64,000 bases of DNA from Rhina ancylostomus (GCA_030265395.1 JARFYF010000057.1:16836055-16900054); one strand, 5' to 3'; positions 1-64,000 are shown, counted from the first letter of the stretch. Notes: a model not told the origin generated them from the letters alone. Numbers and translations are program-made.

Positions 1-2440
1 CAAAAGCCATCTGGAAATTCATGCAACCACATCGACTGCATTACCCTCATCAAACTCTAACTATTCCCTACTTTTAAAAAAATCCATCAAATTAGTTAAA
101 CATGATTTGTCCTTAATAAATCAGTGTTGGCTCCAAATTCCTTAATGAATTCATCTTTTTTCAGGTAATGATCAATTCTATCCCAGATCAAGGTTTGTAA
201 AAGCTTTCTCATCTCTGAGGTTAAATTGACTGGCCTGTAGTTGCTGGTGTTAATTTTTTGAACAAGGAAGTAACCTTGCCACCCTCCAGTCTGCTGGTAC
301 CATACCTGTATCCAAACAGCATTGGAAGATTATGGTCAAGGCCCCACATGATTTTCTTCCCTCAGAACTATAGGGTACATCTCATCCCAATCTGATGACT
401 TTCCTGCATTAAGCTCATCCAACTTTTTTTAAAACAGCTCCATGTCATCAATTTTTAATATATCTGGTGTCCCAACTGTCTCTTTTTTCTCTATTATTTT
501 TAAAGCACCTCTTTCCTGGAGATGCAAGTTATTCATTTAGTACTTTAACGATGCCCCAGCATCCTTATGCAAATTCCAATTTATGTTCTCAAGAATCTCA
601 CTTCTTCATTACTTCCCTCTTATTATTTATATACAGACAGAACACTTCTGGATTCCCATTTATGTTAGCAGCTAACCTTTTCTCGTATGTTCTCTTTACC
701 CTTTGTATTTTACTTTTTACTTCCCCTCCAGTTCTTTTGGAATCAACTGGTTCTTGCTCACATTCACAAACCCATTACTTGTCTCAAACAGTCCTTTTCT
801 GCTTTAACCTTTTACTCTATTTTTTTTTTGTCATCCCTGGAACTCTGGGTATTTTTTTGTTTTTTTGCTTCTCATGGGAATGTGCTTCAATTGTACTAGA
901 ACCATCTCTTCCTTAAAAGCAGACTATTGTTTTGCTACAGTTTTGCTTGACTATTTTCAGTTCCAAATTACCTGGGCCAAATGTGCTTTATAGATTTGAA
1001 ATTGGCCATCTTCCCAATTATTTTGTTCTTTTCTTTAAACAAACCTAAATCTTATTATGCTATGATCACTAACTCCTCAATGTTCCATTGAGGCCCGCTG
1101 CATTTGCCTTAACTCATTCTTTACAACCAGATCTAGCAATACCCCCTTTCTTGTTGGACCAGAAATAGGCTACTCGAGAAAATTATCTTAGACACATTTT
1201 AGAAACTTCACATCTTCTCTGCCCTTAACACCACTTTCTCAATTTTCATTGGAATAACATATAATCCTGTACAATGCACAAAAAAACCAAACAGACAAAG
1301 GAGTTGCAGAGACAGTGGTCCCTTCGGAAAGTGAGCGGCAGGGGGTGAAGGGAAGATGTGCCTGGTGGCAAGATCCCGTTGGAGAGGGCGGAAATTGCAG
1401 AGAATAATGTGTTGGATACGGAGGCTCATGGGGTGAGGACAAGGGAAACCCTGTCCCTGTTATGTCGGCAGGGGGAGGGATGAGGGCAGACATGCAGGAA
1501 GTGGAGCAGATATGGGTAAGGGCAGCATTGATGGTGATGGAAGGGAAACCCCGGTCACTGAAAAAGGAGGACATCTCTGATGTCCTACAATGGAAAGCCT
1601 CATCATGGGAACAGATGCAGCGGAGGCGGAGGAACTGGGAGAAGGGGATGGTGTCCTTACAAGTGACAGGGTGGGAAGAGGTGTAGTCAAGGTAACTCTG
1701 GGAGTCAGTGGGTTTGTAGATGTCTATGGTCAATCTGTCTCCGGAGATGGAGACAGAGAATGTGTCTCCCTTCTGCACTTCTCTGTAATCTCTGTGCATA
1801 TTTGCTTGTGTATATTTCTCCCACCCATTGGTGACCTATAGAATACACCTAACATTGTAATGTTCTCCCAAATGTTTGTTAGCTTTAACCGAACAGATTC
1901 TCTCTTTGACACCTGTGCCATATTCTCTCTACAGCATTGTTATATTCTCTTTAATCAACCCTGCTGTCCTCGTTCCTTTCCTATCATTTCCAAACACTAT
2001 AACCATGAATATTTATGCCCTTTTTTGAGACAAATTTCTGTTATTGCCACCACATCACATTCCCATCTCAAATCCATAAGTCACAAACATTATTTACCAC
2101 ATTCCACGCATTCACTTACAAACATGGCAAATAAAATTTTGTAATTAATTCCACTTTCACTGACGCCCATGATTGTATGCTTTGCACCTTCCTGACCCAC
2201 TCTAGCTATTGTTGCCTTACACTATTGCATTTTCCTTCATTAATACCCCTTTCATCTGAACCTCCAATTCTGCTTCCAGATCAGTTTTTCTCCCTTCTGC
2301 TTCGACTGTCATGCACCCACCCACCCCTGCCAAACTAGTTAATATCAACATCAACCTCCTTTACAAGGACACTGTACTTTTGAGGTGCAACTTATCTCCC
2401 CCAGAAATGGCCCCAATTCCTCAGGAACACCCCCCAGCTA
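1..2440 (-). mobile_element. Decayed CR1-type LINE (endonuclease to RT region), interrupted by a Penelope fragment
   Basis: Minus-strand endonuclease remnant ITMLGVFYRSP (ORF 1730..1921) and CR1-like antisense RT sequence at 1-450. Confidence 0.7.
1292..1760 (-). mobile_element. Penelope-like element RT C-terminal fragment
   Basis: ORF 1239..1799 reads VSISGDRLTIDIYKPTDSQSYLDYTSSHPVTCKDTIPFSQFLRLRCICS...RGFP, the YxKPT...YL...SxHP...IPxSQFLRLRRICS motif of PLE reverse transcriptases. Confidence 0.85.
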
Positions 2441-4049
2441 TTTTTGTATGCTAAAGATTACTTACATAACTGAACAAATAAAGGGAATTAAGAAAATTGA
2501 GATGAAAAGCAATTAATACAGTCAATGTAACCAGAGAATTCACAAAAAAGAGACTTGCCCAACAATAAACATGAAAATTCTGTTATTGCTTTTGTTAAAA
2601 TAGCTTTGGAAAAATAACATCTTGTTGCAATTCTACCTCTTTTCTTAATCATATGATCATTGAAGAAACATTTCCTAAGCATTAATGTCCATTTCTCATA
2701 GTGGCTCAAAATTACAAAGCCACTATGAGGAATGAATATTAATGCTTATGAAACGTTTTACTTTGGGTATGCACCACCATAGCTGCTCCGTGTAATAAAA
2801 AGTATGGATGGGATGGGTAGAATGATTTACTGCAGAGGCTGCAAATCAGAAAATACTAGACACACAAGAAAGTTAACTTTTCAAAGTGTGAAGCTTTGTT
2901 CTGTACTATTTCGCACAAGGAGTGATACCTCACAAATACCAATTTAAAATCACCCATCTGCAACAATGTGTGAAGGATTTCTACAATTAACACATGTGAA
3001 TGAGGAAACATTATATTTTAATAAATATCTGTATGGAACTGTCACCATAGTAAATATTAAGTGTCCATGATTTGATGTTCATTGCTGCCCAAATGTCTGA
3101 CCTCACAAATGAACTGAAAAATCCTCATTAGCCCACATGTGGCTCTGAGATAGGCTGGATGTTTTAAGTTATTACTGGAGGTTGCACAAGCTGTAGACTA
3201 TCTACTTAACAGGTCAAAACTGAAAACTAATGGTATTTCTCAAACGACTTAGAACTACAATTATTGTGACAATCAATAGACTACAGCCTTGGTATAAAGA
3301 CAATGCATTCACTGAAATCACTGGGAAACCTTAAAGTGTTAACTCAAGAGGCGACTCCAGTAAGAAGCACTCTTCCTCACTCTGGGACAGTGGATTTAAG
3401 GCTGTGTAAGGGGATCCCTGCAAAACACTGATGAACTTAGGGCACCACATTTTGAATCATGCACACACCCAGGATCCACATTGCCCAACTTTCAAATGAG
3501 AACTTCAGCTGATAAAATAAGAAAACATGCATTTTTAACATCCATTGTCAGAAATAACATACAGGCAATGTAAAAGAGAATGCAGAAATGTTTATAAGTT
3601 GACAAGCTGGACAGGGGTCACTGATCATCCCATGGACTGCCCAACAGCAAGCATGGCTTGACTGTCTAAGTTGAAACCAGTGTACCTGCAGCATTGTAGA
3701 CATGTACTTTGCTTGTTTTATCTGTTGGTCAACCTCAGATTCTGCCTTCTGCCTATCCAACTTCTGAATGGAATAGTTCTTGATGCTGCTTGAAGGTTGT
3801 TGGCTAAGTGAGCTAGGATTTCCTTCATATCACTGTCTCCCGCTCCTTACTATAACCAAGAAACACATACAAGAGGAAGAGGAAGAATGGCTTTCAACCT
3901 AAGTCTACACACCTTGGACTCAACATTTGATAGGACCACATATGCTAATTCAGTGCATTCCTTCCACTGTTTATTGTACATTTCTATGTGCTCCCAAAGG
4001 GATTCAGGTTTTTCAAAATCACCTTGGTACTCTTTCACCATTTTAAGCA

Positions 4050-4490
4050 GTTATGGGCCAGGGTTTTCCATGAGTCAATGGGGATATTACACTTTCACAA
4101 GGAGGTTTTGAGAACATCCTTAAATCATTTCCTCTGTATACCTGGCAGCCTCAATGTTGGGAATGCTGGAGTGGAAGAGGACACCAACTTTGGTCTACTT
4201 ATCTGTTCAGTGGATTTAAGGATGTTGCAAAGAAAGCATTGATGGTATCCCTCCTGTAGTCTGAGATGCTTGCTGCAAGTAGTCCATATCTTAGAAACAT
4301 TTTGGAGGAGAGGGATTACTATTATCTGGCAGACCATAAAGCTTTATGCTGGGTTTGGGGTATTGATATTCAAAAATATTTTTCCCTCACATGGCCAAAA
4401 GGCTGTGCTGGCACACTCAAGATGATGGTAAATTTCATTATCCAAGTCTGCCTTAGTTGAGAGGTGGTTCCTGAGGCATGGAATGTGTTT
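4050..4490 (-). mobile_element. RTE-clade LINE fragment (ORF C-terminus)
   Basis: Minus strand gives YHQCFLCNIL and RLPGIQRK*FKDVLKTS, resembling RTE YHQRCLRKIL and GGQRKRFKDxLK. Confidence 0.65.
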
Positions 4491-5044
4491 CATATTTACC
4501 ACGGTCTTGCTATGAACCCTCATTTACTATAAGGTGCTGGGTGGCATCTTGGATTGTTAAAGGTACTAGATAAATACCTTTTCATGAAGCTGTCACATGA
4601 AGACATTATATAAAGCTGTAATAAGATGTAATTACGCGCAGTCATTTTCACAAATTAGGAGGGCTATTTAAACAGCAATTCAAAATATTTATTTACTGAT
4701 CAAATCCAATGCATTAAAAGGGACTGTAAGAAAGACTGTGCAAGGTGGGGAGGGACTTATGTGGAACACAAACCGTGGCAGAGACCAGTTGGGCCTAATG
4801 ACACTTATCTGACAAATTCTACATACTGTGAAGCAAAGATAGTTCAGGAAGTATGTGCTCCCAGTGTGCTCTGAATCCCTTCCAGACAATGGAGGTTTGT
4901 TGCACAATGTATGAATGGCTCTAATTTCTCAGCTCTGGAATAATTCAGCAGTGCCACAGAAGCAGTTAAGGATGGTTGGTTTTAACACACACAAAATGGT
5001 GGAGGAACTCAGCAGGTCAGCCAGCATCTATGGAGAGAAATAAA

Positions 5045-5082
5045 CAGTCAACATTTCGGGTTGAGACCCTCCATCAGGACTG
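5045..5082 (-). ncRNA. Degenerate minimal type-I hammerhead ribozyme motif
   Basis: Minus strand reads cagtc-CTGATGG-a gggt ctca accc-GAAA-tgtt-gactg. Stem I (cagtc/gactg) and stem II (gggt/accc) are perfect, and the core has an A>G change. Confidence 0.55.
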
Positions 5083-5394
5083 GAAAGGAAGAGGGAAGAA
5101 GCCGAAATAAAAAGGTCAGGAGAGGTAGAAGAGTACATGCAGGCAGGTGATAGCAACTGCGGAATCTCATGTCTCCATTTTGCTGCTCCACTGTGAAGTC
5201 TCTTCATGGTGTGCCTACCCTGAAGAAGTTTTCCTCCTCTCTTTGAAACAAGTTCTGTGAAGCCCTCCCTCATTGCTCCCCCTCTGTGATCTCTGCTGCT
5301 CTCTGGCTCTTCAACCATGTGCACCTATCACCTGCCTGCATGTGCTCCTCCCCTTCCCCGACCTTCTTATTATGGCTTCTGTCCTCTTCCTTTC

Positions 5395-5432
5395 CAGTCC
5401 TGATGAAGGGACTTAACCTGAAATGTCAACTG
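5395..5432 (+). ncRNA. Degenerate minimal type-I hammerhead ribozyme motif
   Basis: cagtc-CTGATGA-aggga ctta acct-GAAA-tgtc-aactg. The core boxes are intact and stems I and II are partly mismatched. Confidence 0.6.
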
Positions 5433-6879
5433 TTCATTTCTCCCCATAGATGCTGCTTGACCTGCTGAGTTCCTCCAGCATTTTGGTGTGTGTTGCTCCA
5501 GATTCCTGCATCTGCAGAATCTTGTGTCTCTGATAGCTGGTTTTAATTCAGATTCTGGGTCTGTGAGCCAGCTCCCAGCTGATTACCCATTAATCAGCAA
5601 ACAGTGTCCAACCGAGAGAATAGGAGATTGATAGATACACTCTTCCAGAATCTGTATTAAAGAGAAGTACAAAGGTAGGGAATGGAAATAAAGACTAATC
5701 GCAATCACATGCAGTGATTTTGTTTTGGTATGACTTTTAAGTCAGCATCATTCAAGTTACTCATGGATTCTGCACCTTCACTGGTAGTTATACTGGGATT
5801 CCAGATCATTTCAGACAGCTATGGAAATTGAAACACCAAAATTGCAGTCAAGCAAGAAAACTTTGTCCTAGACATATTCCATGCAAAGCAAAGTCAACAA
5901 CCAAAAGGCAAATGATAATGTTGTACCATGTCTCACAAAAAACACCTAACACTCCATAAAGCTTTTCCTATACCCAGCAAACTGCACTGTCCCCTACAAA
6001 CTCCCTTCCAATCTATTATCACCTGAAGATTTCAGAAATAGAAGCCATCCACTACCCATGTACAAAAAATCTTGAATGCTATAAAGTATATTATGCACAA
6101 TTCACACTGCTATCGCTGTGAACCTCCTTCTGAGCCACCAACCCCTTTCCCACCTCAGCATTCTTGAAAATCTAACAGAATCCCACTGCTCCTGAAGCAA
6201 TACTATAAATTATGCACAAGACCATTACTTCCAGCTATGATACAAAATTAGCACTAATGAAAATGGCAATTGAATTGTGGGCTAAAGTAACAAACCACTG
6301 CAGACAACTGTTTAATTTTAAACAATTTTGTTGTCACATAATAATAATTATATTATTATTAATGCATTTGTAGTAGAGTATTCAAACAAAATGCTCCATA
6401 GTTTTATTTGATATATAAAAAACCTTGAATTTATATAGTGTCCATTATATCCTCAGGACAACCCAAACCAATTCATATCCAATTAATTACCTTTAAGGCG
6501 CAATCACCATTGTTATGTAGGCAAACATAACATTTAAGGTGCTAATTAAATGCAAAATCTTATTTTAATAATAGTTTCTTCAGTACTGCATTGTAATGTG
6601 CATGGCAACTTTGATCACCTACTTATTACATAGTATTATATTACATAGTAATTATTCCCTCATGTGTTTATGTAACTTCCCCATAAAAGCATCCATGTTA
6701 ATCATCTCAATTACTACTCGTGATAGTGTGCTCCAGGCTCTAAGCAATCTCTCAATCCACACTTTTATGCTCAAATCATTACTGAATTTATTAGTAGCTA
6801 TTTATTTGTAGTCTACCGAGATATGTTACATGGTACAATGGTACTTTGCTTAGTGCAGAGGATGGTTCCCAGGAACAAG

Positions 6880-7200
6880 AGGTCAAATGGAAGTGGAGAG
6901 GAATTTCCATCAGAAGGAGATTCCAGGATCCAAGGGCACAGCCTCAGAATAAAGATGAGGAGATAGAACTGAGATGAGGAGATAGAACTGAGATGAGGAA
7001 GAATTTCAGCCAGAGGGTGGGGAATCCATGGGGATGTGAAGGCCAAGTCATTGGGTGTATTTAAGACAGAGATTGATTGGTAAGGGGGTTAAAGGTCACG
7101 GGGAGAAGACAGGAGAATGGAATTGCAAAGCAAACAAAAGCAGCCATGACTGAATGGCACAGCAGACTTGATGGGCCAAATGGCCTACTTCTGCTCCCAT
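6880..7200 (+). mobile_element. CR1 LINE 3' end with an internal 19-bp tandem duplication (6953-6999)
   Basis: gggcacagcctcagaataaag...gatgggccaaatggcctacttctgctcc CR1 tail, containing agatgaggagatagaactg x2. Confidence 0.8.
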
Positions 7201-10019
7201 AGAGAACGAGAGAGACCACTGCCCTACCACCGCTGTGTTTGGAACCTGGCATGATCCCCTGTTGCTGTGCCAAGAATCTGCATGAATCTAGCAGTGAACC
7301 ATCCCACAGTGTGGCTGTGATGGCTGGTGTTGGGAAGGCTGGGGTAAGCATTGCAGCTGCTCAGCATTGAGATGTGAGGCTCAATCCTGGCAGGTACAGT
7401 GAGTGGAGGCCATCGTTAGGAGCTAGCAGCTCCTGCTCCACACTTTGATAAGATCCTTTGATCTCTGATCACTTCCTGTTGGATGTGATGGAAGCTGCTG
7501 ATTCTCCCCTCTCTTTGTTTGGCCACACAATTATCCGCAGTTCAGAGACTCCTCTGTGGTAATAAGCTAAAGGTGGTCACTGGCAGTTGAGTGCCTTACC
7601 ATAAAGAAATCTGCAGTCCCCAGCAATTCCTGCACTTCCCATGCTAGCCAAAGTGCAGTCTGAAGGCCCATATCTCAAGTTCGGCCACACCACTCTTCCT
7701 GGAATGCCCTAAACCAGCACTCACAGGGAGCATCTCCACAACCAGCCATGGGACAGTTCGGTGCTGGCGGAGTGCCAATAAAGGACACTGTATTTACACC
7801 AGGTTCTTGCCACAGTAGCCCAAGAAAATGCTTTTCTTTGAAAAAAAAATACATCGAGTTACATACCTTTAAATACACAGGCATTCAGACTTCAAGAACA
7901 ACAGCACTATAATCAATCAATACTCTATGGAGAAGCACAAAGCAGGATGTCAGTGTACCAGCATATTCCACGGTCAGGTTGAGACTATGTAGGCATTGTT
8001 GCCCAGATAAGAAGGGCATGAAAAAAATGTCAAGAGGCAGATGATTTAGCTGCAAGCCAATGACCATTTATACCTGGAGCAGGATATCACAATCTGCTCA
8101 AAGAATCACTTATGATACAGAGTGATCCAAATAACCTTGCATCAGCTCTAGTATGGCCAGGTCAACAATGCCAACCAAGCATAGTGTGAAGTGGAGGGGG
8201 GTTGCTGCAATGTTCCATATACCCCAAATGCTACTGCAGGGTCTTGAAATATTCTTGATTAAAGTTCTGGTCTCAAGTGCAAGTGGAAACATTTTCTCAA
8301 CAGATAGCTTATGAAAATCATGAAAGTCTGCTCACCACCATTTTGAAATGAAGTTTTGGTCAATTCAGTTTCTGCTTACAGCCTTGAGTCTTTCAGTGTT
8401 CTCCTGAGGCATCAAAGTATTTAATCACCTGAATATCCCAAAATGATTGCTCTCAAACCCACTGCAACAAATCATACTAAAGTGTCAAAGATGGCTCTGT
8501 GTCTAAAAACAATGTGCTTATATAAATAACAGAAGGGCTCCTACTCAATCTGGATTTAAACCAGGATGCTACAATTGGTCTCATCTCTTCAAAGTCAATC
8601 TGAAGCCCATCTATCAGACATGATTTAGATCATCCCCAGTTATATCCTCTCTCCCACCATTGTCTTCAATAATGCACAATACAAGAGGGCCAGCCATAAG
8701 GTCTAGGTTCAAGTGAAGTCATACCCAAAGCAAGGCATCAGCACCTTCAAATTAAAAAGGTAGAATCAACAAAGATATACAAAAAAACACCCCCCATAGT
8801 ACTTCCCCCATTCATTAACTGTGGCACATCTCAATGTTAAACATTAACACCAATGCAAACTACTCAAAATCATAAACAACCTATTCTAATAAGAAAAATA
8901 TCATGTGCGGCCCAGCCCATTTAACCACTAAAACTAGGCTGGGATCTCACTCAGATAAACATTGAAACAGCAGCTTCCAATTCTAGGAAAGCAGTCCATT
9001 TGCAAAGAGAAACCATTAATCAGCCAATTCCTAAAAAAACACCCTGCATCAGCCACAAGAAGATATGCTACTGTAGTTTTTTTTCCCAGTATAGTGGATC
9101 CTTCCCCACCCACCATATTAAATAATCACCATTAAATCTTATTATATACCAGTCATGTTTTTCAGAGCTGAAATTCTCTTATTTTCTCCTCATTGTCCCC
9201 ACCAATATTCCACAAAATTTACTCATCTATTTTGCTGTGTACCAGATTTCTTCCTCAAATTCCCGCAGGGAGTAGCTACAAACATGCATTTTAGAAAAAA
9301 CATCAATATACATGAAAGAGAAACTAATGAAAGGTTCTGACAGTTTAGTTAGCCAGTGAAATTTAGATGTAGTATGTACTAAACTGAGTCAAATGCCCTG
9401 TTGCAAATGCTACAAAAATTCAATGCAATTCTCTGCAAAATATCTAAGGCATTAACTCCTGGACTACAACTTCATGAGCACTGGGTCACTGGAAGTCATA
9501 TTTTCATTCAAAAATTGAAGCAATGATCAGTAATCCATCAAGGAGGGCTGCAGGATCATATTCTCACCCAAAGTCCATCATTTCTCATCCATTCCAGCAG
9601 AATCATAAGCTAACCAAGGAAAACACTGGCTGATAATCTTCCCTGTCCCTGGACCCACTTTACAGCTACCCAGATTGTGATGAGCAAACTAATCACAGAA
9701 GAAAGAATAGACCTAGCTTTTTCTAGTCAAAATGACTCAGTACTATGGCACGTTGTTTCACTTAGGCTTGGAGTCATCAATGGAAACAATCTGTCTCTTT
9801 CTCACTCTGAATATTGATCATGTCACATCACAAAAGCATAACACATACTTAGATTTCAAAAAAGGTGTGGAACTAGACCAATATGAGTCATTGCCTCCAG
9901 GAAGGAGGGATGAAAATAAATACACACATCGTCACTCATCGTTACCCATTAACAAACTACATACAAAAGATCAAGTAAAAACTCCATTACAACTCAAGTG
10001 CCAACTTGGCTCAGTTCAA

Positions 10020-10200
10020 GCTTCATTCCAGAGACTTAAAAACACAATCCATATTGACACTTCAGTGCAGTACTCACAGCGCTGCATTATTAAAGGTGCT
10101 GTTTTTTTTCTTGGATGAGAGGCAAACTGTGGCACTCTTTGCCTGTCCAGATGAACATGAACTATTTCCCACAAGCACTGGAGCCAAGAAATTGGATCAC
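10020..10200 (+). mobile_element. Deu-domain SINE remnant (SacSINE1/AmnSINE1-related)
   Basis: cagtgcagtact...gctgcattattaaaggtgctg...ggatgaga core. Related pieces lie near 6420-6600, 15690-15840, 19830-19990, 27530-27930, 32870-33200, 33990-34260, 36770-37010, 43100-43310, 46150-46390, 52420-52600, 56890-57270 and 60870-61000. Confidence 0.6.
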
Positions 10201-10719
10201 GTTGCACTGTTTATAAAGTACAATGTGATCCCAATTCAATTCAACCCAAATTGCATTTACAAGCATTTCCGAGGAACTTCCACCAATTGCAAAGCTCAGA
10301 GCCATGGAGTCATACTTGAGCACTTGACATTTTTCTGGAGTCTTGTTTTTCCCACAATTTAAAGGGGCGCTAATACTGGCATTGGGAAAACTAATTGGGT
10401 AGCCTCAGAACTAAATATGAAATGCTCAAATATCCCCCAAAGTCCACGGAGTGTGCTAAAATTATCAGGAAGTGTTTTTTTCCAGCCATTTGTAAATGAT
10501 CTGCTCTTTCAGTAAGTGCCACAACAGCAATGGAAGCTGCAACAGCCCGCTCAGAATAAATGGGGGATTTTAGTGAAGGAAGCAACAATATAATGATCTG
10601 CGAGCAGCCTATTCCCACACTTGACAGACACCACCTGAAGAATGAAGTATTCATAAACGCCAGTTTTCAAACACTGTCATCACAAAGACATTGGAAATTT
10701 TGCAGACGATGCTTGATAT

Positions 10720-11170
10720 TTGCCAGAACTGTTCAGGTAGCCGATGACAACACATGTCCATAACGGGTCCCAGCAATAATCCTGACTTTTCTACCAAAAG
10801 TAAGGGTTCTCATTCCCTGAATGTTTTGTGATCTTCAACTGTGAGAAGAAGTTACCCATGGTCAATGCCATACTCTCTGCCAGCACCCATGATCCTTAAT
10901 TCCCAGGAGTATGCCAGCACTGCTCCATGGGACAAGGGTTACCTACTACTTCTGTAGCTACTCACCACCAGTTCACACTCCAACCACAGCAGCTGAGCAA
11001 CAATACAGGAGTCATCCAAGTATCAAACTGGTTATGGAAAACATCAATAGCTTTCTTAAGATGAAATTCCATTCCCTGAATCAATTTGAGAGGACTATGT
11101 AATCATTTTCATCAACCATGTGCAAAACTTCATCATGCACCACATGTTCTACAACATTTCCAATGGCAGA
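10720..11170 (+). pseudogene. Fossil PIF/Harbinger (HARBI1-like, DDE_Tnp_4) transposase
   Basis: Colinear frameshifted motifs: VQVADDNT (~VQGAIDCTH), KGSHSLNV (~RKGFHSLNVQ), SASTHD (~PGSxHD), WDKGYL (~GDKGYP) and PVHTPTTAAEQQYRSH...MENINSFLKMKFHSL (~PVRNPxTxAExxYNxAH...IERxIGxLKMRFRCL). Confidence 0.75.
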
Positions 11171-12204
11171 CAAGAGCCAGAGCAACATGGGGACTGGAGT
11201 CTAAAGATCATGAGGCAGACAGAGCTTAAGACCAACAAGAGGAAGAAGAGCAGCAGGACAACCCAGGTGTTGCCTTAGCTCAACAGCAGCAGCCTCATTC
11301 CCCCACCTAACTCATCCTTAATGTAAACCAAGTAACCCTCTCCACGTTCTAACTGTTAACACCAACAAAGTAAACCAATAACCAGATGGAAAGCTCCGAT
11401 GATGCATAAAATTCACTCACAAATGTTCTGCAGTTTCACCTGCATTGATTATAACATTTCAATGAGTTCTTGATCCTATCAGTTAAATGCCTTACTGCAA
11501 TATCTCCATATTTCTTGATGATTAGCACCTTGCTTAAAGAACTACGACCACTGCCAAAAATACACTTTCTTCAGGCGTGGCTCCACTCTGCATGTGTAAA
11601 TATTGGTCAAATAGCTGAACATTTTGGACTGATGCTCAACATTGATTGGTGGCTAGGAACAATTGCAGCAATGCAGCTGAAAGTAATGCATATCATAATA
11701 TGTTGATGACATTGCATCAATGGGTAGAGAGAAGCACTGAGGAGCTGTGAATTCAAGCCCATGAAGTCCACATTCAATCAACGATGTAATTCATGCAAAA
11801 TTAATTTTAAAATCATTTCAAGATTCACAAGAGAGAAAATAACTAAAGAACTCTCAGTGGTCATAACACTGTGTTTCATTCAGCTCATGACAGTGGGAGG
11901 TAATTGATGTATAGTCATTTTTTCTTCCACAAGCAATCCCTTTTGATTAATGCTGTCACTTATTGCTGTTAGTTTCAATACTGCACATGAAAGGGAAGGG
12001 AGGGTAGAGGAGAACAAAGAACAGCACTTAAAATTCACCAGCCAACCTTGCTTATTTTCTTTAACCTCTCATGGACATTCTCCCTCAGAAGTTGCCATAA
12101 TAAGTATTATAAGAGTGATGAATCCCAAGATAGGATCCAACTTCGCAATGGAGATTCCCCAAAATAACATGGCTGTTATGGCATAGATCAAAAAAGTTCA
12201 GTCA

Positions 12205-12484
12205 TGGGTCACCAGGGGACATAATTTTAAGGTGATTAGAGGAAGGTATAAGGGGGTGATGTCAGGGGTAAGTTTTTTTTTACACAGAGAATCATGGGTG
12301 CATGAAACACATTGCCGGCAGAGGTTGTGGGGGCAGATACATGAGGGACATTTAAGAGACTCATGAATGATAGAAAAATAGGGGGCTATGTGGGAGGGAA
12401 GGGTTAGATAGATCTTAGAGCAGGATAAAATGTCGGCACAACACTGTGTGCCGAAGGGCCTGTACTGTAGTGTTCTATGTTCTA
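12205..12484 (+). mobile_element. CR1 LINE 3' end
   Basis: ggacataattttaaggtgatt...gccgaagggcctgtactg...tgttctatgttcta. Same subfamily as 35985-36118. Confidence 0.8.
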
Positions 12485-13320
12485 CGTGCTCTATTGTAGT
12501 GAGGTAATATTTTCAATGGAAAAGCATCATTCACTGTCTAGGCAAAAATCAACATTTTGCTCAGGCAATGAGAATAACAATTTGCTCCCTAAGTGCATAT
12601 CAATGAACAGCTTCATGATGCTCCCAAATGGCAGAGAATGAACCTCCAGCTGGATCAGGTGAGATAGCATTGAAGCTTCCACAGTAGCTGTCACCTGAAC
12701 CAGAAGATGCTGTATGATGGAATTGTAAGACCAGCCCTCTCAAAGAAGTCTGCATGACCTCCAGATTAACAATGAACGAAACATCTTACTGTGTTTTAAC
12801 ATCAGCCAAGGCACAAAGTCATCCCAATTATGATCCTCATCTAAGTCTCTGGTGCAGTGCAGATGGCCGGCCATTACATGCCCATGAAATTAAGCATCTC
12901 CTCTAGGATGGCAAGGTACTGAATTCATACCCCCACCAGCCCCCCATACCCTTCCTCCCCCAACATGTATCCTCCCTCATTTTCACCACCTATTTAGCCT
13001 GAAAGAAGGAGATGAAGGATACTGAGCATCTTTTCATTATTGTATATTTGTAGAGTTGGTGTGCGGTAGGGAATAAAATATCAAGGGTGAGGCAAGGGTG
13101 GGAGAACAGAATATTGTGTTTGAATGAAGAACACTTTGTATGAATTAAGAGTTTGGAAAAATGCACATATGGGTATCTGATGGGTAAGCATGTCTGTATG
13201 AAAGAAAAGTATTTTCAGTGGCATATAATTGACCTAGACTTACTTGTAAGCTCATGAAATTTCTTGCAGCATCACTCTATTGTCTATATATTCTCATTCC
13301 TGGAGCGGACCATTCCAGCC

Positions 13321-13911
13321 NNNNNNNNNNNNNNNNNNNNNNNNNNNNNNNNNNNNNNNNNNNNNNNNNNNNNNNNNNNNNNNNNNNNNNNNNNNNNNNN
13401 NNNNNNNNNNNNNNNNNNNNNNNNNNNNNNNNNNNNNNNNNNNNNNNNNNNNNNNNNNNNNNNNNNNNNNNNNNNNNNNNNNNNNNNNNNNNNNNNNNNN
13501 NNNNNNNNNNNNNNNNNNNNNNNNNNNNNNNNNNNNNNNNNNNNNNNNNNNNNNNNNNNNNNNNNNNNNNNNNNNNNNNNNNNNNNNNNNNNNNNNNNNN
13601 NNNNNNNNNNNNNNNNNNNNNNNNNNNNNNNNNNNNNNNNNNNNNNNNNNNNNNNNNNNNNNNNNNNNNNNNNNNNNNNNNNNNNNNNNNNNNNNNNNNN
13701 NNNNNNNNNNNNNNNNNNNNNNNNNNNNNNNNNNNNNNNNNNNNNNNNNNNNNNNNNNNNNNNNNNNNNNNNNNNNNNNNNNNNNNNNNNNNNNNNNNNN
13801 NNNNNNNNNNNNNNNNNNNNNNNNNNNNNNNNNNNNNNNNNNNNNNNNNNNNNNNNNNNNNNNNNNNNNNNNNNNNNNNNNNNNNNNNNNNNNNNNNNNN
13901 NNNNNNNNNNN
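13321..13911. other. Assembly gap (largest of many N runs)
   Basis: Run of N. Confidence 1.
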
Positions 13912-14597
13912 AACTTCAATGTCAAGAAAAGTCATAATCTCAACCTTTGGAACATCTTAAGTAATGCACAAATCCTCCCTCATTCAATGAACTGGAAACA
14001 CAGCTTAAGAGGAAGTGAGTGAATGACGCACATAACTGCTTTCAGCAGTATTTACAGGAAAATATTTTGCTTTTTAAACTAAACTTCAGAAGCAATTAAG
14101 ATCAGGTTAAGATGGCTTAAGCAGAACAGAGGTCTGTGTTTATACATTGCTGATTATGGCAGAGTCATGCTGGTACTCTTCAAAGTGTGAAAATAGTTTT
14201 GTTTTGAAAACAAGTGGGCTTCTATCTGGGCGTTGCTTAGTGGAACTAGCAGTCAGAATGGCGTCTGGTTAGTTACAGATGCCAAACTTGGAGATGAACA
14301 CACATGCCAGAGTGTTGCAGACAGGAAGGACTTACAGAAGCCCCTGTTCAAGTGGAGGGTTCTGACTGCACAGCAATTAAATAGGGATTAAGACTGGTTC
14401 AAACTGAAAGATGTAAATAGACTAATGATATCTCCTTCATACACAGATCAGTGCGTCCATATACAGTTCAAAAGATATGACTGCAAAGGGTATCTCATTC
14501 AAATCAAATCATATCCTCCACATTGATACTTGGATAGATGAGTAGGTCAATCAGCTCACTGAACTATCCATGCTGATCTGTACTTCAATCCCACTTA

Positions 14598-15039
14598 TAA
14601 TAAACTTCCATAAATTCAGCACACTCAGACCTTTCATGGTGATGGACTGGCAGAGTTTCCAGACTATTGTAGATTATTTCAATTAATAATCCAACCCACT
14701 TTTAATTCACCTTTTATTAAGTGTTACACGGTAGCATAATACATTTTCCAGCAAGCCCAATAAGTTTAAAGGGAGCATGAGAACCAAGGCCTCAATGTGC
14801 TAAAGGGAACAAAGGAACCAAGGTTCCAATGTGTTAGATGGAGTGCCGGAACCAGGACCCTGATGGATTAAAGGGAGTGTGGGAACCAGGGCGCCAATTT
14901 GCATGGGAATCGGGGCCCTCGAGTGCTAAGGGGGGTGCAGAAACCAGGGGCATGGTGTGTTGAATGGATCAGTATCCAGTGATCCAAAAGCCAAACCACT
15001 GGGATTTCTAATTGGACAGTTGATTATAGAGTTTTACTG
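14598..15039. mobile_element. Tigger-like MITE with an internal 34-bp minisatellite
   Basis: The right end gattatagagttttactg reverse-complements to cagtaaaactctataatc, and the left end taataaacttccataaatt is a degraded match. Repeat units start at 14767, 14801, 14835 and 14869. Confidence 0.55.
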
Positions 15040-16074
15040 CACCTCCATTTATTCTTTATCACCTGATACTCTTCATTAAAATCTTGTAACTTTTATCAAA
15101 TATGATGTTAGGAAGACAATTCTTGCAAAATCTTCAACAAATGCAAATGAGGATAAGGTGCTAAGCCGAACATCTGCTACATTGAACAAAATTTAATCCC
15201 ACATCAAAACAAATTGGGATTTACAACTTTATCTTGTAAAATGAACCTTATCTGCTCCAGAGGCCCCGTAATTCCACGTAAAACCACAGGAAAAATATCT
15301 AACCTCAGCAGCTGCTTCTAACCCCAGAATTCGAAAACACCCTAGCCACCTCAGTGAGAAGCTTTGGGCAATCAAGTACCTGAACCAAAGCTATAAACAG
15401 TCTGACTAAACATTAGTCGTGGTGAAAATTAGAAAATTAGTGCAGAGACCAATGTCAATGTCAGAGAGTTCAATGTCAGGAGAGGGTTCCCATTCCTAAA
15501 TATTGCCCCATGTTCCTGCAGATCACTGTCAATTGGGTCCAAAGAACTCAGCATAAAAGTGTAAAGACTTTCTTAGTAGAGAATGGAGAAAAAGGTACAT
15601 CATTGCATGAGCTCTTTTTCAGACCAGAGTTAAAACTGAAGCCCCATCCGCCCTTTTGAGTGGCCCTCCATGATTTCAAATATTGGAAAGAGGAATTATC
15701 CTGGCCAATATTTCATCCATAATCAAAAGTACTGAAAATAAACAGATCATCCAGTCGTTAACATGTTGTTGTTGGTGGGACCTTGCTGTTTGCAAATTGC
15801 TTGCCACATTTCCAACAGTGCTAAATTTTAAAAGGGCTGAACAGTATATTGGAATGATAGAGCTATACTCATGGACAAATGTCCTGCATGGACTTTAAGC
15901 ATAGGGAAAGAATGACCACTTGGGCAATAAGTTGGATAGTATCCTGACAGAAATGCCACTCAGGGTGGAGGGGAAAATAATTAATGCAAAATGGGAGCCT
16001 TATTAAAAAAAGAACAAAAATGTAATTCACAAACTCAAAATTTTCTCTATATGCATATTTCCCTTAGCAGTTTG

Positions 16075-16262
16075 TAATTGGTAGAAGGATTAGGGAGACA
16101 AGGAGAACTTTGTTTACCCAGAGCACAGTTGCAATCTGAAATGAAATTACGCTGAAAGGGCGCAAAAGGCAGAAAATAATTTTTTTCTTTTCCTTTAACT
16201 CATGGAGCAGACTCGATGGCCCAAATGGCCTACTTCTGCTCCCTTGTCTTGTGATCTTGTGA
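16075..16262 (+). mobile_element. CR1 LINE 3' end
   Basis: gactcgatggcccaaatggcctacttctgctcc followed by a short repeated tail (tcttgtgatcttgtgat). Confidence 0.7.
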
Positions 16263-18119
16263 TACTGGGCATATAGCTGAAATTCAGTGATCTGCAACAC
16301 TGTGGAATAAGAACTGGAAAGTCTATTTAGGTTGAATAGCATTTTCACAGCTGGCACACACATGATGGGCTGAGTAGTCTCTTTCTATGCTCTTTATTTA
16401 TATTATTCTGTATNNNNNNNNNNACAAGAAGAAACCACTCCATGTTCACTCTCGTACTCTCATGTTTCAGTCTCTGCTCTCATTTTCAAACCAGTGTGCA
16501 TCCAGTCCCTGTTGTGCTGTTTACACTCTCCAGAACACTCCAGTGATAACTTCTTTACACTTGCAATTAATGAACTTGGCTTTGGATGAATGGCATCTTC
16601 TAGTCCACTTGCCATATCACTACCCCATTACATGCACTAGCAGTTGTAGGCAGTGAATTCATGTCTGTAACTAAATATTTTGTATCAAGTTAAAAACAAA
16701 TCAAAATCCAAATACATTCAAGTTTCAGTTTGTTCATTCAGCCTAACAACAATCTGTTGCTGTGCAATTAGTTCAACCCAGTTACTAAGAAACAGAACCA
16801 AAAGGCCTTTATTCATGCAGATACTTGAGCTAATGGAGATACTTACTATCCAACTAATAAACAAACATTCTAAAATACATTTATATGTAGTTATTTGTGA
16901 TTGCAAGGTCGGCAGCAGCTGGCTACAAGCAAGTTTCTATACTGCAAACATGGAAACCAGACTACTCCTCACTTGGATCTGATAGTCATCATTCTGTTCT
17001 GTTGTTAACTAGATACATCTTTCTCCTCTTTCATTCTCTGCCTTGGGGAAGAGTATAAATTCCTTGCAGAGTTATGATGTCACAAGCATAAAAAAAGTCA
17101 CTATTCTTCACCCTAGAACCAGGAAGCAAGCAGGTTATTGAACTGCATATAGCATTATCATTGAATCTAATCCTGCCCTTTATCTGTGAAAGATAATAGG
17201 TAGTAGTTAAGATGAGAATTCTTTTCTAACTTGGAGCCACTGACAGCCAATTGCAAAGCACAGATGAAATCAGACTGACTCAAGATTGAACCCTCTGAGT
17301 TTCACGGTCACCATGAGCAGTCAAACCACTTCACATCAAGTTTGACTACACTAAGTCCCTTTTATCTACTGACTTACTATCCACAGATCTGCATACTTGC
17401 AAGGTTGGCCATGTGTTCATGGGAATATTGTTAAATATAGTATGTTCCTCCAGTGCCCTCTCCTGTGGTGTCTAGTGAATCCTATTTGCCATGTGATGGA
17501 AGTCTCGTGATGGCAAATGGCAAAATATCAATATCAATGTCAGTGTGGATCAGGTTTGGAGTCGGGAACACTGGAGTTCAGGAACATGGGTGGATGTGTG
17601 GCTAGAGTCCTTCTATATTTCAGCTCGTTTTGACCAGCTAAAATTTACAGTTGTTTTCTTCATGGAAGGGTTGCCCATTGTACATCATTGCAGCCATAGT
17701 AGTACTTGTGGGAAGTCTGTGCCCTCTCCCTTACAAATAACAATGATTTAGTGTATTTAAACAATTTTAACATGAGCACAAACAAATTGATTACCAATGT
17801 CATTTTATTCTGTTAAGTTAATTTAAAATACAATCAAAGCCAACATGGACAAACTACCTTGGAAAAACAAATCAAGAAGGGACTAACCACAACTGTACTT
17901 TTAATAAACCAGTAAATATTCAATGGACTAAATGACCCCTTTCTGTGCTCCTGTGATTGCAGAGGGAAACTAACTAGATCATGCAAGAGAAAAAAAATAC
18001 ATACTTACTAGAAATCTGAGGGGTATCAGATATCAATTACATTGAACAAAGAAATTAATCAAGAATTAGCCATATAGTCAAAGGTGATTCATTCACCATG
18101 AACTACAGAGGTTAACTGT

Positions 18120-18960
18120 CCTGCTTCAAGAGGAAAAGTTTTAACCCATGGGATAAAAGGGCAATGGCAGCATGAATACAAAACTGGTAAAGGGATTTAA
18201 AAGACTTGTGGTGAATGACTGTTCTTCCAGATTGGAATGAGGCATACAGTAATACTCCTCAAGATTCCTTACTAGCATTACTCTGGTTTCCCAAATATGT
18301 TAATGACTTGGGACAATTTTGAAGTTTAAAACAAAATGAGCAAAATGGTATTAAAGTTCAAGAAGACACTAACAGACTGGTGAAATGGGTGGACATATGG
18401 CAATAGAAAAATCGGCACTGTGCATTTTGGCAGGAAGAATGGGCAGACAATACAATTTTTAAGGGGGTGCAGAAGGAAAGTGACATAGGGGATTTGAAGG
18501 GGAAGGGAAAGGGAAGTGAATAAATCAAAGGATCTTGAGCTTTATAAATAGAGATACAGGATACAAATACAAGGAAGCAACTTTAAACATATGAAATATT
18601 AGTTCAGTCTTAGGTGAAGTATTATGACCATTTCTGGGAAAACAAGAGAATCTGGAGTTGTCGTCTCTATATCTAACAGAGATGTTTCAAATCATGAAGG
18701 ATTCAGACAGTATAAACAAAGGGAAAACACTTTAAATGATGTAAGGGCTAAAAAAAGCAGCACAAATTTGTTTATTGACAAAAGAACCATCGGTGACATG
18801 AGGAAAATCAGTGGAGTTAGATTCTGAATTCATTGCTGGAAGAAGATGATGGAAGATGATGATGGAAAAAGGTCAGTAGCAGCTTTAGAAAAATAACTGG
18901 AATTTCTCTTTGAAGCTGTCCAAACAATTGGGGCGATGAACTTCTTCTAGACTTCAATGT
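18120..18960 (+). mobile_element. Decayed CR1 RT region and tail
   Basis: catgggataaaaggg, agactggtgaaatgggtggacatatggcaa and tgcattttggcaggaagaat match CR1 RT motifs (HGIKG, RLxxWAxxWQ, HFGRKN). Confidence 0.65.
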
Positions 18961-20504
18961 TTTGTCAATGGCACAAGCAAAGCGACAGTAGCATTCAGCT
19001 TTGGGAATACTTGGTAAGTTAGGTAGGGTGTTGATAGTCTTCACTCCATACTAATTTTAAAAGTTCTCATGCCAATATAAGTTCAGTTTGAACGTAGCTC
19101 CAAAGTGAGTGTAACAGAGAGCTGTATCTATACTCAGGGGTCCCATAAGCAGTGCCAGCATGGGAAGATAAAGTGAGCTAATTTTAAATTGCAATAAAAG
19201 TAGGAAACATTGGGAATAAACATAATATCTAACAGAAAGTTTTGTGTTTCAAATACAGACATGCTATACAAAGTCAAAATTTCAGTATTAACATTTTAAA
19301 CTAATAATTCTTGTAAATGTCAAACCTGGCATTCAACAGCACCATAACTAGAGCCAGAAATCTTACTTCATCACATAATATAGTCTGACACTTCAGCGCA
19401 ACATGTGTGAAAGGATTGCAATGTCAGGGAGATGTCCAGTGCCATGATGTTAAACTGTTGGTCGGGACTAGTATGACTTGGCTAGGAGTATCATGGTAAT
19501 TACTGTATTACTTAGCCATTCAGGAAACAGAGGGGAACATTAATATTTGGGGCAAGTCATCTTATGAAATCTTAAAAGGTAATTTCAGAAAGTTCAACAA
19601 TTTAAGGCACAGGTAAATCAAAAAGGCAAGGAAAGCAACGTGAGTAGTAAGCACCTACCAACATACATACACAGTGATAAACTGAAGATGAGTGGTGAGA
19701 GAACAATTATTTTCAGAAAAAGAGTCCTAATGCTATCCACCAACTTATCTCCCATTCATACATCTGGATAGCATTAGAATCCCCAACTCTGGAAATTCCC
19801 AAATTTCTAATTGTCATTCCATATATGAGTATTTGGTCGTGATCATACTTGCAGTTTGTGGGATCTTACTATGTGCAAATTGGTTGTCATATTTCCCGCT
19901 AAGCAACAGTGACGATGCTTTGAAAGTACTTCACTAGCTTTGGGGCATGAAGGTTGAGAAAGGCACTAAGGTGCTAAATAAACACGTCCTTTTTTTTTGC
20001 CAGTCCAGAAGAGACTTGCATTCCACAGAACAATGAACCACAAATAGCAAAAACTGAATCCTTTCAGTGACTTCTGAGCAATTGAATATTTGTTTCCTCC
20101 TGTCAAGAGCTATTTTTTCTTCTTCACATCAATTATTCACGTGCTGCAGAGGTTAGCAACACGTGTGCCTATATACGCAAGCAAAGTAAAAAAAACTCCT
20201 GCACTTTTTATAAACAAATTCACAGCGTAAACAAAATCATAAATCACATTTTGTCCCAGTGCTGTATACTTCCCACACATACACCCAGATATCAATTTTT
20301 TTTTTAAAAAAGACTGCATGCAAACAAAGCTTCTTAGGTCATTTGGAGATCCTCTCATGTCATTGTAAATTGAGTCTTAAACACTTATCAGCTAATTCTT
20401 GCCAATTTCCTGTCGATTTGCAGCAGTTCCAGGCATCCTTCAGGACCCTCCCCAAAATGGCCATTCAAATCCGAGTCCCATTGTCCAACATCCTACTGTC
20501 TGGG

Positions 20505-20910
20505 CAAGGGCAATACAGTAGTGCAGCTAGTAGAGCTTCAGCCTCATTGCTCCAGGGACCCAGATTCAATCCTGATCTCCAGGGACCCAGATTCAATCCT
20601 GATCTCCAATGTTGTCCATGTGAAGTTTGAACATCTTTCTGTGACCTAAGGAAACCATGTGGGTTTCCTTAGGGTGCTCTGGCTTCCTCCCACCTCCCAA
20701 AGACATGCATTTTGATAGGTTAATTAGTGACTGTATATTGCCCCAAGTGACTAGATAAGTGGTAGTATGACGTGGGGGGAGGGAGTGAGAGAGAGAGTCG
20801 AGTCGAGGGAATGTGGGAAGAATATAACGTCATTAGTATAGGGTTGATACAAATGGGTGCTTGGTGATTGGCACAGACTTGGTAAACCAAAGAGTACGTT
20901 TCCATTCTCT
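20505..20910 (+). mobile_element. tRNA-derived V-SINE (HE1-like) with a 27-bp tandem duplication of the B-box segment
   Basis: tRNA-like head, then ctccagggacccagattcaatcctgat x2 (20550-20603), then the V-domain gtgggtttcc...gggtgctctggcttcctcccac. Confidence 0.8.
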
Positions 20911-22842
20911 ATCAATGACTCTATTCTGCTTGCTCACTTCTAAGCAGGAGTCAATAATCAAGGGAGGAACCTTTGATGACCTTCACCCTCCCTAGACTAG
21001 GCACCCCATCCAATCCAGCTAAATTGAGACAACTAAAACGTCAAGTCCCTGGTCTGCAAGTTCAACAACAGTGTCTTCATCAAATGCTTCAAAATGTTCT
21101 CACACTTAAAGTCAACACCAAAAGCAGCGATATGACAGCCATTTTAATGTAATCCATTCCACTGCTTGTGTGATTGACAGAAACAAAAATATGCATATTC
21201 TCAACATTATTTCTCCAANNNNNNNNNNACTATAAAATTCTTGCATGTCTACATACCAGAGCCTATCAGCACATCCACATGCCAAAATAAGGGATTCATT
21301 CTCTTGACCTACCACAAACTTTTTTAAATTAAAAATACTGCATATCACTGTGTATATGTAAAACAATTCTAAGGAAGGATGAAGAAACTCTTTTGGATAG
21401 AATTATTCCATTGGGGGTCATTAAATAACAAAAGGCTCAAATCAAGCAAGAATTGGAAGCCAGGAAGGCACATAAGAATAGGAAAAGAAAATCCCACAGC
21501 CACACTTCTCCAAATCACAATGTCATGTGAAATTATGCAATCTAACAGTTGCTTAAATAGGGAACTAGATTTATCAAAAGTACTTCATAATACTAAAAAA
21601 GAAAGTGAGTCATCTCATTGATATATTATTTCTCCAAAATTGGTTTCCTAAAACAAAAACAGGATCAGTCAATACAAGATGGTCACCAATAAAACTTTCC
21701 AATGCATTAAATAGTATATGGAACTCATTATCACAAGCAGTAATTGAGGTGCATTTCTGGATACCCCAAGGGAACATCAGATAAGCACACATGGAAGAAA
21801 GAAATAGGAGAACATATTTTGCAAACACTTTGTAAAAAACCATTTACAAACATTCCCTCCTCTGCATTTCAGATACAGAAGCAATCTTTCTTTAAATCTG
21901 TGATTGTTCTTTGTATGTGAATAAGACTAATAAATTATTTAATTTCCTATTATCAACAGATTCACTCAGAGCATTAAGAATCCATCAAGTCACACAGGAC
22001 TGAAGTCACAAGTAGGTAGAAACAAATTAAATTTTATTACAATCTGACAGCCCACAAATATAGATTCATTCAATTCAGTATTCATAATTCGCCATGCTGA
22101 TATCTAAGTTATTGATTCAATGCCTGTCAACCACAGGTCGTGCTGCACATCTGTTCGGGAATCCTCTGAACAAAAGCCCTGAGTAAGGCAATGGAGAGAA
22201 GTTTGCTTTAGTTGGATGATGCAGAAGATGATGGGGAAGGGTGGGCTGCTGAAAGAAAATAAATGTTTGGCTGAAAAAGAACTGAAAAAAATGTTTCCGG
22301 GTTGCTCCAGACCATCCAATTTAAATCACAGCTGCACCTGCAACTGTTCAGAATTCAGATTATTTTATTTCATAATGACTAAGAGTATGTAGCAATATAG
22401 AGAATTTAGAGAAAAAGAATCAGCTAGTCAATAACTTCCTTTAAAATTTTAACATTACAAATGTCAAATAATTTAGCCATTGTCCACCCAATCCACTGCT
22501 GCTGCCCTCACATTCCCTGCTTCCCCACTTCCCCACCACCACCTCAAACCTTTGAATTCTCAATGGGATCAAGTTCCTCAAATGAATTCAGACAGATGAC
22601 TTCTGTATTTATTTATACACACCATGAGGATTGTGGAGCGAGAGAAGGGCTAATGGAACTTAAAAAAAGTACCCAGTAATGTTTTTCCCCACCCATGTAC
22701 CCCAATGAGATCACAACTAACCTGTGACCTAACTCCATATATTCTATATCCCTTGGGTTCAAGTTCNNNNNNNNNNNNATAGGTATATATACACAGGGTA
22801 TAAATGCCATGAAAATTAGCTTTCTGCAGCAGCAGCACCGTA

Positions 22843-23483
22843 CAGGAAGTCCCCGGATTACAAACAAGTTCCGTTTTTGAGTCTGTTCATAAATCGAATT
22901 TGTATGCAAGTTGGAACAGTTCACATCTAGTGGCAATTAGTCAAACGTTTGTCTTAGTATATATTTTACCTAAAACATCATAATCTGTCACTCGCTACCT
23001 GGTGGGAATGGCAGCGGTCGATCTCCTAGTTGTTAACTCAGGTCCCGGATTGGTGTTAATTGGTTCCGTTTATTTCCCCAATTCTTTCCTCAGCATCACT
23101 TCTATTTGTTGTCTCACTGGATTTCTGGTTAAGGCAAGCATCGCAATCTCTGTATGGCTGATAGTCGTTTTCAGCTTTGATCGATTTGTGGCCATTTCTT
23201 GTAAGAAACTGAAAACAAAATATTGCACCAAGAGAATAACGGCTGAGGTTAAAGGGACAGTAAGTGTGCTGGGCTGTTCAGAGAGTGTCTCCTGGCACTT
23301 TAAATATGAACCCGGATACATAATTGACAATATTCCCTGGCTTTGTGCTGTTCAACGAAGTTTCTAAATGTCCTTTGCATGGATTGCATTTAACCTGTTT
23401 CACCTTGTTTTAACCCTGTGTACTGTTCTTTCTGATTTTGATGTTCAATGTTCTGACGATCAGACGTATATTAGCGGCTAGTA
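22843..23483 (+). mobile_element. Tigger-like non-autonomous transposon carrying a GPCR fragment, copy 1 (right part lost in a gap)
   Basis: TA|CAGGAAGTCCCCGGATTACAAAC TIR and a ~140-bp arm, followed by GPCR sequence up to the N gap at 23484. Confidence 0.8.
22984..23483 (+). pseudogene. GPR139/GPR142-like class A GPCR fragment (TM2-TM5)
   Basis: SVTRYLVGMAAVDLLVV...SVWLIVVFSFDRFVAISCKKLKTKYCT...IIDNIPWLC...F*, then after a frameshift LMFNVLTIRRILAAS. It has the DRF motif but no N-terminus or TM1. Confidence 0.85.
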
Positions 23484-23583
23484 NNNNNNNNNNNNNNNNN
23501 NNNNNNNNNNNNNNNNNNNNNNNNNNNNNNNNNNNNNNNNNNNNNNNNNNNNNNNNNNNNNNNNNNNNNNNNNNNNNNNNNNN

Positions 23584-23898
23584 TCTCACTCCACTGCCGG
23601 TTCCGAAGCTGCCCACTGGTTGTGGCAGTCTTTTTAAACTGTTCGCATGCTACCGACTGACGTCACGCGCCTGCACACTGACTCCCCGCTTTACACTGAC
23701 TCCCTGCTATCTCCGAAACCGTTAGAAGAGAAAAAAAATCACATCTCCTCAACTCCTCGGCTGCTTCCGTGCACTGGCTTCTCGCTCACGATCGAAACAC
23801 CAATGACTTCCCTGTTCTTTTTAAACTGTGTGTGCACTAACGACTGACATCACGCACCTGCACACTGACTCTCCGCTATCTCCGAAACTATTAGAAGA
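23584..23898 (-). repeat. CpG-rich tandem monomers (23630-23730 and 23817-23898), probable LINE 5' UTR/promoter
   Basis: ctttttaaactg...gactgacRtcacgcRcctgcacactgactc...ctatctccgaaac..ttagaaga occurs twice, 187 bp apart. TGACGTCA lies at 23658-23665. Confidence 0.55.
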
Positions 23899-24015
23899 AG
23901 AGACCTTGAAGAATCTATGTACTTGGACCCCAAGATCCCCCTGTTCCTCCACACTATAAGAATTCTACCATCAACCTTGTACTCTACCTTTATGTTCATT
24001 CTTCAAAGTGTATTA

Positions 24016-25419
24016 CAGGAAGTCCCTGGATTACAAACATGTTCCGTTGTTGAGTCTGTACGCAAATCAAATTTGTATGCAAGTCCAAACAGTTACGTAC
24101 AGTTCACAGCTAGCATCAATTAGTCAAATGTTTGTCTTTGTATATAGTATATACTTTACCTAAAATATCATAAGCTGTCACTGGCTACCTGGTGGGAATG
24201 GCAGCGGCTGATCTCCTGGTCATGATCTCATGTCCCAGATTGTGTTAATTGGTTCCGTTTATTTCCCTGATTCTTTTCCTCAGCATAACTCCTATTTGTT
24301 GTCTCATTGGATTTCTGATCAAGGCAAGCATCACAGTCTCTGTATGGCTGACAGTCATTTTCAGCTTTGATTGATTTGTGGCCATTTCTTGTGAGAAACT
24401 GAAAACAAAATATTGCACCAAGAGAACGATGGCTGCAGTTATAGGGACAGAGAGTGTCCCCTGGCACTTTAAATATGAACCCAGATACAGAATTGACAAT
24501 ATTCCTTGGCTTTGTGATGTTCGATGAAGTTTCTAAACATCCTTCACATGGATCGCATTCAACCTGTTTCACCTTGTTTTAACTCCTGTATGCCATTCTT
24601 TCCGATTTTGATGTTCAATGTTCTGAAGGTCAGATGTACATTAGTGGCTAGTAGAGTCCGCACAGGGCAGCAATGGACCCAGAGATTAAAAACCAAAGGA
24701 AATCCATCATTTTACTCTTCAGCATATCCAGTAGTTTCATACTGTTGTGGGTGATCTGGGTTGAGTATAACATAGTCACTGAATTATAAAATAAGAGGGA
24801 AATATTTGTCCAAAAAGGGGGCAAGATGTCGTTAGACGGAAGGTCGTAGATTATGTGGATCTCCCTGTTAAGAATGAAGGAAACAGTGGAACGGATAGAT
24901 GAATAGAGACCGTAACTGAGGAGAGGTGTTCCCTCTGGAAAAGACTAGTGCCAGCAAAATTCATCATGACTTCATGCTTGCAGTTTGTTGTGATTCTGTG
25001 ATTGACGATAATGTTGAACATTTGGCTTGGTGAAACAATGAGACCAGAAGGTAATGTTAAATGAGCGTAAAGGAGAACAATGTTTTTTGTGGGTCCGATG
25101 TCATTTGTGGGGAAAGGTCAACAGCGTAATACACCAGGGGTGCGAGGGGAGGGGGATGTGGAGAAGTTTTTACGTGTCCTGAAAGTGACGTGGAATTATT
25201 TCACATAGAATACGAAGCTATGAAATACATAGTTCGTCCTCGGGCCGACGAAACGCTTAAAACGCGCAGTGTTTTGAGTGTCGCACAAAGTAGTCCACTC
25301 ATTCGTTGTTACGAACTATTATGTGTAACTTGATTTTTTTTTACAATAATACATTATGGAGGTCAGTTCATAAGTATGGACATTTGTACGTTGAGCGTTC
25401 ATAACCTGGGGACTTCCTG
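24016..25419 (+). mobile_element. Tigger-like non-autonomous transposon carrying a GPCR fragment, copy 2 (complete, 1404 bp)
   Basis: Left end TA|CAGGAAGTCCCTGGATTACAAAC and right end GTTCATAACCTGGGGACTTCCTG|TA. The imperfect TIRs are ~23 bp, the target duplication is TA, and there is no transposase ORF. Confidence 0.88.
24174..24778 (+). pseudogene. GPR139/GPR142-like class A GPCR fragment (TM2-TM6)
   Basis: Paralogous to 22984-23483 with extra lesions (DRF>D*F, ~21-nt deletion). It extends to DPEIKNQRKSIILLFSISSSFILLWVIWV (ICL3-TM6). Confidence 0.85.
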
Positions 25420-25424
25420 TACAT

Positions 25425-25665
25425 TACAAACACCAGTTAACATGCACTTAAATTAACATAAATTGTACATAACTTACATGACAAAATAAACATTATTATA
25501 CCAGTGCAAGTTGACAGAGAGAAGATGAAATATAGACTGATTTAGTGTTAGGGTTTTTCAGGCTGGTTCAAGAACCTGATAACAATGGGGAAGAAACTGT
25601 TGTTGAACCCTGAGGTGTGGGTCTTCAGGCTCCTGTACCTCCTGCCTGATGGCAGCATCGAGAAG
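25425..25665 (-). mobile_element. Rex1/Babar LINE 3' end
   Basis: Minus strand reads FSMLPSGRRYRSLKTHTSGFNNSFFPIVIRFLNQPEKP*, the Rex1 C-terminal motif. Confidence 0.8.
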
Positions 25666-28600
25666 NNNNNNNNNNNNNNNNNNNNNNNNNNNNNNNNNNN
25701 NNNNNNNNNNNNNNNNNNNNNNNNNNNNNNNNNNNNNNNNNNNNNNNNNNNNNNNNNNNNNNNNNAGAAGAGGGCATAGCCAATAAAGATCTTTCAATCT
25801 CATATTTAAAAGTTGCAGATTAAAATTTGCAGTTGAATCTCTTAGTTGAAGAAGAAAAAAACCTCCAAGTTTCTTATCCAGAAGAGTTTCCCAACTTAAT
25901 TCCTGAAAAGCATGGCTCTAAATTTTAGACTATGCACCCAAGTCCTAGACTTCCCTAACCAATCTACATCTCTATCTATACTTCTGTCCTCTTAGCATTT
26001 GCAAATGATCAAATTCCAAAAGGGAATAAAGTCCTATTTATGTGTAATCTCAATTTATAATTTAACTTTTATAGTACAATACCACTCTGATAAAGCTAAA
26101 CCTCACTTCCTCAAAAGGCAATTTATCCTGCCTAAAAGAAGTGTATGCCTGGAAATTCAACTTTGAGATACCCTTTGATGAGTTGTTTTAAATTAATCCA
26201 AATGACCTGGACTAATTTGACATGGCATTTCTGGGCACTAGTCACCCATATCCCCAGTGGAACTACCATGTTGATCAGACCACCTTCAAGGACAAAATCG
26301 GTCTTTCCAGTGCACTACCAGACTGGGATCTTGTCAAGTAAATTATGCACATCAATAACTTATCTCCTCCCACACCCAAGCAATACATGACGAGCAATAC
26401 ACCCTCATCATCTGTGCCACCTTGTAACACCCCAAAGTCCCAATATCCATTATCACAAATGTACAGCTTGTCAGTTGCCTTTGAGTTAAAATTTGATTTG
26501 AATTGTTGGCACCACATTGCTAGTACCACCCAGACATAGGCTTTTGGGTGCACCAGAATTTTCTAGACGAAGGAATCTACCTAGACCAAGCAACAAAGTC
26601 CCATAGACATCCGAAGCAGTTATATCGTCAGCACAACCAAAGAAGTTCTGGTCATCTTAACAGACTCTTATTTGCCAGAAACAAGAATATTATCCCTCCT
26701 ACCAGTTCTCAATGCAAACCGCATATTTGTCTTAAGCACTCATTCACATCCTTCTGCTGTTGTTCATTTAATTAAGATCAGAGAGCTGTGTAGAATTTGG
26801 TTTTAGTGGATCTTTGGTCATCATGATAACAATTAAGATAGAAATCAGAAAAATTGCAAGAACTATGATTATTAGCCAGTTGATGAATATTGCCAAATTA
26901 CAAAATTGCAAAATAAGCAGCCATTGTGTGAAAAAAGAGAAAATATGATTTTATGATCATAAAGAGATTGGTCATGAGTTGTCATTTTTCTGTCAAATCA
27001 GAACAAAGCAACAAAGGGAAAATTATGAAATAATCCACTTATAATAAAAGAGAAATCACATTAGGTCCATCTGCAATGGAATTTACAGTCTGCTTAGAGT
27101 CCTGTGACTGCAAAGTTCAAGAATTCAGCAAAGGTCACATCACACCCATTATCATTTCACTTAGGGAGAAAAAAGTCAAGAGGTCTCCTGCAGGAGACCA
27201 CATGGATAGGACTGAAGAAACAGGAAGAGGACACAAACCCAGATAGACCAAAAAACAATTTTTCATGGATTTGGAATTGCAAGAATTACTAGATAACTTA
27301 CAAACAATGACCCCCCCCCCACCAAAAAAAAGTGCAACTCTCACCCAATATTTCACACATTTAAAGTGCAGGGCTTAGATGCAGTATTGCCAATGTTTCT
27401 TGGAGAATGACTATAAAACAAGGGGCAACTGCAAAGCGAGTTAAAGTAAGGAGAAAAGAAAGTAGAAAGGGTAAAAGAGAAAATTAGAAAATGAAAAAGG
27501 AATACAAAGATAAAAACAAATTAAGAAAACTTCCATTTATATATGGCTTTTAACTCCCTTTCACCATACTTCAAAATGCTTAAACCAATGAAGTATTTCT
27601 GATGCGTAGCAGCTGTTGCAATATAGAAAATAAGTTTGGACAAAACAACAAGTGCCACCCACCCCCCCAACCTAAACAGCAAATTGATAAAGACTAGATA
27701 TTAAGTTTAGGTAACACAGACTAGAGGACAAATATTGGCCAGTACGTCAGGGATAATAATCCTTGCTCTTCTTCAAAATGGTGCTAAGGGGTATTCTAGA
27801 CTCACCTGAGGGGACACATGGGATCCTGGATTAATATCTCATTTGAAAGATTCAACTACCCACAGTACTAGAATATCACATGAATTTTTGTGCTCAAGCA
27901 CCCAGAACAGAACTCACAATATCTGGTATCAGATATTGATAGTCTGACTGATCAGTCTGACTGATCTCAAAGTCACAGACGACATTAAAATAATACGTTA
28001 GTGCCAGTAAGATAATAAAGATATAAGGATAGGGAAGGAAAATGAAGTTAGTGTATAGATTCAGCCATAACTTTATTAAAGGGTGAAGCAGGCTCAAGGG
28101 ATGCTATAGACTATTCATGCTCAGATTTCTCATGTTCTGTACTCGACTCATGCATCTGCTTCCAATGATACACAAAAACCAGTCTTTGAAAACCGCCTTT
28201 GTACCAGTGAATTAATCTCTCATGAAAATTGACTAAATCAGTCAGTCCACACAAACGAAAATAAGCACTACTAAAATCAGGTTGGCAAATAAATCTATAA
28301 CTCTTCATCTACTTAATAAAGGTATTCATTAAACAAGCAAAAGAACATGTGCAATAAAACCAGAGGAGCTATGACCATTTCACATCCTCAGGCATGGTAG
28401 CTGGCACCCTCTTCACATGTACTAGCACCCATCCTTGTGGGTGAAGGAAGTGCAGAAAACTTGGTAGAGATTGCTGGCCAAGGCTATGGCCAATCAATTC
28501 TCTTATGGCTCATGAGAGAAAGTGATCCTGATAATGTATGTACTGGTATGTTTAATGAACTACCAATCAAAGAACATTTATGTTCGACTAACATTCAGTT

Positions 28601-31600
28601 CTATTTAACAAAGTGAACCAAGAGCATCAGCCTAAAATATTTGGTCATTTCTGGAGTTAAACCTGAACCCTTCTTCATCATCTTAGGTAGTCCTACTTGC
28701 TTCCAGTCCTGTTCTGAGAAGTGGAAGATGCCAGTGTATGAATTCTTTTAATATGAGATTGCTGTTGCTGGCTGAGCAATGTCTTGATCCAATGGCAAGG
28801 AGGCCCAAGGCCATTAAAACCATCACTTAATACACATACATACTATGTACATGTGGATACACAAAAAATTATGTAATACCTTCTCAAATCCTTGCCTCCC
28901 CACCCCTGCCACCTCACAGTCCCTGTCTACCCTGATCTCCTTTCTTCAGTCTTCCCACCCGTCAAGCTCAGCATCACCCTTCCCTCAGTCCATTCTACCC
29001 AAGCACTTTCTTTCACGGCTCTCTCAGTTCCCCCTATCTGCTCCAGCAGAGTCACCATGTGAGAGTGGGAGGACCCCACTCTGCTGCTGTCTTTACTCAA
29101 CATTTCCAGTGCCCTTGGACTCTGCACCTGTCTTCTATGTTCCTTCTAAAATTCCTGTTAAGTCTGTATGAAAGAGCTAGTATCAGAAACCTACAATACA
29201 GAATGAATGTGACATTCTGGGATGTATAAAAGAAAGTGCTTTATTTGTCATGAGTTACAAGTAAGCAGTTAGCAGAAAGCAGAATCCTACTCTGCTCATC
29301 AGATTTGGCCCTACCGAATGAACTAGACAAGAGTTCTACAACCTAAGCCACATGTGAATTAATTCAAAACTCAAAGAAATGCAAGATTTCAGTGCAATGA
29401 TACAAAATTTGAGAATATCAGGCATTTGGAGAAAACCTTAGCCTTGGAATCCAAAAAGTAGAGATAAAGCTTGATCTGTGTTTTATTTTCCAATTAGATT
29501 CAATTAACCTTCATCTAAGGTCACTCCATTTGGATAAATATTGCCTTTTATTACATAAAGTACACAACATAAAAAAGCAGTTGAAATTAATTACCTTTCT
29601 GTTGACACTTCATTTCAACCAATGCTGGTGTCCTTATTTAGCCATCAAGGGACAACTGTGCCAGGAAAGACATTCCGACAAACCCACAATACTAAAGGCA
29701 GATTAAGTCAGTAAAATGAAAATCTAAACATAAATCAGATTTGTCTGGATTCCCACAGGCATATAACCTAGTCACGAAGGTTGAACCTGGCTGGTTCATG
29801 AGTTACATGTTGGCCATCCTTGCCCTAAGTACAGCACATATCTGCAGGCACCAATATGCAAAATTTAAGAAAATCATCACTGAACTTTATTTTGCTTCAA
29901 ATCACAGAACCATAATGGCGCAGGATGGCAATCAACCTACTGAGTCTGCATTAGCCATTCTCCAGTTCTAGAAAAATATTTGTGTAAAGTGACTACCAAC
30001 CTAAATATTCCATCTTATTTTATGGAATATGGTAGAGGAGAAGAAAGCACTCAGCTTAAATTTTGGGACTCACTACCTTCACTGACCATTGTTCTTTTTG
30101 AATGTTTAATTTAGATACCAGTGTATCTATTTCAAATGCTTTCAGAGGAGAGGGAAACAAAATAAATACACATGCTCACTTTCTAGTTGTACAGATACCC
30201 ACAGAAGGGGGAAAAAAGTCTTCAGAATACTTTCTTCCCATTTAAAAAGAAACAATTGCAGCATGATCTAAGCTCAGAACACTGTATAGTCAAAGCATGG
30301 AGCTGGACAACATCAGTCAGGCTAAGTTACACAATAGAACCATGTAGGTAGCCCCAAATTACTAGTTTTTGCCAGGTAGTGTTTGGCTTCAATTTTAGTG
30401 GATTGACTATTAAGAAAACAACAACGAATCCAACTTAGTGAAGCTTGCACTTAATGGGTCTAAACTGAGATTGTGCTCATCTCTAGAGCGCATAAGACTA
30501 AGGTTAGACTTAATACAGGTATTCAAAATTAGACAGACTTTTGAAGTTGCAGATTAGGAGGGACCTTTCCAAAAGCAGGAAGGTCCAAAAGGATACAGAT
30601 TTAAGTGGCAAGAGAAACAGAAGGGAGAGAAGAAAGATTTAAGTGAGAGGACAAGAGAGAAGCAAGATTTTTTAAAAATTGCCGAGATTTATCATGATGT
30701 GAGATATACAAAAGGGCATTTGGAAGCAGATTTAATAGTAATTTTCTAAAATAGAATTGAAAGCTGAACTAAGTGGGAAAAAATTACAGCATGGGAAAAG
30801 GAACAGAGGAGTGAGAATAGTTCCTTTTAAGAACTAACCCAAGCAAAATGGGCCAAATTGCCTCCAGAACTATATCATTCTAAAAACTCAAACAGCAAAA
30901 CAATGCATTGGGTTTATTAGGATATTACTTAGGTACTACTCTCGGCAATGACAATGCTGCTTGTCTCTTTGGCTATTACAATCCTTAGTAATCTTTTGAA
31001 GAAGTTCAGGAATAACCAGTATTTTTTGTTACATTCGTGAGGCTCTGTTAAGGTGCACCTTTTACTCAATTCAATTTCAGAGCCAATGCTGAAATCCATG
31101 TTAACTCCCAAGCCAATCGCTGAGCATTTTTCTTTGGCACATGTGGAAAAGGAAATTTAGTTAAACAAAGCTGTCAAAAAGAATGCAGTCATCCAGCTGC
31201 TGTTGGCAGTTGACCAAAGCCTGTATCGTACACTGAATAATCTGTCAAAATAAAAAAAGTACACAATGAGCATGCTTCCCCTCTGCGACGTAACTAGGTA
31301 AGCAATGGGAGCTCCTGCACAACAGGCTGCTGTTACTTATGAAGTAATATGAGTGCATCCAAGTATTGCATTACTTCATCACATAGCTGCTGAGAGGATA
31401 AGGTACCCCTGGCCATCCGATATTTGTGTCTGGATGTGTTTTGGTGAGGAGCTTAGGGAGCAAGCCATTCAGAAACTTTATGACCGAATTCTGCCTTGTA
31501 CATCCACTGCCTGCAAAATGGGGATGAGAGGAAAGCTAGCCCATGGTTTTTTTTAAAACTCACCACATAGTAAGGCTATATATGCGCTTTTATTCACTCC

Positions 31601-32250
31601 TCTCCTTAAGTAATAACCGAATTTCTTTACACCTAGTCAAATAGAAAATTTTGTCCATTCACTAGAGCTTTTCCAAGTTTGGATACAAACATTATCCTGC
31701 TGTTCATTTAAATAAATAGCCATGTGGACCCAACAATACTAGCAGAACAAATGTCAGCATCTCCATCCAGAAAACACAAGAGCTCACATTCCAGCCTTTT
31801 GAAATAGTAGACTTCTGTTGGTCAAGATCCATCAGTGTCCCAGCCAGACCACCTAATATGCACAAGCAGCAAGCAACAGCACAGCCCTCTACCCAGATGA
31901 GTAAATAGTCCAGATTAAACCCACAACATTTGTTACTTGAATGCACCAAATGTGAGAATCCNNNNNNNNNNNNNNNNNNNNNNNGATTAGCAAGCAATTT
32001 ATTTGTTTAAACAATTTGCTCAGGTGGAGATTCTGACTAACAAAGGATGGGACAAATTACTCCAGCAATGTATTGGAGATGAGATGTCTGATCTCCAAAA
32101 ACCATAGCTATCTACTTTTGTGTTAGGTATGATGCAAGGCAGTGGAGAGCTTTGTCCCTAGTTTAGGCCTAATACAATGTGATCTTGCAGACATAAGTCA
32201 TTATGTGGTGCAAAAGCACTCTACTCAAAAAGCTACTTTAGGATTTTTTT

Positions 32251-32273
32251 TATATATATATATATATATATAT
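32251..32273. repeat. (TA)n microsatellite
   Basis: About 11 TA units after a T run. Confidence 0.9.
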
Positions 32274-33229
32274 TTACAGAAGCATGCAACTGGCAACTAA
32301 TTTAGGTAGGTGGCAGAAGAATCAGGGACAGTTGAGGGGGATTTGTCAGGCAAATGGGATTGGGGTAGATGGGTGCCTGATGGTTGGAACAGGTGTGTAG
32401 GCCATAGATTGTTTTCTTGCTGTACAACACTGTGACTCTGTGCCATTGGTAGTCAGTTACTCATCTCAACAACTTCATTCATCCTGTTCCAAAAGGAACC
32501 TTAACACAAAGAAAGGAAGCTCATTCAATGAACTTTTAATCAGCCTTTGTGAGGGCTTGAAAGTAAATTGGCGCCAAACCCACTCTCTCACTGCTTTTAA
32601 AGCCTTGAATTGCCTGAAATTCCAGTTGGAAAGTTCCCAAAGAAAATGTAACTTTAAAATCTGCGTCCAATATCACTTCCTATTTTGCTGTGAAAGTAAT
32701 TAAAATACACAAGGGAAAAAGAAATAGGTGGCAATTCAGAAGTTTACATTATTAAATCGTGTCAACCCAGTCATATCAGTTATGGCACAACAATGAAATT
32801 CAACTCAGAAACAATGATACAAATACAACGCATTGTTCATTCAATAATCCTGAAACACATATATAATAACTTGCATTTAAATGCCGTACTTTAAACTTCA
32901 TGACATTCCTAAAACCTTGCATGCCAAAATACTACAATTGAAGCCCAGTTCCTGCAAAAATACCAGCAAACAGAGCTGCCAAAGTGATCTCATAAACAGT
33001 AACAAAATGAGGTAGAAATATTGCTCAGGATCATGAATTAGGATGCAATTTTTCACCTGAGAAGACAGATGGGGCCATGGTTAAAATCTCATCTGCAAGA
33101 TGATTCTTCCCTTGAATGCGGCCCTCCTTTGGTACTACTCTAAAAATATGGACTACATTACCTGTTCAAGTCACTTGAGGATCAACATTTGACTCCCATC
33201 TTTCTAGTCAGGGCCAAAGGGTGACCCTA

Positions 33230-35340
33230 AGCCAGGGGTGAGAGTAGCAAGAGCTCCCCAATCATGATGACAGAGTATCTATGAAACAATGCTCTCCAGA
33301 TCTAGATTAGCAGCTCTGGAGTGACTAATGGAAGGTAAAGTGTTGGAAGATAGCTGGGCTAAGGGTAACCCCCTGAGGAATTCACACAGCCATGTCCTGC
33401 AGGCTATTCATCTCAGCAACAATAACCACAAGCATCTTTCTTTATGCTAGGTATTACATCAGCGGGTGAAATTCCTTCCTAGTTCCCACTGACTTCAGTT
33501 TTACTAGCTCTCTATCTTGCCACATACTGTCAATTTATTCATTTTTTGGGGATCTGCAAAATACTAGCAAGGCCAACATTATTGCTCATCTCTTTATGCC
33601 CCTGAGAATATGATGGTGAGCCACTTTCTTGAACAACTATATTCACTTTAGTGAAGTTACTCTCGCAAAATGTTGGTAAGGAGATTTAGAATTTAGGTAC
33701 AATGACAATGAAGGACCAGCAATACATTTCCATGTCAGGAAGATGTGCATTTTAGAGGGGACCTGTAGGAGGAAGTGTTCATGCACCTGTTGCTATAAAA
33801 GAGCAAGTAATCTGGGCAAGTAACAGTGCACTTACACTGTAGCCTCTGCAATCAGTGGTGGAGAAAATGATTCTTCTGGGGAATGATCTGCAATGCTAAT
33901 GCTACTGAATGTTAAGGGTAGGTGTTTAGAGATAGTCATGGGCTGGCATTTCCATAGCACGAACGTTACTTGCCACTTATCAGTCCAGAGAGTTGAGCAT
34001 AAAAATCTAGGCTGACGGTTCTGTAGGAGTGTTGTATTGTTAGAGGTGCTATGTTTTGAATAAGATGTTAACTCAAGGCCAGATCGCTCTCCCAGATGGA
34101 GGCAAAAGATCCAATCACATTTATTTCAAAGGAGGATTTAAGTCCAGAGTTTTAGACAATATTTACCTCTCAATTAATCTTTTTGAAGTATATTATTGGA
34201 TCATCATCAAACTGCTGTTTATGGACACTTGCTGTGCACTTGTATAACCTATAGAACTGAATGCATGGAACGGATTAAACTGGCTGCCCTTAGGACTTGG
34301 AAGAATCAGACATGGACCTACCATCCAGTAACTCTACCTGCCACGTGCTTGCAAATGTTTCATTTGCTCTTATTAGTAGGCTTCATCAACAGAGGATAGG
34401 GAATCCTCCATCACCCATCAAATTGTTCACCACCAATCACTTTTGGATGTGGCAAAGCTGCAGACATTTGAACTGATCAATCATTTGTCTATAGTGAATT
34501 GTTTCCATTATTTATTAAGCATGTGTTATAGCTTCACCAGAATGGCACCTCATTTTTGATGTGCTCTTCTTGACTCCACATTGAACCTGGGTTATTCTTA
34601 ATTTCCAAGAACTGTGTCAAGGTTACTCTAACAATGTGGCAATGGACAGATGAATATGCAACAGGTAGATCCACCAGGACTAGAGCAAGTACAATTTTTC
34701 TTCATCTCAGCATCTATTGAAGACCCAGTCTGCCCATTTGTCTTTTCAGAAATCAGATAGTTAGGTTAGTAGTGGTGCTATTGAAGTACTCTTCTAATAG
34801 GCATTGAAGCTCCCCCACCATTCAAGATACATTGTGCAGCATTGTTACCTTCACTGCTTCTTCCAAGTGGTATTCAGCATGGAAGAGAATCAATTTCTAC
34901 ATCACCATTTGCAGCTTGCCTTTTCTTGAACTGATAGCATGAGACGTTGTAGTGTACAGAGTCAATGTGGAGAATAACAGGCCTACTCCCTCTCACTGGA
35001 GACTGATGTGACACCACCTCTATTATTGATGGCATATAGGACAATAAGAAATGGTAATGGTAGAATGTGTAATGTTGACTAAAAGATACGGATCTGTTGA
35101 GAATGCTGATGCCCAGGCTGTTGCTCAACTAGTCTCAGTTTTTCCAAGTTTGGCACTGTATAAATATCGATGATGAGAATTTTGCAGGGTTAAGTATCCC
35201 TTTATCACATCCAAATCTAGTGCCTGGGTTGATGCTAGGTGGTCAGTTTGGTATCTCTTGGTAACTTTGAGACAACTGAGTGGCTTGCTAGCGTATTTTA
35301 GAGGGCAGAGTAGAGTTAACTTTTCATGCTTCATAGCTGT
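33230..35340 (-). mobile_element. Fragmented LINE (CR1/L2 group) with nested SINE/LINE-tail insertions at ~33530-33850 and ~33990-34260
   Basis: Minus-strand IPQGVTLSP near 33355-33382 (RT motif GVPQGSxLGP) and long degenerate LINE-like sequence. Confidence 0.55.
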
Positions 35341-35984
35341 TAAAGTGGTTAAGTAAGGACAGAAGCTTTTAAAAAACTATTCTTGCCAAACTAAAATCTT
35401 ACACAATTTCAACACTATGCAGGATTTAGACACTCCAACTCAAACTGTTAATATGCACTTACAATAGGCTTGTAGTCCAGTTACCCTGTTACCACTATAC
35501 TATCTGGAACACTACTTTTCCAATATCAGCACCTGTCTATCACATCTAGTTATTCTGGGTCTCGCATGTGCTGCCATTATAAATCACTGAGTCATGCCAT
35601 CTGACCAACTGGGAACAGCAGGCTTGATATTGCACCAGTTTTCCAACACAGATATGCTGTTCTCAGACTTTCCACATGCCCTGAACAGACACAGCTTTAT
35701 ATTCAGTTTTATTTAAGATAAAGTATGAAAAACAATTAAGTGTGGCTTAATTTGGCTACAAACATGCAAGGACATATTGCTTACTTAGCACACAAACACT
35801 GGCTAAATGTGGTAGCCAAATCCAAATCATCAACTCACTACAAAGACAAGTACACTTCCCTACTCTTTTCAGGCCAATAAATGTTCAGAAAGCAACACTA
35901 CCTCACTGTACTTCAATACCAAATGCATTGATTTGCAAAAATTTTTTTTAGAAAAAGTAAGTGCCTAAGAATGGCTAACAAGAA

Positions 35985-36118
35985 AGGGCATAATTTTAAG
36001 GTGATTGGAGGAAGATACAAGGGGAATGTCAGGGGTAAGTTTTTTTTAAAAAAAGAGAGTGGTGGGTGTGTGGAACGCAGTGCCTGCAGAGGTTGTAGGG
36101 GCAGATACATTAGGGACA
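35985..36118 (+). mobile_element. CR1 3' region ending in a gap. Its expected tail occurs reversed at 36582-36616.
   Basis: Closely similar to part of 12205-12484. tagaacatagaacattacagcacagtacaggcc is the reverse complement of that family's tail. Confidence 0.75.
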
Positions 36119-36218
36119 NNNNNNNNNNNNNNNNNNNNNNNNNNNNNNNNNNNNNNNNNNNNNNNNNNNNNNNNNNNNNNNNNNNNNNNNNNNNNNNNNN
36201 NNNNNNNNNNNNNNNNNN

Positions 36219-36738
36219 ATTTTCTTCTTCACAATCGAATAAGTGCCGCAGGACTTCACAAAACAAATCTTATTTTATTCCCAGGCTTGTGAATAATTTT
36301 TGCAGAAATAATGGTTTAGGTTAGTTAAATGTATTGTACAGAATTTGTAGTATCCAAGTCCCCCTCGTGCTCAGTCTTGAGGTGTTAAGAGTGAAGGCTT
36401 GCCTACCTCTTATTTGTTATCCTGTGCTTATATTTGGCCTGTTACCAAATATTTCCAACACTGAAGTAGGCCATTCAGTCGAACAGATCCATGCTCTAAA
36501 GTTGGCTGCTCGCATCCTCATCCAGCCATGAAGTATGTTTTGGGAACTTACAGTAGCAGACTTTGGAAAGAGGAATCAAATTTAGAACATAGAACATTAC
36601 AGCACAGTACAGGCCTAAACAGTACAGGCCTACAGACCTAAACCATTATTTCTGCAAAAATTATTTACAAGCCTGGGAATAAAATAAGATTTGTTTTGTG
36701 AAGTCCTGCGGCACTTATTCGATTGTGAAGAAGAAAAT
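36219..36738. repeat. 103-bp near-perfect inverted duplication (36219-36321 and 36636-36738)
   Basis: The arms are reverse complements with one visible mismatch. The left arm abuts a 100-N gap. Confidence 0.9.
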
Positions 36739-38761
36739 TTAAGCTTTTTTTTTAAATGGAAATGGAGAGGGCAGATTTGCATTGACACAGCATATTACTG
36801 CAGGTGCTGTAATTGTTTACATCCAACAAATAACTTTTACAAGTGCAGTCACTAGTGTAAATACATGAAAACAAAACTTATGCTGCAAAAATCCACAAAT
36901 AGCAATGAGCCAAGTGACCATTAAATATTTTCTTTCACGATAATGTTTGAAGGATAAAAGTTACATAAATCACAGGCCGAACTCCCCCATTATCTGGGCA
37001 AGTAACAAGGAAAAAATATTTGCAGGAAAAAGCATCAGCATTCACAGAATGGACATGTTTATTGCAGCAACAATGCAGAGATTGATAAGAATTTCCATTC
37101 AATACATCACTTTGGCTTCAGTTTCAATCAACCTATTTTGATAGAAACATCAAAAAGCCAGGAAGGTTATGCAGAGTGGGAGGTTGTTGGGGCAGGGGGC
37201 TTCATTTACAGGAGCAGGAGCTTCATATACAGACCATAGGCTACAAATGCAAACTTCAAATTGAACATCAAATAATGATTCAACTATTTTGCATAACTGT
37301 GATAAGGTTTAACCTTTGACAGCTGAATATTCGATAGCCAACATTACTCAACAAAAAGTGGTCATTAAATAACTACTCAATGTTTAGTCTGACAGAAAGC
37401 TGCAATCGCAACTGGTTATTGTCTTTGACGTGAACCCTCCTTTGAGCACAACTCTCACCATCCATTTCTTTAGATACTTGATGAAATCACCACTAAAACT
37501 TTTAAGTAGGTACCTGTTGAATATTCATTTAAAATGCAGAACAGTAATCACAATAAACGTAAATTAGAATGGACTGGAGCACACAACAAAACACACAGAG
37601 TCAAGGGATCTGCGTAAAACTATTCACCAAAAGCACAAAGATTGACCCATTTCAAGGTGACAAGACCTTGTTTGCCTAGGTGCCCCTCATTACGGAAAAG
37701 GATAATCACCCATTGCATCTGCTCTATGAAGCCATCGATGGTCCTATCTCAGATGTTCAAATCAGCAGCCGTAAACATCATTCATGTGGTTTATTGATAC
37801 CTGCAGTTTTAATAGTAGGAGCAGTGGCCACTCAAGAAAGTTGTCTCAGAGTTCTTAATTACCATGTCATTGTACCCCAGCATATCCAGTAAGAAGAGCA
37901 AGCTGAATTTAGAAAATCTGCAATTGGCTACTTCAGCAGGAATCACGCATTTTTCCTAGGAATTCAATTTCCTAGTTTTCCTAGGCAGCACAAGTTCTGA
38001 ACCTCTCAAGCCTCATCTAAATGATTAAGGACTAACTACTTAGATCAGAAATTACCAATATTTTATTATTTCACCAATGGCATATCCAAAGGCATAAAGC
38101 TAAATATTCCATTTTACGAATAAGGCTTTAAACAACATCCCAAGATCTCAAAAATTATTTAAAGTGCCAATATCCAAGCAAAAACAAACCTTTTTAATTT
38201 TTACAAATATATTTCATTCATAAAATTTGACATTAGATACAACAGTTCATTCATAGAGTCATAAGTTCATACAGCACAGAAACAGCCCCTTTGGTCCAAC
38301 TGGTCCATGTTGATCAGATTCCCATCAAGACAACAAAATCAAGGGGCACCAATACTTTGGGAGGGTAAAAGAGTTGGAGAAGATTACAGTTAGAAAGGTG
38401 CAGGACTTGGACGGAAAATTATAAGAACTTTAAAATGGAAGTATGATTATTTGAGAGCCACTGCTGGTCATCAAGCACAGCAGAGGGATAACTAGAACAT
38501 AAGCTAGGGTTGTTTCATCTTTACGGAGGGTAGAATGAGGGAACCTAGCTAAGAGTGCAATGGAATAGACAAGGGGCAAGTGAGGGTTTCACCAGCAGAA
38601 GGGAAAGCAGGCAATGTAACCAAAGTGGGAAGAGATGAACTCACCCATGATGATGATACATGTTGTCATTTTCAGTTACGTTACTTTCAAGCCACATTAT
38701 TCATTTCACACTACATCTGCATGATAGAAAATTTTCCTTTACATATATCCCTTGAGCAAAT

Positions 38762-38872
38762 ATTCTGAGGAGTATACAAAGGTCTCCGATCTAAAACATT
38801 AACTGTTTCTCTTTCTACAGATACTGCCTGACCTGTTAAGTGTTTCCAAAGTATTCTGTTTTTATTTCAGCT
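38762..38872 (+). mobile_element. Penelope-like terminal repeat remnant
   Basis: aaggtctccgatctaaaacattaactgtttctc...cagatactgcctgacctg is similar to 5400-5494. Confidence 0.55.
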
Positions 38873-38979
38873 TTTTATTTACCGAGAGGTTCACAGCGCA
38901 TCAGTGAAGGCTGCAACAAACTTCAATTGGTCACACCCAGCATGTAATCTTGGACCACAGAATGCATCATCCCATGACA

Positions 38980-39960
38980 TTCATTCATAGACAGCTCCTT
39001 GAATCGGAAGATTTTGCACAGACTAAAAGACATCTTTCACTGAACTCAATCTTCTGGCAGCAGGTGGTGTTTGTCTCAATGTTTCTCCTCAGGAACAGCC
39101 TGTAGATCAGGGTTCTGTGTTATATAGCTGTTCGGGTTGAACCTTGACAAAGACTACTGCAGCTCTTTCCAGATCTTCCTGGCAAGATGGATGACAGTCT
39201 CAAATGCACCACAGCCACCTCAAGAGCAGTGTATGGTTCTGCTGTGACTTGAGCTGTGCATGGAAGAGCTGACAATAAGCACTCTTCACACCCCAGCCAA
39301 ATAAGGTGTCACAATGTTGATCCAGAGCAAACTCACAGAGAACCCAAATGCGGCACACTGATTCAAGACTGGAGTCAGGATACTTCCTCAGGACAAACAC
39401 AGGCAGTAACTGGAAGGAATCTTGCCTCANNNNNNNNNNNNNNNNNNNNNNNNNNNNNNNNNNNNNNNNNNNNNNNNNNNNNNNNNNNNNNNNNNNNNNN
39501 NNNNNNNNNNNNNNNNNNNNNNNNNNNNNCCAGCATGGAATCCATGTGCTGGACAACAAGGCATTAATGGAGCCAAATTGAGGGCCAGAACTCAGAACCA
39601 TAACATAAGGTCATGAAGCTGATTTGAAAGTTCTGGTGATGAAGCATTCTGCCAAATGATTTTGACAATTTTCTTGGGAAACCAGCTGACAGAATCCACC
39701 ATCCACTATCCGCTTTTCCCATATGGTCTCAAGAACATTCTAAGCAGACTACTGCCTAAGTGATTTACATTCAAAGGTGTTCAGCACACGTTTTCTTTGA
39801 GAGACAGATGGTACAGCACAGTCCAGCTGAAAAGGACATACCAAGGCAACATGGCTATACATTAGAGACAGATAAAATCTTGGTGATAATCAACACTTGA
39901 CGCTTGCATGCGAAGGTTCCATGCAGAGTTTGATGCAGCCACACACAAAGGTAGTCAAAA
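38980..39960 (-). mobile_element. RTE-clade LINE remnant
   Basis: Tail-like cattcattcatag at the left end and degenerate endonuclease-like sequence on the minus strand. Confidence 0.5.
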
Positions 39961-40074
39961 GGATGAGGAGCATAATGGGCATATTTTTCTCAGGAAATTT
40001 GTACATTACATCTCAGTGGACATGGTTATTTTCAATCTCCAGATAAATGGGAAAATGCTACAGTGCAAGGACAA

Positions 40075-40302
40075 AAATGGAAAATGAAGGAAACACTCAC
40101 CAAGTCAGGTAACACCTATGGAATGAGAATCAGAGTTAACACTTCAGGTTAGAGACCCTACATCAGAACAGATAATCTTTCAGCAGCAGTTGATGTTCAT
40201 CTCTGTGTGTTTCCCTGGAATCAGCTCATAGAATGCAGAGTCTAATGTTATTTTACCACTGTTTTATTTTATTTCAGATTTCCAGCATCTGCAGTTTTTT
40301 GA
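40075..40302. mobile_element. Penelope-like terminal repeat remnants in inverted arrangement
   Basis: Minus-strand gttCTGATGTagggtctctaacctGAAGtgttaactc at ~40130-40170, then plus-strand ttcagatttccagcatctgcag at ~40273-40295. Confidence 0.55.
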
Positions 40303-40779
40303 TATTCAACAACAGTGCAGGCACCAGGTACAACCTGCAGTATGTACAGCAACAGTTATACCTGATAACAGGTTCCTTCCCACAATCAAGGGAAGATATA
40401 ATTTCTGCAATACCAGATGCCCCAGTTCCTTGGAACCATATTACCAGCACCTAAATTGGACCTGTCAGTGAAGGGCACAAAGGATTGGTTAGGCCAGTTG
40501 CAAAAAGAATATGGCCTCACTTTTGCTGCAATTAACTCAATCCCACAAGACAAGTTCATACNNNNNNNNNNGCTCAATCTGTCAGCCAATTTGTATTCAA
40601 GCAGAAGATGGCAACATTGCCAGCAAGGCTTTAATCTGAGTGCCTCTACTACCTCCAATCACCACCTCTCCTACATTTTCATCCTTCCTGATATATTTGG
40701 CAAAAGATTCGACATAAAACACAAAATGAGACAGGCAAAATTTAATTGAGAAGCTTTCATTGTCCCACCTGTTAACTAG

Positions 40780-42660
40780 GATTGGACTACTGATACCCAT
40801 GTAGAACAGTCATATCTAACTGTTGGTTCTCTCCCCAAAACCTATTTTCAAGGTTTCTGTCTTGAAGTGTGTAACAGCCTGTCAAAGATTTTATCCTAGT
40901 CCAAGTTGATTTAGCAAGCGTCCACTGTGCACCCCCAATTTGCCCGCCACCAGCATAGAAGAATTTGGTAGGACATGCAATATCGGAAATGTGTTTCAGT
41001 AAAACTTTCCCATCATAACCACAAACCAACTTTATGCAAGACCTATAACTGACCATTGCTTCAATATCCTATTAGTAATATGGACACCAGAATTCTGCAG
41101 TGCTCTATGTGTCTTCTAACGGAGTTTCTCCATAAATTTAACATCACTTCCCTACTGTAATTGCCTAACCTTCTAAAAACAAATACCCAGTACATTCTGT
41201 GCACACTTCATGGTTATCAAAGAATAATTTACAAAGTCATATTCTCAGATACAATTCTTGGATTGTCCTTCACCCCATTAAGATTTTAACTGTCCAAGGA
41301 ATAAATGGCAGCCTTAATTTTCCTCCCAAGGTAAGCCACCTCACACTTTGCTTCATTGACTTTTAGTTGTCATTACTGCCTCAAATCATTCAGTTCACCA
41401 TGTACGTTTTTATTACTCCTCCTCACACTTCCAATATGTAGTCATTTCTCACTTTGTCCATCAGCAACAATAACCCCTACACCCCAATTATTTCCTTTTG
41501 TAGCAACCTTTCAGTTCATTCTGCTATCTGGTTCTTGACTCTGTGCGCAACCTGTTACTTGACTCTGTGCGCAACCTGTTACAGATCTCTTACGTGGCAG
41601 TTTCTGAAAATCCAAATATATGTGAAGAAGTGGTGAAAGCAGTTCAATTCAAAACATACACAAAGAAAATTAGATGTTTAATAAATGGAGGGAAAAAATT
41701 CATAGCACTATGGTGAGAGAGTACAGGAGTGGGATTAACTGAAAAGTTCTATTAAAGAGCTGTCGTGCTGTGCTGTATCATTCTTCAGTTCTATACACAG
41801 TGCATTGCCCTTGTCTAACCTTCCTGTTATGCCTTCAAAGGATTCAGTAAGGTTGGTTAAACATGACCTTCCTTTTAGAAATAATAATCACTATTATTTT
41901 ATCTCTCATCTCAAATCAAATAACTAAACATTCTAGTGTCTTTCCTTACCACCGATATTAATCTAACTGACCTCTAGTTCCTTCAATTAGTTCCATCTCC
42001 CATATTGAAGGGAGGAACTACTAGTCTGCTGGCATTATTCCTTTACTCATTGAAATCATTTATGTACATAGCCTCTGTAATCTCCTGAGTATACATCACA
42101 TAGGTGTAATCCACCTGAATCCAGGTTTTTATCCTAGTTCAATTTAGGTGTTGGTCTGATATCTCAACGTATTCCATCTTTATTTTTGTAATCTATCTCC
42201 TGACTACTTAAGTAGTTGCCACTCCCTCTTTGGATGAAAACATAAGTAAAACATCTGCCCAACAGCCCAGCTATTTTAATACCTTCACCTGTCTATTGTA
42301 CTCATTCATCCCCATGTTTCACATGCCAAGAGAATCTCTAACTCAGCCCTTATTATTCTTTAACTGTTTTATTTTACCTTTTCTTTTGCCTTCCTAACTG
42401 CACTTTCAATTTCTTCAATTCCTCATATTACCTTCTTTCATTGTCNNNNNNNNNNTACTATTTTGTATACCTTCACGTACATTTATTTTGAGGTTCAGTT
42501 TAACCCTCACCTGCATTTGTCTGATATATCTTATTCTTGACTCATGCACACTTCTCATTTGTACAGTCTCTTACTTCTGAGCTAAATCTGCTTGCAGTTA
42601 AACATTGCACGAAGTTATTTTGTTTTTCTGGACTCTCAATATTTTTTTCCATTTACCAAA
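40780..42660 (-). mobile_element. Decayed CR1 LINE segments, with a plus-strand CR1 tail at ~41620-41790 and a 24-bp tandem duplication at 41534-41581
   Basis: CR1 antisense RT signatures (ggttggttaaacatgaccttcc, accgatattaatctaactgacc) and cttgactctgtgcgcaacctgtta x2. Confidence 0.55.
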
Positions 42661-42664
42661 CTTA

Positions 42665-42965
42665 TGGGGTTCAGTAGTGCAGTGGTTAAGTTTCTAGACT
42701 AGCAGCCAGGGTTCTGGACCATTGACTGAAAGACACAAGTTCAAATTCCACTATAACAGCTGAGATTTTAAATTCAACTATAGTAATTAACTCTAGAATT
42801 AAAACTAATGACAGTAACCATAAATCTGCTATCCTGATCTGGTTTCACTATTATACAACTCCAGACCTACTATCTAGTTTACCTCCTCTAGTCAAGGGAA
42901 ATTAATGATGGATAATAAATGCCAGCTTTCCAGCAATGTCTGCATCCTGTGATCAAATAAATTAA
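42665..42965 (+). mobile_element. tRNA-derived SINE; related copies at ~49478-49770 (+), ~53540-53745 (-) and ~21985-22110 (-)
   Basis: A-box-like gtgcagtggtta, B-box-like agttcaaattcc and tail aataaatgccagc...catcctgtga. Confidence 0.65.
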
Positions 42966-43369
42966 GACAATTAGTCCATATTTCCATTTTTGGACATCCA
43001 ATCTATTTGATTTCCTTCATAAATATTATAATATAATCACTAATCTCAAGATATCCTCACAACTTACTTCTTATCTGTCATATGTCTTACCTCTCTCCCC
43101 ATCCCAAATCAGAATGTTGTAGACTCAAGTGCCACTGCAGAAATTTCAGCAGAAAAATCTGTACTGAAGCTCCAGTAATTTGTGCAGTTGGAGTAAAGAA
43201 TCCTAGATGCAGTCTCAGGTGGACATAAAATATCCCATAACAATTTCAACCCCCCCCCCCCACCAAGAGAACTGCATGCGAGGTCTCCCTTGTGACCTGA
43301 ATAATATTAATTCCTCTACACTTACATATGCACACATGTGTAGGCCAAGTTCCAAGTTATTGGCAACAA

Positions 43370-43600
43370 GTTGACTGAAGCATATGAGAGGATGAGCTTT
43401 GCACTTAATCTTCCACAAGACAAAGATCCTCAAATAACCTACCCCTGCTGTACCACACTGCCCTTTGACAAGAAAGATTCATGGCAAAACTATGGAAAAA
43501 AAGTGGAACATTTCTCATACCTTGGAAGCCATCCATCAGTGAAGGAATATATCAGTGATGAAATTCACTATCACCCTTTGAGATGGTATGAGGAGGTTAT
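43370..43600 (+). mobile_element. RTE RT fragment
   Basis: KVEHFSYLGSHPSVKEYISDEIHY resembles the RTE motif VxxFxYLGSxxSxxxxIDDEI. Confidence 0.7.
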
Positions 43601-46600
43601 GACTGGCTCCTCATAATTACAATCAGCTCAAGTTATTTCCCATGCTTAGGTCATAGTGGTTTTTTTCCCCATTATTGGCCTTTTATGAAAGAGTCAGAAA
43701 GTCATCTTGCATGCAGCAAAGCCACCTGCTGTTATTCCCTTGTTTGTCAGTCACTCTTTATTCCAGTTTATTCAGCAATAGTTCAAATCCCCAAATCCAC
43801 CATCCTCAATAATTCTCTTTTTCACTTTTACTTCTTTCACATACCAGCCTACATTTCATTTCATTTCCACTCTTTGTTGAAATGGACTGTGCCCCAAATA
43901 ACCTGACTGATCCTTTGCTATTTATAGCACAATCAATATGGATTCTGTCTCAATCCCTTCTAATATGCCTTGCATTATAATGTCTATCTAGCAGCTACTT
44001 CATTACTGTGCCCCCAACTTTAATTTTTGATACATTCTAGTCTACAATAGCCATCAATCCTCTTCTGCCTGCAGGTTTTAGTTATTCAGGCTTCCTGTGC
44101 TCTCTTACATAGGTGATGTCTCCAGTTCTTTTGTTCTGATGCCCAAAATGCAAAAAGGGAAATATAGTATGTTCCTATTTTTCATTATTCTTCCATTAGC
44201 TGATACCATTAAACATATAAATATGTCAGACTGGAACAAAGTAGATGAAGAGTCTAGAACTCAGGGTCATTCACTGTCACAGGATAAGAGTCTGGTCACT
44301 TCCACCTGAGATAAAGAGAAATTTCTTCACTAAGAGGGATATGAAGCTTTGGATTTCTCAACCCCAGATTTTTGGAAAGCAGAGGAATTCAGGAATCTGG
44401 AGATGGATCAGAAATGAAGAGATGGTGTAAAAAAAAAGTATGGTCTTACTGAATAGCAAAGCTGGCGCATGGTACATAAAGACCCATTCCTACTGCTTTT
44501 TCTTATGTTTACTTTCACCACGTATTTTCTTTTTCCAATAACCTTTTCCTCTATGTCCATTGCCATCATCTTCATCTCTCTTTTGTCCTCTAACTTTTGT
44601 TCTTATCTTAATTTTCCTTTCTCCTTGTATTACTATTATATCCCACTAAACATCTTTCCTGCTCAGCAAATATAACAAATTCTTTTCTTAGCTATTGGAA
44701 ATTTGCATTAAAGTATATTCTTGGACTACCTTAAAGTTGCAGCCTGGATAAGCAACCTGTTTAGAGCTAGCAGCTCAAAGCAGTGCAATGGCTTGGGACA
44801 TACAATTAGTTTCACAACTTCTGCATCATGTCAACTAACCCCATGTCACTCTGTTGCAGTGTTTAACAAGATTTTAAAATGCCACAAGGCAATTTAGCCT
44901 TCTGCCTAGCAACCTCCCAATGGAGAAGCAGGGGGTGAGGGCTGGAATGGAAATGTGCTGTGGTTGTTAACATTTCAAGAATATATTGGTCAAAATGCAA
45001 GTGAATATTTGAATGAGATTAGCCTTCCATCATGAATCACCCATTATTCTAAATGAAATTATATTGATAGCGTATGCACATGCAAGGACGAAAACAGAAG
45101 TCAGACCATTATTGCCCCCAGATGAAGACCAAAGCATCCCAAGGTAATTTCTGCAGCACTTCATTCAATTAGAACATCCTACACAACGTATCTTGGTAAA
45201 AGAACTGAACAATTCTTCCATGAGTGGAGGGGAGAGAGATAATGATGGCAAGCAGAAGTGGATAGGGGGAAATTAAAAGCCAAGAAGAAAAATTAAAAAG
45301 GAAATGAGATTAAAAGCAAGAGATGAACAATGATCTCCTTTCAGACAATGAGCTTTTGCTTACATCTTGCTCAGGACCCTGTGAGGTGTTAAAAGAGACT
45401 CCACAAACACATCAAGCATTAACTTCATTGTCAACAGGAAAGCAAATTGTACAGGGATTCTGAACAGTCCAGATCTGACTGACGCTATAAATAGGACATG
45501 AGAAAATATCACGTTACATCCTGAACAGCTTGATGATTGTGACATTAACGGCCATACAATCCTCCCGCACACTCATTGCCATAATCAGACCAAATTTGAA
45601 ACTGAAGTCTCCAATCATTGAATATTAAATGCTGTTTGTTTGGAGAAGCAAATATTCTGCAAGTGTCACTAATATTTTCAAAAAAAATAGCTGTCAGACA
45701 TGCATGGCTATGGTTCACTTTATTTGATGCAATCATTATAAGATGCAGCACTAGAGTTTGAATAGGATGTTATGTTAGCCTGGAATAAATCAATTCCTGT
45801 GTTTGAACATGTAAATGTAAAAAATCCTACTCAATTTTCCTCATTCAAAGAAAATAGACTGTTTCAGCTTTGCAGATACTCTTCGAGTGTCAGTATATTA
45901 TTCAAACTTAGCAATATCACTGAGTGACATCCTGTTCTGATCGCAATATCCAAGAGGTTGTTAGAAAGTATTTCCGTAGTGCAAAGGAAATACTATCTAA
46001 CAACTTAGATGATGTTCAAAGGTTCATCTAGCTTTGAGCAGAGTTTCTATCAACCTAGATGATGCTCAAATCTTAAACTCAATTACTCTGTCAGTGAGAG
46101 AAAGAAAGAAGGTAAACAGGTTACTTTTATGGACCTCGGTTTGTCCCATTATACTTTCTGATAATTAAATACTTCTCAAGTGAATCACTGCTGCAAGATG
46201 GGAAACATGCTAGACTATATACACATAGCAAGATTCTACAAATAATAAAATGACAAGCAGGAAATCAGTGTCAATGATGCTGAATCAAGGAGAAATATTG
46301 GACAAAGTTGAGCAGCAGAATTCCCCTGCTCTTCCTGCTGCCTTGAATCTTTTACTCCAGCCTTTGGGAGTGAGGTTTAGGTCACAGAATTGAATTATTT
46401 AAAAGCAGTTTTTGAACTCCTGGATCCAAAAGAATTACTGACGCTTTGTAAGTTTACACTTTTATCCCCAACTCACAATGTATTTAAAAAAAATTTACTT
46501 CATAACATGGATCATTCCTTTGCCATGTTACATGCTAAATTCAAAACTTTGACATCAGTCACACCTGGGAAGTAGCAATGATGCTCCATAAGTGAAGTTG

Positions 46601-49004
46601 GAGACAACAGTACTAAGCATCATTATTGTTTATTAAGTGAATGGAATAATGCAGTAGTTGGAGGCAGTGCATTTTATAAAAGAGCAAAACATTTTCTCCA
46701 AAGGAAACAAAGTTCTGTTCTGTGGAAAAGCAGGGGTGATGGAGATATTGTTAGAAGAACATTAAAGGGTAGCACCCAAACTGTTTTGTTTTTAAGTGCT
46801 AAATGGAATTCCAGTTTTAACTCGTGGACTGTGAAATATAAAATTATGAAGGAACAATGAGCTGGCATACAACCAAAAATACGATGTCAGCTTGAGCTCC
46901 CTACTATAGGATATTGAAACTTTAGGAAAAGAGCAATGAAAAGGTATGATGGTATAAAAAATACAAATGTGACAATCTACAATGGTAACATAACAAAAAT
47001 GTTTAAAATGAAAAGGACTGTGTAACTAGAAGATCTTTACTAGCAGCTGAAGGGTCAAGAACAAGATCTCATAGATGCAAAAGATTTACAGGAGGACTAG
47101 AGCAAATTCTTTTTACAACAGAATTCCATGCTCGTAGCTAAGCCAGAAATTGCTTCAATTATGTCAATATTCGAGATTAGAATGTTTGCTTTGGTAAATG
47201 AATCATATAGGATTGAATAAATGTAGCAACAGGGTGGATAAACATGATAAGGCACTTTGCTTGTATGAGGGGTAAAAGTTGACATGGATTAGTGGGGCCA
47301 AATAGCCTGTTTCTATGCTGCAATTTCTATATATTTGTTATTCATAGTAAATCCACAAACTATTCCAACCCAATGTGATATCAAAAAATGGATTTTGATT
47401 TTTAAATCAACTGATTCAATATTTGAGTTATCGATCCCTTTTTTTGCTCACTGATTTATTAAAGCAACCAATATTTTAGCATTTTGCCTATTTAGAAACT
47501 TTCAGCAAAGGAGGTCAGCCAGTTATGTCACTAGCCAAACCCTGATTTTCCAAAGAAGAACTTTAAATTTCAAACTTTGGAAAATAAAATGCATGAGCTT
47601 TAATGAGTGATTAATAATGTGGTTTCCAGAGGTTCCTTGTCCTAAGGTTTATTTTCCTTATAAGTAGGTCTACCAACTTATTTTTTGAAAGAGCTATGTG
47701 TCTGGTCCTCACTTTTTGGCTGCAACCTTCAAAGTGTCTTGTCCTCATTTATTCAGCTTCCCTTAAAAATTATCTATAGATTAAACTTCCACATGCTTTA
47801 CGGTCAAATGTGCCCTATTCCAACAACTTGACAAAAAAATTCTTCTCACCTTCCCCTAGACATTTTTGGATATTATGAAGATCAGGAAGTGGACATCACA
47901 TTGATTTTGCCAAATCAATATCACATAAGTAAATGTTTCATGGCAAAATTTCCCAAATACACACAGACTTCTTGTTTCTGCTTTTGTCACTATATTTTAA
48001 CAAAAAGAATACCAATACACACAGGTGAATTTGAGATAAATAACATTTGAAGGATTCTTTTGAACAAAAAAAAATAAGGGCTCATCTTGAAAGGGCTAGC
48101 CATTTTATGAAACTGTGATTTTCCAGCAATGTTACTGACTAAATCTATTCTTGAAAGATTAACACTGCCCATATATAGATTACAAAGTCTATTTTCTTAG
48201 AATGCCTAGATACTGAATCAATTTGCATAACTAGCCATTTCCAACTCCACCCTATTCATCCACACAGGGTCAATCAGTCCTAGGAAATATTAAGTGTGCA
48301 TTTATACTCTTGCACATTTAAATTTGTTGCAAATATTAAGGTTAAAATAAAGAGAATCATAACTTGCCTTGTAATCACAATTAGTATTTTTATTGGAACT
48401 ATCTGAAAAACAAAATGTATTTGAAAAGGGAGAACATTGAGAGAAATCATAACAAAGGGCAGTATCATTTCATTTGAATCATATTGAATTACAGTTGGAA
48501 CTTTACACATGTAAACGCCTACATGTGGAGGCGCAGTTCTTTTTTTCCCCCCAATGGATAAGATTAAGCAGGCAGCTGTATTTGCAAAGCAAAGTGCTTC
48601 TGAAAAATAAACTTGGAAGTTTGATGTTTAGTCAAAATAATTTTCAGGGAGTTATGCACATGGATTTTATTGTGAGTCAATGCCAAATAGATACTGGTTT
48701 ATTTGAATTGCTACTTATTTCCTTATCACCCTTTCATTCAAAATAACTGCCATTTCCAAATAGGATGTACTTTGCAATCTTTAAAAAGGTTAAAATCTGA
48801 ATAGTGACCCCGTTAATTTATCAGATTTCTAATGAAACCACTACATGGTTCAACTGCATATTTGACCAGGCACGCAAAGGGATAGCAGGTCAAATAAAAA
48901 TAAGGAACAGTTTCCCAGAACTGACTCCTGGTTTGAAGTCCAAGTGTTTAGGCTGACAAACTTTATAGCTATTCTATAGATCCTACTTAAACACAAAGGG
49001 ATAA

Positions 49005-49320
49005 TAGAATCATAGAATCCTGCACATAGAAACGGGCCCTGTCAGTCTACTTCACCCATACCAACCATAATGCCTAATTCCACTTACCTGCATTTGGCCA
49101 GTATTCCTCTGCACCCTTCCTATCCAAGTCCTTGTCCAAATATCTTTTAAAAGTTGTAAATGTATCTACCCCTACCACCTCCACTGGCAGCTCATTCCAG
49201 ATATTCAGAACCCCTTTGTGTGAAAAACTTACAGGCTCAGATCTCCTTTAAATTTCTCCCCTCTGACAATGAAACTGTGCTCTCCTTTTCCAGACTGCCC
49301 TGTCCTGGGAAAAAGCCCAT
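49005..49320 (-). mobile_element. CR1 LINE 3' end
   Basis: atagaatcatagaatc tail and ggcagctcattccagatattc...tgtgtgaaaaactt. Confidence 0.75.
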
Positions 49321-50759
49321 TTTTTGCCAGTTTGAGAGTAGTTAAGTGGAACAGAAGGAAATCTAAAGAACAAATATACTAGGTGTCCATTTGATATCAT
49401 TTTGATCAACAAAGACTGATCAGGAAGTGTTTTGTCTCCTTCAAAAGTTATTAACTCCTAAAATTAACTGGCAAGATACAATAGCATAATAGTTAAGTTA
49501 CTGGATGAGCATTCAAAAGCCTGGATCAAGACCCTGAGTCACAAATTCACCACACCAAACCAGGGAATTTAAATTTAAATTTAAATTATAAAATAAATCT
49601 GAAATAAAAAAACTACCGTCAGCGTTGTTAAATTTGAAACTACCAGATTACAACAAAACAAAAATCTGGCCACTAATATGTCAGCTTGACAGAGGAAATC
49701 TGTCAACTTGACAGAGTCTGGTCTAATTTTGATTCCAAACCCATCAATGTAGTTGACTCATGACCATCTACAGTGTTTTTTATTCATTCAAGGGATGTGG
49801 GCTTCGCACTTAATTACCTTTGAAAAGGTGGTGGTGAGCTGCTTTCTTGCATCACTGCAGTCCTTGAGGTGTGGGTTTACCCACAATGTTGTTACGGAGG
49901 AAGTTTTAAGATTTTGACTCAGAAATGGTGAAGGAAGGAACAGCAATACACTCCCAAATCAGGATGGTGTGTGGCTTGGAAGGCAACTTCCAGCTGGTGG
50001 TGTTCCTAAGCTTTTGCTGTCCTCGTCCTTCTAGCTGGCAGAGGTCACGAATGTGGAAGATGCTGTTGCAAGAGTCTTGATGAGTTGCCACAATGCATCC
50101 TGTAAATGGTACAAACTGCTGCTACTGTACGTTGCTCGTGCAGTGAGTGAATGGTTGTGGAAGGGGTGCCTACCAAGCAGACGGCTATATTCTGTTTGGG
50201 GTAATTAGGGATGTCAGCTTTGCATACAATGTCCACATCCCTTTTACAAATAAACAGATTAAAAACATTACTTTTTTCCCTTTCATCCTACTAATCTACT
50301 CAAAATATTTCTCTTATCAAGGAGCCCACAGATAAAGTCCACATTCCCAAATCAGAAGAAATTGAAATGATTAGATAAATAAAAATTAAACACCCATCTG
50401 GTATGGAAAGAAGAACGTTTGTGATGCAGGATTCAAATAATGTCCACATAAAAATGGCAAACTACAGCTCTCTCAGGTCATTCATACAATATATAGAGCA
50501 ATGCAAAACATAGTGCACAGCTTGAAATCCTAAAGCTGTCTCTTGGCAAGAACCAGGAGATTGATTAGTTACTTCATCTTGGTTAAAACCTAGATAAAAA
50601 TTCCATACTGAATTAATAGGTCATCCTTTCCCTTGCCAAGCTCCATCTCTTATTTAACTGTCATGGCATTTCTCGTCTCTCCAAGCACAAATTATGACCA
50701 ATGCTCCATTGTACTCTCTGTTTCAGTTGCTAAACCATTCTTAACTCTGGTCGAGTCTC

Positions 50760-51190
50760 TGGAACCAGCTGACTCACAAAAATCTAGGCCATCCATTGCC
50801 ATGGAAAGGAGAGTAGCCAGCTAACAGAAAAGTGAGTCAGAATAAATGGATCATTTTTGAATTGGTAATCAGTAACTTGTCGGATGCCATGGGACCTCAA
50901 CTAATTATAATCTATACTGATGACTTGATTTGAAGGACTAAGGACATTGCAGCTGAATTTGCTGATGACACAAAGATAAGTGGGTTAGCAAATTGTGAAG
51001 AGAACACAAAGGTAATGCAAAGGAAGTTAAATGAGTGGACAAGCATTTAGCCAACTTTAGAAGTAAAAATTTAAAAAAAAATTATTTAAATGGAGTGAGA
51101 TTACAAATTATTACAGTACAAAGGGATCTGGTAGTCCCAGCACATGAAACATAAAATGTTAGCATGCAGGTACAACAAGTCAACAAGAGT
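50760..51190 (+). mobile_element. CR1 RT fragment
   Basis: tttgctgatgacacaaagata translates to FADDTKI, the RT catalytic motif. Confidence 0.8.
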
Positions 51191-52949
51191 AAATCCTTCA
51201 AGCTATTTGCAACATACAATCATTCATTTCTGGCAGTGTTAAAGAAAGTCTTCAAATAATTCTTACTGTGCTGAAAAGAGCCAAACCAAGATTAAAAACT
51301 TAGAGCTGTTCTACTTGACCATGTATCACAAGCCCAGGGAAATGTAGAACTTTGAAATAATTAAAATCACTCATTCAGTCACTAATTCTGGGCCATATTG
51401 CTCACAAGGAATCCCAATATCGGGTGGTAAGAGACAAATGAGAGACAAACTTTCCAGGTAAGACTTAGCTTCTTTTGTTGTAACAATTCATGCTAGATGG
51501 CATCAAATAGCCAATTATCTTTCGTGACGATGAGTTCACACTCACCAATTCATCACTTCATTTCCTTCATACAGGGCCTGGGACCATTGCAAGGAAATTA
51601 CAAATAACAATTAATTACAGATCCTTCCAAAATATTAACAGCAACATCTTCCACAACTTCCCAAAAATGGCTTCTGATCAAAGAAAGAACATTTACATCA
51701 TGCCTTTCGCAATCTCAGGTGAACTTTGGAAGTGTAGCTACTGTTTTAATGCAGGAAGCATAGTAGAAACTTTATCAAGATGACAACATAACCTTCTTGG
51801 GCAGTTCCTTGGGACTGAGAAAGCCTTGCTTCTACTCTGGTTTCGAGGGTTCTGAGAAGACTAATAAGGGCAATAGTGGAACTGCAGACTCTTCCACAGA
51901 TGGGCAGGNNNNNNNNNNNNNNGTGGGCAGTTTGTGAGGGGATAGGGTTCTTCTATCACTTATACAGGACCTCTGTGTACTCCTGATGCAGGCCAAAGTT
52001 ATCAATACCATCTCATATATTCCTTTCTTCATGAAGTTGGTTTAGCTATCCATGCAAAAGCTAAGCCTTCTAATTTCCACTTAACACCCTCAAATTCCAC
52101 CCATCTCAGTTCATTTTCTGCTGGAACTCATCATCACTCTTTTGTGCCCTCATGATCAATAATTCAAACACATCCCAAACTGGCCTTCCTTGTTCTACTC
52201 TGATAAAACTGGTTCTCCAAAACTCTGCTTCTAACGCATTAGCCTCATTGGTCGCCTGTTACCAGTTAAGCAAGAGCTCACATTTTAAAATGTATGTGGA
52301 TAGATTTCATAACATTCCTGTGAAGCACCTTGAAGCAGTTTTGCTTTTTTAAGAGGCACTATGGAAATAATTGATGATTGAGGGATAAGTATTGACTCAG
52401 ATTCCAAGAAAACCGCCACACATTTTCTTGCCTGCGGCATCTGCTTACCCAAGGAATAGTTGAGTCCTTGATTTAATATCTCAACCAAAGGAGGGCAGCT
52501 CCGATAGTGCAGGAGTCAGTCTGAATTATGTATCCAAGTCTTTGGAGTGGGGTGCAAAGTCATGATCTTCTGATTCAGAAGATGCGCTGAGCTACTAAAT
52601 CATAGTTTATTCATTTACTTCAATGGAGTATCCCTTGAACAAAAGGAGTCTCTCTAATCTAGTGGCGATACACCAGGACAGAAAGAGGCGTGAAATAATT
52701 CAATCACTGAATTAATTTAACCCAAATAATTTAACTTATTTTAAGTGAAAATTATATTGTTCTTAAACCACAAGGATAATGGAAACATTAAACCTCCCTG
52801 AATAACTAATCCTTGAATTTTTTTTATTCATTAAATAGACAAGCAGGCATTGCTTCATTTGTTGCCCATCACCAAACTCCCATGTACCGAATGACTTTCT
52901 AGACAATTTCAGAAAACAATTCAAAACCAAATTTGAACACAAGATTTGC

Positions 52950-53538
52950 AAAGTCATGTTGCAGGTCTACAAAACATTGGTTAGACTCCGCTTAACAGTA
53001 CTGTGTATAGTTCTTGTCGCCACACTACTGTGAGGATAAGATAGCATTAGAGAGAATACAGAAGAGATTCACCAGTATGTTCCTGGTATGGAGGGCTGTA
53101 GTTATAAGGAGAGATGGGATAAACCAGCTTTATTCTCACTATAATGTAGGAGGCTGAGGGATGACCTTACAGAAGATTATAATAATTATGAAGGGCATAG
53201 ACAGGATAGACAGTCAGAATCTTTTTCCCAGAATAGGGTAATCCAGAACTAGAGAGCATAGGTTTAAATTGAGAGGGGAGAAATTTAAAGGATATCTGAG
53301 GGGTAGGTTGTTCCACCCAGAGGATGATGGCTATCTGGAACAAAGTGCCAAAGGTGGTGGTAAAGGCAGATACAATTATGTTTAAAAGGTGTTTGGACTG
53401 GTTCTCGGATCTAAAGACATGTTGGAAATACTGGCCTAATGTAGGCAAATGGGATTAGCATAAACAAGCATCACAGTCGGCATGGCTGAGGTGGGCCGAA
53501 AGGGCCCATTTCTGTGCTGTGCGTTTCTAGGATTCTGT
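52950..53538 (+). mobile_element. CR1 LINE 3' ~590 bp
   Basis: VMLQVYKTLVR and IALERIQKRFTSM, followed by a typical 3' UTR. Confidence 0.85.
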
Positions 53539-56500
53539 GAATACTATGGCCAGATTATAGAAGGGTAGCAGAATGACTAGGGAAGTCAATGGGTTTTTAA
53601 ACTACAAATTCGTATGATGGTTATCATTATTGATATGATACTTTTATTCCAGATATATTTAGTTAACTGAATTTATTTCCCAGGTACAGCAAGTTTTCAA
53701 TTCATGGCTCCAGATCAACAGTCCCAGAATATTTATGCTACAGTACACAGAAAATTAGCATTCCTAGCCTAGTGGAGATAAATGGAACATAGTAACGCAG
53801 CTGTCATAAATACAAACCCTAAACTAGAAGTCACTATCTTTTTATGTACAACTTCCAGAATAAAGAAGAATTCACTCCTATAAATTGTGGAAATAGGCAT
53901 CCCGTCCCTGATGTTAAAACTATTTATGCAACACACCTCAAAACAATTTCTTTTGAGCAGTCATAGAACATCCACTGCTCTGGAACATTATTTCTTGGTT
54001 GAAACTTGAATCACTGTATGTTTTAATGTAATCTGACATGCTGTTTAGACAGTGTGGTTCACCACAAGCACATTTAATTAAATGGCCTGAGCTACCCTGA
54101 CTGACTCATATGCTCTATGTAAAACAGAGACTGAACAAGCTTGATTTAGTGTTTCATCACGAGACTTCAGTGATTGAATCCAAAATTACAAACTTTGAAA
54201 ATGAACTAAATTTCAGCACCAATTAGTTTACTTTACCATACCATCTGATTAGTTGAACACAGGAATGGAGATAAACGATTTAGCCCCTCGTGTCTGTTCA
54301 GCCATTCAATGGCTGATTTATAATCTGATACCATCTTTTCCCAGTATCCCTTAACCAAAATTTATTAATCTCAGATTTAAAATTAAACAAATGATGCAGC
54401 AATCGCCGACTGTGAGAAAATTCCAAATGGAAAAATGTTTACAAATTTCAGTCGTAACAGGACATGCTCTAATTTTTAAGACTATGCTTTCTAGTCCTAG
54501 ATCTTCCAATAGGTAGACATAACTTTTCTCTACCTACCAATCAATTCCTCTTATTAACTTGAAAATTTCAATCAAATCAGCGTTTTATCTTCACAATTTA
54601 ATACTACCCTTGTGCGTTATTCCTCCCTGCATTGTTCAGAATTTATTCCGTATTTATCTAAGGCCAGTAAATTCTTCGTATCCTCCCCACTCCTGAGATT
54701 TGTAGATAGACACTGCACTGTAACCAGAGTTAGTGTTACACCAGTATTTCTTTGCTTCCTTTGGTGGGTATTAAGGATTCCATTCAAAGAGAAAGTGTGT
54801 GTACATTGACCGTGTGAATCTGTGCATGCATGGGTGGGCGCAGGGAGAGGGGAAGGCGAATTGGAGCTCCCCCTGCATTCTTCTCATGGCTAGTGTCACC
54901 AAAAATAGACCAACTGGTCATTCAACCCATCCACGTGCTCACTAATACTAATAATACTAAGCAAACAGTGGTAGTAATTATTCTTCAGTAAAACTGAATA
55001 AAATGACCAGCTTTTTTGTTTATATAACAGCTACTACCCTTCTATGTAATTTTTATACAAGAAGCTTCTCGGGTATAAAATAGGACATAAAAAATGAAAG
55101 TCATTTCTTTCATTTCCATGCAGGGTTCTGTTCACCCAGTGCAGACATTCTATTGTTCATTTTCATGGTGTGTCATCAAGAAATGGACATCTGTGAACCA
55201 ACAATATCCTACACCAGGAAAATTGTTGTTCTGATGTGGTGGGGCTTAATAACACTTGTTCAAAGAAAACAATTCCAAGCACCAATCCTTGACCATCTTC
55301 ACCTTAAAATATTGCAATGCCTGAACAGCAACACCAATGAGATCCCAATGCCAAATTGTCAAAAACAGACCACGTGAACAATATCCTCGGGAATGAAACA
55401 AAAACTAAGCCCTGGTGTCTCAGAGGCCATCAAAATTTACAAAAGCTCTTCCAGAGACATCCAAGTTGCAACCTTTAAGTTTATATAACACATTCAAATC
55501 TGAGTGAATTAACAATATTTCAATTATTTTAATTTCCCGAAGTGTTCCCTTAATGAGTCCCAAAACTAAACTAAATTACTGAATTAACAAGAATAATGTT
55601 TAAAAAACTCTAAATCTGCTCAAGATCAAAAGCAAAAACCTTCATTCATCAAGAGCGCATGGTAACTAAAAGGAATCATGGTAACCTGGAATCAATGCCA
55701 CCAACACTAAAAGCTGTTCNNNNNNNNNNNNNNNNNNNNNNNNNNNNNNNNNNNNNNNNNNNNNNNNNNNNNNNNNNNNNNNNNNNNNNNNCACCAGCTC
55801 ATATTACATACTGCAATAGTGAAGCTGTCTCAGCGCCATGTTTTATGTCATCATCTGTTTATCAAAAGCAGGTTTAAAAAACAAAATATCTGAAATAATT
55901 TTTTAAAGAAAAACTTTCTTAACAAAAGCAGTTTCTCACAGCTTTGTGATTTTTTTTTATCATGAGCTATTCTATGAATCTCCCTTCTCAGCATCCCCAA
56001 ACCTGCAGCTCCACGTTGATCAGAATACAGCCGAATTCCAAACATAGCATGTTTAATGAAGTTAAATTTGTTTTTAACTGGTTCTTCATATGTGTTTGAA
56101 ATATTATGCAAACTTTCCATCTTTATTTGCTATCTTACACCAAGCTAAGCCAACACAATTTACATCTCTGCAAAGTTTCTGGCCTGACTCAGGAGCTGGG
56201 AATAGTTGGGGATGATCCACTTAACACTGCTCAGTGTTGAGCTTCAAGATTTTAACTCAGTGATAATGAATGAATTCTCCAACTTTTTAAAATATCTGGA
56301 AATGAAATGTTTATGATATTATTTGACATATACAAATAACACTCATAACGAGTGGCATCGTGGTCATTAAATGTGGTCTGACAGAGCACAATCGCTGCAT
56401 ATTTATAATTATATATGGTTAATATTTCAGTACATCACAATACTCAAACTTGAGGGGGACCTTAACACTAATGTTTGATTCACACTGTGCAAACAAAGAG

Positions 56501-57539
56501 CTTTATCTTTTAAAAGTGACAATTAGGGAGTCTGGAATTACCCCCAAAGCATCCACCAGATACGCAAATTGAGACAGGAAAAAATGTTGTTGCTGTTTTG
56601 TTTTCTGGAAAAAAACAAATATAAATGCCAATTCTTAGATGAGAGGTTACACTTTTAGATTTCATCTGACAGTTGTAGTGGTCAACTCAAAGCTGAAGCT
56701 CCCAGTAGACTTGTACAAAGAAGATGCAAGTCATGAGCAATGAATCCAACATTTTTCTCGTCAACCAACAACTACTGATGGAAAGGATAAGACATCTTTG
56801 ATAGTCACATGTACATCGAAATACACAGTGAAATGCATCTTTTGCGTAAAGTGTTCTGGTGGCAGCCCACAAGTGTCGCCACGCTTCTGGGCTTTTGAAG
56901 GGCTGAAGAATTACTCCCTCTGCCCTGACCAGTATTCGTTCCTCATCAACAATCAACAAATATAGAGTCTTATATCACCATGCATTTTGAGGGAGTTTGG
57001 AACATGGAGATTGGCTTTTGCATTTCCTAAATTAAGTGACTACCTTCAAAAAACTTTTAACTGGTGTGTTTTTTGAAACAAAGTCAATTGTGAAAGGAGT
57101 ATTATAAATACAATATTTTCTTTTCCAATTAAAAACTGATTTGGTCAATCACCTCTTTTATACTTGTGGGGTCGCGATTTGTGGTATTGTGATCTGCACA
57201 AGATGTTTGTGCCTTTAAGATATTGTGCATATGTTTTGAAATGTTGAAACATCATACAATTTCAAGTCCTTCTTCCATTAATATCTTCCTATCAATTGAA
57301 AAATTAGGATTTTAGCAAAGGAATACTTACTGTACATAATAATGAACTACAGAAGCAGCACAAGTAATAGAGAGTACAAACTAACCATCTCCCCACAAAA
57401 AAAGTCAGAAGGAAATTAAACAGGCAGCCAAAGGATCAGCTCTGAAAACATTTAACCATATAACTTCTAGAGTTAATTAGTACTGATGACACAACATCAG
57501 GTTCAAAGGTGCTGACAGCTGACACTGCAGATCAAGACT

Positions 57540-58720
57540 AGAAATATAGAAAATAACTGTCAGCCATTCAGTTCTTCAAGCCTAACTGACCATTTAATAT
57601 GATGATAGCTCATTATCTATTTCAATACCATATTCTTGCTCTCTCCTCAGACTTCTTGATGTCTTTTGCATCTGGAACATTATCCCTCTTCTTAAATGTA
57701 TTCAGTGACTTGGCCTCTTTGGCAGAGAATTTCACAAGTTCACCACCCTCCGAATGAAAATATTTCTCCTCACCTCGGCCCTAAATCTCTTGCTCTGTAA
57801 TCATAAGACCGTGACATCTTGTTCTTGATATCTCAGACAGAACAAATTCGCTCTTCAGACTCTCTAGTATGTCAGAATTTTGTAAGTTTCAATTAGATTC
57901 CCACTCATTCTTCTAAACTTTAGTGAATGCAAACCTGGTTGATCTAATTGCTCCTCCTTCAACAGTCCTGCCATCCCAGGATTCAGGTTGGTGAACCTGA
58001 TTCATTGCACTCTATGGCAATTATATCCATTTTCAAGTGAGGAGACTAAAACTGCACACATTACTCTGAGTGTGGTCTCACCAAGGCACTGCATAATTAC
58101 TCAGAACATCCTTACTCCTATACTCAAATGCTCTTGCTATGAAGTCCAAAATACCTATTTGTTCCTAATCTCTGCTTCCTGTCTGTCAACCAATTTTCAA
58201 TACATTACCAGGCTTCTTATTTTGCACACCAAGCTTTTACATGGGACTTAATCAAAAGCTTTCTGAAAATCAAGTTAACCACATCTACTGATTTTCTCTT
58301 ATCTATTTTATCAGTTACGTTCTCAAAAGACTCTAGTTTATCAAAAGCAAACTACTTTTCAGAAATCCTCATTGACTTTGTCTAATCCCATAGATATTTT
58401 CTAAATATAGTTAACACATCATTTATAATAGCTTCCAGCATTTTCCCATTAATGATGTTCGGCAAATCAGTCTAGATTCCCATTTTCTCTCTCCCTTTTT
58501 AAAACAGTAGGCTCCATTTTCCAACCTTTAATCTGGAGATATTATCTCATCATCTATTGAATTCTGGTAGATTCTAACCAATGTGCCTATCCTTTAGCAC
58601 TCTGGGATAACATTATCAATTGGGAATTAATTGGCTTTCAATGCCATTAATTTCTCCAGCACTCTTGTATTGTGCTGTACTTTCCATGATTCTATCACTA
58701 TTTTCTTTCTAAGACTAAGG
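57540..58720 (-). mobile_element. CR1 LINE (3' end plus RT); similar remnants at ~25850-26200 (-), 30480-30880 (+), 44210-44510 (+), 46900-47330 (+) and 54260-54790 (-)
   Basis: Tail gaaatatagaaa...agccattcag and actgcacacattactctgagtgtggtctcacca (reverse of the LVRPHxExCVQ motif). Confidence 0.75.
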
Positions 58721-61382
58721 TTACTTACATCAAGTTTTGACAGTGAAAATGTCACAATCTTACCTGTGATCAAAGAGAAAGTCTTCATTTGGGAACAAGA
58801 TNNNNNNNNNNAAGGACAACTACCAGCAATGGAATTAGATAGGTATTCTCCCCCGACTATAAACAGCCATCTTAGTAACCCATATTTTGCATGAATCCTT
58901 TGCTTGATTTGAACACCATGCACCTAAAGCATTTTATTCTATTCAGCCTTTTCATTTCAATAAGTGATATAGGAGTGCAAATTCATTTGCTGTATATACT
59001 ATGAAGCCATAATCTTAGAAGACTACATCAATGTAAATAGATCACCAACTCAAACATTTAGTCCATATCATAAAGAACAAATTTCTATCTTGAACTATTT
59101 GCAGCCTGTGCAGTAAAACTCACTCAAGGGGCTCTCCTTGCCTCCCATATTCATTCAATGGAATGTTTTTGATTGAAAATCCCACTTGTTCATACCTACC
59201 CACACCCCCCACCACCACCTCTCCCACCCCCCCATCCCAAATAAAAGCCCCCGATGCTAAGGCTGCTTCTTTTAAGGAGATGGAGCTGCCCAAGGGATTC
59301 CCAATGCCTGTTAGCAGTCTAATGGGCATGGCAGCAAGCTTGCTGAGTACTTAACTTTTGTTTTTTTAAAAACTTTCTCTGTGAACTTCCTAATTAAATT
59401 ATCTGTAATCCTTAGTGTCACACCTGCGGGAGTGGCTGGGGTGCTGGGGGTTGTGCACAGCATGCTGAGAACCACTTTGTTAAATAATTATAGTTGTATC
59501 TCTACAAAACAGGAACCCAACTGAGAGCAAGAGGCAGTCTAACTCTGGAGCCAGGCCCCAATCCATTTCTGACATACTCACATAATAGCACGAGGGTTTT
59601 GATTTTCCAGTTGTGCACAGAAAACAATTCCAACAAGGTACTTCTAGGATTTGAAGTTCTCAGAGTCCACCTGGGCCTTCAAAAGAACTTCCTTACCACA
59701 TTCCTTTCCTATCCAACCCTAAATAAAAGCATTGCTGAGGGTGTGGAACATCTGCCCACGTTCCTAAAATTTATCACAGATTAAACAGGTCATTCATGCT
59801 AACTCTCAAGACAAAGAACTGCAGTGGAACCCTGCAGACTGAGGAATACACAAAACTAACTACAGATCTAAATTCAAGAATTTTAGGAATTTCAGTGATC
59901 TTTTAAAAATTGCAGGTTTTTTTCCCGTGACTGATCTCCACCCAGAGTAGAACTAACAATAATCTGAAACTATTACTGTGATATCATTAAAAGAATTCAC
60001 TAGTTTAAAACTATCAATATCAAATAAAGCAACCCTGCTTTAATTGACAGCACATGGATAATCTGCCTTTAATTTCCTTTGTTGAGACAGCCTTCCCTGT
60101 CTCCATGGGTCTTTGCATTATATGCTATTCAAGCTATATACGTGGCTTAAAAAAATCTAGCCCATCAGTTGAACACATTATTATATGGTTACATAAACCT
60201 CACAAACTGAAAGACATACAAGAAATCACGTGCACCATTGACTGAATAACAGTTTACAATCGCAGCTAAATCCTCACAAACTAAACTGCTTCCAAATAGA
60301 GATGGGGGCTTTTTATCCACCTCCTCTTCCCCACCCATCCAAACACTGCAAGTGCCACATGATATGCAAGACACAGCCAGTCCCAGCTCTCCACCTCCAC
60401 AAATATTACATCAACAACATTTTTATAAAAAAAACTTGAGTGCCAGAATAGCAACAAAAATAGATCACTGCAGACTGATATTTGCAAGACGTTCTAAAGG
60501 ATCCTTTCCCAAAGGCTTTGCTCCCTGGAGATGGCACTTTCAATGGGCTCGAGAGCAGGCACATGTATGGAATTCAATAAGTTTGTGAAATGTGTGTATT
60601 TTAAAAACTTAAGTTTATAAAGTGCCCAGGAAACTTAGTAACGGCAGCCCAGCACTTTTAACATGGCTCGATTTTGCACTTGAGCAATAACTCACTGCTG
60701 TCTGTCCCAGTTGGTACAGGGATCTCATGCTGCTGAGATCTGGACTCTGATCAAGCCATGAATCTAAAGCTGTGCTGCCACTTTTATGCAGCCATGAAAT
60801 CAATTTCAAAACCAACAGCATTGTTACACACTTAATCAACAATGGTTCCTTAAAACTACTGTAGCACAGAGTCAGCTTGCTCAATTCATAGCACTCTCAC
60901 CACAGTCAAACAGCCTGGGGACTTCCAAAGTACCAGTGCACAATGCTACCGCAGTCCTTAAGGTGAAGGTGTTCCTTTGGTGATCTTAAGACAAAGTTCC
61001 AAAACATGACCCATCCACAATAAAGAGAATAACAATCCATATCATAATCAGGAATGGGGTGCAAATTGGAGGTAAACATAGGGATTGTGATATGTCCATG
61101 GACCGGTTGCATTTGAACCCCTTGGTTGTGGAGGTTAAGCATTTGAAGTTTAATGTAGCACATCTTGCAGATCATGCACAGAATACCCAGCTCTACCCAT
61201 ATTTTACCCATGTCTGACCTGTTCTGGCAACCACATTTATGCAGTTGATCTAGGAAAAACAGCATCTACAAAGGATCAAACAGGATCCTGCAAGAATTGC
61301 ACTCACAGATTTGAACATACTTTCANNNNNNNNNNATTCAGAAAAAGCCCTCAATAACCCCAAACTCTTCAGTCAATCCTAC

Positions 61383-61931
61383 CTCTTTGGCAATGTTCAC
61401 TCGTCCAGCATCTGTGGTTAAACTGATCATTGAAGACAGTCTGGGGACAGTTGGTCTTCCCTTTCAGTGTGCCTGGGCACACATTGCCACATTCTCTGTC
61501 ATCTTTATTGGATTTGATGTAATTATCCTCCACTGAGTCGAGAATCTTTGACCAGTCGAGCGTCGACAGATAGCAAAGCTCTGGGTTCTTTTCAATTCGT
61601 ACAGCACCCCGGGTGATGTTCACCAAGTTGTACAGGCCAATTTCTTTGAAGTGCAGCATCTCAAAGATGACCAGCGCATAGTTGAAGAAGAGACGTGTCC
61701 CTCGAATCACAGTCAAGTTTGGGAAGAGATCTTTCAAGCTTTCCAGGCCATAGACACGAAACAGAAGCAAGTAATCAGTTATCATGGTGAGTTCTGGAAA
61801 GCTCAGACCACGGAAATCCTCAGATTTTGTGCCAAACATCAGCAGGATCTGCAGACTTCCCTCGATAACAGTGCAGTTCCTTAGTCGTTCCAAGTGCGTG
61901 ATGTTGTTTCGAATATCTATGCTTTGACAAA
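61383..61931 (-). CDS. INSR: Insulin receptor internal coding exon (exon 2 equivalent): L1 domain and start of the furin-like cysteine-rich region
   Basis: Acceptor ttttccatctttctcatag|TT TGT CAA at 61932/61931 and donor CAA AGA G|gtagga at 61383/61382. The exon is 549 nt, phase 1-1. It translates [32 protein letters not shown]...[23 protein letters not shown]...[11 protein letters not shown]...[31 protein letters not shown]...[14 protein letters not shown] (Phe39), FRVYG and [15 protein letters not shown] favour INSR over IGF1R or INSRR. Confidence 0.95.
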
Positions 61932-64000
61932 CTATGAGAAAGATGGAAAAAAGTTAATGTTTAGTGCATCACAAAATGAATCTCAACAGAAGAAACACTG
62001 GTTCCAAGTTAAATTTTTAACAACTCACATTAACTCTAAGGCTCCAATTCCATTGAGGGCTTTCAAGAAGTGTTCTTATAGAGACTTACTTAGGATTTGT
62101 GATTTAGAATTAAGGCAGCAAAGCATTGCCTCTACTAAAAGATGGCAAAATAGGTTTAATCCACCATTTGGCTTGCTCTTGCATTGCTAGCTAAAAGCTA
62201 CCCATTTCAATTTGTGTATCCTAGTGTGCAATGCCAAAAGGGCTATTTCCATAAAACTTTTAAACCAATGAAAAATAAAATCACTTTTAACAACACCAAC
62301 AACTTATGTATATATACAGTGTGCTTTACACAGTAAAGCATTTCAGCATTACAAAAGAATATTTGACATTGTGGCATGTGGATATATTAAAACAGGTAAC
62401 CAAAAGGTTGGCCAAAACAAAGTTTTATTAACTGTTTTAATTCCAGGATTTGTAGCCTAAGATAACTCATCCAATGGAATAGTGAAAACTGACGATGCAC
62501 AAAGAGCTCAGAGAGGTCTTGCTGTATTTATAGAGTTGAAGAGGGAACAGAGTGAGGGATGAGGGCATGGAGGAATTTGAAAACTGAAACACGACCAGAC
62601 TAGAAGTTTACACAGGCTAGTGAACATAGGTTTAATGGAAGAAAGGTACAAGTTAGGATACATTAAGCAGGAGTACAAGATTTAGAAGAATGGCCAGTAC
62701 NNNNNNNNNNCCAGTACAGTATTTATCACAAATCAGTAAAAGACTGTTATAGAAAGTACCTGAAAGGGACTATAAAAAATTCAACAATGAACAGCAGGTT
62801 TTCTTTGTCATGCATTTAGTTTCTATTCTGCTGAATTAAAATGCTAATTATAAATACCCTATGCATTATCTGCATCAGGAAGAGGAGTTTGAAACTATTA
62901 AACTACCTAACACATCAATAAACTAACTTTCACCTCAATTTTCTGTAATTGTTTCCCTTAGGCTGCTCTTTGCTTCTATTGCTGTAACTCCCAACATTTT
63001 TGAAACAACTTGCATTCATACAACACTTATAACTACAATAAAACACCCAAGGAGCAATGTCAAATCACAGCACTAACAATCATTCTTCACCACTACACAG
63101 AAAAGCACTGATAAATATTTTAAAACCAAAATTCAAAAGACTTTTGGAATCTGACATAAATATAGAAAATGTGGAAACATTTCTGAGGAAGGAAGCAACA
63201 GGAATGGAAAATGTCAGGTGGAAATTAGATCACATTTTTCAGAAGTTACATCAGCAAATTTAAAGTTTCCTGAACCATTTCTCCAATGTACCAGATTCTA
63301 ACACGTCAAATTCAGAAAGTCCCTCAGCTTTCAAGATGAGTACTTGATTTTCACATAACACCTGCTGAACTTATTTCTGATAAATCTCTAACAAAATTAG
63401 AGTAGAATAAAATAATTTCAGAGTAATGTTCCTGTAACCTACAAAATAACAGCTTTATATAAGCATTAATATAGGAGTGGGCATTAAGCCCTTCACTGTG
63501 CTACACAGAAGAACTGACTTATGTGGAAATGAGAATAACAATGCCCATTTTATATGGGTTTTGATTTCAATTCTCTTACCACCACAAGTTGTGGATAATG
63601 TGGTCTCTTCATTTCTGTCAATTTTGTACAAGAGCTTTAGAACCAGGTGTGGATTATTTGGCCCTTAAGCCTACTCTGCTGTACATCTGGATCTTAGCTG
63701 AAACCTTTCAAGCTCTTTTTTTTAAATGAACTCAATGAACGAGCATCCATAGCCCTTCAGGATAGAGAATTCCAAAGAATCACCACTCCCTGTGTTGAAG
63801 AGATTTTCCTTCATCTCAATCCTACATGGTTTACCTCTTACTTTGAGACCGTGACCTCTGAAACATCCTGCTTGTAATCAGCCTGTTGAGCCCTGTAAGA
63901 ATTTTGTATTTCAATGAGATTTTGTCTCATTCTTCTGAACCCAAGAGAACAGAGGCCTAGTCCACTCAATCCCTCATTATACAGAAAATCCACCATCTCT
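61932..64000 (-). other. INSR: 3' end of the INSR intron upstream of exon 2
   Basis: Polypyrimidine tract and AG immediately before the exon on the minus strand. No signal-peptide exon is visible. Confidence 0.8.
63635..64000 (-). mobile_element. CR1 LINE 3' region
   Basis: gatagagaattccaaagaatcaccactc...ttttccttcatctcaatcct, a CR1 antisense signature. Confidence 0.75.

Follow-up and report, generated by a model that had tools for sequence, protein, structure and literature searches.

Among animal transposons with terminal inverted repeats (TIRs), documented cases in which a captured gene sequence was then truly transposed number only a handful (PMC8277862). A survey of 100 animal genomes counts 370 Pack-TIRs, among which only four families are multicopy, namely the vertebrate hAT-N8_XT, hAT-N14_XT, Kolobok-1N3_XT, and hAT-N9_Gav, the fly Ssk-FB4 family having been reassigned to MULE (PMC8277862). 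In the accessible sections of this survey, none of the multicopy cases belongs to the Tc1/mariner-pogo group or stems from a cartilaginous fish, and the elephant shark is given with zero Pack-TIRs (PMC8277862). Tigger arms around captured DNA are found in the gibbon Pack-Tigger1, a single copy that arose via gap filling in a resident element (PMC8277862), and multicopy, non-autonomous elements with multi-locus mosaic cargo and closely spaced direct copies are described from plants as Pack-MULEs and Pack-CACTA elements (PMC6379663, PMC8277862). Tigger elements proper carry a transposase and belong to the pogo superfamily, with a TA target, TIRs of under 40 bp, CENP-B_N, HTH_Tnp_Tc5 and DDE_1 domains, a 2.2-kb parent and a catalytic triad in the DD29-56D range, DD32 occurring in Tigger-derived genes (PMC7386202).

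The element described here was found in a window of 64 kb (C57:16,836,055-16,900,054 of a gapped 2.2-Gb assembly, the receptor genes of which match shark and ray proteins) and is a multicopy Pack-TIR that belongs to the pogo/Tigger group and stems from a cartilaginous fish, a kind that is known but rare. Very probably, a Tigger chimera formed once and was subsequently moved by transposition as a functionless passenger. As in the animal multicopy Pack-TIRs, host DNA is enclosed by TIR arms at separate target sites on several chromosomes far from the donor region, outgroup orthologous sites are empty, and the FoSTeST model fits; in contrast to these, none of which is assigned to Tc1/mariner or pogo in the sections accessible, the present element is a pogo/Tigger, and its cargo of about 1,060 bp (survey median 224) includes coding sequence, consists of two pieces and exists in at least six copies (PMC8277862). 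The element shows the features of multicopy Pack-TIRs except for an identified parent and readable breakpoint microhomology, and with the donor missing the survey pipeline, which requires a parent, would likely not call the element (PMC8277862). This suggests that animal Pack elements are undercounted wherever a survey depends on an identifiable parent together with a consensus from a repeat library. Unlike the gibbon Pack-Tigger1, the chimera has moved repeatedly (PMC8277862), and it differs from the plant Pack-MULEs and Pack-CACTA elements in its TA target, short TIR, DD32D parent, vertebrate host and a family long inactive, with copies about 11% apart (PMC6379663, PMC8277862). New is that a pogo/Tigger element occurs as a multicopy Pack element, its cargo combining coding and upstream pieces that stem from a receptor cluster. 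In the open-licence literature searched, no description of this element, of Pack elements in sharks and rays or of the GPR139-like expansion was found, and the accessible part of PMC13317346 uses neither 'Pack-TIR' nor 'mariner'.

The complete copy in the window (copy 2; 24016-25419, minus strand with reference to the parent's transposase) is 1,404 bp long, starts with CAGGAAGTCCC at 24016 and finishes with GGGACTTCCTG at 25419, with the TA target-site duplication read directly from the sequence on the left (24014-24015) and the right (25420-25421). Its TIR is perfect over 11 bp and imperfect over about 23 bp, with about 80% complementarity across 25 nt if the TA is counted, and the exact TIR 11-mers occur in the window only at 22843, 24016, and 25409. 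Full-length relatives on C84, C94, and C2 show an identity of 80-84% with gaps. The left 158 bp (24016-24173, minus strand) represent Tigger arm and TIR at 86-89% identity to many cargo-free copies, and are followed by a broken GPR139-like coding fragment (24174-24775, plus strand), a second captured piece (24777-25231, plus strand) and, as deduced from cargo-free copies and full-length parents, the other arm with its TIR (25232-25419, minus strand; about 188 bp), which corresponds to the parent's 5' end upstream of the transposase start. Transposase sequence is not present inside copy 2, only the arms matching the full-length parents. Hence, the initial annotation was right in describing an element with TIRs, TA at both ends and no transposase (the transposase being a part of the described Tigger family; PMC7386202) and in placing the receptor fragment about 150 bp inside the left end, the actual distance being 158 bp. 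The left end corresponds to the parent's 3' end, with the transposase on the minus strand, and the reported receptor fragment is not the entire content, as the second captured piece and the breakage of the cargo before its spread had been overlooked.

Likewise, the second copy predicted at 22843 (copy 1) exists, with 88.8% identity to copy 2 over 22843-23483, the same junction between arm and receptor fragment and a different left flank. It follows a TA target site (22841-22842, sequence read) and comprises Tigger arm and TIR (22843-22983, minus strand; assigned by the TIR and alignment to copy 2) as well as the GPR139-like fragment (22984-23483, plus strand), before entering an assembly gap (23484-23583) so that its right end falls beyond the visible sequence. 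Both window copies have the same direction and are spaced by about 1.2 kb plus the N gap. The 430 bp after the gap (23584-24013) were considered as the missing end of copy 1 and rejected, as they gave no match. Besides, diverged direct repeats (62 and 37 nt; 84-89%) are found between gap and copy 2 at 23629-23729 and 23816-23898; these belong to another dispersed repeat which is present in the sequencing runs too.

Arms of this type are common to many cargo-free copies at 85-89% identity, some of which retain a partial transposase on the minus strand. Two full-length parents of about 2.2 kb (L279 and L280) share both arms at 69-83% and encode a protein with CENP-B_N and HTH_Tnp_Tc5 above cut-off and DDE_1 at E=1.9e-36. 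From L280, a DD32D catalytic triad can be read, in which 32 residues separate the second Asp from the third. TA flanks on both sides were found in all four complete chimeric copies and a single TA in the empty allele. With TA target, short TIRs, these domains and this DDxD spacing, the parent family shows the features of the pogo superfamily. The name Tigger, as opposed to pogoR, Passer and others, is our assignment, presumed from the likeness to Tigger1 together with the DD32 spacing. The cargo is oriented antisense to the parent's transposase. L279 and L280 match only the first 118 of the 158 bases of the left arm and end in CAGGCAG, so that the immediate arm donor should be a derived subfamily. 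A 2.2-kb DD32D parent of the family, the search for which the initial annotation had proposed, is present in the genome; with arms matching over 118 of 158 bases and this different end, L279 and L280 need not represent the exact mobilising subfamily.

The first cargo piece (24174-24775) derives from the second exon of a receptor gene with two exons and extends from about TM2 to TM6. For the 127-aa frame of copy 1, the Pfam 7tm_1 model gives E=2e-6 at 27.9 bits, which is below the curated cut-off of 30.5 because this frame is a fragment. The cargo peptide is up to 64% identical to shark and ray proteins labelled 'probable GPR139', an automatic label of the databases, and a free gene of the same genome (L013) reaches 70-76% to proteins of this label with 2,507 matches. 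In a tree of the six cargo copies and 34 free genes, a comparison proposed in the initial annotation, the cargo forms a single clade (support 100) within the group termed A-type. The cargo copies are mutually 87-91% identical in a nearly star-like tree, each about 5-7% from the common ancestor, whereas identity to the free genes is only about 73%. At DNA level, no close donor of piece 1 was found in the gapped assembly, the best of 40 scored among 468 candidates showing 74-75%.

Free GPR139-like genes are clustered (L067, L093-L132; C62, C70, C71, C72, C76, C79, C55, C56, and others), have two exons, fall into at least two subfamilies and are in many cases broken, with most of 20 A-type exons being interrupted. 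B-type genes have in common a conserved block that lies upstream and is about 1.5 kb long. Tigger arms were detected in none of 41 cluster stretches (405 kb), hence this element does not account for the GPR139-like expansion. The idea that some annotated GPR139-like models represent such cargo is not supported, since none of these cluster stretches bears an arm, the free genes are two-exon genes and the cargo peptide finds no match above 64% identity among database proteins of 224-2000 aa.

The second cargo piece is absent from the full-length parents and, over its length, occurs only in the four complete chimeric copies (all seven candidates scored). Weak matches led to the conserved block mentioned above, mostly located on receptor-cluster contigs, where a same-strand receptor exon follows downstream in 13 of 21 block-bearing stretches; in 10 of 12 stretches examined, the distance from the block start to exon 1 is 1.1-1.3 kb. 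An nhmmer profile built from 11 blocks, excluding piece 2, matches the latter end to end (89.9 bits, E=6.6e-27), thus establishing it as a homologue of the non-coding block upstream of B-type GPR139-like exon 1, with individual blocks being just 63-78% identical in short stretches. B-type genes are only 49-57% identical to the coding piece of the cargo and represent a different subfamily, and by blastn and nhmmer the block was found near A-type genes in none of 20 stretches. Hence, judging from these alignments, the cargo is likely a mosaic from two loci, joined in the reverse of gene order. As non-coding upstream DNA placed after the coding piece, piece 2 points to capture from DNA and not from mRNA. 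An assignment of piece 2 to Tigger-internal sequence or to another transposase was also considered and rejected, as neither a match to the parents nor an open frame common to the four copies was found. On a contig from organism E (run X7, record 27; L003 2293-2508), piece 2 starts at its left boundary behind 244 unrelated letters, making this sequence a candidate for a block donor or a variant element. Moreover, 46 bp of piece 2 are present at 89-91% identity beside a gap on C2 (76.81 Mb; L036/L070, L070 6888-6933), 25 kb from the C2 copy, possibly representing a seventh copy or a donor.

A rather unlikely, albeit tenable, course is capture in one piece, coding fragment and upstream block having already been joined in a cluster pseudogene the donor locus of which is now lost or unassembled. 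The cargo was broken already on its stem, dN/dS from cargo to free genes is 0.34-0.55, compared with 0.24-0.39 when free paralogues are set against each other (stops being present in two of these five), and the clusters are rich in pseudogenes, as the interrupted A-type exons illustrate, all of which would suit such a source. Against it, the seven candidates scored for piece 2 yielded this piece over its length in the four complete chimeras only, and the contig from organism E with its 244 unrelated letters better fits a separate donor.

We prefer a capture at DNA level in which two pieces of GPR139-like cluster DNA were likely caught in a Tigger by template switching during repair or replication, requiring either two switches or one switch and a deletion of tens of kilobases in the receptor cluster. 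A transposase of the family, likely supplied in trans, would then have moved the chimera to six or more TA sites, with the two window copies resulting from a local hop. This capture route is proposed with less confidence than the overall account. At the left junction, microhomology amounts to at most about 3 nt (AAT) as measured against paralogues, a value that is not reliably readable given best paralogues at 74-75%, block homologues at 63-78% and a direct donor not found. A cargo-free deletion derivative (L017 near 1500; C52:41.89 Mb) breaks at the very point of the arm where the receptor chimera breaks too, which may indicate a fragile site.

Improbable in our view, and differing from template switching only in the origin of the chimera, is a twin insertion as described for Arabidopsis Pack-CACTA elements (PMC6379663), i.e. 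two Tiggers inserted in the same direction into one cluster, followed by loss of the inner ends, shortening of the intervening DNA and transposition of the hybrid. Local hopping is suggested by the same-direction window copies with their spacing of about 1.2 kb plus gap (chance 1e-4 to 1e-5), and A-type genes are located upstream of same-strand blocks at distances of 57-165 kb on C79, C70, and C62. But the 41 cluster stretches are without any Tigger arm, the route would call for two insertions, the loss of two ends and a large deletion, and the L017 break at the same arm position is in line with a fragile site and template switching. Close relatives may still hold the donor, making the choice between template switching and twin insertion testable.

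Whatever the capture route, the cargo appears to have been dead before it spread. An in-frame TAA (24534-24536 in copy 2, plus strand; 23365-23367 in copy 1) is shared by all six cargo copies and an 11-bp frameshift deletion (near 24665) by all five copies reaching this position, neither being present in 34 aligned free genes, and further private stops are found in five of the six copies. Among substitutions since amplification, 150 of 223 are non-synonymous, in agreement with an expected fraction of 0.68 under the observed mutation spectrum (p=0.77); the plain Nei-Gojobori-type dN/dS of the tip branches is 0.63 and reaches neutrality only once the richness in transitions of this spectrum is taken into account. 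Arm and cargo have diverged alike, by about 11-12% between copies. With shared stop and frameshift and neutral later changes, the cargo is likely a passenger that was dead before spreading and is functionless; the find is limited accordingly to a dead passenger, with no new gene or function shown. Highly improbable is thus a functional cargo, acting as truncated receptor or as antisense RNA versus GPR139-like genes and expressed from a Tigger promoter or within insulin-receptor pre-mRNA. The cargo is indeed antisense with respect to the transposase of the parent as well as the insulin-receptor gene around it, and some animal Pack-TIRs are transcribed (PMC8277862), but the shared and private lesions together with the neutral decay speak against a function, an identity of only about 73% to the free genes is poor for pairing, and presence of the element differs between related organisms.

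Transposition of the chimera as a unit, as had been proposed in the initial annotation, is supported by several lines of evidence. The junction between arm and receptor fragment is present at six places on four contigs (two on C57, one each on C84 and C94, two on C2), these counts being lower bounds in view of the gapped assembly. Complete copies, each with its two TIRs and a TA at either end, number four (window copy 2, L002, L003, and L004), and L006 has right TIR and TA, its left end lying in a gap, as well as an internal deletion. Among ten flanks, no similarity was detected at E<1e-3. Non-transposon sequence is enclosed by both arms, and the same chimera occupies several independent target sites. 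At C84, the element splits a LINE-like repeat, the paralogues of which (L071 and L117) run uninterrupted across that site. Random insertion would bring two of six copies as close as those in the window with a probability of the order of 1e-4 to 1e-5 only, so that the pair is likely due to an early local hop and the family likely hops locally. Arm identity is 88.5% among cargo copies versus 89.6% among cargo-free copies; capture thus occurred while the family was active.

Direct evidence comes from the C94 site in related organisms. Such a control, with the orthologous position occupied in one close relative and vacant in others, is not usually available. In organism B, flank, TIR and receptor junction are covered by one contig of run X2 (L003 1050-1848, 35 differences), whereas in X4 (organism D) and X7 (organism E) the flanks are joined, skipping 1,429 bases with six letters including one TA in between. 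Over four runs, the site is hence filled in one and empty in two, X3 being without left-flank coverage, and the chimera must have arrived by transposition; at this one site examined, a cargo-free element is likewise absent in organisms D and E. For window copy 2, another X2 contig spans 23903-24271, i.e. flank, TIR and junction, with 21 differences, the orthology call being weaker here since the bridged flank includes a high-copy repeat. Organism E also has a contig across the junction of pieces 1 and 2, and organism D pieces of both cargos. As both carry chimera sequence and an empty C94 site, the chimera likely predates their split and then kept moving, or was sorted differently. Local segmental duplication and mis-assembly, which the initial annotation had named as outcomes that would refute it, are excluded. 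Adjacency, common direction and the intervening N gap of the window copies might suggest a duplication, be it segmental or in tandem, or two haplotypes wrongly assembled, but this is of negligible probability, as homology ends at the TA, flanks are unrelated, four more copies lie on three other contigs and the C94 site is empty in relatives. In the tree, copy 2 groups with a C2 copy (support 99) and not with its neighbour, excluding recent tandem duplication and two haplotypes.

The wider family was sampled by examining 30 of 33 exact TIR-pattern matches, a sample that favours copies with a well-kept TIR. It comprises 15 plain deletion derivatives, five copies with a GC-rich internal tandem repeat, one with a U2-headed retroelement-like insert, three affected by gaps and six belonging to multicopy lineages with non-Tigger interiors (one receptor, one Y, and four W). 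Lineage W, found at 14 places (L207, L208, L216, L217, L220-L237), has an interior that is partly another high-copy repeat, a 56-aa frame without Pfam family or homologue and one arm-free match of 113 bp at C104:10.15 Mb (L238, 91%). Lineage Y, found at 16 places (L023 1503-2932 at C52:91.78 Mb, L134-L144, L250-L266), has a mosaic non-Tigger interior. A Y-related branch bears an extra piece with one arm-free match at C56:20.377 Mb (L170 3332-4020; 78% with gaps, the 358 columns including 36 mismatched and 43 gapped ones), located upstream of an open frame that has a signal-peptide-like start and was not assigned to any Pfam family. No donor was found for W or for most of Y, and both contain stretches that are fragments of other repeats; hence, captured gene DNA is shown for the receptor lineage only. 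Copies of the Y-related branch are interrupted by an LTR-retrotransposon-like insert (L136, C84:30.57 Mb) or by shorter inserts (L134, C7:57.22 Mb). The copies with GC-rich tandem-repeat interior and variable copy number (L192, L194, L196, L199, and L211) form a MITE subfamily of the same Tigger. In L193 (about 1575-2280), the insert shows coding-like sequence after its 5' piece, the latter resembling, as we take it, U2 snRNA as in U2-associated non-LTR elements.

Both window copies reside in a single intron. An insulin-receptor exon encoding the L1 domain is located at 61378-61908 (minus strand; E=1e-101 to insulin receptor), and the next exon, encoding the cysteine-rich region (L276, about 1460-1730, minus strand), lies about 38 kb before the window start. 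These consecutive exons are about 100 kb apart and their intron covers most of the window, thus holding both element copies with the cargo antisense to the host gene. At 1239-1835 (minus strand), the window additionally contains a 198-aa frame which resembles the C-terminal part of a Penelope-type reverse transcriptase.
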